A DNA stretch of 55,659 bases from an uncultured Mycoplasmatota bacterium (GTDB lineage Bacteria; Bacillota_I; Bacilli_A; RF39; UBA660): contig CAMOYI010000038.1 of the NCBI GenBank assembly GCA_946629885.1, forward strand, positions 1 to 55,659, given 5' to 3'. Both the position numbers and the translations under genes were made by a program. The notes below the pieces were generated by a model. The model searched no databases, had not been told where the DNA came from, and was given only the letters and a program-made list of their open reading frames with translations. Position 1 is the stretch's first letter. The number at the start of each line of letters is the position of its first letter. Shown piece by piece: positions 1-55,659 of the stretch.

Positions 1-1
1 A

Positions 2-1075
2 AATACATTATATGCGTACGATTCTAATCGTGAAAGAATTGCTGCAATATATAAAATAATATATGGTAAAAATGCTGAGCTTGATCAATCAGCAGTAACG
101 ATAAAGAATGGTTTAATTAGTATTGGTGCAAGTGAACAATCAAAGCTTTTAATTTCTATTAATTGTCTATCGAGTGTTAGATATTTATATAATGGAAATG
201 AAATACATATTGGATATACTGATAATGTTATATCAATAGGTACTATAACAATCAATCGTATTCAATATCGCGACCAAGAATACTTACTTTTCAGCGATAG
301 TTCAGCAACCGATAAGCAAGATGCATACATAATTGAAGTTAAATTACATAAGATTTTTAGCGAAAACTCCGATAGATATATATTAGGAAATATTCTTAAA
401 TTGATTGGTACGAGCGATGATAAAATTGAGTCAATTCGGCAAGAAGTGGCGCATTTGCATGCTTCTTATGAATTATTAGGTGACATACGAGTAATAGTTG
501 GTTTAAATGCAGATACGGATGGTATAAATGAAAGAACTGAAATTAAACGTGAAAATGAAAATACTACCATTTCACTAGATTATACAACTGAAAATCTAGC
601 AGCAAGTATTGAGGTAGTAAGTGATATTAATCAAAATATATCTAGACTTTCAATATCTTCATTATTACCGGAAAATAAATTTAGTTTAGATGTATCGCCG
701 ACTTCCATGACAATTAAAGGAGATGTTACTGTAGAATACAATAAAGAGTTTGGAAAGTTATCCATTGAAGCTGGGCTTGACACAAAAGAAAGAGATGAAT
801 TGACGAGAGCCTTATCGGAATTAGGATTAGACATTAGTAATACTTTCACCAACCCTTTAATATTTAATGATCAAACAGGCTGTGATATTGTTACTAGATC
901 GTTCCTTCCTGTCTTACTAAAAAGTGTTTTGGAAAAGATAGTTGGAGATGTAAGTTTAGACGGAATTGCATTTTTATTAAACAATATAATGCCGGAATTG
1001 GAGGATGCCTTTAATACGCTATATTCCCCTAACTATGTGGCTAGACCAATATATCAAACCGAAGATAATAAATAA
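2..1075 (+). CDS. hypothetical protein, 5' end outside the window
   Basis: Frame 2 is open from base 2 to the TAA at 1073-1075. Hand translation of 2-400 gives NTLYAYDSNRERIAAIYKIIYGK... with no stops, so the TTG at 401 in the ORF track is probably internal. No motif, TM segment or signal peptide recognised. Confidence 0.55.
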   Translation, partial: NTLYAYDSNRERIAAIYKIIYGKNAELDQSAVTIKNGLISIGASEQSKLLISINCLSSVRYLYNGNEIHIGYTDNVISIGTITINRIQYRDQEYLLFSDSSATDKQDAYIIEVKLHKIFSENSDRYILGNILKLIGTSDDKIESIRQEVAHLHASYELLGDIRVIVGLNADTDGINERTEIKRENENTTISLDYTTENLAASIEVVSDINQNISRLSISSLLPENKFSLDVSPTSMTIKGDVTVEYNKEFGKLSIEAGLDTKERDELTRALSELGLDISNTFTNPLIFNDQTGCDIVTRSFLPVLLKSVLEKIVGDVSLDGIAFLLNNIMPELEDAFNTLYSPNYVARPIYQTEDNK

Positions 1076-1642
1076 TCATATAATCGCTAAAATTTTATTA
1101 GCAATAAAGTATATTAATATAGAATTAATTAAAGATATACTTAATACTATAGCCAACCTAATAAAGCTATACTTTATAGTTTTATATAGTTGGTCTTTAT
1201 TTTTTTCTTTGAAAGACGTTATTATCTTCAAAGTTGATCGAGTACAAACTATAATGAATAGTATTACTAATACTAAAAATACTGATTTAACTAATAAAAA
1301 GTATATTAAATAAAATAGTAATCCTTTTAATTTATATGTAACTATAAATATTCCAAATGTATAACCTATGGAAAAAGTTTCTATAAACAAATACAGTATC
1401 GGTATTGGTAATCCTATCACTGAATGTGACAATATAAATATTAAGCAAATAATGCCTATATTTGAAAGAATTGTGTTTATGCGTATATTTCCTATACTTT
1501 TAATAAAACTCTTCAAATATTGGCTTAAATCGGGCTTTAACGCGACACTATATATTAATCCCGATATTAATCCTATAATTGACAATGTTATTACAAACTT
1601 TGTTACAGCGTTTTTCTTTAGTGCTTTCATAATTTTCCTCAA
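1076..1642 (-). CDS. spoIIM: stage II sporulation protein M-like integral membrane protein
   Basis: 188 aa with about 5 hydrophobic helices. Size and topology resemble SpoIIM (DUF95). It lies next to spoIVB. Called on architecture and context only. Confidence 0.5.
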   Translation of the reverse strand: MRKIMKALKKNAVTKFVITLSIIGLISGLIYSVALKPDLSQYLKSFIKSIGNIRINTILSNIGIICLIFILSHSVIGLPIPILYLFIETFSIGYTFGIFIVTYKLKGLLFYLIYFLLVKSVFLVLVILFIIVCTRSTLKIITSFKEKNKDQLYKTIKYSFIRLAIVLSISLINSILIYFIANKILAII

Positions 1643-1710
1643 CTAATTATATTTATGTCTTTTATTTTTATGAAAACTTTAGTATAATTTAATGTACTAA
1701 GAGGTGAATT

Positions 1711-1830
1711 ATGGCATACAAAGCAAAAAAGAAATCGAATGTTGGAACAAAGATATTGATATGGTTTATGTTCTTTGCAATGATCGGCGGTTTCGTTGCA
1801 ACACTACTATCTTATTTATTAGCAAGATAA
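1711..1830 (+). CDS. small membrane protein (39 aa), absent from the ORF track
   Basis: ATG at 1711 follows AAGAGGTGA with 5-nt spacing. Translation is MAYKAKKKSNVGTKILIWFMFFAMIGGFVATLLSYLLAR: a basic N-terminus plus one TM helix. The TAA at 1828-1830 is followed directly by a hairpin terminator. Confidence 0.5.
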   Translation: MAYKAKKKSNVGTKILIWFMFFAMIGGFVATLLSYLLAR

Positions 1831-1853
1831 AAAGAGTTTAAAAACTCTTTTTT
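1829..1853. terminator. bidirectional intrinsic terminator
   Basis: AAAAGAGTTT-AAAA-ACTCTTTT hairpin flanked by an A-run and a T-run. It sits between the convergent small ORF and spoIVB. Confidence 0.6.
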
Positions 1854-2829
1854 ATTTTTCACCATCTTCTAACATCTTTATAATACTTATTCCGTAACCA
1901 ACTCGTGGACTAGATACAACAACGTGTGTAACTGCACCAATTATGTTGTTATCTTGTACAATGGGACTCCCACTCATCCCCTGCACTATTCCACCAGTTT
2001 TCTCTAGTAGTCTATCATCTGTTATTTCAAAAAATATATTTTTAATTTTATTTTTTTTATCTATTTTTGTTATATTTATTTCAAATTTTTCTATATCGTT
2101 ACCTTCTACGACAGTATAAATATATGCTTTTCCTTTTTTAACTTCATCTAACCCTACAACCTTTAAAGTTTCAATCTCAGGCATCGTACTATTATATTTT
2201 CCATATATACCAGTAGTTAGGTTCTTTTCGATATTTCCATATACTTTACTAACGTCAAATTTAGCATTTTTACCACCTGGAGAACCTAGAGTACTTCTAT
2301 CTATACTAGTAATCGTACTTTTGAATATTTTACCAGTTTTTACTTCAACGAGACTGTTTGTATTAGACTCGACTATTTCGTGTCCTAAAGCACCGTATAT
2401 GCCCGTATTTGGGTCTATATAAGTAAGTGTACCGATACCAGCGATAGAATCTTTTACAAATAGACCTGTTTTATAAGTATTTCCATCACTTAATAGTTCG
2501 AGATTTGTTATAAAAGTTTTATCATTTCTTTTTATAGTTAAATCAATAGTATCATTATCCATATATTTTTCTATAGAGTTTACTAGTTCTTTAATTGTGT
2601 GTACTTCAATATCATTAACTTTTATTATTTTATCTCCAACTTTTAACTTTTCACTAGATTTATTTTCTTTACCATTAGTCTTATAAAAACCTATAATCAT
2701 TATTCCGTCTGTATTAATCTCGATACCTATACTTGCCCCACTTGGAATTATATAGTCTGAATATGCAAAAATATTTATAGGAAATATGATTAATAGAAAA
2801 AATACTAGTATTTTTCTAGATAACATCAT
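1852..2829 (-). CDS. spoIVB: SpoIVB peptidase (S55 family, PDZ plus serine protease)
   Basis: N-terminal signal anchor, a PDZ-like segment (KVGDKIIKVNDIEV), then GIYGALGHEI and GGIVQGMSGSPIV, typical of the SpoIVB His/Ser catalytic region. Confidence 0.85.
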   Translation of the reverse strand: MMLSRKILVFFLLIIFPINIFAYSDYIIPSGASIGIEINTDGIMIIGFYKTNGKENKSSEKLKVGDKIIKVNDIEVHTIKELVNSIEKYMDNDTIDLTIKRNDKTFITNLELLSDGNTYKTGLFVKDSIAGIGTLTYIDPNTGIYGALGHEIVESNTNSLVEVKTGKIFKSTITSIDRSTLGSPGGKNAKFDVSKVYGNIEKNLTTGIYGKYNSTMPEIETLKVVGLDEVKKGKAYIYTVVEGNDIEKFEINITKIDKKNKIKNIFFEITDDRLLEKTGGIVQGMSGSPIVQDNNIIGAVTHVVVSSPRVGYGISIIKMLEDGEK

Positions 2830-2862
2830 CTTACCACTTCCCTTTATTAGTGTGGTCGATAA

Positions 2863-3900
2863 TTACATAGATATGATACCAGTATTTTCCAGTTTTTCTT
2901 TTTTAGGTTTAACGTGTGAAATTACAGAAACAATTCCGCTTACTATTACGTAGAAGTAGAAATTCATGAACCTATTTAATACAGTTGCAAGGCTTATTAG
3001 CTTCTCCGTAAATATTGGCATAAATATTTGATTAAATCCGACTTCATTTATACCGATAGTACCAGGGATTGGTATCGCTGCAACGCTCGTATATAACACC
3101 CCTTGAAGTGTTACTAATCTATAATATGGAACATGCAAGTGGAATGCTCTTGCAGTTATGTAAGTTACAGAGTAATTTGCAAGGGTCTGTACAAAGTTTA
3201 CTGCAAGAATCTTGAATACTAATGATTTATGAGTTTTTATATAGCTAGAGCACTCATGATATTTTTCTGTTTCTTCGTTTAATTTTTTCATTACTTTATC
3301 GTAATTTTTGTATTTTATCTTTCTTAAAATAAAATCTACTATTTTCTTAATAATTTTAGTTGCTTTCTTTGAAAATAGCAAGAGTGATAAAAAAGATATA
3401 TAAACTACTGTTACCACTATGCCATATATTAAAAATACCTTAAAGAAATCCAAACTATCGTTTAAATATCTATAGTTAAATATAAGTCCGAGTGTCAAAA
3501 ATATTAAAGCGATTACTTGATGTGAACACAACTCTAATAATACCATGATAGTGCCATGTGATACATTTATGCCATCTTTAGTCATTTGATATACTTCCAT
3601 AGGTTGTCCACCAGTACTAGAAGGTGTTATTGCACTATAGAAATAATCTATGCAAGTATACTTAAGAGACTTTAAAAAGTTAATCTTATATCCAAAATTA
3701 GTTAAAATCATCTTTGTATTAAAAGACTGTGCGATTAGATATATACTCATGATAGATATTCCTATAAAAGTATATTCCCATCTAACGTGTGCGACTGTCC
3801 TAAACATATAATTTAAATTTTGCCCTCTAATTAAAAAGAAAAAAGTTAGTAATATTAATATTATAAAGAAGATGACATTTTTAAAATAGCTCTTTTTCAT
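2863..3900 (-). CDS. flippase-like / lysylphosphatidylglycerol-synthase TM-region family membrane protein
   Basis: 345 aa, polytopic. The ITPSSTGGQPMEVY motif is typical of the UPF0104/LPG_synthase_TM family. RBS AAGGTGGAG lies upstream of the ATG. Confidence 0.65.
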   Translation of the reverse strand: MKKSYFKNVIFFIILILLTFFFLIRGQNLNYMFRTVAHVRWEYTFIGISIMSIYLIAQSFNTKMILTNFGYKINFLKSLKYTCIDYFYSAITPSSTGGQPMEVYQMTKDGINVSHGTIMVLLELCSHQVIALIFLTLGLIFNYRYLNDSLDFFKVFLIYGIVVTVVYISFLSLLLFSKKATKIIKKIVDFILRKIKYKNYDKVMKKLNEETEKYHECSSYIKTHKSLVFKILAVNFVQTLANYSVTYITARAFHLHVPYYRLVTLQGVLYTSVAAIPIPGTIGINEVGFNQIFMPIFTEKLISLATVLNRFMNFYFYVIVSGIVSVISHVKPKKEKLENTGIISM

Positions 3901-3923
3901 TTTACTCCACCTTAATCATTGTA

Positions 3924-3953
3924 ACAAAAAAGATAGTTTTTTACAACTATCTT
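3924..3953 (-). terminator. intrinsic terminator after the WG-repeat gene
   Basis: Minus strand reads AAGATAGTT-GTAAAA-AACTATCTT followed by TTTTTT. The 5' arm overlaps the stop codon at 3947-3949. Confidence 0.6.
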
Positions 3954-5332
3954 CTTGATAATAGTTCGCCTGTATATATTTTCTTAAAATCATTATTGTA
4001 ATAAATAACTGATTTATCATCGATAATATAAAAGTAATTAGGCATAAATGTTGGATAAATCGATGAATTATTTAATTTCATACTTTTTCCTGTTTTAATA
4101 TTATACAGTACTTTTTGACTAGTTAACGAATCGATGTAACTAACTATTACACTATTGGCATTTGTATCTATTCTTTTAGTATTTAGAGTATCTACCACTT
4201 TTTTATTATCTAAATCGTATATATTTAATTTTCCATCTTTTATTGGTAGAATGTAATTTTTTCCGATAGACTTTAAATAAGTATAAAGATTAATGTCTAA
4301 ATAATCTACACCATCCCAAATACACGGCAATATCTCTTTATCACCTTTTTTTATACCAACACCATTTTCACAATATGTAAGCTTCGTTTTAGTATATATT
4401 TCCCAAGGACTTGATCCATAGTCTACTTCTTGTTGTAAAGGCAATTCACTTACCATTTTCTTTTCATTATATAGATAATATGAAGTTGTATCACCACTAA
4501 ATTTTATGTAACCAAATTCTCTATCATTCTTAGCAGAAATATCTTCGCCTTCATTCGCAGTGTAAACAATTTTATCATTTTGAATATAGTATTTAACTAA
4601 TGCATCATTTTCATTATATGTTATAAAAATATTATTGCCACTAGCAGAAATAATTTTATCAGTATAATCGATTATTGTTTTTCCAGTATCACAATTTACA
4701 AGTGCGTATTCTTTAGCACCTAAACTTACCGTGCAGTAATTTTCTTTAATATAATCATAATTTGATTTAACGCCAACAAAAACAGTATATACATTATCAT
4801 CTAAATTATGAGTATATGTGATTTTTCCATATGGATTTACAATGCCAGCTTGCTTATTTTTCTTATCTATATATGAGTAATATGTTGGTGTAGACATACC
4901 AAAATAATTAATCTCTACAAATTCATCACCAAGTACTGGTTTTATTTTATCATCATAAAGTTTCTTTCCTACTAGCCAGTAGCCAGATATGGTATTTTTA
5001 ATTATTTTATCATCGGTAGTAACTAAAACTTTACCAGTTTTATCGATAATGGCATTTTTCTTTTTCCCATCCGTTTGAATTTCGACTATAGCATAGTCTT
5101 CAGAAAAATCTTTAGCTCCAATATAAGTTGGTTCAATTACAACTTTACCACTGTCGTTTATATATCCATATAATCCATTCTTTTTTACCGCAATTAAAGA
5201 ATTACTTTCAAAAGAATCTTTGATATTCTTAGTGTTATTATCTTTTCTTGGTTTAATAAACAAAATATATGATGCTATTATTAATACTAATACTAAACTG
5301 ATTCCAATAATTATTTTTATATTTTTTTTCAT
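3947..5332 (-). CDS. WG-repeat (KWG-type) protein with N-terminal membrane anchor
   Basis: N-terminal TM helix, then repeated segments such as GLYGYINDSGKVVIEPTYIGAKDFSEDYAIV that match the WG-containing repeat pattern. RBS GGAGGA. Confidence 0.65.
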   Translation of the reverse strand: MKKNIKIIIGISLVLVLIIASYILFIKPRKDNNTKNIKDSFESNSLIAVKKNGLYGYINDSGKVVIEPTYIGAKDFSEDYAIVEIQTDGKKKNAIIDKTGKVLVTTDDKIIKNTISGYWLVGKKLYDDKIKPVLGDEFVEINYFGMSTPTYYSYIDKKNKQAGIVNPYGKITYTHNLDDNVYTVFVGVKSNYDYIKENYCTVSLGAKEYALVNCDTGKTIIDYTDKIISASGNNIFITYNENDALVKYYIQNDKIVYTANEGEDISAKNDREFGYIKFSGDTTSYYLYNEKKMVSELPLQQEVDYGSSPWEIYTKTKLTYCENGVGIKKGDKEILPCIWDGVDYLDINLYTYLKSIGKNYILPIKDGKLNIYDLDNKKVVDTLNTKRIDTNANSVIVSYIDSLTSQKVLYNIKTGKSMKLNNSSIYPTFMPNYFYIIDDKSVIYYNNDFKKIYTGELLSRR

Positions 5333-5346
5333 TATAAATCCTCCAA

Positions 5347-5577
5347 TTATTCTTCTGGTATCTCAAAGTCTTTTAATTCACCGTTGTCTGTTAGTATTTT
5401 ATTTACTTTTTCTGTTGCACTATTTAGCTTATCACCACATGTTTTAGCTAAATTCATCCCGTCTGTATATTTATTTATGGCATCATCTAATGTGCAATTA
5501 CCACTTTCTAGTTCCTTTACTATTGCTTCTAATTTATTCATCGCTTCTTCAAAGCTCATTTCACTTTTCTTTTCCAT
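5347..5577 (-). CDS. xseB: exodeoxyribonuclease VII small subunit
   Basis: 76 aa. FEEAMNKLEAIVKELESGNCTLDDAINKYTDGMNLAKTC is the classic XseB helical-hairpin sequence. Its start overlaps the xseA stop. Confidence 0.9.
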   Translation of the reverse strand: MEKKSEMSFEEAMNKLEAIVKELESGNCTLDDAINKYTDGMNLAKTCGDKLNSATEKVNKILTDNGELKDFEIPEE

Positions 5578-6905
5578 TATTTACTTATCTCCTTTACTTC
5601 TACTAATAATTTTCCTTCATATAGTGTTACGTTAAGTTCATCATTTTTCTTAACGCTCTTATATGAAGTGATACTTTTATCGTTTAAACTAACTACTGAG
5701 TATCCTTTTTTCAATATTCCAAGTGGATTTAGTAGTTCCAATTTATTGATTATTAAGTCGAAACTATTTTTGCTTGCTTCCTCTTTTACTTTCATGGAAG
5801 AAGTCAATCTCGATACTAACGCCTTGATTTTTTCCCTATCTTTCTCATAAAAACTCAATGGGTTTTTAAGAATGTATGACGATTTTGCATTATTTAATCT
5901 AACCCTGCTGGCATCTAATTTAGCAAAAATCATATCGTTTAATTTGTCTATCAAACTTGATAGTTTTTGCTCTTTTATCTCATATATAGATAGAGGATTC
6001 TTTAAAACGTAACTTTCCTTTAAGGCACTTAAGTGCTTTCCTAAGAGTGACAATTTATTTTTAACGTTTTCAGTTAGCCTAATCTTATAGTTCTCTATAT
6101 GTTTATATATATCGCTCATCGCTGGTACTGCAAGTTCTGCTGCTCCGGTCGGTGTTGGAGCCCTTAAATCTGCAACAAAGTCTGCGATAGTGAAATCGAC
6201 TTCGTGTCCTACAGCACTTATAACTGGTATTTTAGAATTATATATAGCACGCGCGACAATTTCTTCATTAAATGCCCATAAGTCCTCAATTGAGCCTCCA
6301 CCACGGCCTACGATTAAGACATCCAAGTCATACTCTTGTGCCTTTTCTATTTGGTTAACTATACTAAACTTAGCAGTATCTCCCTGTACTAGTGCTGGAA
6401 AAAGAATAGTATTACATATCGGGAATCTTCTTTTTATCGTACTCAATATGTCTCTAATGGCAGCTCCGGTTGGCGCAGTGATTATACCAATTTTTTCTGG
6501 GTACTTTGGAATTGGTCTTTTATGTTCTTGCTTAAATAGTCCTTCTTGTTCCAAAGCCTTTTTAAGTTTTTCATAAGCAATATATAGTTCGCCTATTCCA
6601 TCAGGCTGCATGCTCGTTACAATTATTTGATATTTACCTGTTGCCTCATATACCGTTACTTTACCTTCTACAAATACTTTAGTACCCTCAGCAGGCTCAA
6701 AGTTAAGTTTAGAAGCACTAGTTGCGAACATAATTGCACCAATTACACTAGTCTCATCTTTCAGACTAAAATATAGGTGCCCCCTAGAATGCAGTTTAAA
6801 GTTACTGATCTCTCCCTTTAGATAAACGTGATCTAAGTGAGCATCTGCTTCAAATTTACGCTTTAAATAATTATTTAAGGCACTTACTGTAATATAACTT
6901 GCCAT
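5577..6905 (-). CDS. xseA: exodeoxyribonuclease VII large subunit
   Basis: 442 aa. N-terminal OB fold (VYLKGEISNFKLHSRGHLYFSLKD), catalytic core (IGIITAPTGAAIRDI, VLIVGRGGGSIEDLWAFN), then a coiled-coil tail. Confidence 0.9.
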   Translation of the reverse strand: MASYITVSALNNYLKRKFEADAHLDHVYLKGEISNFKLHSRGHLYFSLKDETSVIGAIMFATSASKLNFEPAEGTKVFVEGKVTVYEATGKYQIIVTSMQPDGIGELYIAYEKLKKALEQEGLFKQEHKRPIPKYPEKIGIITAPTGAAIRDILSTIKRRFPICNTILFPALVQGDTAKFSIVNQIEKAQEYDLDVLIVGRGGGSIEDLWAFNEEIVARAIYNSKIPVISAVGHEVDFTIADFVADLRAPTPTGAAELAVPAMSDIYKHIENYKIRLTENVKNKLSLLGKHLSALKESYVLKNPLSIYEIKEQKLSSLIDKLNDMIFAKLDASRVRLNNAKSSYILKNPLSFYEKDREKIKALVSRLTSSMKVKEEASKNSFDLIINKLELLNPLGILKKGYSVVSLNDKSITSYKSVKKNDELNVTLYEGKLLVEVKEISK

Positions 6906-7306
6906 TATTCTACTTCCTTGACGACTTTATCTAAAACTGCATTAATCATCTTTCTTACTGCATCGTCACTGTATTTTTTAGCAAGCTCAATTGCTTCATT
7001 AATTACTACTACTTTAGGAGTATCTGTATACATTATTTCATATAGAGCAAGTCTTAAAATACTTGCACCAGTTTTATCTAAACGATTTATATTCCAGTCT
7101 TTCAAATGTTTATTAGCAATTTCATTTAACTGATCGTAATATGTATTAACTCCATACACAACTTCTTTTACAAATTCATTATCTATCTCTAAGTTTTCTT
7201 TAATTACATCATCTATATTATATTCAATACCACTTTGTTTATATATATCGATTTGATATAGAATAGTCATTACTTTAACTCTCAATTCACTTCTAGTTAA
7301 TCCCAT
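6905..7306 (-). CDS. nusB: transcription antitermination factor NusB
   Basis: The sequence RSELRVKVMTILYQIDIYK...NINRLDKTGASILRLALYEIMY...PKVVVINEAIELAKKY is a typical NusB. The ATG at 7306 is preferred because AGGATG lies 8 nt upstream. The GTG at 7315 abuts that RBS. Confidence 0.9.
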   Translation of the reverse strand: MGLTRSELRVKVMTILYQIDIYKQSGIEYNIDDVIKENLEIDNEFVKEVVYGVNTYYDQLNEIANKHLKDWNINRLDKTGASILRLALYEIMYTDTPKVVVINEAIELAKKYSDDAVRKMINAVLDKVVKEVE

Positions 7307-7365
7307 ATAAATCACATCCTATTTGATTATAACAAAAAAAGACCTTTCGGTCTAGGTTAATTTTA

Positions 7366-9681
7366 CTAACCAGTTATTTGTCTAATTGTATGAATAGGCC
7401 CATTACCGTGCTGATTCTTACTTACCATTGCGTTTATTCTACCCAATAAACATTCTTTAGCATTTCCTACTAGTAATCTATCTAATGTTTCTGGTTCTTC
7501 TAAACTTCCGTATATTCCCCGAATAAAATCTAAGATTTTTTCATTTGGAACTCCTAAAGAAATAAGAACGACATATAATGACTTAAGAGTAGTTGAAGAC
7601 GTAATATGTTTTTCTAATTCATTATAAGCTTGAGCTTTTGATAAACCTACAACAGAACTTATACGACCAGTATGTGGATCTGAACATTTTCTTACAAACC
7701 AACTAGCAGAACTACATTTATTAGGCAGTTTATCTTTTCTAAAGGCGGGTGCTGCATATAAAGAATATGTTTGTCTTATCTGATTTGACTCATCATCTAT
7801 CCGGTTTAATTGTTCATTTACATTTATAATATCGCGATTGCAGATTTGATAAGAGAAAAAATTTTTAACTTTTTCTGTGATATTTGCAATATCTAAATAT
7901 GCAGATCCCTCCCTAGCCTTTAGTGAAATCATTGTAGTTGGCTCTCTTGTATCCGAATTTAATCTTTTGATAGTAATAGATAAAAGCCTTCTTGTAGCAT
8001 TTGAAAACACTACTGAAAGATCTAATCCATTTGATTTTGTAGTATACGTGGCGTAATCGTTGTATTTTTCAGCTTTGCAGGTCCATTGTGCATCTTTATC
8101 AATAGGTAGGTAATCTGATAAATTTACTAGAAATGAGCTGATCTCTGGATTGTGTTCTACCGACATATTTGATCTAACTTTGTTACTTAGGGCTTTTTCA
8201 AAATTAATTATACCATTTGTCTCTCCAAACAAGGCATTAAACCTCTTGGAATCTGCAAATAATCCATAAATTCCCCTAACAAAAGAAATAATATTTTCAT
8301 TTGGAATTCCAAGGCCACATAAAGTAATATATAAGTTTTGTACCGTGTCTTGATCTGTGATTTTATTAAAGAACACTTCTCTAGCCTTTCGTGGCTTTAA
8401 CATTTCGCTAGATTCTCTAAAATGATATTTTTTCTCACTTAATAAGTATCCTATACTCTGTTCTCTAGCATCAACCATACCTAGTCGTCCTGAAGGACCT
8501 TGTTTCCCAACTCGATATATCTTTAACGATTGAGTGCCACTTACAGATGATATATTACTTTTATTCATTTTAACAACAGGTCCTATAATGGCTCTTGGAG
8601 TTACAGAATAATCTCCCAGCATTGAATATTTAGCTAATACAGTGTGTGATTTATTTTTGATGACTAACCGAGCTGCTCCAAATCGAAAATTTACAGATAT
8701 GCTATAGTCTGGATCATTACTTGTTGAGCCTTGATCATATCTACTAATCCCTATCTCATATATATCCATATTATCAGTTAATATTGCAAAAATATATAAA
8801 CCATTGTAATTAATAGAATACGTTGGCAGATTAGTTCTACGATCAAGTCCCAATTCCCAAACGAGATTAGAAGGATTAATTCCAAAATATTTAGCAATAT
8901 TTCCTAATAACTGCACTGCTTTTTCTGCCTCTATATCTTCGATATCGCTTTCTGTGTAGCTAGGATGATTTTCATTAATTCTTCCAACGCCTTGTTCATT
9001 TTCATTCAATGCTTCATAATAGTTTTCACTAAGAATAGCCCAATATTCACTGTTAATTATGCTAGGAAGCCCATGCTTATTATTTAATAGCAATTCTAAG
9101 AAATCTATTCTATTCATTTCTTCGATACCTAATTGTTCCAACAATTTATAGAATATTTTAGCAGTTCTCGTTGAGGTAAAATCGTTCAGTATACACTTTA
9201 AAGCTTCACTTCTCGTATATTTTGTACTAGTCAACATTTCTCCCCGTTTGACCTTATATAATTGCGCTCTATGGTTTTCTTTGCATGGAGCTATAGTAGT
9301 GTTATCAGTTTGCTCATATCCAACGACCATAATGTTATTACTATTAAAATTTGATTTTATTGACATTTCTAAATTGTAATATGGTTTATCCGGTAATTTG
9401 TAAACAAATATTGCGCCTTCTTCATCTAAGGTAAACCTAACCATCTTTTGCTCATAGTCAATGTACAATGAAGCTGTTCTACTTCCATCTTGTTTAGTCT
9501 TAGTAATTAGTACAGATTCTAATTGCCCTTCTGTATTGTTAAAAAAGTTAACATGTAAATCACTAGAAAGATTATAGTTATTTGCCTGTTCTCTCTCACT
9601 ATAGGTTCCTGTAGTTTCAACTACACCTTTTCCTAAAAATTTAAATATACTATTTATAAATTTTCGAGTATTAACTGCCAT
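7366..9681 (-). CDS. hypothetical 771-aa protein with three copies of the same module
   Basis: Long ORF with RBS GAGGA 6 nt upstream of the ATG. Three beta-rich segments each end in a similar helical motif: IFYKLLEQLGIEEMNRIDFLELL, NLYITLCGLGIPNENIISFVRGIYGLF and SLYVVLISLGVPNEKILDFIRGIYGSL. No known domain, TM segment or signal peptide. Confidence 0.7.
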   Translation of the reverse strand: MAVNTRKFINSIFKFLGKGVVETTGTYSEREQANNYNLSSDLHVNFFNNTEGQLESVLITKTKQDGSRTASLYIDYEQKMVRFTLDEEGAIFVYKLPDKPYYNLEMSIKSNFNSNNIMVVGYEQTDNTTIAPCKENHRAQLYKVKRGEMLTSTKYTRSEALKCILNDFTSTRTAKIFYKLLEQLGIEEMNRIDFLELLLNNKHGLPSIINSEYWAILSENYYEALNENEQGVGRINENHPSYTESDIEDIEAEKAVQLLGNIAKYFGINPSNLVWELGLDRRTNLPTYSINYNGLYIFAILTDNMDIYEIGISRYDQGSTSNDPDYSISVNFRFGAARLVIKNKSHTVLAKYSMLGDYSVTPRAIIGPVVKMNKSNISSVSGTQSLKIYRVGKQGPSGRLGMVDAREQSIGYLLSEKKYHFRESSEMLKPRKAREVFFNKITDQDTVQNLYITLCGLGIPNENIISFVRGIYGLFADSKRFNALFGETNGIINFEKALSNKVRSNMSVEHNPEISSFLVNLSDYLPIDKDAQWTCKAEKYNDYATYTTKSNGLDLSVVFSNATRRLLSITIKRLNSDTREPTTMISLKAREGSAYLDIANITEKVKNFFSYQICNRDIINVNEQLNRIDDESNQIRQTYSLYAAPAFRKDKLPNKCSSASWFVRKCSDPHTGRISSVVGLSKAQAYNELEKHITSSTTLKSLYVVLISLGVPNEKILDFIRGIYGSLEEPETLDRLLVGNAKECLLGRINAMVSKNQHGNGPIHTIRQITG

Positions 9682-10000
9682 ACTTATTCCTCTTTTCTGA
9701 TAAATTATATTTTACATGGATTAATCACCTTTATCAAGAAATAAACTATAATTAAAAAAGATAATAATAGGTTCCATATAATTAAATTCGCACATTCTAA
9801 CTTTTTCAATGATAAAAATTAAAGTAGGTTTATGATTATTCTAGATGAACTCTAGGCAGTAATACTGATGAAGTGCAATAAGTATTTGTGAAACAAAAAG
9901 CTATGAGAGTTAATAGTTTTTAAATGTTTAATTTTAATCATTTCTATTTAGCGTTTTTATAATCGTAAGATTTTATCGTTACTTACTAGATTTTAATGAA

Positions 10001-11197
10001 TCATAGAGGAAAGTTAGTATTTTTTTTATAAGCAATCAGTTTATTATATCTATTATAAACATCTTTAATATTATCATCCCAATTTTTGTATAAATCACGA
10101 TACGCATTGGCACCAACGATTTTTCTATTTTTATCATTGTTTAAAATTCTTATAATGGCATTAGCATAGTCACTAATATTATTTTTGGCAGTAAACCCAT
10201 TAACATCCTTTGTAACAGTTGAAGCTGTAGCTGAGCCATCAATGAATAATACTGGCGTTTTTTGAGAGGCTGCCTCAATCTGTACAATACTAGATGAATC
10301 ATATAGCGATGGAAATAAAAATAAATCACTTCTTGCATAAAAACTTGCCAGGAGTTCTCTATCAGTTATCTTACCGCACATTTTTATATACCTTGTCATG
10401 TGCTTCTTTCTTATTAGATTTTTGAGATTGTCTTCATCTTGACCACAACCAATAAAGAACATTTTAAAATTAAGATTAGGTACTCTTTTGTGAACTAAAG
10501 CTAGTGCCTCAACAATGAAAAAAATATTTTTAATATTATTGATTCTACCCACAAATATTAACACTTTTTCGTCTGTTAAAATGTATTTTTTATTTATTAA
10601 TTCACAAGCCTTCCTAAAGTCTTTGATTGGCAACATTTCTGTAGCATTGCCCATTACTATCGGTAATTTTTTATATCCATATTCTTCATGGAAAATACGG
10701 GCTACCTCCTTGTTAACCGCCCAACATTCATCACATTCGTCAAAAACGTGAATTAATTTTTTAGTCAACATATTAGTAACCATATCGTTTTTTACTGCTT
10801 TTTTAAAATCCCGCTTAAATTGACTATGCATCGTAGCAATAACTGGGATATTTTTTCTTTTAGCATATTTTACACCTATTTTACCAATAGTAAATGGAGA
10901 GTGAATATGTACAATATCAAGCTCAAAATCGCTAAGACTATTCAAAAATTTAAAATCAGCATTCGGAACCGATAGAGAATAATCTATTGTTGGTATCTTT
11001 ATAGAATGACAACGAACAACTTTATATGGAAATATACTGTCATCGTATTCACTATGTGAATATTTGGGACAAAATACTACCACGTTACAATATTTTGTTA
11101 GTTTTTTAGCATAATTATCGACGACAAGCACAACACCGTCAACAAATGGATAAAATGAATCAATAAACAAACCGACTGTAATTTTTTTATTTTTCAA
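10001..11197 (-). CDS. family 4 (GT-B) glycosyltransferase
   Basis: 398 aa. An N-terminal Rossmann half (ITVGLFIDSFYPFVDGV) and a C-terminal half with SLYDSSSIVQIEAASQKTPVLFIDGS resemble GT4 lipid or wall glycosyltransferases. Apparent TTG start preceded by GGAGGG. Confidence 0.75.
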   Translation of the reverse strand: MKNKKITVGLFIDSFYPFVDGVVLVVDNYAKKLTKYCNVVVFCPKYSHSEYDDSIFPYKVVRCHSIKIPTIDYSLSVPNADFKFLNSLSDFELDIVHIHSPFTIGKIGVKYAKRKNIPVIATMHSQFKRDFKKAVKNDMVTNMLTKKLIHVFDECDECWAVNKEVARIFHEEYGYKKLPIVMGNATEMLPIKDFRKACELINKKYILTDEKVLIFVGRINNIKNIFFIVEALALVHKRVPNLNFKMFFIGCGQDEDNLKNLIRKKHMTRYIKMCGKITDRELLASFYARSDLFLFPSLYDSSSIVQIEAASQKTPVLFIDGSATASTVTKDVNGFTAKNNISDYANAIIRILNNDKNRKIVGANAYRDLYKNWDDNIKDVYNRYNKLIAYKKNTNFPL

Positions 11198-11307
11198 AAT
11201 AACTTTCCCTCCAAGACTGATTCTATTTAAACTTAAAAATACGATAAATACAGGTAACTTACAACTTAAATTTTTCTAAGAATAAAATAAAAAGGCTAAA
11301 AGCCATA

Positions 11308-11781
11308 TTATTTTATTTCTAGTATTTTAACTGTAAATGATCCATTAGGACTATCTACACTTACAGTTTCTCCTAGTTTTTTACCTAAAACGGCTTTACC
11401 TATAGGAGATTCATTTGAAATTCTGTTTTCAAATGGATTAGCTTCTAGAGAACCAACTATCTTGTATTCTTCTTTATCTGATTCATCACCATCGTAGGCG
11501 ATAACTATAGTAGAACCGACACCTACTACACCGTCTTGTGCTTCTTCTATAATTTTAGCGTGTTCTAACATGTATTCTAGTTCTTTAATACGTGCTTCTA
11601 GTTCTGCTTGATCATTTCTTGCAGCATCATAATCCGCATTCTCAGATAGGTCTCCTTGCGCTCTTGCATCCTTAATTGCTTCTATAACTTGTGGACGTTT
11701 AACAGTCTTAAGTTCATTTAATTCTTCTTCTATTTTTATATATCCTTGACTTGTCAATAGACATTCATCTTTTTTTGGCAT
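11308..11781 (-). CDS. greA: transcription elongation factor GreA
   Basis: LTSQGYIKIEEELNELKTVKRPQVIEAIKDARAQGDLSENADYDAAR matches the GreA coiled coil. The ATG at 11781 follows GGTGAGGG, giving the usual 157 aa. Confidence 0.92.
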   Translation of the reverse strand: MPKKDECLLTSQGYIKIEEELNELKTVKRPQVIEAIKDARAQGDLSENADYDAARNDQAELEARIKELEYMLEHAKIIEEAQDGVVGVGSTIVIAYDGDESDKEEYKIVGSLEANPFENRISNESPIGKAVLGKKLGETVSVDSPNGSFTVKILEIK

Positions 11782-11849
11782 TTTTGCCCTCACCTTTCAC
11801 TTTTTTATTTAAAAAAATTAACCTTCTTTTCGAGGTCGAAATAAGAATA

Positions 11850-13034
11850 CTACAATTCATCTAAAATGTCAAATACTTTTATTCTCATCATGCTCATTTT
11901 CTCTACTGGTTTTGAGCACCTAATTTTAACTATTTCTTTAGGATGATTACATATTTCAATAGTCTCGTTATCTTCATTTAAGATTTCATCTATAGTAAAC
12001 TCAAATTCGCGTGAATTTGGTCCGAATACTTGTACAGTATCACCTAATTTAAAGTAATTTCTAACTTCTAAAGTCATGTATTCTCCATCGCTATCGAGAA
12101 CTAGCCCTAGAAAGTCCTGATTAGATTCTTCTATTCTTCCATTGTAGTACTGTTCTTCGTGTGTTGGAAGTCCTCTATAAAATTGGCTTACTGAGTCTCT
12201 ATTTGCAACTCTATTAATGATATTCGTAGCGTACTCTATATATTCATGAGTAAGAGTTTTACTTTTAATTCGTTCTAGTACCCTTCTGTATATGTATAGT
12301 ACCGTTGCAATATAGTAAATTGAACGCATTCTTCCTTCAATTTTAAAAGAGTTTACTCCATCATCTATCATGCTAGCAATCTCTGTAATCATATTTAAGT
12401 CTTTACTCATCATTTCAAAAGATTCGTCATAATTACATTTAAAAGACCACCTACATACTTGAGCACATCCGCCTCTATTTGCATCTCTATTCGTAGTATA
12501 ATTCGATAGAACACATCTACCACTAAATGATGTACACATTGCTCCTTGTATAAAGCACTCGATATCTAACCCTGTTTCTTCTTTTATCCTTATGATATCC
12601 TCTTTAGAGGCTTCTCTTGCTAGGACTATTCTTTTTACTCCTAAATCCTTATAATATTTAGCTGCTCTAGAATTCAATACACTCGCTTGAGTACTCAAAT
12701 GTATCTCCAAGTCTAGCCCTAATTTTTTTACAGTATCGATCACTACTGGATCACTTACTATGATTGCATCTACATTGATATCACTTAAATATGTTAAATA
12801 TTCTTCTAGTCCATCTAATTCTTCATTATGAAACACTATATTAACTGTCACATATACCTTTTTATTTAAAGAATGGGCATATTCTACATATTCTTTTAGT
12901 TCATCCATTAAAAAGTTAGTAGCGTTTGCTCTTAAACCATATTTAGGCCCACCTAAATATACAGCGTCTGCACCATATAATAAGGCAATTTTCAATCTTT
13001 CTTTATCTCCTGCTGGACTCAATAGTTCTATCAC
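11850..13034 (-). CDS. U32-family protein (YrrO/TrhP-like, tRNA uridine hydroxylation family)
   Basis: Starts MIELLSPAGD, with the cysteine-rich core FIQGAMCTSFSGRCVLSNY...GGCAQVCRW typical of peptidase U32. Its position after yrrN/yrrM matches the B. subtilis yrrMNO operon. Confidence 0.85.
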   Translation of the reverse strand: MIELLSPAGDKERLKIALLYGADAVYLGGPKYGLRANATNFLMDELKEYVEYAHSLNKKVYVTVNIVFHNEELDGLEEYLTYLSDINVDAIIVSDPVVIDTVKKLGLDLEIHLSTQASVLNSRAAKYYKDLGVKRIVLAREASKEDIIRIKEETGLDIECFIQGAMCTSFSGRCVLSNYTTNRDANRGGCAQVCRWSFKCNYDESFEMMSKDLNMITEIASMIDDGVNSFKIEGRMRSIYYIATVLYIYRRVLERIKSKTLTHEYIEYATNIINRVANRDSVSQFYRGLPTHEEQYYNGRIEESNQDFLGLVLDSDGEYMTLEVRNYFKLGDTVQVFGPNSREFEFTIDEILNEDNETIEICNHPKEIVKIRCSKPVEKMSMMRIKVFDILDEL

Positions 13035-13819
13035 TTTATATCACCTATCCTATATATGGTCTTTTCATCTAAAAAGCCCCTGTTTGCATCTACTACTTTA
13101 CCTGTAATGACGTCTTTTATTGTGTTTATATCCATGTAAGCAGTATTAATCAAGTAATATTTTAAATTGTAATCTAATTCTTCGATAATAGACCTATAAT
13201 CGAATGGTATAGAATAAAATATAGCAGTACCATACTCGTTTTCTTTTAAAAAGAAATCTTGATTCTTTCTTTCTTCATTTATAGTCATTTCTTTAGTAAC
13301 TGTAGCACCTATATGTTTTGTAAAATTCGATACAAGTAGTCTTCTTGAATACATGATTAAAGGGAAACCAAATGTGTTTAATACAAGTGGTTTACTAGAT
13401 TTAGAGACTATTTCTGATATTTCCATACTAGTTATATCAGTGCTTATTACGAGGCTATCAAAACTATTAAGCCAGTGATTAACTGTTTTATATGAATTAT
13501 TTAAATGATTTTGGTATAGAATAACCTCGAATCCTTTTTCTTTTAGTATTTCAAGTAATCCTATATCTTCAACTATAAATCCCTTAATATTGGATGGTAT
13601 ATTCGCTTTAACAAATTCATCTATATCTTCATCTTCTAATAATCTATTCATTAATATAAAAATATTGCCATCGATCGATTTAATTTCATCAAAGCTAAAC
13701 GATTTATATCCCACAGAATAATCTTTCAACGGAAAAAGAAAGTTAGAAATACCTAACTTTTTATATTCTTTAATATCACTTAAATTGTCTACTAATAGTA
13801 ATATTTTATCTCGTTTCAT
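13031..13819 (-). CDS. U32-family protein, short paralog (YrrN-like)
   Basis: 262 aa, coupled to both neighbours by 4-nt and 14-nt overlaps. It occupies the yrrN position. Sequence similarity to U32 proteins is weak by eye. Confidence 0.6.
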   Translation of the reverse strand: MKRDKILLLVDNLSDIKEYKKLGISNFLFPLKDYSVGYKSFSFDEIKSIDGNIFILMNRLLEDEDIDEFVKANIPSNIKGFIVEDIGLLEILKEKGFEVILYQNHLNNSYKTVNHWLNSFDSLVISTDITSMEISEIVSKSSKPLVLNTFGFPLIMYSRRLLVSNFTKHIGATVTKEMTINEERKNQDFFLKENEYGTAIFYSIPFDYRSIIEELDYNLKYYLINTAYMDINTIKDVITGKVVDANRGFLDEKTIYRIGDIK

Positions 13820-14405
13820 TTTCGCTTCTCGTACTGACGCTTAACCCGTCACCAATATCTAATAATTTCGTCGTATATTCTTTATTATTTTTTAAGAATT
13901 CGATGTATTCTTCAATCTTTGATGCAATGCTTCTTTGGTTCTTAGTTATATCTTCGCTTGTATTTCCAACGAGCCCATGAAATTTTATATTATCTGAAAT
14001 GATTGTTCCGTTCGGGCTTAAATAATGAGAAAATTTTTCGAAAAACTTTATATATTGTCCTTTTGCAGCGTCGATAAAGATTAAATCGTATTCTCTTCCT
14101 ATTAAATTTGCTTCAAGTGCATCTTGGAAAACGACTTCAATTCTCTTTTCTAAACCACACTTTTTAATATTTTTAAGTGCTTCCAAATATCTTTTTTCAT
14201 CACGTTCAATTGTAGTAAGCGTAATATCAGGTGCAACACTTGCCATAAGTATTCCACTATATCCTATTGCAGTTCCAATTTCCAATATTCTTTTTACATT
14301 GTGAAGTTTAATATATTTCATAATAAAAGCAATGGACTCTTTCTCGATAATAGGTACGTTATATTCTTCAGCGTACTTTTCCATTTCTAAAATAGTTTCT
14401 TTCAT
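13806..14405 (-). CDS. trmR: SAM-dependent O-methyltransferase (YrrM/TrmR-like)
   Basis: ILEIGTAIGYSGILMA (SAM motif I) and DLIFIDAAKGQY are typical class I caffeoyl-CoA-type O-methyltransferase motifs. Synteny with yrrN/yrrO supports the call. Confidence 0.8.
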   Translation of the reverse strand: MKETILEMEKYAEEYNVPIIEKESIAFIMKYIKLHNVKRILEIGTAIGYSGILMASVAPDITLTTIERDEKRYLEALKNIKKCGLEKRIEVVFQDALEANLIGREYDLIFIDAAKGQYIKFFEKFSHYLSPNGTIISDNIKFHGLVGNTSEDITKNQRSIASKIEEYIEFLKNNKEYTTKLLDIGDGLSVSTRSENETR

Positions 14406-14477
14406 AAAATCACCAGTGAGTTAATTATAACATATTTTTATTTATTAAGCAATTATCGATGAAATTTTGAATTAGAT

Positions 14478-15362
14478 CTATTGTTTATACAGTTTTCTTT
14501 GCCCAGTTGGTAATAATTTCAAATGATATCCGTCTTCAGCTAACTCGAGTACTGATTCACCAATACTTTCATTAATAGCTGAATCGCTTACAGTTTTCAT
14601 TGTTTTTTCAAATAATGTGGAATTAGTTGGAACACCTAATCCAAGTAGTCTTTTTTCATAATCGTCAGATGTATCATTTACACTATTGTAAAATGGGACC
14701 TCTCTATTAATAATATAGTAAAACAATGCATACATGCTTCTACAATCAAAAGACTTATTAAACACAATTCTACCCTGAGAATCGATATTATAACATTTTT
14801 TTAATCCCATAACACGCTGATAAATAAAGTTAGCATCTTGAGGCACTACATTTGGTGCATAATGTTCTGAAGAAAAAGTACTAAATTGTATATCATCTGG
14901 GTCAATTACCTTATATTCAAGTATGCCTGAATCTAGTTTAGATGTTATAAAAATATTATCTCCTTTAGCAAGATCTGGAAAAACAAATTCAGGAGCACTC
15001 ATAACCTTCTTTTCTAGATCTAAAATAAAAAAGCCAATAGTTTCCAGTTCTAGCTCACAGCCTTTTATTTTCAGATATTTATCCAAAGAGATTCCATTTA
15101 CTAATGGTAATACAGCATAAAAACTTTTTCTAGTTAATACTTCATCACTTGGTTTATATAGCTCTGATACTTCAATAGGTCTAATTTGAAAGTCAGGTAA
15201 TCCTTTTACTTCTTTAATCGCCAAAAGTTTCTTACGTAGTTCACATAATTCTTCTATATTATACCCCATTAAACCGCTTCTGTACTGTTTAACTATATGC
15301 CCAGGGTCACGTGGATCAAGATAAACCCGACAAAAATTGTTTTCTTTAAGTATTTTTGTCAA
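14478..15362 (-). CDS. divergent eukaryotic-type (Hanks) protein-kinase-like protein, possibly a pseudokinase
   Basis: The order of kinase subdomains can be traced. There is an IVKQY beta-3 Lys candidate and a hinge FYAVLPLVNGISLDKYL. FPDLAKGDNIFI sits in place of HRDLKPxNIL, VIDPDD in place of DFG, YAPNV in place of APE, and DCRSMYALFYYIINREVPFY in place of DxWSxG. The TTG at 15362 is preferred because GGGAG lies 7 nt upstream. The ORF-track start at 15380 is also TTG. Confidence 0.5.
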   Translation of the reverse strand: MTKILKENNFCRVYLDPRDPGHIVKQYRSGLMGYNIEELCELRKKLLAIKEVKGLPDFQIRPIEVSELYKPSDEVLTRKSFYAVLPLVNGISLDKYLKIKGCELELETIGFFILDLEKKVMSAPEFVFPDLAKGDNIFITSKLDSGILEYKVIDPDDIQFSTFSSEHYAPNVVPQDANFIYQRVMGLKKCYNIDSQGRIVFNKSFDCRSMYALFYYIINREVPFYNSVNDTSDDYEKRLLGLGVPTNSTLFEKTMKTVSDSAINESIGESVLELAEDGYHLKLLPTGQRKLYKQ

Positions 15363-15428
15363 CGTTTCACTCCCTTTCAAATGTATAAATTAATTATATG
15401 CATTTTTTTAATTATTTTTAGGTCATAT

Positions 15429-15457
15429 ACTTTAGCACAATATGTATCGTTTGTCAA
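15429..15457 (-). promoter_or_regulatory. sigma-A-like promoter for the kinase-like gene
   Basis: Minus strand reads TTGACA, 17 nt, TAAAGT, with a TG at the extended -10 position (TGC TAAAGT). Confidence 0.45.
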
Positions 15458-15465
15458 AAAGACTA

Positions 15466-15490
15466 GCAAAAAGAGACTATATTAGTCCCT
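15466..15490 (-). terminator. intrinsic terminator after the 301-aa membrane-anchored protein gene
   Basis: Minus strand reads AGGGACTA-ATA-TAGTCTCT (8 bp including one G-U) followed by TTTT. Confidence 0.5.
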
Positions 15491-15545
15491 TAGTTTTACA
15501 TTAATATTTTCTCCACTTTAATTATTTTTTAAATTTTCCGTTACC

Positions 15546-16451
15546 TCATTTTTTTAAATCTTCTTGATATAGTTTATACTGATGTTCATAATATTCTTTA
15601 GAATTATTATATTCTGTATAATCATTACTATCAATATTAAATATGCTTACTTTTCTATTATAGTATTGCTTACCCATATATATCATATCTGTAATATCAA
15701 TTCCACCATTTTTACTATATGTTAAATCAAATTTAAATATATCATCATCATAATCATATATATATGAAAAATATATTAGTCCAAATGATTTTTTTGCGTT
15801 TTCTAATTTTGTTTCTCTACCATCTACATAGGTTGGAACGCCTAAAGAATCAATTAAATCATCAATAGTAATATTATTTAAATCTACATTTTTCATGTTT
15901 GGAACTATTATATTTTTATTATCTTGAAATATTGAGCTTTGATCAAAATAAATTTCATCATTTTCATTATTTTCTGTCTCAATTAGTACTACTGAAGACA
16001 AACTATCTTGTGGATATCTTGTTCCATTTATATATACATCTATTCCTTTATAAGTTTCTGTACTTTTGCCATTATCAACTTTTACTTTCATACTATAACT
16101 ATTATTTTTAAATGTGTAATTGTTATTAGTTAAGTTTTTAATTGTTAATGGTCCTTCAATTATGTTACCAAAGAATGATATTTTTTTATCATATTTACTT
16201 TTATCAAATGCTGGAGTATAGATATTATAATAATAATCTATCGTTCTTTCTTCTTTTGGTATGCTTGACGTGTAATTGCTATAATCATTATTATTTGTTT
16301 TTGTTTCTTGTATCAGATTAGTATTAGATTTATTACTTTCGTTAGTATTATTATCTTTTGATAATAATTTAAATCCTAGAAATGCACCTATTGCAAGCAC
16401 AACTCCTATTCCTACTATAATTATTATCTTATTATTGGTTGTTTGTTCCAT
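15546..16451 (-). CDS. hypothetical N-terminally anchored extracytoplasmic protein (N/Y/K-rich)
   Basis: A single TM helix (IIIIVGIGVVLAIGAFLGF) is followed by a low-complexity linker and a beta-rich region. RBS AGAGGT. No known domain. Confidence 0.6.
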   Translation of the reverse strand: MEQTTNNKIIIIVGIGVVLAIGAFLGFKLLSKDNNTNESNKSNTNLIQETKTNNNDYSNYTSSIPKEERTIDYYYNIYTPAFDKSKYDKKISFFGNIIEGPLTIKNLTNNNYTFKNNSYSMKVKVDNGKSTETYKGIDVYINGTRYPQDSLSSVVLIETENNENDEIYFDQSSIFQDNKNIIVPNMKNVDLNNITIDDLIDSLGVPTYVDGRETKLENAKKSFGLIYFSYIYDYDDDIFKFDLTYSKNGGIDITDMIYMGKQYYNRKVSIFNIDSNDYTEYNNSKEYYEHQYKLYQEDLKK

Positions 16452-16898
16452 AATCTACCTCTTTTCTATTTAAAATATAGCATATATAACTAGTTATTGC
16501 AAACAGTAGTGTTATTATTTATTACTTAAAGAGATAAAAGCAACTTTTTTTTGAAATAAGTTTTGAAATTGCATTAAGTCTCTTAATATATATTTATTTA
16601 GAGTGCGAACGCATTCATTTTACTCTTGATTTATAAATAAATAAAATTACAATATTATTCCAATAAGCAGCTCGTATGCCTGTTGTTAAACAACATATTT
16701 ATATATTTTAAAGTTGCAATTAAATTTTAAATTTTTTTAGCAACTTTGTTTAATCGTGGGAATTTTTATTAATAATTAACTTTTTTAATAAATAAATTTA
16801 ATTTTGAGCAAAAAATGTTGTATAGAAACTACTTTCTACTCAACACTTATCACAACAAGAACAAGTGATATAATTTATATAGTTATAAATATCTTATA

Positions 16899-17963
16899 TT
16901 ATTTATATACGTACCATAAACCTTTTTCTTGAAGTTCCTTGATCGTTTTATTGTGCCCGACAAGATCTTTATTAAAATATGTTTTTCCATTTTTATCTGC
17001 AACAAAATAATAATAATCATGTTGCTCTGGATCTAAAGCAGCTTCAATTGCAGCAGTGCCACTAGATGCAATTGGTCCAATTGGAATACCTTTAGCGCAT
17101 TCACTATATGTATTATATGGATTACAAGTGGGTATTTCGTCTTTTCTAATCTCTTTTGAGACTTCTTTATTAACTGCATACGAAGTCGTTGGGTCGCTTT
17201 GTAAGAGCATTCCTGCCTTTAATCTATTATAAAAAACTCCTGAAATGGTTTTTCTATCGCTAGCGCTCCCACTTTCTGTTTCAATCATACTTGCCAGTGT
17301 CATTATTTCGTGTATATCGTATTGAGATTCTTCTATTTTAGTTTTGTACTTAGAAACTTTTTTATCAAGTGTAGAAATCATGGTTTCTATTATATCTTCT
17401 ATTGTAGCATCTTTTTCAAACTCATATGTATCAGGGAAAAGGTAGCCCTCCAACGGATGATATATTCCATTTTGTAGAACTTTTTCGGTCAATACGGAAT
17501 ATTTATCAATCATTTTTTGGACAAACACCCTGTCATCCATTTTGGCTAATATTTCTTCTTCTGTATAGTCGTAATTGTTAGAAATGGTCTTAGCAATACT
17601 TGTAAGTCTTTTCCCTTCTACAAAAGTCATCCAAATAGTATCCTTAGTAACTTTTCCAGATGTTATTGTATTATATATATCTATTGCAGACATGTTTTTA
17701 TGTAAAATGTATCTTCCTGCTTGTGCAACCCCTGGATGTATTTTCGCATATACTTTAAGTGTTAAATCATTTTTTATCAAATTAGCATTCTTTAAGTTTT
17801 GAAAAAGTGTATTTAGTGGTGTACCAGGTTCTACAATAAAGACTATTTCTTTATCATCGTGTCTATCTACTGGTCCGAATGTATCTTTAATGAAGAAAAA
17901 AGCAGATAACGACACTATGACAAAAAAAGAAATAGCTATGATCAGGCTAGTTGTTTTCTTCAT
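16899..17963 (-). CDS. mltG: endolytic murein transglycosylase MltG (YceG family)
   Basis: TM anchor, LysM-like segment, and a catalytic region (ASMIETESG...ISGVFYNRLKAGMLLQSDPT...YNTYSECAKGIPIGPIASSG). The ATG at 17963 (MKKTTSLII) is preferred over 18008, which runs deep into the upstream gene. Confidence 0.88.
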   Translation of the reverse strand: MKKTTSLIIAISFFVIVSLSAFFFIKDTFGPVDRHDDKEIVFIVEPGTPLNTLFQNLKNANLIKNDLTLKVYAKIHPGVAQAGRYILHKNMSAIDIYNTITSGKVTKDTIWMTFVEGKRLTSIAKTISNNYDYTEEEILAKMDDRVFVQKMIDKYSVLTEKVLQNGIYHPLEGYLFPDTYEFEKDATIEDIIETMISTLDKKVSKYKTKIEESQYDIHEIMTLASMIETESGSASDRKTISGVFYNRLKAGMLLQSDPTTSYAVNKEVSKEIRKDEIPTCNPYNTYSECAKGIPIGPIASSGTAAIEAALDPEQHDYYYFVADKNGKTYFNKDLVGHNKTIKELQEKGLWYVYK

Positions 17964-18276
17964 CCTTATTTTCACTCGCTTGTTCTTTAGCAACCTTTTT
18001 CTGAGCACTTGCTAAAACAGACTCTACCATATCCCACTCTTCATCTGTTTCGATAGGATATAATTTCAAATCTTTACCAGTTGGATCATAAATTGAAGCA
18101 TAGGTCCTATAATTTCCATTTTCGTCTATAGTATGATCGGTATAAACTATATAGCTTTTTTTAAATTCATCGCTATCTATTGTAAGTACAACCTCACACT
18201 CCATAGTTTCTCCCTTATCAGTAACTATTGTAAATAAATTTTTATTTTCTTTTTCTTTTCCAGTATCATTCATCAT
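17947..18276 (-). CDS. DUF1292 family protein (YrzB-like)
   Basis: The pattern FTIVTDKGETMECEVVLTIDSDEFKKSYIVYTD...LYPIETDEEWDMVESVL is characteristic of DUF1292. The start at 18276 is chosen on RBS spacing (AAGGA). Confidence 0.75.
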   Translation of the reverse strand: MMNDTGKEKENKNLFTIVTDKGETMECEVVLTIDSDEFKKSYIVYTDHTIDENGNYRTYASIYDPTGKDLKLYPIETDEEWDMVESVLASAQKKVAKEQASENKDEENN

Positions 18277-18691
18277 AACCATTTCCTTTCATTCTTAAAT
18301 ATGTATTTAATATAACACTTGCCGCAACTGCATCTATTTTTCCTTTGCGTTTCTTTCTACTCATATCGGCATCTAATAAGTATTTTTCTGCTTCCATTGT
18401 AGAGAGTCTTTCGTCTATTAACACAATAGGTATTTCGATATGTTGTTCCAATAACTCTTTATATTCTAAGCTCCTTTTTGAAGCAAAACCCAAAGAATTA
18501 TCCATGTTTTTAGGTAAACCAAGAGCAATACCTCCGATACTTTCAGATTCTATTACCTCTTTTAATGGTTTAATTGTTTCTTCGACACTATTAAATCTTA
18601 TCGTCTTGTATGGATTAGCTATAGTATGAGTTCTATCACTTATAGCAATACCAAGTGTCTTAGTACCCAAATCTAGTCCCAAATATCTCAT
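18266..18691 (-). CDS. ruvX: Holliday-junction-resolvase-like pre-16S rRNA nuclease RuvX/YqgF
   Basis: MRYLGLDLGTKTLGIAISD...GLPKNMDNSLG...VLIDERLST matches YqgF. Confidence 0.88.
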   Translation of the reverse strand: MRYLGLDLGTKTLGIAISDRTHTIANPYKTIRFNSVEETIKPLKEVIESESIGGIALGLPKNMDNSLGFASKRSLEYKELLEQHIEIPIVLIDERLSTMEAEKYLLDADMSRKKRKGKIDAVAASVILNTYLRMKGNGYDE

Positions 18692-18927
18692 TTGATATAT
18701 TCTTTTAATAGAGCTTCAATAATTTTTGTTCTATCTAAGCTCGTAATTTTCTTCCTAGAGTCTTTATAACTCGAAATATAACCGGGATCGCCACTTATTA
18801 GATAACCAACAAGCTGATTTATCGGATTATAGCCCCTTTCTTCAAGTGCGTCATATATTTCATTTAAAGTCTTCTTTACAAGAGCAGTTTCCAACTCTTC
18901 CACATTAAACAATCTGGTTTCGTACAT
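18688..18927 (-). CDS. ireB: IreB-family regulatory phosphoprotein (UPF0297, YrzL)
   Basis: LNEIYDALEERGYNPINQLVGYLISGDPGYISSYKDSRKKI is the conserved UPF0297 core. The ATG at 18927 follows GAGGTGA by 5 nt. Confidence 0.85.
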   Translation of the reverse strand: MYETRLFNVEELETALVKKTLNEIYDALEERGYNPINQLVGYLISGDPGYISSYKDSRKKITSLDRTKIIEALLKEYIK

Positions 18928-18982
18928 CTTATTCACCTCATCAAATTAATTCTAACAAAATAGACAAAATTACTCAACATTT

Positions 18983-21256
18983 TTATTCTTTATTTTCTAT
19001 TTTAACGAGTACTTCCCTCGGCTTAGAACCATTTGCAGGCCCTACAATTCCTCTTTCTTCTAGTAGGTCAACAATTCTCGCAGCCCTATTATAACCAACT
19101 TTGAATCTCCTCTGCAGTAGACTTGCACTAACTTTTCCTGTTTGAATAGCAAATTCGACTATTTGATCATATAGAGGGTCGTCATATTCTTCTGTTGGAG
19201 AATTTTCACCTGCCATATGCGACTCAGGTATTTCTTCTAATGATTTATCGTATGATGCCACTTGCTGGTCACAGACAAACTTTATCAATCTCTCAATTTC
19301 ACCATCTGATATGAAATTTCCTTGTACTCTCGTAGGAGTATTTTCACCCATTGGTAAATAAAGCATATCACCTCGTCCTAAAAGCTTTTCGGCTCCGCTT
19401 GCTCCCATTATAGTCATAGAATCGACATATGATGCAACTGTAAAGGCAATACGCGATGGAATATTGGCCTTGATTACTCCTGTTATTACATTAGTAGATG
19501 GCCTTTGCGTTGCAACTATCAAGTGGATTCCAGCGGCACGCGCCATTTGAGTTATTCTCATTATAGAATCTTCTACATCTTTTTTAGCTACTACCATTAA
19601 ATCTGCCAACTCATCTATTATTACTACTAGGTAATACATCTTCTTTTCGATTTCACTGCCTGCTTTTTTGTTCTGTTCTTCGACCCATTCGTTATAGCTA
19701 GAAATATTTTTAACTCCAACTCTTTCGAATGCCTGATATCTATCCAGCATCATCGATACGACTTTTTGTAGCATTGCACTAGCTTTTTTAGGGTCTGTTA
19801 CAACTGGCCACAATAAGTGTGGAATGCCATTATAGTTGGATAGCTCTACTTTTTTAGGATCTACCATTGCTAATTTTACTTCATTCGGTTTTCTCGTCAT
19901 CAGTATGCTTGCAATCATGCTGTTAACACAGACTGATTTACCACTACCAGTTGCACCTGCTACTAAAAGGTGTGGTGTTTTGGCAATATCTATCCACTTT
20001 ATAGCTCCTGTTATATCTTTACCCAATGCAACTGGAATTTTAGCATTTACCGAATCTTTGTTTGGTCGAGACAATACTTCTCTAATTGGTACAGATGCAA
20101 CTTTCATATTCGGTATTTCGATACCAATCGTATCTTTACCAGGAATAGGCGCTTCAATTCTTACTTCTTTAGCAGATAGTGCAAGAGCAATTTCTTTATC
20201 TATACTTGTTATCCTACTTACTCTCGTTCCTGCATCAATTTTGACTTCAAATTGTGTGATCGCAGGTCCTTCATGAATTTCTACAACTCTTCCAGAAATT
20301 TGGAAATCTTTTAGTACTCTTTCGAGATTTGCCTTATTAGTCTGTAAGAATTCTGTAGTATTTACCTTTGCTTGTGGTTTCATTTTGTCCAATATATCGA
20401 TTGTAGGAAGCATATAAGGTTTGTCTTCTACTTCTTCCTGTGGTTCTACACTGTTGTTAGATGCCTGGTCACCATATATGTTTAAAGACATCTGTTCCTC
20501 TTTGTTACTTTCCTTAAATTCTGTCATATTGGAATAAACTTTCACGTTTTCTAAAGATTCTGTACAGATAGTATCTTCAATACTTCTCGAGCTTTTTTCA
20601 CTTTCAAGTTCTTTTCTTTTCTTTTCTTTCCTAATTTTTCTACCATCTTCTGTAATTTCTTCGTCGTCATCTTCATCATAATCAGGTATTTTAACTTTGT
20701 TAAATATCTTTTTAATAACCTGTATAATTTTCTTCAAGTTTATGTTGAATGTTAAAAATGCCCCTATTGCGGCAAGTACAATTATTACGATTTTTGTTCC
20801 TTCGAAGTCAAACATCTTTAAAAGGCCAATCGTAAATAATCCTCCTATAATGCCGCCTCCAGAATTGACAGTATAATTTAATCCTGAATCGAGGAAGTTG
20901 TTAATAGTTGCCTCTATTATTTCTTTTCCGTTTAATTTCTCTAGAATAGCATACTGCATGTGAGAATTTACTAGTAGCGCAATCAACATCAAATAGATTC
21001 CAATAAGCTTAATCGACCACAAGTTGATCTTTTTTCTCTTATACATCATAGCAATTCCTGTAAGTATAGAAAGAACTAGTACAACCATGTACCATACTCC
21101 CATTAAAAATACCGAAAAGCCTTTTATTATATTTCCAACAGGTCCAAAGGCACCTATTCCCATAATTCCAATTAGTATTAATAGTACTCCCCATAGTTCA
21201 GCACTATAAGATTCATTTTTCTTTGTAGAAGACTTGCTCGTCTTTTTCTTTGCCAT
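18983..21256 (-). CDS. ftsK: DNA translocase FtsK/SpoIIIE
   Basis: N-terminal TM helices and an acidic/basic linker. The motor domain has Walker A LLVAGATGSGKSV and Walker B VVIIDELADLM. A C-terminal gamma winged-helix domain is present (LYDQIVEFAIQTGKVSASLLQRRFKVGYNRAARIVDLLE). Start taken at MAKKKTSK (21256). Confidence 0.93.
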   Translation of the reverse strand: MAKKKTSKSSTKKNESYSAELWGVLLILIGIMGIGAFGPVGNIIKGFSVFLMGVWYMVVLVLSILTGIAMMYKRKKINLWSIKLIGIYLMLIALLVNSHMQYAILEKLNGKEIIEATINNFLDSGLNYTVNSGGGIIGGLFTIGLLKMFDFEGTKIVIIVLAAIGAFLTFNINLKKIIQVIKKIFNKVKIPDYDEDDDEEITEDGRKIRKEKKRKELESEKSSRSIEDTICTESLENVKVYSNMTEFKESNKEEQMSLNIYGDQASNNSVEPQEEVEDKPYMLPTIDILDKMKPQAKVNTTEFLQTNKANLERVLKDFQISGRVVEIHEGPAITQFEVKIDAGTRVSRITSIDKEIALALSAKEVRIEAPIPGKDTIGIEIPNMKVASVPIREVLSRPNKDSVNAKIPVALGKDITGAIKWIDIAKTPHLLVAGATGSGKSVCVNSMIASILMTRKPNEVKLAMVDPKKVELSNYNGIPHLLWPVVTDPKKASAMLQKVVSMMLDRYQAFERVGVKNISSYNEWVEEQNKKAGSEIEKKMYYLVVIIDELADLMVVAKKDVEDSIMRITQMARAAGIHLIVATQRPSTNVITGVIKANIPSRIAFTVASYVDSMTIMGASGAEKLLGRGDMLYLPMGENTPTRVQGNFISDGEIERLIKFVCDQQVASYDKSLEEIPESHMAGENSPTEEYDDPLYDQIVEFAIQTGKVSASLLQRRFKVGYNRAARIVDLLEERGIVGPANGSKPREVLVKIENKE

Positions 21257-21302
21257 ATGCTTCACCATAATAATTATATAATAAACCAAAATTTTAGTAA
21301 AG

Positions 21303-21322
21303 AAAAAAAGCCAATCGGCTTT
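21303..21322 (-). terminator. intrinsic terminator after khpA
   Basis: Minus strand reads AAAGCC-GATT-GGCTTT followed by TTTTTTT. Confidence 0.6.
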
Positions 21323-21570
21323 TATATAGAGTCAACATTTACCTTTACTTTGCTTATGTTTTGCTTATAAGCACATGCCTGAACTAAAGTACGTATCGCT
21401 TTAATTGTAGCACCAGATTTTCCTATTACAGTTCCAATATCGTCGCTATGTATAATGATGTCAAGTGTAATAGAACCATCTTCGTCTTGAAAATCTTGTA
21501 CTTTTACTATTTCAGGATTCTTAACAAGTCCTAACACTAATTTTTCTGTAAATTCTTTTACATTTTCCAT
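21322..21570 (-). CDS. khpA: KH-domain RNA-binding protein KhpA (YlqC)
   Basis: 82 aa. GTVIGKSGATIKAIRTLV is the GxxG KH motif. It lies immediately downstream of rpsP, as in B. subtilis. Confidence 0.85.
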   Translation of the reverse strand: MENVKEFTEKLVLGLVKNPEIVKVQDFQDEDGSITLDIIIHSDDIGTVIGKSGATIKAIRTLVQACAYKQNISKVKVNVDSI

Positions 21571-21572
21571 AA

Positions 21573-21848
21573 CTATTTTCCTTCTTTATTAGTGTTCTTG
21601 AATTTTGCCCAAGTTCCCTGTTGTTTTAGTAAACTTTTAACAGTATCAGTAGGTTCTGCACCATTGCTTAACCATTTTAGTGCTTTTTCTTCATCGATAA
21701 CAACATTATTTGTCTTTTCAATTGGATTATAAGTACCAACTGTTTCGATGAATCTACCATCTCTTGGACTTCTAGAGTCTGCTGCAACTATTCTATAAAA
21801 AGGTCTAGCCTTTGCTCCCATTCTCTTAAGTCTTAATTTAACTGCCAT
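21573..21848 (-). CDS. rpsP: 30S ribosomal protein S16
   Basis: Starts [35 protein letters not shown]. The ATG at 21848 is preceded by GGAGGG. The longer ORF-track start is spurious. Confidence 0.95.
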
Positions 21849-21874
21849 ATATATTCCCTCCATTCGTCTTAACA

Positions 21875-21903
21875 ATAATACCACCTTAAAAGAAATAAGT
21901 CAA
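21875..21903 (-). promoter_or_regulatory. sigma-A-like promoter for rpsP-khpA
   Basis: Minus strand reads TTGACT, 17 nt, TATTAT. The -35 element lies inside the 3' arm of the upstream terminator hairpin. Confidence 0.5.
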
Positions 21904-21920
21904 CCTTATTTGGTTGACTT
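21888..21920 (-). terminator. intrinsic terminator after the cadherin-like surface protein gene
   Basis: 9-bp stem AAGTCAACC-AAATAA-GGTTGACTT followed by ATTTCTTTT on the minus strand. Confidence 0.65.
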
Positions 21921-23256
21921 ACATATCTTTAAAGTTAAATTCCTTTGTCTTATCTAGATCCTCTTCATTTACATTTTGGATTACTTGCTTAAAAGATTCA
22001 CTATTGTATGTTTCTGTTTTATCTCCATCATATAAACCTTGCTTATTATCTTCATCTACACTAGGTTCTAAAACATTTTTTTGATCATTTATACTCGGTT
22101 CAGTACTCTTATCTTTCTTTTTCTTCCTAAATAGTAAAAATGCTACACCTGCTACTATTGCCAAAATAGCTAAAATTATTACTATTAATAGGCCTTTACT
22201 TTTCTTTTTTTCTTTTTCAACTGGAGCAACAACTTTTGTTGTAGTAGTTTCTTCTTCGACAGTAACTAATATTTCATAAGTTTGATTTTTTTCATTATCG
22301 CTAGAAGTAACTTTTATAGTTATTTTATTTTCTCCTGTTACAAACTTTTCATTGCCTTCAATCGAAATATTGGCAAGTGGATCTTCTAGTTCATAAACTA
22401 AGTCGAGACTCTCTGTACCAGCGGGTGCTAATACAGTATATTTATCATTTTTAGAATCAAATTCCGGACTCAACTTGGCATCCATTGTATTGATTTTTAA
22501 CGACTTAATAAATGCACTTGGTTCAGTTAATTTTCCTCTTGTTATTGTGACATTATAAGTCTTTTTAGTTACACCATCTTCAGCGGTTACTTCTATTGAA
22601 AAGAAATTATCACCCATATTTAAGTTTTTACTTCCAGTACCTGTTCTAGTTGCACCAGGTGCTGAAGAAGCACTAAGCCTAATAATACTTATAGTATCAG
22701 GTACTGTTACCTTGTATTCAGTAATATCCTTATTAAATGCAGGGCTCAATGTACCTTGACTAACTGTCAATTCTGTAAGCGTTGCATCGGTAGATTTTGG
22801 ACGTTCATACTTAACCGTGCCGCTTGTCGCTGATCCGTCGATAACTTCTATATTTTCACTATTTTCATCGATTTCTGAATAGAACTTTATATTTGTCGGT
22901 GTAATTGTAAATGGATCTGCCAATTGCTCTTTTGTGCTGTAATTGATAGTTCCTATTATTCCCTCTTTAAAGCCATCTGCGCTTTTGAATGTATATACAC
23001 CATTCTCACTAGAAAAACTTTGTCCAGCGTTTGGAACGACACCATCTATAGAAGCATACGCTGTACCAGACAAGCTAAGTTCAAATTTTACCATCTTATA
23101 CTTTGATAAATCTGCATCCTTTAATTCTAATGATAAACTTCTATTTCTAGCGCCTGCAGTAGTCGTATCATTTCCAACATATACAGTTGCAGCATTAACG
23201 CGATTCATCACCATCATGCAAATAATAAAAACAAATAATTTTATACTTTTTTTCAT
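21919..23256 (-). CDS. cell-surface protein with cadherin-like beta-sandwich repeats and a C-terminal TM anchor
   Basis: Signal peptide (FVFIICMMVMNRVNA), then DATLTELTVSQGTLSPAFNKDITEYKVTVP and LKINTMDAKLSPEFDSKNDKYTVLAP, the hallmark of cadherin-like beta-sandwich domains. This is followed by a TM helix (LLIVIILAILAIVAGVAFLLF) and a charged tail. Confidence 0.65.
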   Translation of the reverse strand: MKKSIKLFVFIICMMVMNRVNAATVYVGNDTTTAGARNRSLSLELKDADLSKYKMVKFELSLSGTAYASIDGVVPNAGQSFSSENGVYTFKSADGFKEGIIGTINYSTKEQLADPFTITPTNIKFYSEIDENSENIEVIDGSATSGTVKYERPKSTDATLTELTVSQGTLSPAFNKDITEYKVTVPDTISIIRLSASSAPGATRTGTGSKNLNMGDNFFSIEVTAEDGVTKKTYNVTITRGKLTEPSAFIKSLKINTMDAKLSPEFDSKNDKYTVLAPAGTESLDLVYELEDPLANISIEGNEKFVTGENKITIKVTSSDNEKNQTYEILVTVEEETTTTKVVAPVEKEKKKSKGLLIVIILAILAIVAGVAFLLFRKKKKDKSTEPSINDQKNVLEPSVDEDNKQGLYDGDKTETYNSESFKQVIQNVNEEDLDKTKEFNFKDM

Positions 23257-23267
23257 AAAATCTCCCT

Positions 23268-24350
23268 TTATATCAATTTTAATAATATTTCATTCATTAC
23301 ATAGATATGCTTTGGATTAATTCTTATATATCCATCTTCATATAATAGTTCTTTATTTTTAATAAGTGGTTTAATAGGAAATGCATCTTGCATATTGATA
23401 CCATATTTATTAAAAAATTCTTGTAAGTTAATTCCCTTTATTTTTCTCAATCCAAGCATTACTTCATTTTCCATCGTCTCACTTTTACTTATAAGACTTT
23501 CCTCTAATTTATAATTCCCATTTATGTATTCTGTAACGCTGTGAGTGTTTTCATATCTAAATCCATTTATATATCCAGAAGCTCCCGCGCCAAAACCATA
23601 GTATTCTTCGTTATTCCAATATACCAAGTTATGCTTCGATTCATAACCATTTTTAGCAAAGTTGCTAATTTCATAATGTATATAACCCTTTTTCTTTAAT
23701 TTTTTTCTAATGTAATCGTACATCTTAATTTCTATCTCAGGATCGATGTTTTCATCCTTCCTTACTTTACACATAGTATGATCTTCTATGATGAGTGAAT
23801 AGGTACTTATGTGTTCCGGATTTAACTTTATAAATTTTTTTAAATCTTTTTTCAATTCTCGATAAGTTTCATCTGGTATTCCATACATCAAATCTAAATT
23901 AATATTGTTAAAACCATGAACCCTTGAAAGTGCCAATTTTGATTCGACATCTTTAAATGAAGAAGATCTATTCATAAATTTCAATTTTTTTTCGTTAAAC
24001 GATTCTATACCGATGCTCAACCTATTTACTTTCATATCTCTCAATTTCTCGAGCAATTCTGCGGTGATATCCTCTATGTTGCATTCAAATGTAAATTCAT
24101 AATCATCAGATAAATTGAATTTTTTTACTATCTTAGCAAGGCTTTCTAAACCGGCACTACTAAGACTAGATGGAGTCCCTCCACCTATATATAGTGTATT
24201 TATTTCTTCTTTCCCATATGCATCATCTATTTCTAAAGCAAGACTATTCATATATGGCTCTATTAACTCTTCTCTATAAAGAATTTTTGTGAAATCACAA
24301 TATGAACATATGGATTTGCAGAAAGGTATGTGTATGTATACACTGGACAT
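23268..24350 (-). CDS. hemW: radical SAM heme chaperone HemW (HemN-like)
   Basis: Starts MSSVYIHIPFCKSICSYCDF (CxxxCxxC radical SAM motif) and has GGGTPS. It is downstream of lepA, as in Bacillus. Confidence 0.88.
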   Translation of the reverse strand: MSSVYIHIPFCKSICSYCDFTKILYREELIEPYMNSLALEIDDAYGKEEINTLYIGGGTPSSLSSAGLESLAKIVKKFNLSDDYEFTFECNIEDITAELLEKLRDMKVNRLSIGIESFNEKKLKFMNRSSSFKDVESKLALSRVHGFNNINLDLMYGIPDETYRELKKDLKKFIKLNPEHISTYSLIIEDHTMCKVRKDENIDPEIEIKMYDYIRKKLKKKGYIHYEISNFAKNGYESKHNLVYWNNEEYYGFGAGASGYINGFRYENTHSVTEYINGNYKLEESLISKSETMENEVMLGLRKIKGINLQEFFNKYGINMQDAFPIKPLIKNKELLYEDGYIRINPKHIYVMNEILLKLI

Positions 24351-24458
24351 ATCCTCACCCTCTTACTGAGACGATTATATCAAAAACTAATTATTTATTC
24401 AAGTTATACTATTCTCGAAACTCAAACTATAATAATCACTAAAATATTTAAATAGTAA

Positions 24459-24481
24459 GAAAAAAGAGTATGCTGTTACTC
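24459..24481 (-). terminator. weak intrinsic terminator after the lipoprotein gene
   Basis: GAGTA-ACAGCA-TACTC followed by TTTTTT on the minus strand. The stem is only 5 bp. Confidence 0.35.
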
Positions 24482-25147
24482 CATATTATTTTTAAAAGTT
24501 TTAGAAATTTTATCCGCTAGTGCTATGATATCTGTATGTGCTTCTTCACTTAACGGATCATCAATAACGATAATATATATCGGATAACCTTGTATAATAG
24601 TGCAATAAAGAGCAAAATCAACTTCATCATATTTGAGTTTATATTCTTCAGATAATTTTATTTTTCCAATTATTCTATTCATTTCCCAATTATTTACATT
24701 AACAATTTTAGAACTTTCTATAGCAAATGTATATTCACTAGCGGAAATTAAACGTGTTTTAGCATTTTCTAAAATTTGTGTTTTCATTTGATCAAACACA
24801 TCTTCAATTTTGTTAATTTTATCGATATCTACGTTATATATCAATTTAGAAGCAGGATCAACATAACTATCGTAAATTATGGAATATGTTTTTTCTGCTA
24901 TTAAAAAACCAGATGCAGCTCTATGTACATTTCCGTGTGGTACATCAATACTATACTTAACATAAGGTAATGATATATTAACTGTGCTTTGAAGCTCAGG
25001 AAATACTTTTTCTGACTTTATATCTTTTTCATGATTATCATTATCTTTAATAGCGGTAGGATTAGATTTAACTTCCTTTTTTGCGGTACATGCTATAAGA
25101 CTAAATGCTGTAAGTAAAACTATTATAATCATTAATACCTTTCTCAT
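24476..25147 (-). CDS. hypothetical lipoprotein
   Basis: Signal peptide with lipobox (LLTAFSLIAC). No recognised domain. Confidence 0.65.
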   Translation of the reverse strand: MRKVLMIIIVLLTAFSLIACTAKKEVKSNPTAIKDNDNHEKDIKSEKVFPELQSTVNISLPYVKYSIDVPHGNVHRAASGFLIAEKTYSIIYDSYVDPASKLIYNVDIDKINKIEDVFDQMKTQILENAKTRLISASEYTFAIESSKIVNVNNWEMNRIIGKIKLSEEYKLKYDEVDFALYCTIIQGYPIYIIVIDDPLSEEAHTDIIALADKISKTFKNNME

Positions 25148-25223
25148 CTTATTTCACTTTCCATTTCTATAATTAACGATATTATACCACAAGAAAATAA
25201 CGATTACAATAGATTCGTTGAAG

Positions 25224-27020
25224 CTATTTATCACTTTTTAGAATACTTAGGAATGCTTCACTAGGTAACTCTACTCTACCGATGGTTTTCATTCTCTTTT
25301 TTCCTTCTTTTTGTTTTTCTAGAAGTTTCCTTTTTCTTGAGACATCTCCGCCATAACACTTAGCTAAAACATTCTTTTTCATAGCGCTGATATTTTCTCT
25401 TGCAATTACTTTAGATCCGATAGAGGCTTGAATTGGCACTTGGAATAACTGTCTAGGTATTACCTTTTTTAAATTCTCGACGATAGTTTTTCCCCTATCA
25501 TATGCAAAATCTTTGTGAACTATTACTGCTAATGCGTCGACGATTTCGCCATTTAAAAGTATATCCATCTTTACTAGATTACTTTCCCTATATCCATGAA
25601 ATTCATAATCGAATGATGCATATCCCTTCGTCGTACTTTTGAGTTTATCGAAGAAATCGTAGACTATTTCAGATAATGGCAAATAGTAGTGTATATTTAC
25701 TCTACTAGAATCGATATATTCAGTATTTTCAAATATACCTCTTTTATCTTGACAGAGATTCATAATCGCTCCGATATAATCATTTGGAACTAAAATGTTC
25801 GTCTTGATAAATGGTTCCTCTATGCTCTTGATATAGGTTCTATCTGGCATTTTATTTGGGCTATCTACTAAAATAGTTTCACCATTGGTCATATTAACTC
25901 TATAAATTACACTTGGGCTAGTTGCAATTATATCTATTCCAAATTCTCTTCTAATTCTTTCCTCTATTACGTCCATGTGAAGTAGTCCTAAAAAGCCACA
26001 ACGGAAACCAAATCCTAGCGCTGCACTATTTTCAGGTTCTATACTTAAGGCAGCATCGTTAAGTTTTAGCTTTTCTAATGCTTCTTTTAATGCTTCATAT
26101 TTATTCGGCTCTATTGGAAATAAACCGGAATAAACCATAGGCTTCATAGGTTTATAACCATCCAGCTGTACTTGAGATGGATTTCTTACGACTGTTATAG
26201 TGTCTCCAACTTTAACAGATTCTATGTCTTTTATCGCTGCAGCGATAAAACCGACTTCACCACTTACTAGTTCATCTTTATTGACCATTTTAGGAGTATT
26301 AACAAATGTTTCTACTACTTCATATTCTTCGCCTGTAGCCAAGAATCTAATTTTATCCTTAACCTTGATTGAACCATCGACTACTTTTACTGATACAATT
26401 ACACCCCTATAAGCATCATATATTGAATCAAATATTAAAGCTCTAGTTGGAGCGTTATTGTTTATCTTAGGAGCAGGCGTTCTATCTATGATTGCTTTGA
26501 TTAATTCTTCCACTCCGACACCAGTTTTACCACTACATAAAAGGATTTCATCTTCTTTAAAGCCTAATACACTCATTAATTCACTTTTTACTTTTGGAAT
26601 ATCCGCATTTGGTAAATCGATCTTATTGATAACCGGTATTATCGTTAAATCATTTTCCAGTGCTAGATACAAGTTTGCAAGCGTCTGCGCTTCTATACCT
26701 TGAGCGGCATCGACTACTAATACAGCTGCCTCACATGCTGCAAGAGAACGAGATACCTCATAAGTAAAGTCGACATGACCTGGTGTATCTATCAAATGTA
26801 ATACATATTCTTCCCCATTATAATTATATTTGAGTTCGACCGCATTGAGTTTAATAGTTATACCACGTTCACGTTCTATATCCATGCTATCTAACATTTG
26901 ACTTTTTAACTCACGTTTATCGACTGCACCTGTAATCTCTAGTATTCTATCTGCCAAAGTCGATTTTCCGTGATCAATATGTGCTATTATAGAAAAATTT
27001 CTAATATTTTCTTGCTTCAT
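25224..27020 (-). CDS. lepA: translation elongation factor 4 (LepA)
   Basis: [29 protein letters not shown] and NKIDL G-motifs plus the LepA C-terminal domain. The ATG at 27020 is 5 nt after GGTGA. The ORF-track start at 27029 is the GTG inside that RBS. Confidence 0.96.
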
Positions 27021-27037
27021 GAAATTCACCTATACAC

Positions 27038-27066
27038 ATTTTAGCAGATTTGTAGAATAAAGGCAA
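27038..27066 (-). promoter_or_regulatory. sigma-A-like promoter for lepA
   Basis: Minus strand reads TTGCCT, 17 nt, TAAAAT. It lies directly after the cassette terminator. Confidence 0.45.
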
Positions 27067-27091
27067 AAAAATATACCGTTCGGCGGTATAT
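27064..27091 (-). terminator. intrinsic terminator closing the three-gene cassette
   Basis: Minus strand reads ATATACCG-CCGAA-CGGTATAT (8-bp perfect stem) followed by TTTTTTT. Confidence 0.75.
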
Positions 27092-27132
27092 TTTGTGAAT
27101 CAACATATATAATGCAAATATTAAAAAGCTTG

Positions 27133-28539
27133 CTAATAAATATCATATGGTATAATACGATACTTTCTAAATAGTGACCCTACATTCGATGGCTTAAACT
27201 GTAATATTTTTGGGCTATCAACTGGATTATCATATTCTTTAACTACGCTCATTTCATTTAGATATGCATCTATCAAGTGCACTATATTTACTGTAAATAT
27301 GTAAGCTTGTCTATCATTATCCAGCTCAACTCTAGTAGCCAATCCAGTTAAAAACGCCAATATATAGTCTATGGTGATATCATTTTTATTTTCCGTGTCG
27401 ATACAAATTTCTATCTCCATATTTTCTTGATAAAAAAATCTATCCTCCAATAAAATGTTATGCAAAAATTTGTCTATTTCCTCATCTGTGCCATTTTCTA
27501 ATTTAAATTCTATTCTGTGTCTAGCGATAAAATTACGAATAAACTCTATTATTCTGTCTTTAATCATCTGCATTTCATCGTGTATTAGGGTTGTATTTGT
27601 TAGTCCATTGCTTCGTTTTATTGCCTTACACCGCGCTTTAAATAGACATCTACTATTCTCTAAAACACGGTTAATATACTCTGCTTGTTCACTTGTAATC
27701 AAAAAACCATTTGTACTCCACTCAATTGTTGATTTGCTAATATCTTTGTAGTTGTTCGGATAAGGATATGGCAAGTGGAGTTCATACGATAAGTCCGATA
27801 ATTTGTTGAATACTTTCCACCATATGTTATGTAAGCTTTCTTCCTGTTCATTAAAACCTAACGAGCTATAAATTTTAAACATATCTTGGAAAGTGATTGA
27901 ATGCCAACACTTTTCAGCTAAAATTCTTTTTAACAACTCTTCTGCAACTTCCTTTGCCATATAGGATCTTTCACTTTCAACTGAACTATTAGCATATTTT
28001 GTATAGTGAAAATCCTCTATTAGTTGCATTAATTCATCATGTTTTCGTATTTTAGATGGTAATAAATCTTTTTCCCCCTGTATAACTATACTATCAGTTG
28101 AAATATATAAGACTCTCTTATCCCATAACATTTCATAAAATTTAATAAACGCTTCAACATATATAACTGCGTACGAAGCGTTGTAAGATTTTTTTCGGTA
28201 ATTTTCACCATGTGTTCGTCTCATGTAATCTTCCATTTTTTCATAAAGTATGAGCCCATCAAAAAGATTTAAAAAGGAAATAAGTATTTTTTGGAGAAAT
28301 TCAATATCATCAGCAAATGGAAGGTTATTTTTTTTAGCAAAACTATAAAATGATGAAAATAGTATATGAGTAAATTTATTATTGTTTGAATATTGATTAT
28401 CAATTGAACTGTTAGTCACACTTTTTATTCTATCTAATAGGGTTCCACAAAAAATATCTGGAAAAACCTCATCCATAAAATTATTTAAAAGGTTAGTTAC
28501 TTGAGCTTGATAGTCCATGGATTCTAATTTTTTTGTCAC
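27133..28539 (-). CDS. hypothetical protein C of the cassette (about 468 aa), paralog of protein B
   Basis: Long ORF. The GTG at 28539 is preferred because GAGGGA lies 7 nt upstream. The ORF-track TTG at 28554 overlaps that RBS. No TM segment, signal peptide, Walker motif or nuclease motif recognised. It shares motifs with the adjacent 28621-30054 product. Confidence 0.7.
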   Translation of the reverse strand: MTKKLESMDYQAQVTNLLNNFMDEVFPDIFCGTLLDRIKSVTNSSIDNQYSNNNKFTHILFSSFYSFAKKNNLPFADDIEFLQKILISFLNLFDGLILYEKMEDYMRRTHGENYRKKSYNASYAVIYVEAFIKFYEMLWDKRVLYISTDSIVIQGEKDLLPSKIRKHDELMQLIEDFHYTKYANSSVESERSYMAKEVAEELLKRILAEKCWHSITFQDMFKIYSSLGFNEQEESLHNIWWKVFNKLSDLSYELHLPYPYPNNYKDISKSTIEWSTNGFLITSEQAEYINRVLENSRCLFKARCKAIKRSNGLTNTTLIHDEMQMIKDRIIEFIRNFIARHRIEFKLENGTDEEIDKFLHNILLEDRFFYQENMEIEICIDTENKNDITIDYILAFLTGLATRVELDNDRQAYIFTVNIVHLIDAYLNEMSVVKEYDNPVDSPKILQFKPSNVGSLFRKYRIIPYDIY

Positions 28540-28620
28540 AAATGATTCCCTCAATTCGTATTTATCTACTATATATCTTTATCCGTCAGATGTAAATAAT
28601 ATTTTTCCCCATAAGTGTTA

Positions 28621-30054
28621 TCAACTTCTCAATCTATATTTCATTATTAGTGATTCTTTATCTTTACCATTTAATTGTAACCCAATTTTTCCATCTATCC
28701 CTGACTTTTCTCCATTCTGCTCTAGAATCAAGTCAGTAGTAGATTTAATCGCATCTAATTCACTATCTATTGCAAATGCAAGATCGACTAGGCTACAAGT
28801 ATAAGTGGTTGTTTTGTCATTAGCACTGGTTTCCGTACGTGGGACAGTTTTCATAAATTCCATTAAGTAACTATTGGATATATCTTCATTTTGTAAAATA
28901 GATACTGTAATTTTCTTTTGCAATGCATATGGATACCTACTTAGACCTTTTTTAGTTATAATACTCATAACGTCTCTTATATTTTGTGGGTATTCTTTTA
29001 ATTCAATATTTAATAATTCTACTAGCGCATCAATTAATCTCGCTAGAAGTTTATTAATCTCTCTTAATGGAATAGAAGCATCTGAGGGATTCTCTTCGAT
29101 TAAAGTTTTTCTAATAACACCTAGATTATCATAAGCTTTAAGTTTTTTTTGTGTTTCAATTAAAATATCGGTAAATACATAGCACGTTGACCCGCCAATA
29201 TGATAAATAGCTTCTTCACTTTGACCATTTCTCTGTTCAATAGGTACGCCTAAATATTTTATAGATAAGTCAGTTAAACATGTTCCTATCATCCACTTCA
29301 TATCTTGCACCCAAACTTCAAACAAATTCCTTCCTAAAGGTGGTACTTCATGTGATAGTTCACATTTTCTTTTGGCAATTTCTACCCACTTTTCATAAGG
29401 TATGATTCTTTCTTTCATCACATAGCGATATAGATTGTTCTTTGTAACTTTCCTATCTATTAAAGTACATGATTTATGTTCATCTAGATTTGGAGATAGA
29501 AAAATCTCAGATTGATTAATTGCTTCTTCTATAGTGTCTTCAAAAATACTATGGGCAATCCTTCTCGCTTCAGCTTGTTGCGAATAATATAGCGAGTATG
29601 CAGATTTTCTAATCTTTATATAATCTTCGTATAACGATAATAAATTATCGTGAATGTTTATCTGCGCGACGCTCAAATTATCTTTTTTTTCGCCTACAAT
29701 AAAACTACTATCAGAATCTAAATATACTTCCTTATCCCATACTGAAAAATAAAATATTAATATGCCATCTAAATCAAGAATTTCGATTTCATTTTTTGTG
29801 GGACTATAACGACAAGCATCCTTAAAAGAATTTATAAAGTTGCTAAGTGAGGTTCCCGATTCAAGTGTTATTATCTTATCTCTTAAAAATCTTTTTTTTA
29901 GTACGGAATAGTCTCCTTCAAACAATCCCTTAATCGAAGACTCGCCAATTGTTTTGATTTTATATCTTAATTCATCATCAAGCTGAAAAGCTACTACACT
30001 CAAAAATTCTTCAATATCTCGACTACAACATTTAGTATTATTCTTTAATTGCAT
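28621..30054 (-). CDS. hypothetical protein B of the cassette (about 477 aa), paralog of protein C
   Basis: Long ORF. The ATG at 30054 is 6 nt after GAGGA, whereas the ATG at 30060 abuts it. No known domain recognised. Confidence 0.7.
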   Translation of the reverse strand: MQLKNNTKCCSRDIEEFLSVVAFQLDDELRYKIKTIGESSIKGLFEGDYSVLKKRFLRDKIITLESGTSLSNFINSFKDACRYSPTKNEIEILDLDGILIFYFSVWDKEVYLDSDSSFIVGEKKDNLSVAQINIHDNLLSLYEDYIKIRKSAYSLYYSQQAEARRIAHSIFEDTIEEAINQSEIFLSPNLDEHKSCTLIDRKVTKNNLYRYVMKERIIPYEKWVEIAKRKCELSHEVPPLGRNLFEVWVQDMKWMIGTCLTDLSIKYLGVPIEQRNGQSEEAIYHIGGSTCYVFTDILIETQKKLKAYDNLGVIRKTLIEENPSDASIPLREINKLLARLIDALVELLNIELKEYPQNIRDVMSIITKKGLSRYPYALQKKITVSILQNEDISNSYLMEFMKTVPRTETSANDKTTTYTCSLVDLAFAIDSELDAIKSTTDLILEQNGEKSGIDGKIGLQLNGKDKESLIMKYRLRS

Positions 30055-30117
30055 TATCATTCCTCTTTCTTATATTATAGATATGAATGTGAATACAATT
30101 TTATTACATTAATATTT

Positions 30118-30846
30118 TTAATTTTCTGGATTACTTATTTGTACCAAATGGTATATTTGTTCATCTTGACCATTCTCTTTGATATATCCTTCTATATCCT
30201 TTAAAAGGTCTACTAAAGCCGATAAATTTTCCCGTTTCATTTTATATTCTATTTTTCCATCTCTAGAAAAGGTACTTGTCATTGTTACAAATGATAGAGA
30301 ACGATATAAAATAATTAAACAATCCATTATATGGGCTGTTCCGTAGTATGCATCCAGTGTATCAGTAATTAGTTCATTTTCGCTTGTATTTCTGGCGGCT
30401 AAATTAATAAGGTGGTCTTTGATAAGAGTTACAGTTTCCTTGCCAGCAAAGTAGAAATTAGTCATATCAAAAGCGTCATTGCTGGTAATATGAATCGTAG
30501 TAATCTTCATTGCCTTTATTATTCTTCTTAAATAATCTTCCTTATTTTCTGTAGTTTCGTCATTTGCAGAATTAATTATATTTATTCCTTCTTCTTTATC
30601 AAAGGTAAAGAACTGTGAAATAATCGACTCAATTTTTGCTTTAAATTCACTAAATTCTCCCTTTTCAAATAAATTTACTAATTCATTATAATCATCTAGA
30701 TGTACACCAATAGTTCTGAAAAACAACTTTAAAAGAAAGCTACCTTGTCTACACTCGTCTACCAAGTCATCGGTATATTGAATTATCCTATAAGATCTTC
30801 CTATATCATCGTAAGCTACTTCCTGTCTTCTAATCATATTTGCCAT
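30118..30846 (-). CDS. hypothetical protein A of the cassette (242 aa)
   Basis: ORF with AGGAG 10 nt upstream. Predicted soluble. No known domain recognised. Confidence 0.65.
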   Translation of the reverse strand: MANMIRRQEVAYDDIGRSYRIIQYTDDLVDECRQGSFLLKLFFRTIGVHLDDYNELVNLFEKGEFSEFKAKIESIISQFFTFDKEEGINIINSANDETTENKEDYLRRIIKAMKITTIHITSNDAFDMTNFYFAGKETVTLIKDHLINLAARNTSENELITDTLDAYYGTAHIMDCLIILYRSLSFVTMTSTFSRDGKIEYKMKRENLSALVDLLKDIEGYIKENGQDEQIYHLVQISNPEN

Positions 30847-30877
30847 AACACAACAACTCCTATTTCATTAGTTGTAT

Positions 30878-30906
30878 ATTATAATTAATCATGAGTGTTA
30901 TGTAAA
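30878..30906 (-). promoter_or_regulatory. sigma-A-like promoter for the three-gene cassette
   Basis: Minus strand reads TTTACA, 17 nt, TATAAT. The -35 element overlaps the last codons of the yqxA-like gene. Confidence 0.55.
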
Positions 30907-31224
30907 CAATTTTTTAAAAATATTTCCTATGTTTTTAATACTATCACTTAATATTTTTTCGATGCTAGAACTTATATAGTATCCTACCTTCGATGTATTA
31001 TTAGTATAGTCTTTATTTTCATCTATTAAGTAGTCATTGATATCGACTTGTTTACCATCTTTGACATCCTGTTCAAATCTTTTGATTTGATTATTTGTAA
31101 ATTCTGTTTTCTTTCTCATACTGCTATCATAATATCCAGTTTTATCTAAAATATAAAGAGATAAATATCCAATAAAAAATACTATTAATGCTATCTTTAA
31201 CCAATTGATTTTTTTCTTTTCCAT
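30898..31224 (-). CDS. YqxA-like small membrane protein (DUF3679-like)
   Basis: About 108 aa with one N-terminal TM helix. It lies immediately downstream of spoIIP, exactly where the 112-aa yqxA sits in B. subtilis. The ATG at 31224 follows GGAGGGTG. Confidence 0.55.
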   Translation of the reverse strand: MEKKKINWLKIALIVFFIGYLSLYILDKTGYYDSSMRKKTEFTNNQIKRFEQDVKDGKQVDINDYLIDENKDYTNNTSKVGYYISSSIEKILSDSIKNIGNIFKKLFT

Positions 31225-31225
31225 A

Positions 31226-32125
31226 TTAAACACCCTCCATATATTTAAATATTATTTGAGATATTTCTTTTAATGTGTTATTTACTTCTTCAATCGTATT
31301 ATCTTGGCCTCCTACTTCTAAGAGTATACTATTTTCTAGTATATCTTGATTATATACACCATTTACCTTTGATCCTGTTTTTCTTGATATTCCTCTTGTT
31401 AATCTTGTATCTATTTTATTATTAAATTCCTCAGCAAGACGAATATTGTGTTCTGGATTTTGATAGTCCAAACCTACGACAAATAGTACTTTAGCATACT
31501 TTTTCCCATCTATTTCTATTGAAGTTGCATTTTTTCGGGCACTGTCTCTATGTAAATCTATAAATAACTTGATGCTAGGGAATTCTTCCATTCTTTTCGT
31601 TAAATAATACCTACTTGCCTTATAGGAATCTTTATATTTTAGACCATTATTTCGTAGATAATCCCCCATACTATCGCGCTCCACATATGATGCTATGCCG
31701 TATTCTTTTAGATAGTCTCTCAATATAAAACTAGCTGTTTTTACAGTAAAACTGATGTTATATGCTTCAAGAATATGAGATGTATAACTTTCAGTATCGT
31801 GAGTATTATAAATATATACTAATGGTTTTTCGTCGTTAGATGTTGAATCTATTGCACTTAAATTGGTATCTATTTTTGGAATATCGCCCAAAAGCACTTC
31901 AGTACCTAAGTAAAATAATTCTTTGGGGCTTATTGTCCTATATTTAATCGACGTATTGCTTAGTCCAATTTTTAATATTGAATCACTCTTTAAGATTGGG
32001 CCGATTACTTTAATATTAATTATTAAATTAAATATGTAGTAAAAAGAAATAACCGATGCTATAAAGAATAAAAGAAATTTAACTTTGATTTTTGTACTCT
32101 TTTTTGCGACAAATCTTTTTTTCAT
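31226..32125 (-). CDS. spoIIP: stage II sporulation protein P
   Basis: TM anchor, then VYIYNTHDTESY, LFIDLHRDS, VNGVYNQDILENSILLEVGG, the conserved SpoIIP motifs. The ATG at 32125 follows GGTGA. Confidence 0.85.
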   Translation of the reverse strand: MKKRFVAKKSTKIKVKFLLFFIASVISFYYIFNLIINIKVIGPILKSDSILKIGLSNTSIKYRTISPKELFYLGTEVLLGDIPKIDTNLSAIDSTSNDEKPLVYIYNTHDTESYTSHILEAYNISFTVKTASFILRDYLKEYGIASYVERDSMGDYLRNNGLKYKDSYKASRYYLTKRMEEFPSIKLFIDLHRDSARKNATSIEIDGKKYAKVLFVVGLDYQNPEHNIRLAEEFNNKIDTRLTRGISRKTGSKVNGVYNQDILENSILLEVGGQDNTIEEVNNTLKEISQIIFKYMEGV

Positions 32126-32240
32126 ATAATTCACCAGTGAAAGAATATAATAAAAATGCTGAAAATTATGTAGAAATTGGTTGCAAGGTTATATTTTTTT
32201 TGATAAAATACTGGATGTGTAGAGAAAAAGAGGTGATAAT

Positions 32241-32507
32241 ATGCCAATCATTAAGAGTTCAAAGAAGTCTGTTAAAACTGATAAAGCACAGACAGTTGCA
32301 AATAACGTCTATACTAAGACTGTTAAAAATGCAATTAAAAATACTGAAAAAGCTATTAATAACAACGATATCGATGCTGCTAAAGATGGATATGCAAAGA
32401 CTGTAAAAGCTATAGACAAAGCTTGCAGCAAAGGTTTAATTAAGAAAAATACTTGTGCTAGACAAAAATCTAGATTAAATAGTAAGATAAAAGGAATGAC
32501 TAAGTAA
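32241..32507 (+). CDS. rpsT: 30S ribosomal protein S20
   Basis: Starts [26 protein letters not shown]... and ends ...[21 protein letters not shown]. Divergent from spoIIP, as in Bacillus. Confidence 0.93.
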
Positions 32508-32575
32508 TTAGTCTTTTTTATTTGGTTACAGTAGTATTTTTAACTATTATTTGCTATAATTTTAATGGTGACGAT

Positions 32576-33469
32576 ATGAGAAAAATTATTTTACCTATTA
32601 TTTTACTGCTTTTAATAGCGGTAACGATATTAAAAATTGATGATATTACGACATATACATCAAAGCTGATTGGAGAAGTACCGTCTGTATATGTAAGTGA
32701 TCCGAATGAATATACTACTGATAATGATTATTTTTACGTTCAGAAGACAAAAGACTTTGTACCGTATAGTAAACAAGATATACTTAATATCTTTTATTCA
32801 TTTTTAGATAACGGTTATGAAACTTTCACATTTTATTGTCCAAGCGAATATACAGAATGTATTAACGATATAACGGCATTAATAAATAACCAAACGGTTA
32901 TAACAGACATAGGAAACTTTGTACATCCATTTAATAACTTTAGTGATGTATACTTGACTACAAGTTCATCTGGAGAGGTGAATATAAAGATTAAGAAGAC
33001 ATATACTGACGAAGAGATAGTCAAAATAGAAAAGAAAGTCGATGAGATCATTGAAGCTAACATAACTGAAGATATGGATATAAATGATAAGATATTAAAA
33101 ATACACGATTATATAGTAGATAATACAGTTTACGATACTAGTGAAAGAGATGGAGAGAACTCTTATACTCTACTATATGAAGGAAAATCTAAATGTGCTG
33201 GATATGCTGATACATTAGCAATATTTCTTCATAGATTGGGATTAAAGAATTTCAAAATTGGAAGTGAAAAGCATGTTTGGAATGCGGTATACATCGATGA
33301 TAAGTGGCAACAAATAGATGTCACCTGGGATGATCCAGTAGTACAAAATGGTGCTAGTATTAGTAATACTATAAGACATAAATTTTATATGATTGACACA
33401 TCCACACTTTTATCATACGATACTACAGAACATAACTTCGATACAAAGATATATCTAGAAGTAAAATAA
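32576..33469 (+). CDS. transglutaminase-like (papain-fold Cys-His-Asp) extracytoplasmic protein
   Basis: N-terminal TM/signal anchor (ILPIILLLLIAVTIL). It contains GKSKCAGYADTLAIFLHRLG...EKHVWNAVYIDDKWQQIDVTWDD, the transglutaminase-core C...H...D arrangement. Start taken at 32576. Confidence 0.75.
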   Translation: MRKIILPIILLLLIAVTILKIDDITTYTSKLIGEVPSVYVSDPNEYTTDNDYFYVQKTKDFVPYSKQDILNIFYSFLDNGYETFTFYCPSEYTECINDITALINNQTVITDIGNFVHPFNNFSDVYLTTSSSGEVNIKIKKTYTDEEIVKIEKKVDEIIEANITEDMDINDKILKIHDYIVDNTVYDTSERDGENSYTLLYEGKSKCAGYADTLAIFLHRLGLKNFKIGSEKHVWNAVYIDDKWQQIDVTWDDPVVQNGASISNTIRHKFYMIDTSTLLSYDTTEHNFDTKIYLEVK

Positions 33470-33495
33470 AAACTACACATTAGTGTAGTTTTTAT
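33468..33495. terminator. bidirectional intrinsic terminator
   Basis: AACTACAC-ATTA-GTGTAGTT flanked by an A-run and a T-run. It sits between the convergent transglutaminase-like and lipoprotein genes. Confidence 0.7.
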
Positions 33496-33496
33496 T

Positions 33497-33916
33497 TTAC
33501 TGTGCGGCAATTAAATCTATAAAATCGAATTCTACGCTAGAGGCTTTACTAAAATCTTTATCTAGGCTTAACGAAAACTCTAATGAACCACCCTGTGGTA
33601 TTTCTTCATTAGAATAACTTTCTAGTCTACCAATTTCCTCGCCTTTAGAATCGCTAACGATTACGTCGTATCGTCCAAGGGTAACGGCTTCACTTCTTGA
33701 ATTAATTAAGTTAAAACTCATAGTTGTATATTTCCCATCAAAGATAAAGTCGATGTCTTCGATTCTTATACCATAGTATTCCTTATTCTCGATAACCCCT
33801 TTTTCCTTAACTTCCACAGTGTTTGACTTTTCTGGATTCTTTTTATTTTCACTTTTCTTTCCAAAGCATCCAGTTAGAACTAGTAATAAAGCGATTAATA
33901 TTAAAATTTTTCTCAT
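33497..33916 (-). CDS. small lipoprotein encoded 10 nt downstream of the giant pilin-like gene
   Basis: Lipobox LLVLTGC followed by a 115-aa beta-rich domain. No promoter or terminator is visible in the 10-nt gap, so co-transcription is likely. Confidence 0.65.
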   Translation of the reverse strand: MRKILILIALLLVLTGCFGKKSENKKNPEKSNTVEVKEKGVIENKEYYGIRIEDIDFIFDGKYTTMSFNLINSRSEAVTLGRYDVIVSDSKGEEIGRLESYSNEEIPQGGSLEFSLSLDKDFSKASSVEFDFIDLIAAQ

Positions 33917-33926
33917 TTTTATCCTC

Positions 33927-36900
33927 CTATTCTAATATATAGCACTTTTTATTATCAAGTTTATACTTTCCTGCTCTACAGCGATTAAGGCAATTATCCA
34001 TAGCTTCTATTTCGTCTGTATATGCAATTGTTGTGTCTATACTACAATAATGAGCTGTATCATATGATAATTGTCCGAGCGTTTCTTTTATACATTTACT
34101 ACTAATGCCACATGTTGAACTACTACATGTATAAGGACTATCACATGTATAAACATATATATCTAGAACACTTCCATAATTATATCTAGAACACTCTTCA
34201 CTTGCTTTTGCAAAAGTATCATAATATTGATCAGTCAGTGAACAATAATATTTTTTCTCTGATGTAATAGATTTTGAAACAGTCTTCTTACATGTACTAT
34301 TCTGATTACAGTTTGCTCCATCACTGCATGTGTAGCCAGAACTACATTTATATACATAATAATTTGACACAGTACCTGCAATTACACGAGAACAAGCAGT
34401 TCTTGCAGCCTCTTCTGTATCATAGCTACTGTTTGTAAGTGAACAATAATATTTATAGTTTGTTGTTGAATCCTTTTCGTCATACTTTGTACATGTGCTA
34501 TTTTGATTACAACTTGATTCATCACTGCATGTGTAGCCGGAAGGACAGCCATATGTTACATTAGTTGTAACATTTCCATTTTTAACAGTGTAGCAGTTGT
34601 CTTCAGCATCGCTATAGCTAGTATAATTGTCATTGTTCAAGCTGCACTTATATGTGTAAGTTTTATATAATTTGGCACTATCAGAAAATGAGCAGGCACT
34701 ATTTTGATTACAATCGGCACCATCACTACAAGTAAACCCACTTGGACAACCATATGTTTTAACTTCATTTATAGTTCCTGGAGTAGATTTAGTACAATTG
34801 TCGATTGCTTCAGTTTGGTTGTCATATATTTCATTATCTAGAGAACATTTCCATTTAGTTGATCCATATACTTTAGTCTGTTTAGTACAGATGCTATTTT
34901 CCTTACATGTACTACCGCTGCAAGTAAAGCCGCTTGGACAAGTATATGTAGCCGTATATTGTATAATTCCTGGTTTGTTTGCAATACAATCAGATTTAGC
35001 TTCTGATTGAGTTTCATAAACATTGTCATTTAAAGAACACTTCCAATTTGTTGCTGTCAATGGCTGCTTTGATTCCGTTTTACTACATGTGCTACTTGAA
35101 TTACAATTAGTTCCATCACTACAAGTATAGCCACTTGGACATGCATATACTGTCTTACTCACAACTGAACCTGATGTTGTTTTTTTACATTCATTTACCG
35201 CATCCTGCTGTGTATTATATATTTTGGAATTATAAGAACATGTATATGCTACTGTTCTAGTTACTGCTGTTGATTCAATTTTTGTACATTTGCTCGACGA
35301 CTTACAAGGATTAGTACTACAAGTGTAGCCACTTGGACAAGAGTATTTAGTAGTTGCAGTAGGCGAAGTCGTCTTCGTACATGTTCTTGTAGATTTTGAA
35401 GTACAAGTGGTATTTGAAGTACAAGTTTTACCTTTTACACTACTATCAGGGCAATCTGTTCTCGAGTCAGATTGAGTATATCCGCTTGGACAACTTGCTG
35501 GGCAAGAACCAGTACAATAGTATTGTCCATATGTTAAAACTGCGCTCGAATTACATGTCCATGTCTCTTTTCTGTAGTAGTTTATCGAACTACATGAATC
35601 TGTAAACTCTAGTCTAGACGAATCACCGCCGCAAACATAGTTATTCATGTCATTTATGCAATCGGTCTTAGAAGAAAAATATCTTTTTGGTGTTAATTCT
35701 CGTTCCCCTCCAGTTATACAGGCTCCTTGCCAGAAATATCTAGTATTTGTGTGAGTACATTTTGTCTTTTTCTTACCTTCTCTACCAGCTTTACAATCAT
35801 AATTCACATGTTCTTCTGAACATGATGTTTGATTGGTACTTGTCAATTTATTTCCCCAACTATAGGTATATCCAGTTATACTACAATAACTTGTATATTT
35901 ATAACTACCACTAGTAATTATTGTAGCAGTACATTTGCTTGTCGACTTACAAGGACTATCGCTACAAGTAAACCCGCTTGGGCACGAGTAAGTCGTAGTA
36001 GATACGAGGTTAGCTGTCGTATTTTTTGTACATTTGCTTGTCGATTTACAAGGATTATCACTGCAAGTAAACCCGCTTGGGCATGCGTAAACATTTGTAG
36101 TACCAATTGAACCTGTTTCAGTCTTTTGACAATTATTAGTTGCAGTTGTTTTATCATCGTAAGTCCCACTTAACTGATTACCAAAATAGCAATCATAAAC
36201 TGTCTTTTGGCTTGCTGACACTGTTGAGGTTTTACTACATGTACTATTCTGATTACAATTAGCACCATCGCTACATGTGTAACCATTTTCACAATAATAT
36301 TTGGTAAACGAAGTTACAGTACCATATTCGCTATCATTACAATATTTGAGTGCGTCTTCCTCAGTATTGTAATAGTCGACCCAAACTCCATCGATGTAAC
36401 AATTGTATTTATTTGTCTTTATTACAGGCACTGTCATTTTACAAGTACTATTTTTGTTACAATTAGTTCCTCCACTACAAGTATAGCCAGTTGGACATGA
36501 ATATATATATGATGACTCTACTGTACCTGATGTGCTTTCATTACAATAATTATTAGCATCTTCTTCTGTATCATAACTATAGACAAAGACTCCATTAATA
36601 TAACAATTATATTTAGTTGAAACGACTGTAGGCGTTGTAGTCTTAATACATGTACTATTCTGATTACAATTAGCACCATCACTGCAAGTAAATCCACTTG
36701 GACACTGATATTTATAGTTAACTGTTATTTCGCCGCTTAACTTTTTTTGACACTTGCTGATTGCTTCATCATGCGTAGTAAATGATCCTATATATTCTCC
36801 ATCTACATAACATAAATAATATGTAGAATTAACAGGTGAAGTTGTACCAGACACTTTTCTACAAGTACTAGTGGACTTACAAGGAACATCACTACAAGTA

Positions 36901-38318
36901 TAGCCAGTTGGGCATGAATACTGAGAAGTTCTAGTAACTGTACCAGATTCTGTTGTTGAACAATTTTCTACTGCCTCTGAACGGTTATCATATATTTTTT
37001 CATCTATTTCACATTTGTATTTTAGCTCGCTTAAAACATTCTCTTCTATTGTTTTAACACATTTACTTGTCGATTTGCAAGGATTCGTATTACAAGTATA
37101 ACCATCATTACAAGTGTACTTTGAAGACACCGTAATTGTACCAGATTCATAAATTGAACAATTTTTTTCTGCATCAGCATAATTATCAAATATTTCATTA
37201 GTCACGTCACACTTATATTTTTTAGTTTCTGTTGTTTCTTTTTCTTCCCTTTTTATACATTTGCTCGTAGATTTACATGGGGTTGTGTTACAAGTAAATC
37301 CATCAGAACAATAATATGTTTTTACGGTAGTTACAGTTCCACTTACAGGGTTTTCAATTATTAGTTTTCTGCTTATTTCATTAGAAATATTGCCGGCGTA
37401 ATCGAATGAGTGTACTTTTACCGTTGCATCTGTTAAATCGTTTGTAATTTTATATTTCGGATTTACAACGGGTTGTGCTTCCCCTATCTTGTAAGAATAC
37501 TTAACCCTCTCACTATAAGTATCACGAGATCCACTAAATGCTAAGTAAAAGTCGTCAGTTATTTCAATATTAGGGTCTGTCGGATTTGTCGCATCAACTT
37601 TTATATTCTTAATTACACATGATCCTTCAGTCCCATCTTCATATTTTACATAACCGTAATATGTAGATCCTGTAGTACTCGATAATGGCATCTCTCTTAA
37701 ATCGTTATACCATTTTTCTGAACTCTTACTTATGCCATATTTAACTGGGGTTACTCCTTCTTTTTTGAATACTAGAATTAATTTATTATTTTCTCCTATA
37801 TACCAACCATTAGTTCCTTCAGTTCCCTCTACAATTAAGTCGCATAGTTTATTTTCTGGTGAAATAGTATCATATGGATCAAATTCTTCACCAAAGTGAG
37901 CATCTACATCTTTTTGATCGGCATCGATAATTATTTCTATTGGTTCTTTATCAAAACACTTCGATTTATCCCTTGGGTTTGTCACTAAACATTCGTCATT
38001 ATCTTCTGGGTCATAGTATCCTAGTTCAATTAGTTCTTCTACTGTCGTATTAAACTTATATACACATTTATCTCCACTACAATCACAGTGTCCACTTGTT
38101 TCTGTACATTCTCCATACTCTTCTTTTATCTTTTCACTATTCTCTTTTGCATATTCTCTTGCCGCTTGTTCGATTAATTTTACTTTGCTGTTATATGCTC
38201 TATTATCAATTCTTCCTCTAGCACCACTTATTCCAGCGATAGCCATTGTTGCAATTAGTGTTATAATCACTAAAACTGTAATTATTTCGACAATTGTAAA
38301 TCCTTTACTATTTTTCAT
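33927..38318 (-). CDS. giant (1463 aa) type IV pilin-like protein with cysteine-rich tandem modules
   Basis: The N-terminus MKNSKG|FTIVEIITVLVIITLIATMAIAG is a class III (prepilin) signal: Gly-Phe cleavage site, Glu at +5 and a hydrophobic helix. Residues 335-1450 carry at least 15 copies of Y-x-C-P-S-G-[YF]-T-C-S-D-x(2,3)-C-x(3,4)-S-x-C. These alternate with Y-x-C-x(7,10)-[YF]-[DN]-x(3)-[ED]-A-x(3)-C units. Confidence 0.8.
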   Translation of the reverse strand: MKNSKGFTIVEIITVLVIITLIATMAIAGISGARGRIDNRAYNSKVKLIEQAAREYAKENSEKIKEEYGECTETSGHCDCSGDKCVYKFNTTVEELIELGYYDPEDNDECLVTNPRDKSKCFDKEPIEIIIDADQKDVDAHFGEEFDPYDTISPENKLCDLIVEGTEGTNGWYIGENNKLILVFKKEGVTPVKYGISKSSEKWYNDLREMPLSSTTGSTYYGYVKYEDGTEGSCVIKNIKVDATNPTDPNIEITDDFYLAFSGSRDTYSERVKYSYKIGEAQPVVNPKYKITNDLTDATVKVHSFDYAGNISNEISRKLIIENPVSGTVTTVKTYYCSDGFTCNTTPCKSTSKCIKREEKETTETKKYKCDVTNEIFDNYADAEKNCSIYESGTITVSSKYTCNDGYTCNTNPCKSTSKCVKTIEENVLSELKYKCEIDEKIYDNRSEAVENCSTTESGTVTRTSQYSCPTGYTCSDVPCKSTSTCRKVSGTTSPVNSTYYLCYVDGEYIGSFTTHDEAISKCQKKLSGEITVNYKYQCPSGFTCSDGANCNQNSTCIKTTTPTVVSTKYNCYINGVFVYSYDTEEDANNYCNESTSGTVESSYIYSCPTGYTCSGGTNCNKNSTCKMTVPVIKTNKYNCYIDGVWVDYYNTEEDALKYCNDSEYGTVTSFTKYYCENGYTCSDGANCNQNSTCSKTSTVSASQKTVYDCYFGNQLSGTYDDKTTATNNCQKTETGSIGTTNVYACPSGFTCSDNPCKSTSKCTKNTTANLVSTTTYSCPSGFTCSDSPCKSTSKCTATIITSGSYKYTSYCSITGYTYSWGNKLTSTNQTSCSEEHVNYDCKAGREGKKKTKCTHTNTRYFWQGACITGGERELTPKRYFSSKTDCINDMNNYVCGGDSSRLEFTDSCSSINYYRKETWTCNSSAVLTYGQYYCTGSCPASCPSGYTQSDSRTDCPDSSVKGKTCTSNTTCTSKSTRTCTKTTSPTATTKYSCPSGYTCSTNPCKSSSKCTKIESTAVTRTVAYTCSYNSKIYNTQQDAVNECKKTTSGSVVSKTVYACPSGYTCSDGTNCNSSSTCSKTESKQPLTATNWKCSLNDNVYETQSEAKSDCIANKPGIIQYTATYTCPSGFTCSGSTCKENSICTKQTKVYGSTKWKCSLDNEIYDNQTEAIDNCTKSTPGTINEVKTYGCPSGFTCSDGADCNQNSACSFSDSAKLYKTYTYKCSLNNDNYTSYSDAEDNCYTVKNGNVTTNVTYGCPSGYTCSDESSCNQNSTCTKYDEKDSTTNYKYYCSLTNSSYDTEEAARTACSRVIAGTVSNYYVYKCSSGYTCSDGANCNQNSTCKKTVSKSITSEKKYYCSLTDQYYDTFAKASEECSRYNYGSVLDIYVYTCDSPYTCSSSTCGISSKCIKETLGQLSYDTAHYCSIDTTIAYTDEIEAMDNCLNRCRAGKYKLDNKKCYILE
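33969..37316 (-). repeat. in-frame coding tandem repeats (33-60 codon units) inside the pilin-like gene
   Basis: The exact 20-mer CATGTACTATTCTGATTACA occurs at 34291, 36238 and 36649. Two 54-nt blocks at 35931 and 36030 are 50/54 identical with a 99-bp period. Confidence 0.85.
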
Positions 38319-38333
38319 ACTTTCACCATTTTA

Positions 38334-38362
38334 AGTATAGCATTTAAGCTGATATTTTTCAA
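38334..38362 (-). promoter_or_regulatory. sigma-A-like promoter for the pilin-like gene
   Basis: Minus strand reads TTGAAA, 17 nt, TATACT, then GGTGA and the ATG. The leader would be very short. Confidence 0.45.
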
Positions 38363-38391
38363 TAAAAAAGCTTATTTAATAAAAAGCTTAT
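38362..38391 (-). terminator. intrinsic terminator after ruvB
   Basis: Two AAGCTT palindromes form a 6-8 bp stem, followed by TTTTTATT on the minus strand. Confidence 0.5.
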
Positions 38392-38396
38392 TCAAT

Positions 38397-39419
38397 CTAT
38401 TCTTCCATATCAAAAAGTGTATATGAATGGTTAATTCCTAGATGAGCATATGATTTCTCAGTAGCAATCCTTCCACTTCTAGTTCTTTTTATGAATCCCT
38501 CTTGTAGCAAGAATGGTTCTACTACGTCTTCTATGGTAGTTACTTCCTCTCCAATGCTAGTAGCGATTGTTTCGAGTCCAACCGGTCCACCATTAAATTT
38601 TTTAATTAAGCTGCGTAGGTATTCAATGTCTATTTCATCTAATCCATAGTTATCGACTTTCAACCTATCGAGTGCCTTTTTAGTTGTATCTAAGTTTATC
38701 TTTTCATCATTTGCAACGAGAGCGAAATCTCTAACTCTTTTATATAGTCTATTGGCAATACGAGGAGTTTTTCTAGATCTCTTAGCAAGCTCAGCTGCAG
38801 CATCACTAGTTATCTCTACTCCCATTATTTTGCTTGTTCTTTTAACAATAGAGGCTAATTCATCGTCGGTATAATAGTTTAATTTACATATTATTCCAAA
38901 TCTATCTCTTAATGGACTAGATAAATCGCCGCTTCTCGTCGTCGCTCCAACTAAAGTAAATGGTGGCAAATTAATTTTAATGCTCTTACTGTTTCCTTCG
39001 GTACCTATGATTATGTCTAGTTGAAAATCTTCCATTGCAGGATACAATATTTCTTCTACGAACCTCGGCATCCTATGTATCTCATCTATAAATAATACAT
39101 CTCCTGGCTCTAGCGTAGATAGTATTGCGGCCAAGTCTCCACTTTTTTCGATGGATGGCCCACTAGCAGTTTTAATATTAACTCCTAATTCGTTTGCAAT
39201 TATATGTGCAAGTGTCGTCTTACCTAATCCAGGAGGACCATAAAGAAGGACGTGATCAAGCGATTCATTTCGCATCTTTGCTGCTTCTATAAATACTCTA
39301 ATGTTTTCCTTTACATCAGTTTGCCCAACGTAATCGTCTAATTTAGATGGACGAATATTATTTTCAAATTCGTCTTGTATAGTCTTGTTTTTATCTAATA
39401 TATCGTCTTTTTCTCGCAT
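38397..39419 (-). CDS. ruvB: Holliday junction branch-migration helicase RuvB
   Basis: Contains [14 protein letters not shown] (Walker A), VLFIDEIHR (Walker B) and the winged-helix tail. Confidence 0.95.
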
Positions 39420-39428
39420 GAAAACCTC

Positions 39429-39986
39429 CTACTTTAATAATAATTTTAGTGCATCTTTTACTTGTTCTTCTATAGTCTTATTTTTATCTATTTGGGATAT
39501 AACCTTGTTTATATCAATGGATTTATATCCTAAACTTTCTAATACGTTTACTAGTTCAAATGAATCGGTACTACTACTCTTACTTACGTCTATTGATCCA
39601 AGTTTACCTTTTAAATCCAAGACTATTTGCCTAGCTAATTTTTCTCCAACTTTTGGAAACTTCTTCAAATATAGTACATTTTCTCTTTCGATAGCGTCTA
39701 TTATTCCCTTTGTAGATCCCGTTGCAAAAAAACCGATGCCAACCTTTGGACCAAGCCCTTTAACCCCTAGTAAGCGCAAGAATAAATCTCTTTCATCTCT
39801 CGACTTAAACCCATATAATGAGTTTTCATCTTCTCTAATTTGATTATATAGATATACAGTTACGTTTTCATTTTCTTCATAACTATATGGATTTGCAACA
39901 TATACTGTATAACCTATACCGCTATTATCTATGACTATAAAGTTGCTTTCTATTATCGTTACTTTTCCAGTAATATAATTATACAT
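39429..39986 (-). CDS. ruvA: Holliday junction DNA-binding protein RuvA
   Basis: Starts MYNYITGKVT, with FGF..RDERDLFLRLLGVKGLGPKVG (HhH motifs). The ATG at 39986 follows GGAGGG. Confidence 0.9.
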   Translation of the reverse strand: MYNYITGKVTIIESNFIVIDNSGIGYTVYVANPYSYEENENVTVYLYNQIREDENSLYGFKSRDERDLFLRLLGVKGLGPKVGIGFFATGSTKGIIDAIERENVLYLKKFPKVGEKLARQIVLDLKGKLGSIDVSKSSSTDSFELVNVLESLGYKSIDINKVISQIDKNKTIEEQVKDALKLLLK

Positions 39987-40037
39987 AACATACCCTCCAA
40001 ATACATTATACAAAAAAAATAAATAAAAAAAAAGACA

Positions 40038-40982
40038 TTAGTCTTTTCTCTCATGCAATTTAACTACACAAAGAAGTTTTTCTGTTATATCATCTATGCT
40101 AATTTCGTGAGTGCTTTCGTCATAACTGATAGTAACATTTTTATTACAGTGTGAAGACGAATACTCGTACTTATCATAGTCTATGTTATCTTTATCAATC
40201 GGAGTAATATCACTATAGGTATCATCTAAATATAATAATTCGATTTCCTGCTTACTAGCCTTTTTAAAATATATATCACATGCAATGTTTTTAGCATCTG
40301 TTTCAATATCTATATCATTTTTTTCTTCATTCCAAGTTATTGTTGCATCCTCTGTACAAATAGTATCGAGATACAAGTATTCTCCGTTGCTATCAGGATT
40401 ACTTAGAACTTCCACTGGGTTTGAAAGATCTTTATCTAAAAGTATAGTTCTTTTTACTAGTGGTTCTTCATAGTATCCTTCTACTATATTAGAGTATATG
40501 TCGTTATCGACATAGCCACTACTAATTGTAAAAGATACTTCTTGCTCAGTACTTGTAGCGTTATCGATTACTATTCTTATAGAAACTGATGCACCGTTAG
40601 TTCCAATGATACCATAGGTATTTGGTCTTTGATTATATGAATAATAAACTTTAACATCATCACTATTTGTTTCACAATTTAGGGCATATTTTGTATCAAT
40701 ATCATTTTTACTAGTTAAAGTAAAATTTACTATCTTTTTATCATTAGCACCAACTTTTATCGTAGTTGACTCGCTTTTATCATTTGATAATGTATAGCTT
40801 AAATCTGCTATTTTAATGTTGATGGCATTTTGCTCCTTGCTAATTACAAATGATGAGTATGTTATTCCAGTGAAAATTGTAAAAATTGCAATAAGAGAGA
40901 TGATAACAAAAAGACGCGATTGAGTTTTATCTGCGTAATTGATCTTATTGATAATTTTTTTAGTCTTTTTAAAAATTTTCAT
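40038..40982 (-). CDS. hypothetical secreted or anchored protein, N-terminus reminiscent of the TasA/camelysin (SipW-type) signal
   Basis: A basic N-terminus and TM helix are followed by GITYSSFVISKEQNAINIKIADLSYTL, which resembles the TYAxFxD...N motif of SipW-dependent signals. The rest is beta-rich and acidic. Confidence 0.4.
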   Translation of the reverse strand: MKIFKKTKKIINKINYADKTQSRLFVIISLIAIFTIFTGITYSSFVISKEQNAINIKIADLSYTLSNDKSESTTIKVGANDKKIVNFTLTSKNDIDTKYALNCETNSDDVKVYYSYNQRPNTYGIIGTNGASVSIRIVIDNATSTEQEVSFTISSGYVDNDIYSNIVEGYYEEPLVKRTILLDKDLSNPVEVLSNPDSNGEYLYLDTICTEDATITWNEEKNDIDIETDAKNIACDIYFKKASKQEIELLYLDDTYSDITPIDKDNIDYDKYEYSSSHCNKNVTISYDESTHEISIDDITEKLLCVVKLHERKD

Positions 40983-41070
40983 TCAATCTCTCTTCTCTAG
41001 CATAATTACAACTTATAGTATATCAAATTAGTCAATTTAACTCAATGAAAAAAACTATTATAAATAGGAT

Positions 41071-42345
41071 TCAATCTTTAAATGTAAATATGTAACCGAG
41101 TATATCTACTTCGTCGCCTCTTTTAGCGCCAAGTCTCTCTAATTCTTCATCTACACCCATAGAACGCAGTTTTCTTGCAAATCTAATAGTGCCTTCTTCT
41201 GTTTCAAATCTAGTCATCTTAAATAATTTCTCTATTTTTTCACCCTTTAGTACCCATGTATCATCTTCTTTGATAATACTAAATGGCAATTCTTCTTTAA
41301 ACTTATATAAGACGTGATTCTCCATCTCATCTTCATCATATAGTTCACTACTGGAAGTAGAATCCAATATGTCTGCAAGGCGTGTCAAAAGTGAATCGAA
41401 TCCTTGGTTTAACATCGCACTTATTTCATATACTTCCAACTCAGGATAATGTTTCTTAAATTTAATGAGATTTTCTTTAGCACCATCAAGATCCATCTTG
41501 TTTGCAATGACAATTTCGCACTTTTTAGAAAACTTTTTGGAATATTTTAATATTTCCTCGTTTATAATTCGATAATCTTCTATTGGGTCTCTTCCCTCAC
41601 TTGCTCCCATATCTATCACATGGGCAAGCACTCTTGTACGAGAAGCGTGTCGTAAAAATTTATGACCTAATCCAATTCCTTCACTTGCACCTTCTATAAG
41701 GCCTGGCAAATCGGCCATAGTAAATATTCTTCCATCTTTTAATTTGACAACGCCTATATTTGGATTTAATGTAGTAAAATGATATGCAGCGATTTTTGGT
41801 TTTGCATGGCTAATCATCGATAGAATAGTACTCTTACCAACACTCGGCATTCCTATTAATCCGACGTCTGCTAAAACTTTTAGTTCACATTTTACTACCC
41901 TTTCTTCTCCTGGTTCTCCCTTTTCGCTAAAATTTGGTGCAGGATCAGAATGAGTTGCAAATGCCTTATTTCCTCTACCTCCACGTCCACCTTTTGCGAC
42001 TATGGCCTCTTGTCCATCTTCGATGATATCTGCAATTATGAGTTTCGTATCTTCATCCATGACAGTCGTTCCAAGAGGGACCTTGATAATCACATTATCT
42101 CTATTCGCTCCATATTTGTTAGATCCCTTGCCATTGATGCCCTTATCGGCCTTGATAATTTTTTGGTATCTAAGATCGACCAATGTCTTAAGACTCTTAT
42201 CACCAACGAAAACAATACTGGCTCCTCTACCTCCATTGCCACCGTCTGGTCCTCCCATCGGTTCACATTTTTCTCTTCTGAAACTAGTACAACCATCGCC
42301 GCCAGCGCCAGCATATAATTTAACTATTACTTCATCTACAAACAT
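41071..42345 (-). CDS. obg: GTPase Obg/CgtA
   Basis: Starts MFVDEVIVKLYAGAGGDGCTSFRREK, with glycine-rich Obg-fold repeats, GMPSVGKST and DLPGLIEGA, plus a C-terminal OCT domain. Confidence 0.95.
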   Translation of the reverse strand: MFVDEVIVKLYAGAGGDGCTSFRREKCEPMGGPDGGNGGRGASIVFVGDKSLKTLVDLRYQKIIKADKGINGKGSNKYGANRDNVIIKVPLGTTVMDEDTKLIIADIIEDGQEAIVAKGGRGGRGNKAFATHSDPAPNFSEKGEPGEERVVKCELKVLADVGLIGMPSVGKSTILSMISHAKPKIAAYHFTTLNPNIGVVKLKDGRIFTMADLPGLIEGASEGIGLGHKFLRHASRTRVLAHVIDMGASEGRDPIEDYRIINEEILKYSKKFSKKCEIVIANKMDLDGAKENLIKFKKHYPELEVYEISAMLNQGFDSLLTRLADILDSTSSSELYDEDEMENHVLYKFKEELPFSIIKEDDTWVLKGEKIEKLFKMTRFETEEGTIRFARKLRSMGVDEELERLGAKRGDEVDILGYIFTFKD

Positions 42346-42349
42346 AACA

Positions 42350-43039
42350 TCACCTCACTTTATTATTTTTTAATAGTTCCTCTTCTATTACTAATTGAAT
42401 AGGTTTGTCTCTATCCGACAAAAACATTTCCTCATTCCAAAGTCTTTTTATTATTAATTTGATGTCACTAATCTTTATTTGGACTTTTTCTTTTCTAACT
42501 CTTTTTTCTTTTATAGCTTCTTTTATATAGCCAATTAGCGTCATAAGTTCTAGAACAGATGTAATAACAATTGAAAAAGTTGCTACAGTATTCATGTGTT
42601 CTATTTTTAAAAGAGTTAATGCTACAAATATGAGCATTAAACTGAAAAAGAATGTTTTTAACTTACCAACTCTAGATGATGATCCAGACTTTCTATTGAT
42701 AGCCCTTAGAGTATTTACCAATGATATTGCAAGTTCTAAAGATAGAGGTATTATCAACATTTTTTCTGTTTTAATTAAAACTATTATTGATAGTATTCCA
42801 AGTAATTTATCAGAAGCTTGATCTAAATGAAATCCTCCTTTAGTACATACTGAAAACTTCCTCGCAAGAATACCGTCTAGAAAGTCGCTCAATAGAACCA
42901 TACTTAAGATAGAAATTGCAATTATATGATTAATTCTATAAAAGAAAAACGGTAATAGAAGTGCACACAAAACTCTTGTCAATGTAAGAGCATTAACAAT
43001 TATTTTAATGATTGCTCTTGTTTTTTTGTCATATTTCAT
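42350..43039 (-). CDS. CDP-alcohol phosphatidyltransferase family protein
   Basis: DFLDGILARKFSVCTKGGFHLDQASDKL fits DG(x)2AR(x)8G(x)3D(x)3D. It is polytopic and has an extra charged C-terminal tail. Its start overlaps the valS stop (ATGA). Confidence 0.75.
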   Translation of the reverse strand: MKYDKKTRAIIKIIVNALTLTRVLCALLLPFFFYRINHIIAISILSMVLLSDFLDGILARKFSVCTKGGFHLDQASDKLLGILSIIVLIKTEKMLIIPLSLELAISLVNTLRAINRKSGSSSRVGKLKTFFFSLMLIFVALTLLKIEHMNTVATFSIVITSVLELMTLIGYIKEAIKEKRVRKEKVQIKISDIKLIIKRLWNEEMFLSDRDKPIQLVIEEELLKNNKVR

Positions 43040-45576
43040 CTATTTATCAACTCTTCAAGTTTTTTCTTTTCTTCTATCAACTTTTGTCTATCCATATCTA
43101 CAATATTTTTAGGAGCTTTGTTGACATAATTTTCGTTAGATAGAAGTTTCTCTCTTCTATTAATCGAATCTGTTAGTTCCCTAATTTTATTTTCTATAAG
43201 AGCTTTGTCCTCTTCACTTTCGGTACGCTCAAAATAAATTTGAGCCTTAATATCTGAAGAATATACACTGTATGATTTAATATTCATTGGTTCTTTAACT
43301 ATATTGTCAGATATTCTAAGCATATTAACTATTAAGTCTAGATGTTCTCTAGTTTCGAAATACACAGACATTTCTTTAGTTATGTTATTTTCAGCTTTGA
43401 TGTTCCTGAATGTTTTGATAAATTCAACAACATTATCGATTTGTTTCTCCTCAAGTGAAAATACGTATTCTTTTTCATACTTAGGATATGTACTCATCAT
43501 AATTTCGTCTGAATCTCTAACCGGAAGTTTTGAATATATTTCACTTGTAACAAATGGCATAAATGGATGGAGCATACCCAATATTCCACTCAATACATAA
43601 CATAAAGTCGATTTAGTACTTTCTTTTTCAATAGAATATTTGCTCATCTCGATATAATTGTCACAGAAACTTGTCCAAATGAAATCATAAATTGTTGCTC
43701 CTGCATTATTAAATTCATATCTATCCATAAACTTTTTAACATCTTTTATTGCCTTTTCGTACTTAGTGAGTATCCATTTATCTACTAGTTCTAAGTTAGA
43801 TAAATCTATTCTACTTAATCCATCTATATTTGATAGTACAAATCTCGAAGCATTCCAAATCTTATTTATGAATCCCCATGTAGATTTTATTTTTTCTTCA
43901 TCAAATCTCATGTCAGTACCTGGAGCAACATCCGTCGCTAGATAATATCTTAATGCATCAGCACCATATAATTCGATCATATCGAATGGATCGATTCCAT
44001 TTCCTAGTGATTTACTAAATTTTCTTCCTTCTTTATCCCTAATTAAACCGTGTATTAGGCAAGTTTCGAATGGCCTTTTGCCCAATAGTTTTTCACCTTG
44101 AAATGTCATTCTATTTACCCAGAATGGTATGATATCATAACCTGTTACTAGACAACTGTTTGGGTAATATTTTTCTAATAGTTCTGTCTTTTGTGGCCAA
44201 CCGAGAGTTGCAAATGGCCATAGAGCGCTCGAAAACCAAGTGTCTAACACATCATCGTCTTGAATCCAACCCTCACCATCTGGAGCTTCCATACCGACAT
44301 ATACTTCATCGCCTTTATACCAAGCTGGTATTCTATGTCCCCACCATAACTGTCTTGATATACACCAATCATAAGTTATTTCCATCCAGTGATTCATCGT
44401 TTTTTCAAATCTTGTAGGTATAAAATTGACTTTTGTTTCTCTATCAGCTTGATTTTTTAAAACTGTATCTGCAAGAGGTCTCATCTTTACAAACCACTGT
44501 TTCTTTACCATAGGTTCGACCATCACGCCAGTCCGTTCTGAGTGTCCTACTTCGTGAACTAAAGGTTCGATATTAATTAAGAGGCCCAAGGCATCTAAAT
44601 CTTCTAATACGATTTTTCTTGCTTCTTCTCTAGACAATCCCCTATACTTTTCAGGAACATTTTCGTTCATAGTGGCATCGTCATTCATTATGTTAATTCT
44701 TTCTAAGTTGTGTCTTAGTCCAACTTCGAAATCGTTAGGATCGTGGGCAGGTGTAATTTTAACTACACCTGTACCTTTTTCTGGATCGGCATGTTCATCT
44801 GCAATTATCGGTATTTCTCTACCGACAATTGGTAGCACTACCTTTTTTCCTATTAGGTGCTTATATCTTTCGTCATTTTCATTTACTGCAACAGCCGTAT
44901 CCCCAAATAGTGTTTCAGGTCTCGTTGTTGCAACATCCAAATATTCACTAGATCCCTCGATTTTATATTTGATATGATAAAAAGCGCTTTTTTCACTAGA
45001 ATAGATTACTTCTTCATTGGATAATGCAGTTTTTGCTACTGGATCCCAATTTATTATTTTTTCTCCTCTATATATTAGTCCCTCGTTATAGTAGTCTACG
45101 AATACGCGTCTAACAGCTTCTGATAGACCTTCATCTAAAGTAAATCTCTCTTTTGAGTAATCTAAAGCGATACCCATTTTAGCCCATTGTGCTCTAATTA
45201 TGTCCCCGTGTTCTTTAGTCCAATCCCAACAGGCTTCTAAAAATTTATTTCGACCATATTCATATTTATTGATTCCATTATCTTTTAATCTTTTTACAAC
45301 TTTAGCTTCTGTTGCGATTGCCGCGTGATCCATACCCGGAAGCCATAAAACGTCGTAACCTTCCATTTTTTTATATCTAACTATAATATCCTGTAGTGTA
45401 ACATCCCAAGCATGACCTAAGTGAAGAACACCTGTAACATTTGGTGGTGGCAAAACTATACAAAATGGTGGTTTATCCGATTTTACATCACAAGCGAAGT
45501 AGCCATTAGCTTTCCACTTTTCATACTTGTCTTGCTCAACTGCAGTATGATCATATTTCTTTTCTAATTCTTTCAT
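43036..45576 (-). CDS. valS: valine--tRNA ligase
   Basis: Contains PPPNVTGVLHLGHA (HIGH), KFSKSLGN (KMSKS), an editing domain and a C-terminal coiled coil. The ATG at 45576 follows GAGGAG. The upstream in-frame extension overlaps the serpin gene. Confidence 0.95.
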   Translation of the reverse strand: MKELEKKYDHTAVEQDKYEKWKANGYFACDVKSDKPPFCIVLPPPNVTGVLHLGHAWDVTLQDIIVRYKKMEGYDVLWLPGMDHAAIATEAKVVKRLKDNGINKYEYGRNKFLEACWDWTKEHGDIIRAQWAKMGIALDYSKERFTLDEGLSEAVRRVFVDYYNEGLIYRGEKIINWDPVAKTALSNEEVIYSSEKSAFYHIKYKIEGSSEYLDVATTRPETLFGDTAVAVNENDERYKHLIGKKVVLPIVGREIPIIADEHADPEKGTGVVKITPAHDPNDFEVGLRHNLERINIMNDDATMNENVPEKYRGLSREEARKIVLEDLDALGLLINIEPLVHEVGHSERTGVMVEPMVKKQWFVKMRPLADTVLKNQADRETKVNFIPTRFEKTMNHWMEITYDWCISRQLWWGHRIPAWYKGDEVYVGMEAPDGEGWIQDDDVLDTWFSSALWPFATLGWPQKTELLEKYYPNSCLVTGYDIIPFWVNRMTFQGEKLLGKRPFETCLIHGLIRDKEGRKFSKSLGNGIDPFDMIELYGADALRYYLATDVAPGTDMRFDEEKIKSTWGFINKIWNASRFVLSNIDGLSRIDLSNLELVDKWILTKYEKAIKDVKKFMDRYEFNNAGATIYDFIWTSFCDNYIEMSKYSIEKESTKSTLCYVLSGILGMLHPFMPFVTSEIYSKLPVRDSDEIMMSTYPKYEKEYVFSLEEKQIDNVVEFIKTFRNIKAENNITKEMSVYFETREHLDLIVNMLRISDNIVKEPMNIKSYSVYSSDIKAQIYFERTESEEDKALIENKIRELTDSINRREKLLSNENYVNKAPKNIVDMDRQKLIEEKKKLEELINR

Positions 45577-45580
45577 AATA

Positions 45581-46804
45581 TTACTCCTCACTTTTGCAAG
45601 TATTACCTTGCCACTTGTTTGGTTCATATACTGCACCTACAAATAGCATTTCTCCAGAATTTTTTTCTCTAATTATATACATAAATGGTTTATCAAAAGC
45701 CATATTTATCTCTTTTTTTTCTTGTACCACCATAGATTTTTCTAGTAAACCAAAATATGTAACCGCTGCTGCCTTTGTGCCATTTTCACTCAAGTCAATG
45801 TGTGTCTTATGTACAGCTTCACCAACGTATATTTCCTTTTCAGTAATATTTTTAAAATTCGCACTTTCCGTAAACGCAGCTTTAATTCCCATAGCATTTA
45901 ATACCCCAATAAAATCATCGATTGTATAATCATATTCAAATCTCGGAAGCATTAAATTCAATCTTTCGTTATTTTTTAAACTTGTTCTCGAGTCAATAAT
46001 CTTTGAAATGTCATCTTCAGTTAGATTATCTATGTAGTCATTTAAGCTCTTTTCTGGCATTAATCCTATAAATTCTAGGTTTATATTTTCACCTTTAACA
46101 TCACTATAAGTCTTATATGGTAATACAATTCCTTTAACTCCATCTAAATCGATATATTCAATTTCGTCAAATGCTTTATTCATTCCCTCGACATATACTA
46201 CTCCAGTTGGCGAATTAAATTTTTCCTTGCTCGTCATATTGCATTCAAACTTATATTGCCATTCGACATCTATTGCAAGCGCATTTGATAATCCAACAAC
46301 AAAATTAGGATTGATAGAATCTAGTATTTTATTAATCATATGTTTAGTTTTCTCATCTACCCATTTGTTAATCATATCAGGTGTTTTAAAACTATCATAA
46401 ATTATTTCGCTTGCATACTTACTCTTCATGTCGTTAACAAAACTTTTCTTGATGCTATTTGAATATGTATCCTTAATAAATAATGCGTTTGCAACAGAAA
46501 TATGGTCTTTTACATCCAACAGTTTAATGCTTCTATTTGGAATGATATCAGACAATTCTTTATGAGTATTACCACTTGAACCGTCTTTTAACATAGATAG
46601 CGCTATTTCAATTGAATATGGACTAATCAAGTAATTGGTTTTTTTATTTTTATTTACTTCTTTTATAAGTCGAAGATTAAAATTGGAATTGTCTTGTCTT
46701 ACTTTTTCATACTTTTCTATACTATCCATTTTTTTATTAATTAGGAATAACGCTCCCGCAAGGACGAGAATAATAATGATCATGTTTAATAAGTTTTTTT
46801 TCAT
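45581..46804 (-). CDS. serpin-family protease inhibitor with N-terminal signal anchor
   Basis: About 407 aa. NYLISPYSIEIALSMLKDGSSGNT is the serpin N-terminal motif. The hinge ENGTKAAAVTYF and the C-terminal FDKPFMYIIRE...LFVGAVYEP are typical of inhibitory serpins. The ATG at 46804 follows AAAGGAG. Confidence 0.85.
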   Translation of the reverse strand: MKKNLLNMIIIILVLAGALFLINKKMDSIEKYEKVRQDNSNFNLRLIKEVNKNKKTNYLISPYSIEIALSMLKDGSSGNTHKELSDIIPNRSIKLLDVKDHISVANALFIKDTYSNSIKKSFVNDMKSKYASEIIYDSFKTPDMINKWVDEKTKHMINKILDSINPNFVVGLSNALAIDVEWQYKFECNMTSKEKFNSPTGVVYVEGMNKAFDEIEYIDLDGVKGIVLPYKTYSDVKGENINLEFIGLMPEKSLNDYIDNLTEDDISKIIDSRTSLKNNERLNLMLPRFEYDYTIDDFIGVLNAMGIKAAFTESANFKNITEKEIYVGEAVHKTHIDLSENGTKAAAVTYFGLLEKSMVVQEKKEINMAFDKPFMYIIREKNSGEMLFVGAVYEPNKWQGNTCKSEE

Positions 46805-46819
46805 ATAACCAACTCCTTT

Positions 46820-47020
46820 AAAAAAAGAGCTATAATACAAGGACGATTTTGTCGTGGTACCACCTTGCTTTATAACTCTACTAGTTAACTTATTTTACTT
46901 AACGCGTAATGCTCGATCTTTCTCATTCTGCAACATTCCCTAGATATACTAATTAGTTTACACCAACCACTAACTCTCTATGTAGCACTCTCTAAGTACT
47001 CCTCAGAACTCCTCAAAAGT
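46820..47020 (-). promoter_or_regulatory. T-box leader RNA, candidate Val (GUU) specifier
   Basis: The minus strand contains AGUA and AGAGAG elements. A distal hairpin UUAGU-GGUUGGUGUAA-ACUAA follows. Next comes GAA-U-GUU-G (GUU at 46932-46934), then the T-box core AAGGUGGUACCACG (46853-46866). AAGG[UGGUACC]ACGA-CAAAA-UCGU-CCUU forms the bulged helix. A U-run (46820-46825) precedes the serpin RBS. Confidence 0.7.
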
Positions 47021-47027
47021 TAATTTG

Positions 47028-47056
47028 ATTATACACTAGCTCATACTTATTTTCAA
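47028..47056 (-). promoter_or_regulatory. sigma-A promoter for the T-box leader
   Basis: Minus strand reads TTGAAA, exactly 17 nt, TATAAT. Confidence 0.65.
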
Positions 47057-47125
47057 TAGTTTTATTCTCTTTTAGTATTGTAAAATTATCTCTAATATTA
47101 TATAATTGTATAAGAATAAAAGGGT

Positions 47126-48535
47126 GTGATGAAGATGTTTGAAGAACAACTATTGGGCAATACAGCATCAAGCGATAACAATAAAAATGAAAACAACTCA
47201 ACAAATACAGCTTCTATCTCACAAGAACGAGAATTTATTTCAGATTTGGAAAATGTTCCAACATTTGATTACGAAAATATCCCTATAGTAGATATAGTAA
47301 ACGATATGATAGTTGATTCTATTAAAAGAGGAGCTTCTGATATACATTTCGATCCTTTCGATACTGGAATACACATAAGAATTAGAATTGACGGCGATTT
47401 ACATAACTATACGCTTGTACCTCTATCGATGAAAAAAAACATGATTACTCGTGTAAAGATCATCTCTAATATGAACATAACTGAATCGAGACTACCTCAG
47501 GATGGCGCAATAAAGGGATTGATTGAAAACTATAACGTGGATTTACGTGTATCGTGCCTACCTACCAATTTGGGTGAAAAGATAGTTATACGTATTTTGG
47601 ATTATTCTATGAGTAGTGCCGGATTAGAAAATTTGGGCTTTTCGAAAGAAAATCTAGTATTAGTAAATAGGATGTTAGCGATACCTAACGGGATTATATT
47701 GGTAACTGGTGCAACTGGTAGTGGTAAATCTACAACGGTTTATTCAATGTTACAAAAGTTGAACACTGAAAATAGAAACTTAATAACTGTAGAAGACCCA
47801 ATAGAGATGAACATCGATGGAATCAATCAAGTACAAGTAAATAGCGAAATAGGAATGACTTTTGGTTCGGCTTTAAGGAGTATTTTACGTCAGGACCCGG
47901 ATATAATAATGATCGGTGAAATACGTGACTCTGAGACGGCAAAGATCGCAGTACGAAGCGCTATTACAGGTCACTTAGTTCTATCTACTGTTCACACAAA
48001 TGATTCACTTAACACTATTGAAAGACTTCTTGATATGGATGTAGAAAGATATTTATTGGGTGCTGCTATCTCAGGTATTATTTCACAGAAGTTAGCAAGA
48101 AAGCTGTGTGATAATTGTAAAAAATTGCGCCCTACTACAGACTACGAGAAACTAGTATTTAAAAAGAACTTGGGACTAGATGTAAACGAAATATATGAAG
48201 CTAAGGGATGCTCTAAATGTACAAACGGATATAGAGGTAGAATACCAGTTCATGAAGTATTGTTAATCAATCAGGAAATAAAAGATGCCATATCACAGGG
48301 ATGGCCAAAGTCAAAACTAAGAGAACTCGTATTTTCAGAAAATTCTCACATAACGTCTCTATTGCAGGACGGGTTAAAAAAAATTCTTACTGGAACTACC
48401 ACTTTCGATGAAATATTAAGACTAGTCGAATTAGATGATGAAGAAATGAATTCGTATGAGCCTGTCGATTGCAATACAAAAGATGTCGAAGATAATAGTA
48501 ATGATGAAAAAGAATTAGAAACATTTACTTTCTAA
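47126..48535 (+). CDS. GspE/PilB/ComGA-family secretion ATPase
   Basis: Contains ILVTGATGSGKSTT (Walker A), Asp-box, IIMIGEIRD (Walker B) and a His-box (GHLVLSTVHTND). The tetracysteine motif is CDNCKK...CSKCTNGYRGR. The start is ambiguous among GTG 47126, ATG 47129 and ATG 47135. Confidence 0.88.
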   Translation: MMKMFEEQLLGNTASSDNNKNENNSTNTASISQEREFISDLENVPTFDYENIPIVDIVNDMIVDSIKRGASDIHFDPFDTGIHIRIRIDGDLHNYTLVPLSMKKNMITRVKIISNMNITESRLPQDGAIKGLIENYNVDLRVSCLPTNLGEKIVIRILDYSMSSAGLENLGFSKENLVLVNRMLAIPNGIILVTGATGSGKSTTVYSMLQKLNTENRNLITVEDPIEMNIDGINQVQVNSEIGMTFGSALRSILRQDPDIIMIGEIRDSETAKIAVRSAITGHLVLSTVHTNDSLNTIERLLDMDVERYLLGAAISGIISQKLARKLCDNCKKLRPTTDYEKLVFKKNLGLDVNEIYEAKGCSKCTNGYRGRIPVHEVLLINQEIKDAISQGWPKSKLRELVFSENSHITSLLQDGLKKILTGTTTFDEILRLVELDDEEMNSYEPVDCNTKDVEDNSNDEKELETFTF

Positions 48536-49787
48536 TTCTTTTTTTAGTTATGATTGTTGCCGTTTCAAATTTAAAATTTATCTTAGAGATATAATCCTTA
48601 TATTTTTTATAACTAAACTCGTTTATTATATCTACCTTGTTTACTTTTTTACAAAATCTACTATACATCGGGTATGAAGTGAACACTCGATATATTTGAT
48701 CACATTTTCTTATCTCTCCAACAAGGAAATCTTTTTTCTCTAATTCAAAGTTTGCTCTTTTTGTTTTTTTATCACTGAGCAATTCCTCGACGCGTTTAAT
48801 AGATGGCTTTGCCTTATGTGTTTCATATGAAAGAGTAATATCACAGTAGCCGTTAAAGTAATCACTAGATGACGATATACCTCCTATAACATACTTCCCT
48901 TTTATTAACTCCTGTACCTCTGGTCTAGAAGATCTTAATTTTTCGCTAAGGAAAACCGCCAAATAATAATCTTGCTCTAGCATCGATAAACTTTCATCCA
49001 TAGGTATCTTTAAAGACATCGTAACAAAATCGACATCTGTAGGAAAGTTAATTATTTCTAATTCTTTCCTCACACCGATATCTTTTTTATACGGATATTC
49101 TTCAAGTTTATTTGGATGCTTTTTATCTCGGTAATACTTTTCTAAAAGTCTATGTGTCTTGGCGATATCGATATTACCTGCAACGATGATATACTTATTT
49201 TCATCGTTATAATATGCTTTATAGCAAGTTATTACTTCATCTAAAGTAATCGAACTAGTAGTTTCTACTGATCCTAATACATTATTATTAACTGGAACTG
49301 GATCATATGAAACGTGAAGATTATGTCTGTTATTACTTCTTGCAATCTGATATCTATTATCATTTTCGTTAATTAATTCCTGACAAATGGCTTTTTTAAC
49401 TTTTTCGACATTATCATCACTAAATACTGGCTCTTCTATCATACTAATCAATTCGATAAGGGAATTATATATATTTCTTTTAGAATCTATTCCGACAAAG
49501 TAATATGTAGTTAAGTCTGGATATGTTAATCCATTTGCCGCGTAGTTTTTGTCATAATATCTTAGAAGCATATTCCCATTCTTACTAGTCTCTATTAAAT
49601 AGTGTTCTAAGAAATGTGCCATAGCAGGATTTACTTCAAATGACTGTCCATCATAAATAAACTTATCGTAAAAACCATCTGTTCCATAATTTACATTTAC
49701 AGAAGCATACACTCTTTTTAGAGTCTTATCACTATAGTAGTAAACTGTTATACCATTGGATAATTTTTTTTCTATGAATTCTTGCAT
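48525..49787 (-). CDS. M16 (pitrilysin/insulinase) family zinc peptidase
   Basis: AMAHFLEHYLIE contains the inverted HxxEH zinc motif. 420 aa. The 3' end overlaps the convergent ATPase gene by 11 nt. Confidence 0.8.
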   Translation of the reverse strand: MQEFIEKKLSNGITVYYYSDKTLKRVYASVNVNYGTDGFYDKFIYDGQSFEVNPAMAHFLEHYLIETSKNGNMLLRYYDKNYAANGLTYPDLTTYYFVGIDSKRNIYNSLIELISMIEEPVFSDDNVEKVKKAICQELINENDNRYQIARSNNRHNLHVSYDPVPVNNNVLGSVETTSSITLDEVITCYKAYYNDENKYIIVAGNIDIAKTHRLLEKYYRDKKHPNKLEEYPYKKDIGVRKELEIINFPTDVDFVTMSLKIPMDESLSMLEQDYYLAVFLSEKLRSSRPEVQELIKGKYVIGGISSSSDYFNGYCDITLSYETHKAKPSIKRVEELLSDKKTKRANFELEKKDFLVGEIRKCDQIYRVFTSYPMYSRFCKKVNKVDIINEFSYKKYKDYISKINFKFETATIITKKRIRK

Positions 49788-51049
49788 TATTTATCACCTC
49801 TATAGATGAATACTGTTACCTTTTCTAATAAATCCAAAGCTCTTATGACATCTTTTTCTTTTATAGACATATATTTTTTAGTATTGACACTCTTCTTTAA
49901 ACGAAATTTAAAGTATTCAGCTTCCATTCTATTAAAGACATTAATATAGGATTCATCTTCTATGTAGTTAGAAATCTTCACTTCTCTTCTACCCTTCGCG
50001 AGCAAATCTTTGATTGTTTTAGTATCTCGCAACCTAGTAAAAATCTCGTCAATTGCTTCAACAGCTTTTTGTTCATTTTCTTTGGATATTTCGGCATTGA
50101 CTTCTAAGACTCCAGTAGTAGATAAAAATCTTGAGTTAGCTTTATAGACGAGTTGATATTCTTCCCTGAGTATCCTATGTAAAAGCATTCCTACTTCATT
50201 TAAACACGAGTTAATTGCCAAAAACAGTTCTCTATCCTTTTTGTCATAGTCCTTAACCCTATAGACAACAGTTAGATACGATGTACTAATCGTCTTGTCG
50301 GAATACTCTATATATTTTGGTACATTGTCAAAATTGATGGAGTAACTGTAGTCTGTATCACACTTATGTATTCTAAAAGGAAAATATTTTTTTACGAGTG
50401 CTAAATCCTTTTTTCTATAATCACCCATGAGATTACACCCGACAAAACAATCCTCAATTAAGTAGGAATGCATATCTATAATATCTTTATCAGTGAAGCT
50501 ATTAACAAAATCAGCATATTCTTTCTTAGAATCGAAATATTCAGTAAGCACAGCTTCTGAGTCCTTATAGACACTCTTTCTAAATTTATTCGAAGCTTTA
50601 ATAGTTGGATATGACAAGTCTGAACCCATTATATCGATTTTTTCTTCGCGCACTTGTTTTAAGGCTTTACTATTTAATAAGCTGTTTGTTTTGTTGATAT
50701 TGTAAAATAAGTCGTGAACGAAGTGTAATGCTCTATCTAAGTATTCTTCTTTTATTTTAGTAGGATCGACAAAGATAATTAATAATTCTACGAATAACTT
50801 TTTTCCCTTATTGTAATTATACATCTTTGTACGTATGCCATAGTTTTCTCTAAATTCTTTATCTAAGGCTTCCTTGGTTTTGTACTTCTTATTAGTTTCT
50901 AAAAGATAATCCAATAACAAGTCGACTAGTACAGCATTTCTTCTCGTATAATCCATCTCAAACATGAATGAGGCTAAAAAGGAAGTATATTTATTGGTTT
51001 TATACATCCTCGCTTTATATCCATTCATATCAACTAAATTTATTTTCAT
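49787..51049 (-). CDS. M16-like peptidase partner subunit (no HxxEH motif, probably non-catalytic)
   Basis: Same size as its downstream M16 neighbour and translationally coupled to it. No zinc motif seen. The pairing is typical of M16B heterodimers. Confidence 0.55.
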   Translation of the reverse strand: MKINLVDMNGYKARMYKTNKYTSFLASFMFEMDYTRRNAVLVDLLLDYLLETNKKYKTKEALDKEFRENYGIRTKMYNYNKGKKLFVELLIIFVDPTKIKEEYLDRALHFVHDLFYNINKTNSLLNSKALKQVREEKIDIMGSDLSYPTIKASNKFRKSVYKDSEAVLTEYFDSKKEYADFVNSFTDKDIIDMHSYLIEDCFVGCNLMGDYRKKDLALVKKYFPFRIHKCDTDYSYSINFDNVPKYIEYSDKTISTSYLTVVYRVKDYDKKDRELFLAINSCLNEVGMLLHRILREEYQLVYKANSRFLSTTGVLEVNAEISKENEQKAVEAIDEIFTRLRDTKTIKDLLAKGRREVKISNYIEDESYINVFNRMEAEYFKFRLKKSVNTKKYMSIKEKDVIRALDLLEKVTVFIYRGDK

Positions 51050-52807
51050 TTACATCACTCTTTTAAACATTTTTTCTATTTCGTATTTGGTAAACTTTAT
51101 TATGGTTGGTCTTCCGTGTGGGCAGTTATATGGGTTATCACATAAAACTAGTTCATTAAGCAGAAATTCTGCCTCGTCCAAAGTAATTCTAGAATTCCCC
51201 TTAATCGATGCTTTGCACGCGATTGTTGCAGCAACTTTATCGTTAAACTTAAGAGGGTCAAAGTGGGTTTCCTCTTCGATTATTGTATCTATTATTGCTT
51301 TGATCGTATCATACTCTTTGTCCTTTTTTACCCAAGAAGGATGTGCACTTATCTTATAAGTATTTAACCCAAATTCATCTATTTCAAAGCCCATATCTCT
51401 AATTAAACTCAAATTGTTATTGATTACTTCGAATTCGCTTTTAGATAGTTCTATAGTAATAGGTACTAACAATGCCATAATATTGTGTGTTATTATTCCC
51501 TTTAATACTTTTTCATAGTTAATTCTTTCCTGAGCAGCGTGCTGATCGATTAAGAATATTCCTTCATTATTTTCTGCGATAATGTATGTACCTAGTGCAA
51601 TACCGACAGGATACAATTCAAGTTTTTTAATGTCTGCATTTTTATTGTTAGAAGAAAATTCCATAGTTACTTGTTCATCTTTTTTTTCTTCAAAAGTTGA
51701 CTTTGAGTAACTAACTTTCTCTTCACTTGTAAATAAACTGGCAGGTAGCCTATTAATTATCTCTTCATCGCAATTTGCATCTTCTTCATCGTTCTCACTC
51801 GTAGAAACAGCTTTCGGTATCAATATAGAGGCATATAGCGCATCTTTTATCGCTCTTATTAACACTTTAGATAACTCGTCCATCTTTGATATTTTAACAT
51901 CTTGTTTTGTTGGATGAATATTTACATCTACTAAAGTCGGATCTGTTTCAATATTGATGATGACTACTGGATATAAATTATCAGGTTTATATGTAGCATA
52001 AGCCTCGTTTATCATTTTGTTAATGTCCATATTTTTAATAACTCTACCATTGATGAATGTCGTCATGTGATTTCTATTACTTCTCAATATAGATGGTTTA
52101 CCTATATAACCGTTAATAGAAAAGTCATCATTGAAAGCCTTTATTGCTAACATGTTTCTACTGATATCTAAACCATATATTTCGTGTATGGTTTTTAGCA
52201 AATCTCCACTACCACTAGTAGAAAAATTTTTGGTGTCATTATTAACTAGTGTAAATGATATTTCAGGTTTAGATAGCGCTAGCTTTTCTAGAAACAAAAC
52301 CACGCTTGCAAGTTCTGAGTTTTCACTTTTCAAAAACTTTAGTCTTGCAGGTGTATTATAAAAGAGGTTTGATACAGTTATAGAAGTACCAACTCTAAAA
52401 GGCGCTACAGAAATATCTAAAACTTCCCCACCTTTAATATGGATAGAACTACTTTCTTTGCCATCACAGGTTTCTAGCCTTACATCACTTACCGAAGCGA
52501 TGGACGGAAGAGCTTCACCTCTAAAGCCTAGAGAGTTTATAAAATATAGATCATCTTCTTTATAAATCTTACTTGTTGCATGCCTTTGAAAGCAATTTTT
52601 GGCATCGACACTATCCATTCCTATTCCATCATCTATAACGGCGATACTTTTTTTTCCAGAATCTACTAATTCAACTTTGATATTTTTACTCTTAGCATCT
52701 ATCGAATTTTCGACTAATTCTTTTACGACACTAGAAACCTTTTCGACGATTTCTCCTGCGGCAATCTTATTGGCAAGATTTTCCCCCATTACTTTGATTT
52801 TACTCAT
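51050..52807 (-). CDS. mutL: DNA mismatch repair protein MutL
   Basis: Starts MSKIKVMGENLANKIAAGEIVE..VVKELVENSIDA, with DDGIGM and GFRGEAL (GHKL ATPase). The C-terminal domain has QHAAQERINYE and CPHGRP. The ATG at 52807 follows GGTGGAG. Confidence 0.93.
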   Translation of the reverse strand: MSKIKVMGENLANKIAAGEIVEKVSSVVKELVENSIDAKSKNIKVELVDSGKKSIAVIDDGIGMDSVDAKNCFQRHATSKIYKEDDLYFINSLGFRGEALPSIASVSDVRLETCDGKESSSIHIKGGEVLDISVAPFRVGTSITVSNLFYNTPARLKFLKSENSELASVVLFLEKLALSKPEISFTLVNNDTKNFSTSGSGDLLKTIHEIYGLDISRNMLAIKAFNDDFSINGYIGKPSILRSNRNHMTTFINGRVIKNMDINKMINEAYATYKPDNLYPVVIINIETDPTLVDVNIHPTKQDVKISKMDELSKVLIRAIKDALYASILIPKAVSTSENDEEDANCDEEIINRLPASLFTSEEKVSYSKSTFEEKKDEQVTMEFSSNNKNADIKKLELYPVGIALGTYIIAENNEGIFLIDQHAAQERINYEKVLKGIITHNIMALLVPITIELSKSEFEVINNNLSLIRDMGFEIDEFGLNTYKISAHPSWVKKDKEYDTIKAIIDTIIEEETHFDPLKFNDKVAATIACKASIKGNSRITLDEAEFLLNELVLCDNPYNCPHGRPTIIKFTKYEIEKMFKRVM

Positions 52808-53759
52808 AAACTCCACCTACTATACTTGGTCGAATATTTATGTATTTCATAAGATCTTGAGGTATAGTTATTTCTATTTCATCGGTAGTTTTAATAAAAC
52901 CAAGCCCGCATATGACAATATCAGAATTGGCACTAACTTTGAAAGTCATACCGATAATTTGTTTATCGTAAAGTCTTTTGATTTCTAAGTTTTTACTAAA
53001 ATAGAAAACTATACTAGACTTATTGGATACTCTAATATTGAATAGATTAGATATCTTATAAGTACACGATTCCTTATTTTGATATGTAATAGGCTTAATC
53101 TCAGTAAGAATATTTGAATCTTTACGTAATTCAAAGTTATCTACCACAAATCCAGGAGAATCGATTATTGTCATTTTATCAAGTTGTACCCTTAGAAAAT
53201 CCATCGTAGTGTTTTCCTTATAACTAGTTGCAATTCTCTTTCTTTTAGAGTCATACTTATCCATTATTGCATTGATAAGGGTGGATTTACCAGCATTGGT
53301 AAGGCCTGTAAAATATATTTCGTCTTTACCGTATAAACTCTTTATAAAAGTATTTAGATTATTCTTGTTGCTAGTAAAAATTATGTCTTCTTTTATTTTA
53401 TATATTTTTCTTAAGTAAGCCCTAATTTGATCGAATGATACATTCTTAGGTATTATATCGCTCTTGCTAACGACTAGAGTTTTTTCTACCTTGATGGATT
53501 TAAATATGTTTATCACGTCATCGAATATATCTATGAAGTCTACTAAAAATACGACATACTTTGCATTTTTATTTAACGTAGAAACTATATCCTTAGTACT
53601 CTTTGGTTCAGTGTTTTTTTCATATTCTCCATAGTGTATCATCTTATAACAGCGCTCACAATACTCGCTCGTATCTATTTTTTCTTCTCTAATATAGCCC
53701 ATTTTTCCAGGGGTTGTACACTGCATTTTTGCTCCACAACCAAAACATACCTTACTCAT
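52800..53759 (-). CDS. yqeH: ribosome biogenesis GTPase YqeH (circularly permuted)
   Basis: N-terminal zinc finger CFGCGAKMQ...CERCYKMIHYG, with permuted G motifs (VVSKSD then GLTNAGKSTLIN then DSPG). The ATG at 53759 follows GGGGGA. The 3' end overlaps the mutL start by 8 nt. Confidence 0.85.
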   Translation of the reverse strand: MSKVCFGCGAKMQCTTPGKMGYIREEKIDTSEYCERCYKMIHYGEYEKNTEPKSTKDIVSTLNKNAKYVVFLVDFIDIFDDVINIFKSIKVEKTLVVSKSDIIPKNVSFDQIRAYLRKIYKIKEDIIFTSNKNNLNTFIKSLYGKDEIYFTGLTNAGKSTLINAIMDKYDSKRKRIATSYKENTTMDFLRVQLDKMTIIDSPGFVVDNFELRKDSNILTEIKPITYQNKESCTYKISNLFNIRVSNKSSIVFYFSKNLEIKRLYDKQIIGMTFKVSANSDIVICGLGFIKTTDEIEITIPQDLMKYINIRPSIVGGVYE

Positions 53760-54273
53760 AGTATTTCCCCCTTTCAAATACACCTTTTCTCGTAAAGTGC
53801 TTTATTATTAGTCTTTCAAAAAATCTATTGATTTTAGTTTTCTTAAAGTCATTTGTACTTATCGGATTAACTAAGATACTAAACATTCCCATCCTATTAG
53901 CACCAAATATGTCAGTGATTAACTGGTCTCCTACACATGCAACTTCTTCAGGTTTGACATTATATAAACTCAATATCTTTTTATATTTGCTTTTAAATGG
54001 TTTTTTAGATGAGCAAGCTGCATCTACAACCAATCCCTCTTTAAATGGTCCAACCCTTTTTTTACCACTATTACTCATAATCACAGGTTTAATACCAATA
54101 AGCTTTATATCGCTAATTAAGTCTTTGAGCTTTTTAGTTGGTTCCGTTTCGCTCACAGGAATTATAGTGTTATCTAAATCGAATAATATAATTTTAACTC
54201 CTGCATTTTTTAGAGCTTCATAATCGATCGAATAAACACTTTTTTGATAAATATCCGGTAAAAATATATACAT
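53752..54273 (-). CDS. yqeG: YqeG-family HAD-IIIA phosphatase
   Basis: Contains ILFDLDNT (HAD motif I), MSNS and VGDQLITDIFGANRMG. It is upstream of yqeH, as in B. subtilis. Confidence 0.85.
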   Translation of the reverse strand: MYIFLPDIYQKSVYSIDYEALKNAGVKIILFDLDNTIIPVSETEPTKKLKDLISDIKLIGIKPVIMSNSGKKRVGPFKEGLVVDAACSSKKPFKSKYKKILSLYNVKPEEVACVGDQLITDIFGANRMGMFSILVNPISTNDFKKTKINRFFERLIIKHFTRKGVFERGKYYE

Positions 54274-54334
54274 AGTATCACTCTTTTTCTTAAAAATAAT
54301 TATATCATAGTTATTTTTTTACCTCAATAAAACC

Positions 54335-54361
54335 AAACAAAAAATTCACATTAAGTGAATT
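54335..54361 (-). terminator. intrinsic terminator after mscL
   Basis: Minus strand reads AATTCAC-TTAAT-GTGAATT followed by TTTTGTTTGGTTTT. Confidence 0.6.
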
Positions 54362-54758
54362 ATTTTTGCTTCTTAAGTAAGTCGCGAATTTCTTCTAATA
54401 GAACGATTTGCTCATCTTTTTTAGCTTCTTCCTTAACTTCTTCTTTCTTCCTCTTTTTAGTTAAAGCAGTGAAGACTTTAAGAAGCATGAATAGAACAAA
54501 TGCCATTATTAGAAAGTTAATAACGCTAGTTACGAAATGTCCCCAATTTAAATATTGGCCACCATATATTTTGATGCGTCCAGCGATTTCAGCACCACCT
54601 ATGCCGTTTATCAATGGATTGATGAAATCATCAGTCAAAGCAGTTATCAATCCTGCAAAAGCAGTACCTATAATGACACCAACTGCCATATCCATGACAT
54701 TTCCTCTTAAGACAAATGCCTTAAAATCTCCCAATAGTTCTTTTACTTTTTTCTTCAT
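54360..54758 (-). CDS. mscL: large-conductance mechanosensitive channel
   Basis: FKAFVLRGNVMDMAVGVIIGTAFAGLITALTDDFINPLI is the MscL signature. 132 aa. Confidence 0.93.
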   Translation of the reverse strand: MKKKVKELLGDFKAFVLRGNVMDMAVGVIIGTAFAGLITALTDDFINPLINGIGGAEIAGRIKIYGGQYLNWGHFVTSVINFLIMAFVLFMLLKVFTALTKKRKKEEVKEEAKKDEQIVLLEEIRDLLKKQK

Positions 54759-54809
54759 AATTCTAGTTCCTTTCTAACCTTATTCTAGCACATTTAAAAT
54801 GTAGAGTCA

Positions 54810-55193
54810 CTAATTAAATGCAAGTTCTACATCTAAATCTTCATCTTTATAGGCTATATACAAAAATATGATGCCACTTATAAAGATTAAGAATGATGCG
54901 ATAAAGGAAAGAGTTACTAATAATTTCTTTTTGTCAGTATCACTTTGTTTTAGTGATTTTACTCCATTATAAGCATCTATCAAGAAGTATCCATAGACTA
55001 TTACGAGTATCGAAAAGATGACTATGATAATTTCCCTATATTTTTTCTTATCTTCCTCATTTTTATAAAGTATATATTTTTTCTCATAGTCATTCGATAT
55101 AAAACTAAAAAGAATAATACCTAAATATATTACCCATATAAAATCTTCAATCGCTATTTCTTTTAGTCTAGAATCACTTTCACTATTCATCAT
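54810..55193 (-). CDS. hypothetical membrane protein (3-4 TM helices)
   Basis: 127 aa, hydrophobic segments separated by charged loops. No motif recognised. Confidence 0.5.
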   Translation of the reverse strand: MMNSESDSRLKEIAIEDFIWVIYLGIILFSFISNDYEKKYILYKNEEDKKKYREIIIVIFSILVIVYGYFLIDAYNGVKSLKQSDTDKKKLLVTLSFIASFLIFISGIIFLYIAYKDEDLDVELAFN

Positions 55194-55212
55194 ACTAAAA
55201 TATATTATTTAT

Positions 55213-55238
55213 GCAAAATAAAAACGACTATTAGTCGC
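55213..55238 (-). terminator. intrinsic terminator after the aquaporin gene
   Basis: Minus strand reads CGAC-TAATA-GTCG followed by TTTTTATTTT. The stem is short. Confidence 0.4.
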
Positions 55239-55659
55239 CTTTATTTAAGTACTTATGAGTTAATGCTGCTAAAAGTGAACCAACCATAGGTGCAACTATG
55301 AATACCCATACCTGTTCTAAAGATTTACCACCAGCTAAAATGGCAGGTGCTAAACTTCTTGCGGGATTGACAGATGTACCAGTTAGTCTTATTCCTAATA
55401 GATGCACAAATGCCAAAGTTAATCCGATGACAATACCAGATACACTTGCATATTTTTCATCGCTAGTAACACCTAATATAGTATAGATGAATACGAACGT
55501 TAAGATGACTTCTACTAGCAATGCACCTAATAGAGATATGCCAGTACTAGATAACTCTAAGAAACCGTTTGTACCTAATGCATCCTTACCAATTCTAGCA
55601 CCTAGTATTAGATACAATAGAAGACTACCTGCTAATGCACCTAGTACTTGAGCTAAAAC
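55231..55659 (-). CDS. MIP-family channel (aquaporin/glycerol facilitator), 5' end outside the window
   Basis: GTSVNPARSLAPAI is the second NPA box. The frame stays open to the window edge (…VLAQVLGALAGSLLLYLILGARIG…), so the codon at 55617 (a TTG) is internal. Confidence 0.85.
   Translation of the reverse strand, partial: VLAQVLGALAGSLLLYLILGARIGKDALGTNGFLELSSTGISLLGALLVEVILTFVFIYTILGVTSDEKYASVSGIVIGLTLAFVHLLGIRLTGTSVNPARSLAPAILAGGKSLEQVWVFIVAPMVGSLLAALTHKYLNKGD

Follow-up and report, generated by a model that had tools for sequence, protein, structure and literature searches.

The giant pilin-like gene lies within a window of 55.7 kb (55,659 nucleotides, the whole stretch of DNA that was analyzed) from an uncultured, Erysipelotrichaceae-like bacterium of gut or rumen, where it is surrounded by housekeeping genes. 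Its parts and its immediate neighbors are listed in Table 1. The promoter-like site 5′ of the gene matches the consensus at 10 of 12 positions and carries a TG before the −10 element. The GGAGG ribosome-binding site of the downstream lipoprotein gene overlaps the stop codon of the pilin-like gene, and lipoprotein homologs are found 3′ of the giant gene in seven of the nine family copies examined. Read from the promoter-like site, this overlap, and the recurring pairing, the two genes are predicted to form an operon. The hairpin that follows the lipoprotein gene is likely the terminator of this two-gene unit; it is absent from the terminator scan list, having fewer than three G-C pairs.

Table 1. 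Features of the giant pilin-like locus and the assembly ATPase gene (positions in the window).
Feature	Position	Strand	Basis or remark
AT-rich hairpin ACTACAC-n4-GTGTAGT plus T-run, 3′ of the lipoprotein gene	33463..33490	(-)	Read by eye
Partner gene, 139-aa lipoprotein, lipobox LTGC	33497..33916	(-)	Co-oriented with the pilin gene
Giant pilin-like ORF	33927-38318	(-)	ATG to TAG, 1,463 aa
Terminal variant unit, family-wide C-terminal cap (C-x3-C...G-K-Y...C-Y-I-L-E), and stop codon	33927..34151	(-)	
Repeat array 2, aa 992-1389, six full units	34152..35345	(-)	Repeat HMM; di-repeat model pLDDT 80
Non-repetitive Cys-rich central insert, aa 812-991, about 22 Cys	35346..35885	(-)	
Repeat array 1, aa 335-811, six full 66-70-aa units and two A-only half units	35886..37316	(-)	Repeat HMM
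β-sandwich 2, aa 250-334, family-wide D-x-A-G-N motif at its end	37317..37571	(-)	AF2 model
β-sandwich 1, aa 159-249, "GTNGWY...YGYVK" domain	37572..37844	(-)	Model pLDDT 84-88
Rest of α1 and β-sheet pilin head, aa 36-158, six conserved Cys (71, 78, 80, 85, 110, 121)	37845..38213	(-)	AF2 model
Class III (prepilin) signal, aa 1-35: leader MKNSKG, predicted cleavage before F7, E11 (= E+5), hydrophobic α1N	38214..38318	(-)	
Ribosome-binding site GGTGA of the pilin gene	38323-38327	(-)	
Sigma-70-like promoter, TTGAAA-17-TATACT with TG extension	38334..38362	(-)	In the 78-nt ruvB-pilin spacer; consensus match only
Solitary PilB/GspE-type assembly ATPase, 469 aa, Walker A GATGSGKST, CxxC...CxxC	47126..48535	(+)	

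The protein begins MKNSKG/FTIVEIITVLVIITLIATMAIAG, that is, MKNSKG/FTIVEI followed by a hydrophobic helix, which an earlier note on this DNA had read as a prepilin-type N-terminus. The window protein passes the cut-offs of both relevant models narrowly, with 21.9 bits against 21.2 for Pfam PF07963 (N_methyl; IPR012902) and 16.4 bits against 16.3 for TIGR02532, a marginal result with less than 1 bit to spare in each case. Its relatives all reach 25–31 bits on N_methyl, and G−1, F+1, T+2, and E+5 do not vary among 14 family members. The closest PDB sequence matches are the α1 helices of pilins and pseudopilins, and these matches cover α1 only. The models and the conservation support the prediction of a class III (prepilin) signal rather than an ordinary Sec signal anchor, as the earlier note had argued. 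Assignment to the Com pseudopilins (ComGC/GD/GE) was rejected, the NCBIfam equivalog level being missed (ComGC, 25 bits versus 75; ComGE, 15 versus 49), as was assignment to the type II secretion pseudopilins GspG/H (GspG, 23 bits versus 89); the matches to the ComGC, ComGE, and GspG models are all confined to α1. The pilin head that follows has the Cys cluster previously ascribed to it (C71-x6-C78-x-C80-x4-C85), and its six cysteines are invariant in orthologs. An AF2 model of moderate confidence (pLDDT 47–82) predicts a helix at residues 9–68 and strands at 79–92 and 126–142. The Foldseek matches of the N-terminal model are dominated by Ig-like domains, not pilins.

Behind the head, the modular layout is as first described: an Ig-like region, repeats, an insert, and further repeats. 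The segment originally singled out as Ig-like, VKVHSFDYAGNISNE (aa 298–312), falls inside the second of two β-sandwiches predicted by AF2. In Foldseek, the β-sandwich region gives tandem Ig/BIg/FN3 matches such as SiiE (E 6e-6), and the distant pilin-like proteins P0005 and L004 contain three to four copies of the domain that forms the first sandwich. An HMM constructed from the repeats recovers 15 units, eight at aa 335–821 (six full, two half) and seven at aa 992–1445, so that the protein contains 13 full units with six Cys each and two half units. This agrees with the previous estimate of at least 15 mini-domains in two arrays split by a Cys-rich insert, which we place at about aa 812–991. 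The insert, which has a counterpart throughout the family, includes a two-Cys “CPSGYT” hairpin. Each full unit consists of an A hairpin with four Cys and a B ββα module with two, and the A and B modules also occur independently of each other. Across 38 repeat units that are only 29–50% identical, five Cys columns show no variation and the sixth is at least 90% conserved.

The repeat has no significant match in Pfam, NCBIfam, PDB sequences, or Foldseek, and the possibility that it belongs to a described domain family was not borne out. An EGF-like, cEGF, or follistatin-type module was rejected: the window protein has no Pfam match to one, the best EGF-like/follistatin-type match in a PDB profile search has an E-value of 6.4, and the Foldseek comparison with EGF-like folds proposed earlier yields follistatin as the top match at a non-significant E 0.25 and TM 0.14. 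A and B are two undescribed Cys-framework mini-domains. An LPXTG/sortase-anchored fibrillar adhesin was also rejected, as the C-terminus reads ...CRAGKYKLDNKKCYILE and contains no LPXTG motif.

When 1.84 billion representative proteins were searched with a profile of the repeat, 26 hits were returned, about 17–19 of which represent the same pilin-headed family, all of them metagenomic. Among the members found, none is larger or richer in Cys than the window protein. Identity between orthologs is 65–86% in the head and 36–60% in the stalk, and the number of units varies within the family (15, 13, 12, or 8). A sister contig carries a tandem paralog that is identical to the window gene from −60 to about +760 nt and 55–75% identical thereafter, the two genes thus sharing an identical 0.8-kb 5′ end. 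Such variation of stalk length and sequence between paralogs and strains, behind a constant head, suggests adhesin diversification.

Type IV filament machinery is represented in the window by a single gene, that of the PilB/GspE-like ATPase, which appears intact (T2SSE match, 1e-122) and lies 9 kb from the pilin gene on the opposite strand. It scores 477 bits against both the GspE and PilB models, below their equivalog cut-offs, and 267 bits against ComGA. The search for pilus machinery that the earlier note had called for was therefore answered in part: the ATPase was found, and neither the 55.7-kb window nor about 7 kb of further sequence on the sister contig contains a prepilin peptidase (Peptidase_A24), a T2SSF platform, PilM/N/O, or a major pilin. 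We infer that the protein may be displayed by a type IV pilus or pseudopilus. In a possible though rather doubtful alternative, the class III signal would serve only as a cleavable membrane anchor, and the protein would be a lone wall-spanning fibrillar adhesin that never enters a pilus or pseudopilus. Consistent with this, the genes at the seven family loci examined are solitary among housekeeping genes, none of them adjacent to pilus machinery or near a pilus operon; the extracellular part is very large (about 1,430 aa), and the conserved partner, rather than being a pilin, is a protein tethered to the membrane. However, E+5 and the entire α1N are strictly conserved, and these form the filament assembly interface, which a plain anchor would not need; the PilB-like ATPase is encoded in the window, and in the relative L015 a 140-aa pilin gene follows. 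A separate point against the filament reading is that a subunit of 160 kDa may be too bulky for any filament.

The protein contains exactly 112 cysteines (7.66% of residues), in line with the earlier hand count of about 112, an even number, at 7–8 percent. Across the other 45 genes of the window the Cys content is 0.86% and nowhere above 2.1%, and exported-looking neighbors have 0–1.6%. As had been remarked for Gram-positive anaerobes, such a content is atypical for exported Firmicute proteins, the phylum tending to avoid exported cysteine (PMC2823432). In two orthologs with 48–51% identity overall, 95 of 100 aligned cysteines are conserved in both, and the remaining 12 of the window protein fall in repeat-number gaps of the alignment; this retention at about 50% identity, together with the near-invariant Cys columns of the repeats, indicates that the Cys pattern is not due to chance. 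The Cys count is even in 15 of 19 family proteins. The A hairpins occur either with all four Cys (48 cases) or without C2, and several of the latter (P0024, P0026, P0016) keep only C1 and the Cys at the C4 position, so that C2 and C3 are lost together.

These patterns, and the independent occurrence of A and B modules, point to disulfides rather than one metal site. Three intramodule disulfides would staple each full unit, C1–C4 and C2–C3 in the A hairpin and C5–C6 between strand and helix in B, and the stapled units could produce a protease-resistant, semi-rigid rod. The host is presumably a strict anaerobe, a point that counts against a disulfide-stapled stalk. A strict anaerobe lacking a Dsb system might form no disulfides, in which case the cysteines would bind metal, as in a Zn(Cys)4 site in the A hairpin, or stay reduced as reactive thiols. 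We consider this improbable. The anaerobic habitat favors it, as does the lack of a thiol-disulfide oxidoreductase among the window genes, and the B module weakly resembles ββα zinc fingers and rubredoxin-like folds (Foldseek, E 0.5 to about 9). The zinc-finger matches are all non-significant, however, CxxC knuckles are absent from the protein, and His is very scarce (7 of 1,463 residues); in addition, B offers just two Cys, Cys counts are mostly even, and C1 and C4 persist where C2 and C3 go as a pair. Finally, a surface or appendage protein made during sporulation is very improbable: spore coats and exosporia typically contain Cys-rich proteins that can be cross-linked, the organism has the sporulation genes SpoIIP, SpoIIM, and SpoIVB, and the gene is near spoIIP (less than 2 kb from rpsT-spoIIP in several relatives), but rpsT-spoIIP-lepA-hemN is ordinary conserved Bacilli synteny, other members adjoin ftsK, uvrC, or rplQ, the promoter-like site is of the sigma-70 type, and no spore-coat family was matched in Pfam or NCBIfam.

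The explanation that we favor, with a probability of roughly 0.55, is that the gene encodes a type IV pilin-like surface protein, giant and modular, in which a pilin anchor carries a disulfide-stapled stalk adhesin, and which is a predicted tip subunit. The preprotein would be inserted in the membrane and cleaved after Gly6 by a prepilin peptidase encoded elsewhere. Its α1N would keep the processed protein anchored, and about 1,430 residues would lie on the outside. A type IV filament machine, of which the PilB-like ATPase would be part, could then use it as a low-abundance tip subunit, a placement that would project the stalk past the thick cell wall, with the central knot and the C-terminal cap as candidate ligand-binding parts. 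A more elaborate proposal, whose parts are unlikely to hold jointly, sees in the locus a system of cassette-type variation, acting on a new fiber, disulfide-knotted or thiol-reactive, at the type IV filament tip in strictly anaerobic Erysipelotrichaceae of gut and rumen. Tandem paralogs would recombine through the identical 0.8-kb promoter-plus-head, swapping or deleting stalks that differ in length and sequence, the window representing one such deletion; the stalk would be oxidized by an unknown extracytoplasmic pathway or exchange disulfides with Cys-rich host mucins.

If the favored explanation is correct, no known modular type IV pilin would be larger or more elaborate than this one, which comes from a lineage with, to our knowledge, no cultured, characterized pili, and two undescribed Cys-framework mini-domains would join the bacterial surface-module repertoire. 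The protein would moreover depart clearly from the Cys exclusion seen in exported Firmicute proteins, implying that an anaerobic gut/rumen commensal either has a route for oxidative folding or makes use of exposed thiols. The constant head, variable stalk, and recurrent tandem duplication could reflect host- or phage-driven adhesin diversification. General impact is limited because the family is small, with about 20 clusters among the representatives searched.

Modular pilins are adhesins, probably located at the tip (PMC8179133). With its N-terminal pilin module and non-filament-specific modules, the window protein is a modular pilin sensu Raynaud et al. 2021 (PMC8179133); that definition used InterPro/Pfam signatures, and the census could not have counted this protein because its extra modules have none. 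The most extreme case in the census, an 860-residue Candidatus Falkowbacteria pilin with 12 IPR013211 repeats (PMC8179133), likewise places a long tandem-repeat array behind an N_methyl head. The window protein has a different repeat family and is 1.7 times longer, in line with the earlier remark that even known modular pilins of streptococci are far smaller. Streptococcus sanguinis PilB (vWA) and PilC (lectin) share with it a monoderm host, a class III signal, a small pilin module with grafted modules, and a proposed role as tip-exposed adhesins (PMC8179133, PMC9934059). These pilins each carry a single known InterPro domain, and their genes belong to the pil locus, whereas the window protein, of about 1,460 aa, has two β-sandwiches and 15 undescribed units and is encoded away from a pilus locus, its incorporation being predicted. 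CofB (ETEC), ComZ (Thermus), and GspK (type II secretion) also have extra domains unseen by domain databases and a proposed tip location (PMC8179133), but these are β-repeat/β-sandwich, β-solenoid, or α-domains, and none is an array of Cys-stapled mini-domains.

The repeat unit itself resembles follistatin FS and EGF-like (cEGF) modules and the cysteine-rich eggshell membrane protein CREMP in that a sub-module with a helix comes after a small β-hairpin stapled by Cys. The “Y-x-C-P-x-G-Y-T” motif recalls the cEGF hairpin, and in the relative P0006 a stretch of 16 residues reaches the cEGF cut-off; the Cys differ in spacing and number, however. A TraN-like protein, P0019 (PF06986, 3.5e-19), contains eight copies of a B-like module, W-Y-C...Y...(E/D)A...C, which makes B a reusable extracytoplasmic mini-domain. 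TraN is a Cys-rich surface protein for mating-pair stabilization in F-type conjugation; P0019 has neither a pilin head nor the A hairpin, and the window protein has no TraN core. The Gram-positive repeat-stalk fibrillar adhesins, or “periscope” proteins, are Sec-exported and anchored C-terminally by LPXTG/sortase, with Cys-poor Ig-like repeats in strain-variable copy number. The window protein has a similar stalk of tandem small domains varying in unit number but is Cys-rich and anchored by an N-terminal pilin helix. Grafting a module onto a pilin is an established principle, and the earlier suggestion of a new adhesin or fiber class was overstated. The protein is a rare, extreme variant of the known modular-pilin design rather than a new kind of system, and what is new here is the module, an undescribed repeat, and the scale.

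The giant gene is an intact open reading frame (see the table), and the description that suits its product best is that of a giant modular type IV pilin-like protein. The product has exactly 112 cysteines (7.66% of residues), and threonine plus serine make up 25.6%. Across the 45 other likely genes in the window, cysteine accounts for 0.86% of residues and never exceeds 2.1%; in the exported-looking neighbours it accounts for 0–1.6%. The earlier note, made from the sequence alone, had located the gene, its length and its N-terminus (MKNSKG|FTIVEIITVLVIITLIATMAIAG) correctly, as it had the cysteine cluster of the head (C71-x6-C78-x-C80-x4-C85) and the 'VKVHSFDYAGNISNE' segment; its hand count of about 112 cysteines and its two-array layout were likewise borne out. 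An exact-sequence look-up returned no record for this protein or for the SpoIVB encoded in the window.

The N_methyl motif, which the earlier note had proposed to check, is present (PF07963, 21.9 bits against a cut-off of 21.2; TIGR02532, 16.4 against 16.3). Beyond this N-terminal motif, the whole protein matched nothing above cut-off in Pfam or NCBIfam. Sub-threshold matches to ComGC, GspG and GspH are confined to α1, and among PDB sequences the N-terminus is best matched by helix α1 of Geobacter-type pilins and of GspG. In an AlphaFold2 model of residues 1–334 (mean pLDDT 74), built from an alignment of 14 family sequences, residues 9–68 form an unbroken helix and β-strands occupy residues 79–92 and 126–142, a predicted arrangement that we interpret with moderate confidence as a pilin lollipop. 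Two β-sandwiches, at residues 159–242 and 250–319, are well predicted (pLDDT 80–89); their Foldseek matches are Ig/BIg/FN3 modules in tandem, from giant adhesins that include SiiE (E = 6e-6) and GhpA.

Features of the giant pilin-like gene, its product and the surrounding window, with selected features of related loci
Feature	Location	Strand	Details
Giant pilin-like gene	33927-38318	-	1,463 aa; ATG to TAG
Extended -10 sigma-70-like site	ruvB-pilin spacer		TTGAAA-17-TG-n-TATACT
Ribosome-binding site of giant gene	ruvB-pilin spacer		GGTGA
Full repeat units	aa 335-743		n=6, 66-70 aa each; repeat HMM
A-only half units	aa 744-811		n=2; repeat HMM
Cys-rich non-repetitive insert	aa 812-991
Full repeat units	aa 992-1389		n=6; repeat HMM
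Terminal variant unit fused to C-terminal cap	after aa 1389		...C-x3-C-RAGKYKLDNKKCYILE
Partner lipoprotein	33497-33916	-	139 aa; lipobox LTGC; starts 10 nt past giant gene's stop codon
PilB/GspE-type ATPase	47126-48535	+	469 aa; T2SSE 1e-122; Walker A and tetracysteine motif
Bacterial serpin gene	45581-46840	-	adjoins valS; Pfam Serpin, 6e-67
314-aa protein	40038-40982	-	between ruvA and obg; no family match
473-aa protein	27133-28554	-	downstream of spoIIP; no Pfam/NCBIfam match
479-aa protein	28621-30060	-	adjacent to 473-aa gene, downstream of spoIIP; no Pfam/NCBIfam match
Large ORF	7366-9681	-	771 aa; no Pfam/NCBIfam match
Partner homologues	L008 11676-12188; L015 12215-12631; L016 11788-15698
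Tandem array of distant group	L004 83-7230		[246-aa membrane protein][834-aa N_methyl protein][246-aa][965-aa N_methyl protein]
Pilin of distant group	L004 9320-9769		149 aa

Cleaved by a prepilin peptidase, such a protein would be incorporated into a filament and displayed there, a reading to which we assign a probability of roughly 0.55. A pilin anchor and Ig-like base would carry a long Cys-stapled stalk together with a conserved knot and cap; knot and cap could bind a ligand, and the protein may function in adhesion. The main rival, that the pilin helix only anchors a stand-alone fibril, we consider rather unlikely. The gene content of these loci bears on both readings. No peptidase A24, T2SSF or PilM/N/O gene is found in the window, a regular-expression scan of the window found no further class III signals, and the 7-kb rightward extension of the sister contig contains no pilus genes; at the loci examined, pilus machinery never adjoins the family genes. 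At one of them (L015), the gene for an ordinary pilin of 140 aa follows the partner gene, and the window encodes a solitary, apparently intact PilB/GspE-type ATPase, scoring 477 bits on the GspE and PilB models alike versus 267 on ComGA. This ATPase is without the PilB N-terminal domain and lies on the strand opposite to all its neighbours, with the serpin gene on one side and a pair of M16 peptidase-like genes on the other; no platform or pilin gene is found beside it. The host is a low-GC spore-former with SpoIIP, SpoIIM and SpoIVB.

An HMM built from the repeats identifies 15 units in the window protein. A full unit comprises an A hairpin, Y-x-C1-P-S-G-Y-T-C2-S-D-x2-3-C3-x5-C4-x-K, and a B module, K-Y-x-C5-x-L-x4-7-Y-x-T-x2-E-A-x3-C6. 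The 38 units compared, taken from four proteins, share just 29–50% identity in pairs; five of the six cysteine columns never vary, and in the sixth conservation is 90% or more. Tandem Repeats Finder detected no DNA-level repeat array in the giant gene, which indicates that the units are ancient and have diverged, and that slipped-strand variation is unlikely. An AlphaFold2 di-repeat model, built from 30 di-repeat sequences, contains short β-hairpins and one short helix per unit (pLDDT 80, pTM 0.26), the pTM being expected for an elongated bead-on-string chain. With this model, Foldseek found nothing at E<0.1 in the PDB or in the viral structure library BFVD; the top PDB matches were follistatin FS domains (E = 0.25), followed by C2H2 ββα zinc fingers (E>1). 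The best match of the repeat profile among all PDB sequences was the cysteine-rich eggshell membrane protein (CREMP), at a non-significant E of 6.4. In the related protein P0006, a 16-residue 'Y-x-C-P-S-G-Y-T-L' segment scores at the cEGF cut-off. By the Pfam, NCBIfam, PDB-profile and Foldseek checks, the repeat falls outside any described domain family. The two mini-domains are undescribed, and the terms EGF-like hairpin and helix-containing sub-module are descriptions rather than statements of membership, given that no database match is significant.

The cysteines are under constraint: for 100 of the 112, both orthologues have an aligned position, and 95 of those cysteines are kept in both at an overall identity of about 50%. 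Fifteen of the 19 family proteins have an even number of cysteines. The four-cysteine A and two-cysteine B modules are found independently of each other, and A hairpins occur in a four-cysteine form (n=48) and in a second form without C2. In P0024, P0026 and P0016, several C2-less hairpins retain only C1 and the cysteine at the C4 position, suggesting that C2 and C3 are gained or lost together. This pattern of loss would argue against a single Cys4 metal site, and the arrangement of cysteines appears to fit nested C1–C4 and C2–C3 disulfide staples with a C5–C6 strand-to-helix staple. Firmicutes exported proteins generally exclude cysteine (PMC2823432), and DsbA and VKOR homologues exist in some clostridia (PMC12453122). 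The reading as a cytochrome-like electron carrier was rejected, as the protein has only seven histidines and matches no haem-binding family.

A full HMMER search with the unit profile against 1.84 billion cluster representatives returned 26 proteins at E<1e-3. About 17–19 of these have a common architecture: a prepilin N-terminus, (K/R)GFT(L/I)IE(L/I); a head with 'ACTTVGMLINKGFL'; an 'NWY' and a 'DEAGN' β-sandwich; B modules, with A hairpins in some members; a central Cys-rich knot; and a C-terminal cap, 'C-T-N-Y-C-x2-G-x-Y-Y-x3-C-Y-x-L'. These relatives are 565–880 aa long with 3–6% cysteine, and all come from metagenome assemblies, mainly as singleton clusters, none of them named. The window protein forms an extreme subgroup with P0002 (1,328 aa), P0003 (1,337 aa) and P0004 (1,070 aa), to which it is 48–70% identical in BLASTP local alignments. 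P0002 is from 'uncultured Erysipelotrichaceae bacterium RUG11867', the RUG series being rumen MAGs. The other profile matches are unrelated proteins reusing one sub-module. The TraN-like P0019 (737 aa) has eight B-like modules (W/Y-Y-C...Y...E/D-A...C) and the unrelated secreted proteins P0016 and P0028 have runs of 'CP-x-GYTC' hairpins, indicating that the sub-modules circulate independently outside the pilin family. A more distant group, P0005 (834 aa) and its neighbour (965 aa), has in common with the family only the pilin head and three to four copies of the 'GxNGWY...YGYVKD' β-sandwich; in these proteins the sandwiches stand in place of Cys-rich units.

The family is rare. A first word-indexed homologue search gave just five matches, one with the N-terminal profile gave mainly generic or fragmentary pilin-like proteins, and a scan of genome contigs gave a single locus, in the RUG11867 MAG. 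All 50 loci returned from metagenome contigs matched by generic pilin α1 only, and none has the Cys-rich stalk. No paper on Cys-rich pilins of Erysipelotrichaceae was found in the literature. The lineage carrying the family is very small and uncultured.

Family genes always lie amid housekeeping genes, with ruvB, ftsK, uvrC, rplQ or alaS upstream and often a transglutaminase-like gene, rpsT and spoIIP nearby. In the window, a 78-nt spacer separates the giant gene from ruvA-ruvB upstream. A pseudogene or artefact was rejected in view of conserved orthologues and synteny, and prophage or mobile-element cargo in view of the housekeeping flanks and a composition near that of the surroundings. The 314-aa protein, also encoded in the sister contig, has an N-terminus (...IFTIFTGITYSSFVISKE) resembling a SipW/TasA-type signal peptide.

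The giant gene and its partner form an operon-like pair: the GGAGG ribosome-binding site of the partner overlaps the giant gene's stop codon, and an AT-rich hairpin with a T-run lies 3′ of the partner. Partner homologues, small membrane-tethered proteins with a lipobox or TM anchor, a β-rich body of about 120 aa and no assigned family, are found downstream of the big gene in seven of nine family copies examined, in one to three copies per locus, and are absent at P0006 (L007) and P0036 (L010). The window's partner matches no Pfam family and has weak similarity in the PDB to the PmoB cupredoxin-like β-sandwich domain (E = 0.02–0.07).

The sister contig, ENA ERZ28612950 scaffold_416 (L001, 78 kb, metagenome), is 99.6–99.7% identical to the window and carries, in order, ruvB, P0004, a 141-aa lipoprotein gene, the 1,463-aa gene and the 139-aa lipoprotein gene. 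The P0004 paralogue and the 141-aa lipoprotein constitute an extra cassette missing from the window (window positions 37476-38378 compared with L001 10001-13765). The two big genes of the scaffold are identical, with one mismatch, from about -60 to +760 nt (~820 bp), a stretch comprising the promoter, pilin head and first β-sandwich; past it, paralogue identity falls abruptly to 55–75%. The segment absent from the window is exactly that between the two identical stretches; either a deletion allele produced by recombination or collapse of the 0.8-kb repeat during assembly could account for the window's one-copy state. The unit of big pilin plus partners is also duplicated in tandem in L016 and the P0005 group. 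Among orthologues, identity is higher in the head (65–86%) than in the stalk and central insert (36–60%), and the number of units varies between 15, 13, 12 and 8. Because there is no DNA-level tandem repeat, this variation would arise by recombination between paralogues rather than by slippage. The constant-head, variable-stalk arrangement of the paralogues is intriguing.

Modular pilins are an established concept, PilB and PilC of S. sanguinis being adhesins that are probably located at the pilus tip (PMC8179133). A census counts over 1,200 modular pilins, which fall into 264 architectures and of which the most extreme has 860 aa and 12 repeats; pilins with unannotated modules are under-counted (PMC8179133). 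The modular pilin-like design proposed in the earlier note stands, but its suggestion of a possible new class goes too far; what is new here is the two undescribed mini-domains and the scale, the modular-pilin kind being already known. Compared with known modular pilins, the window protein goes further in size, module type and cysteine content.
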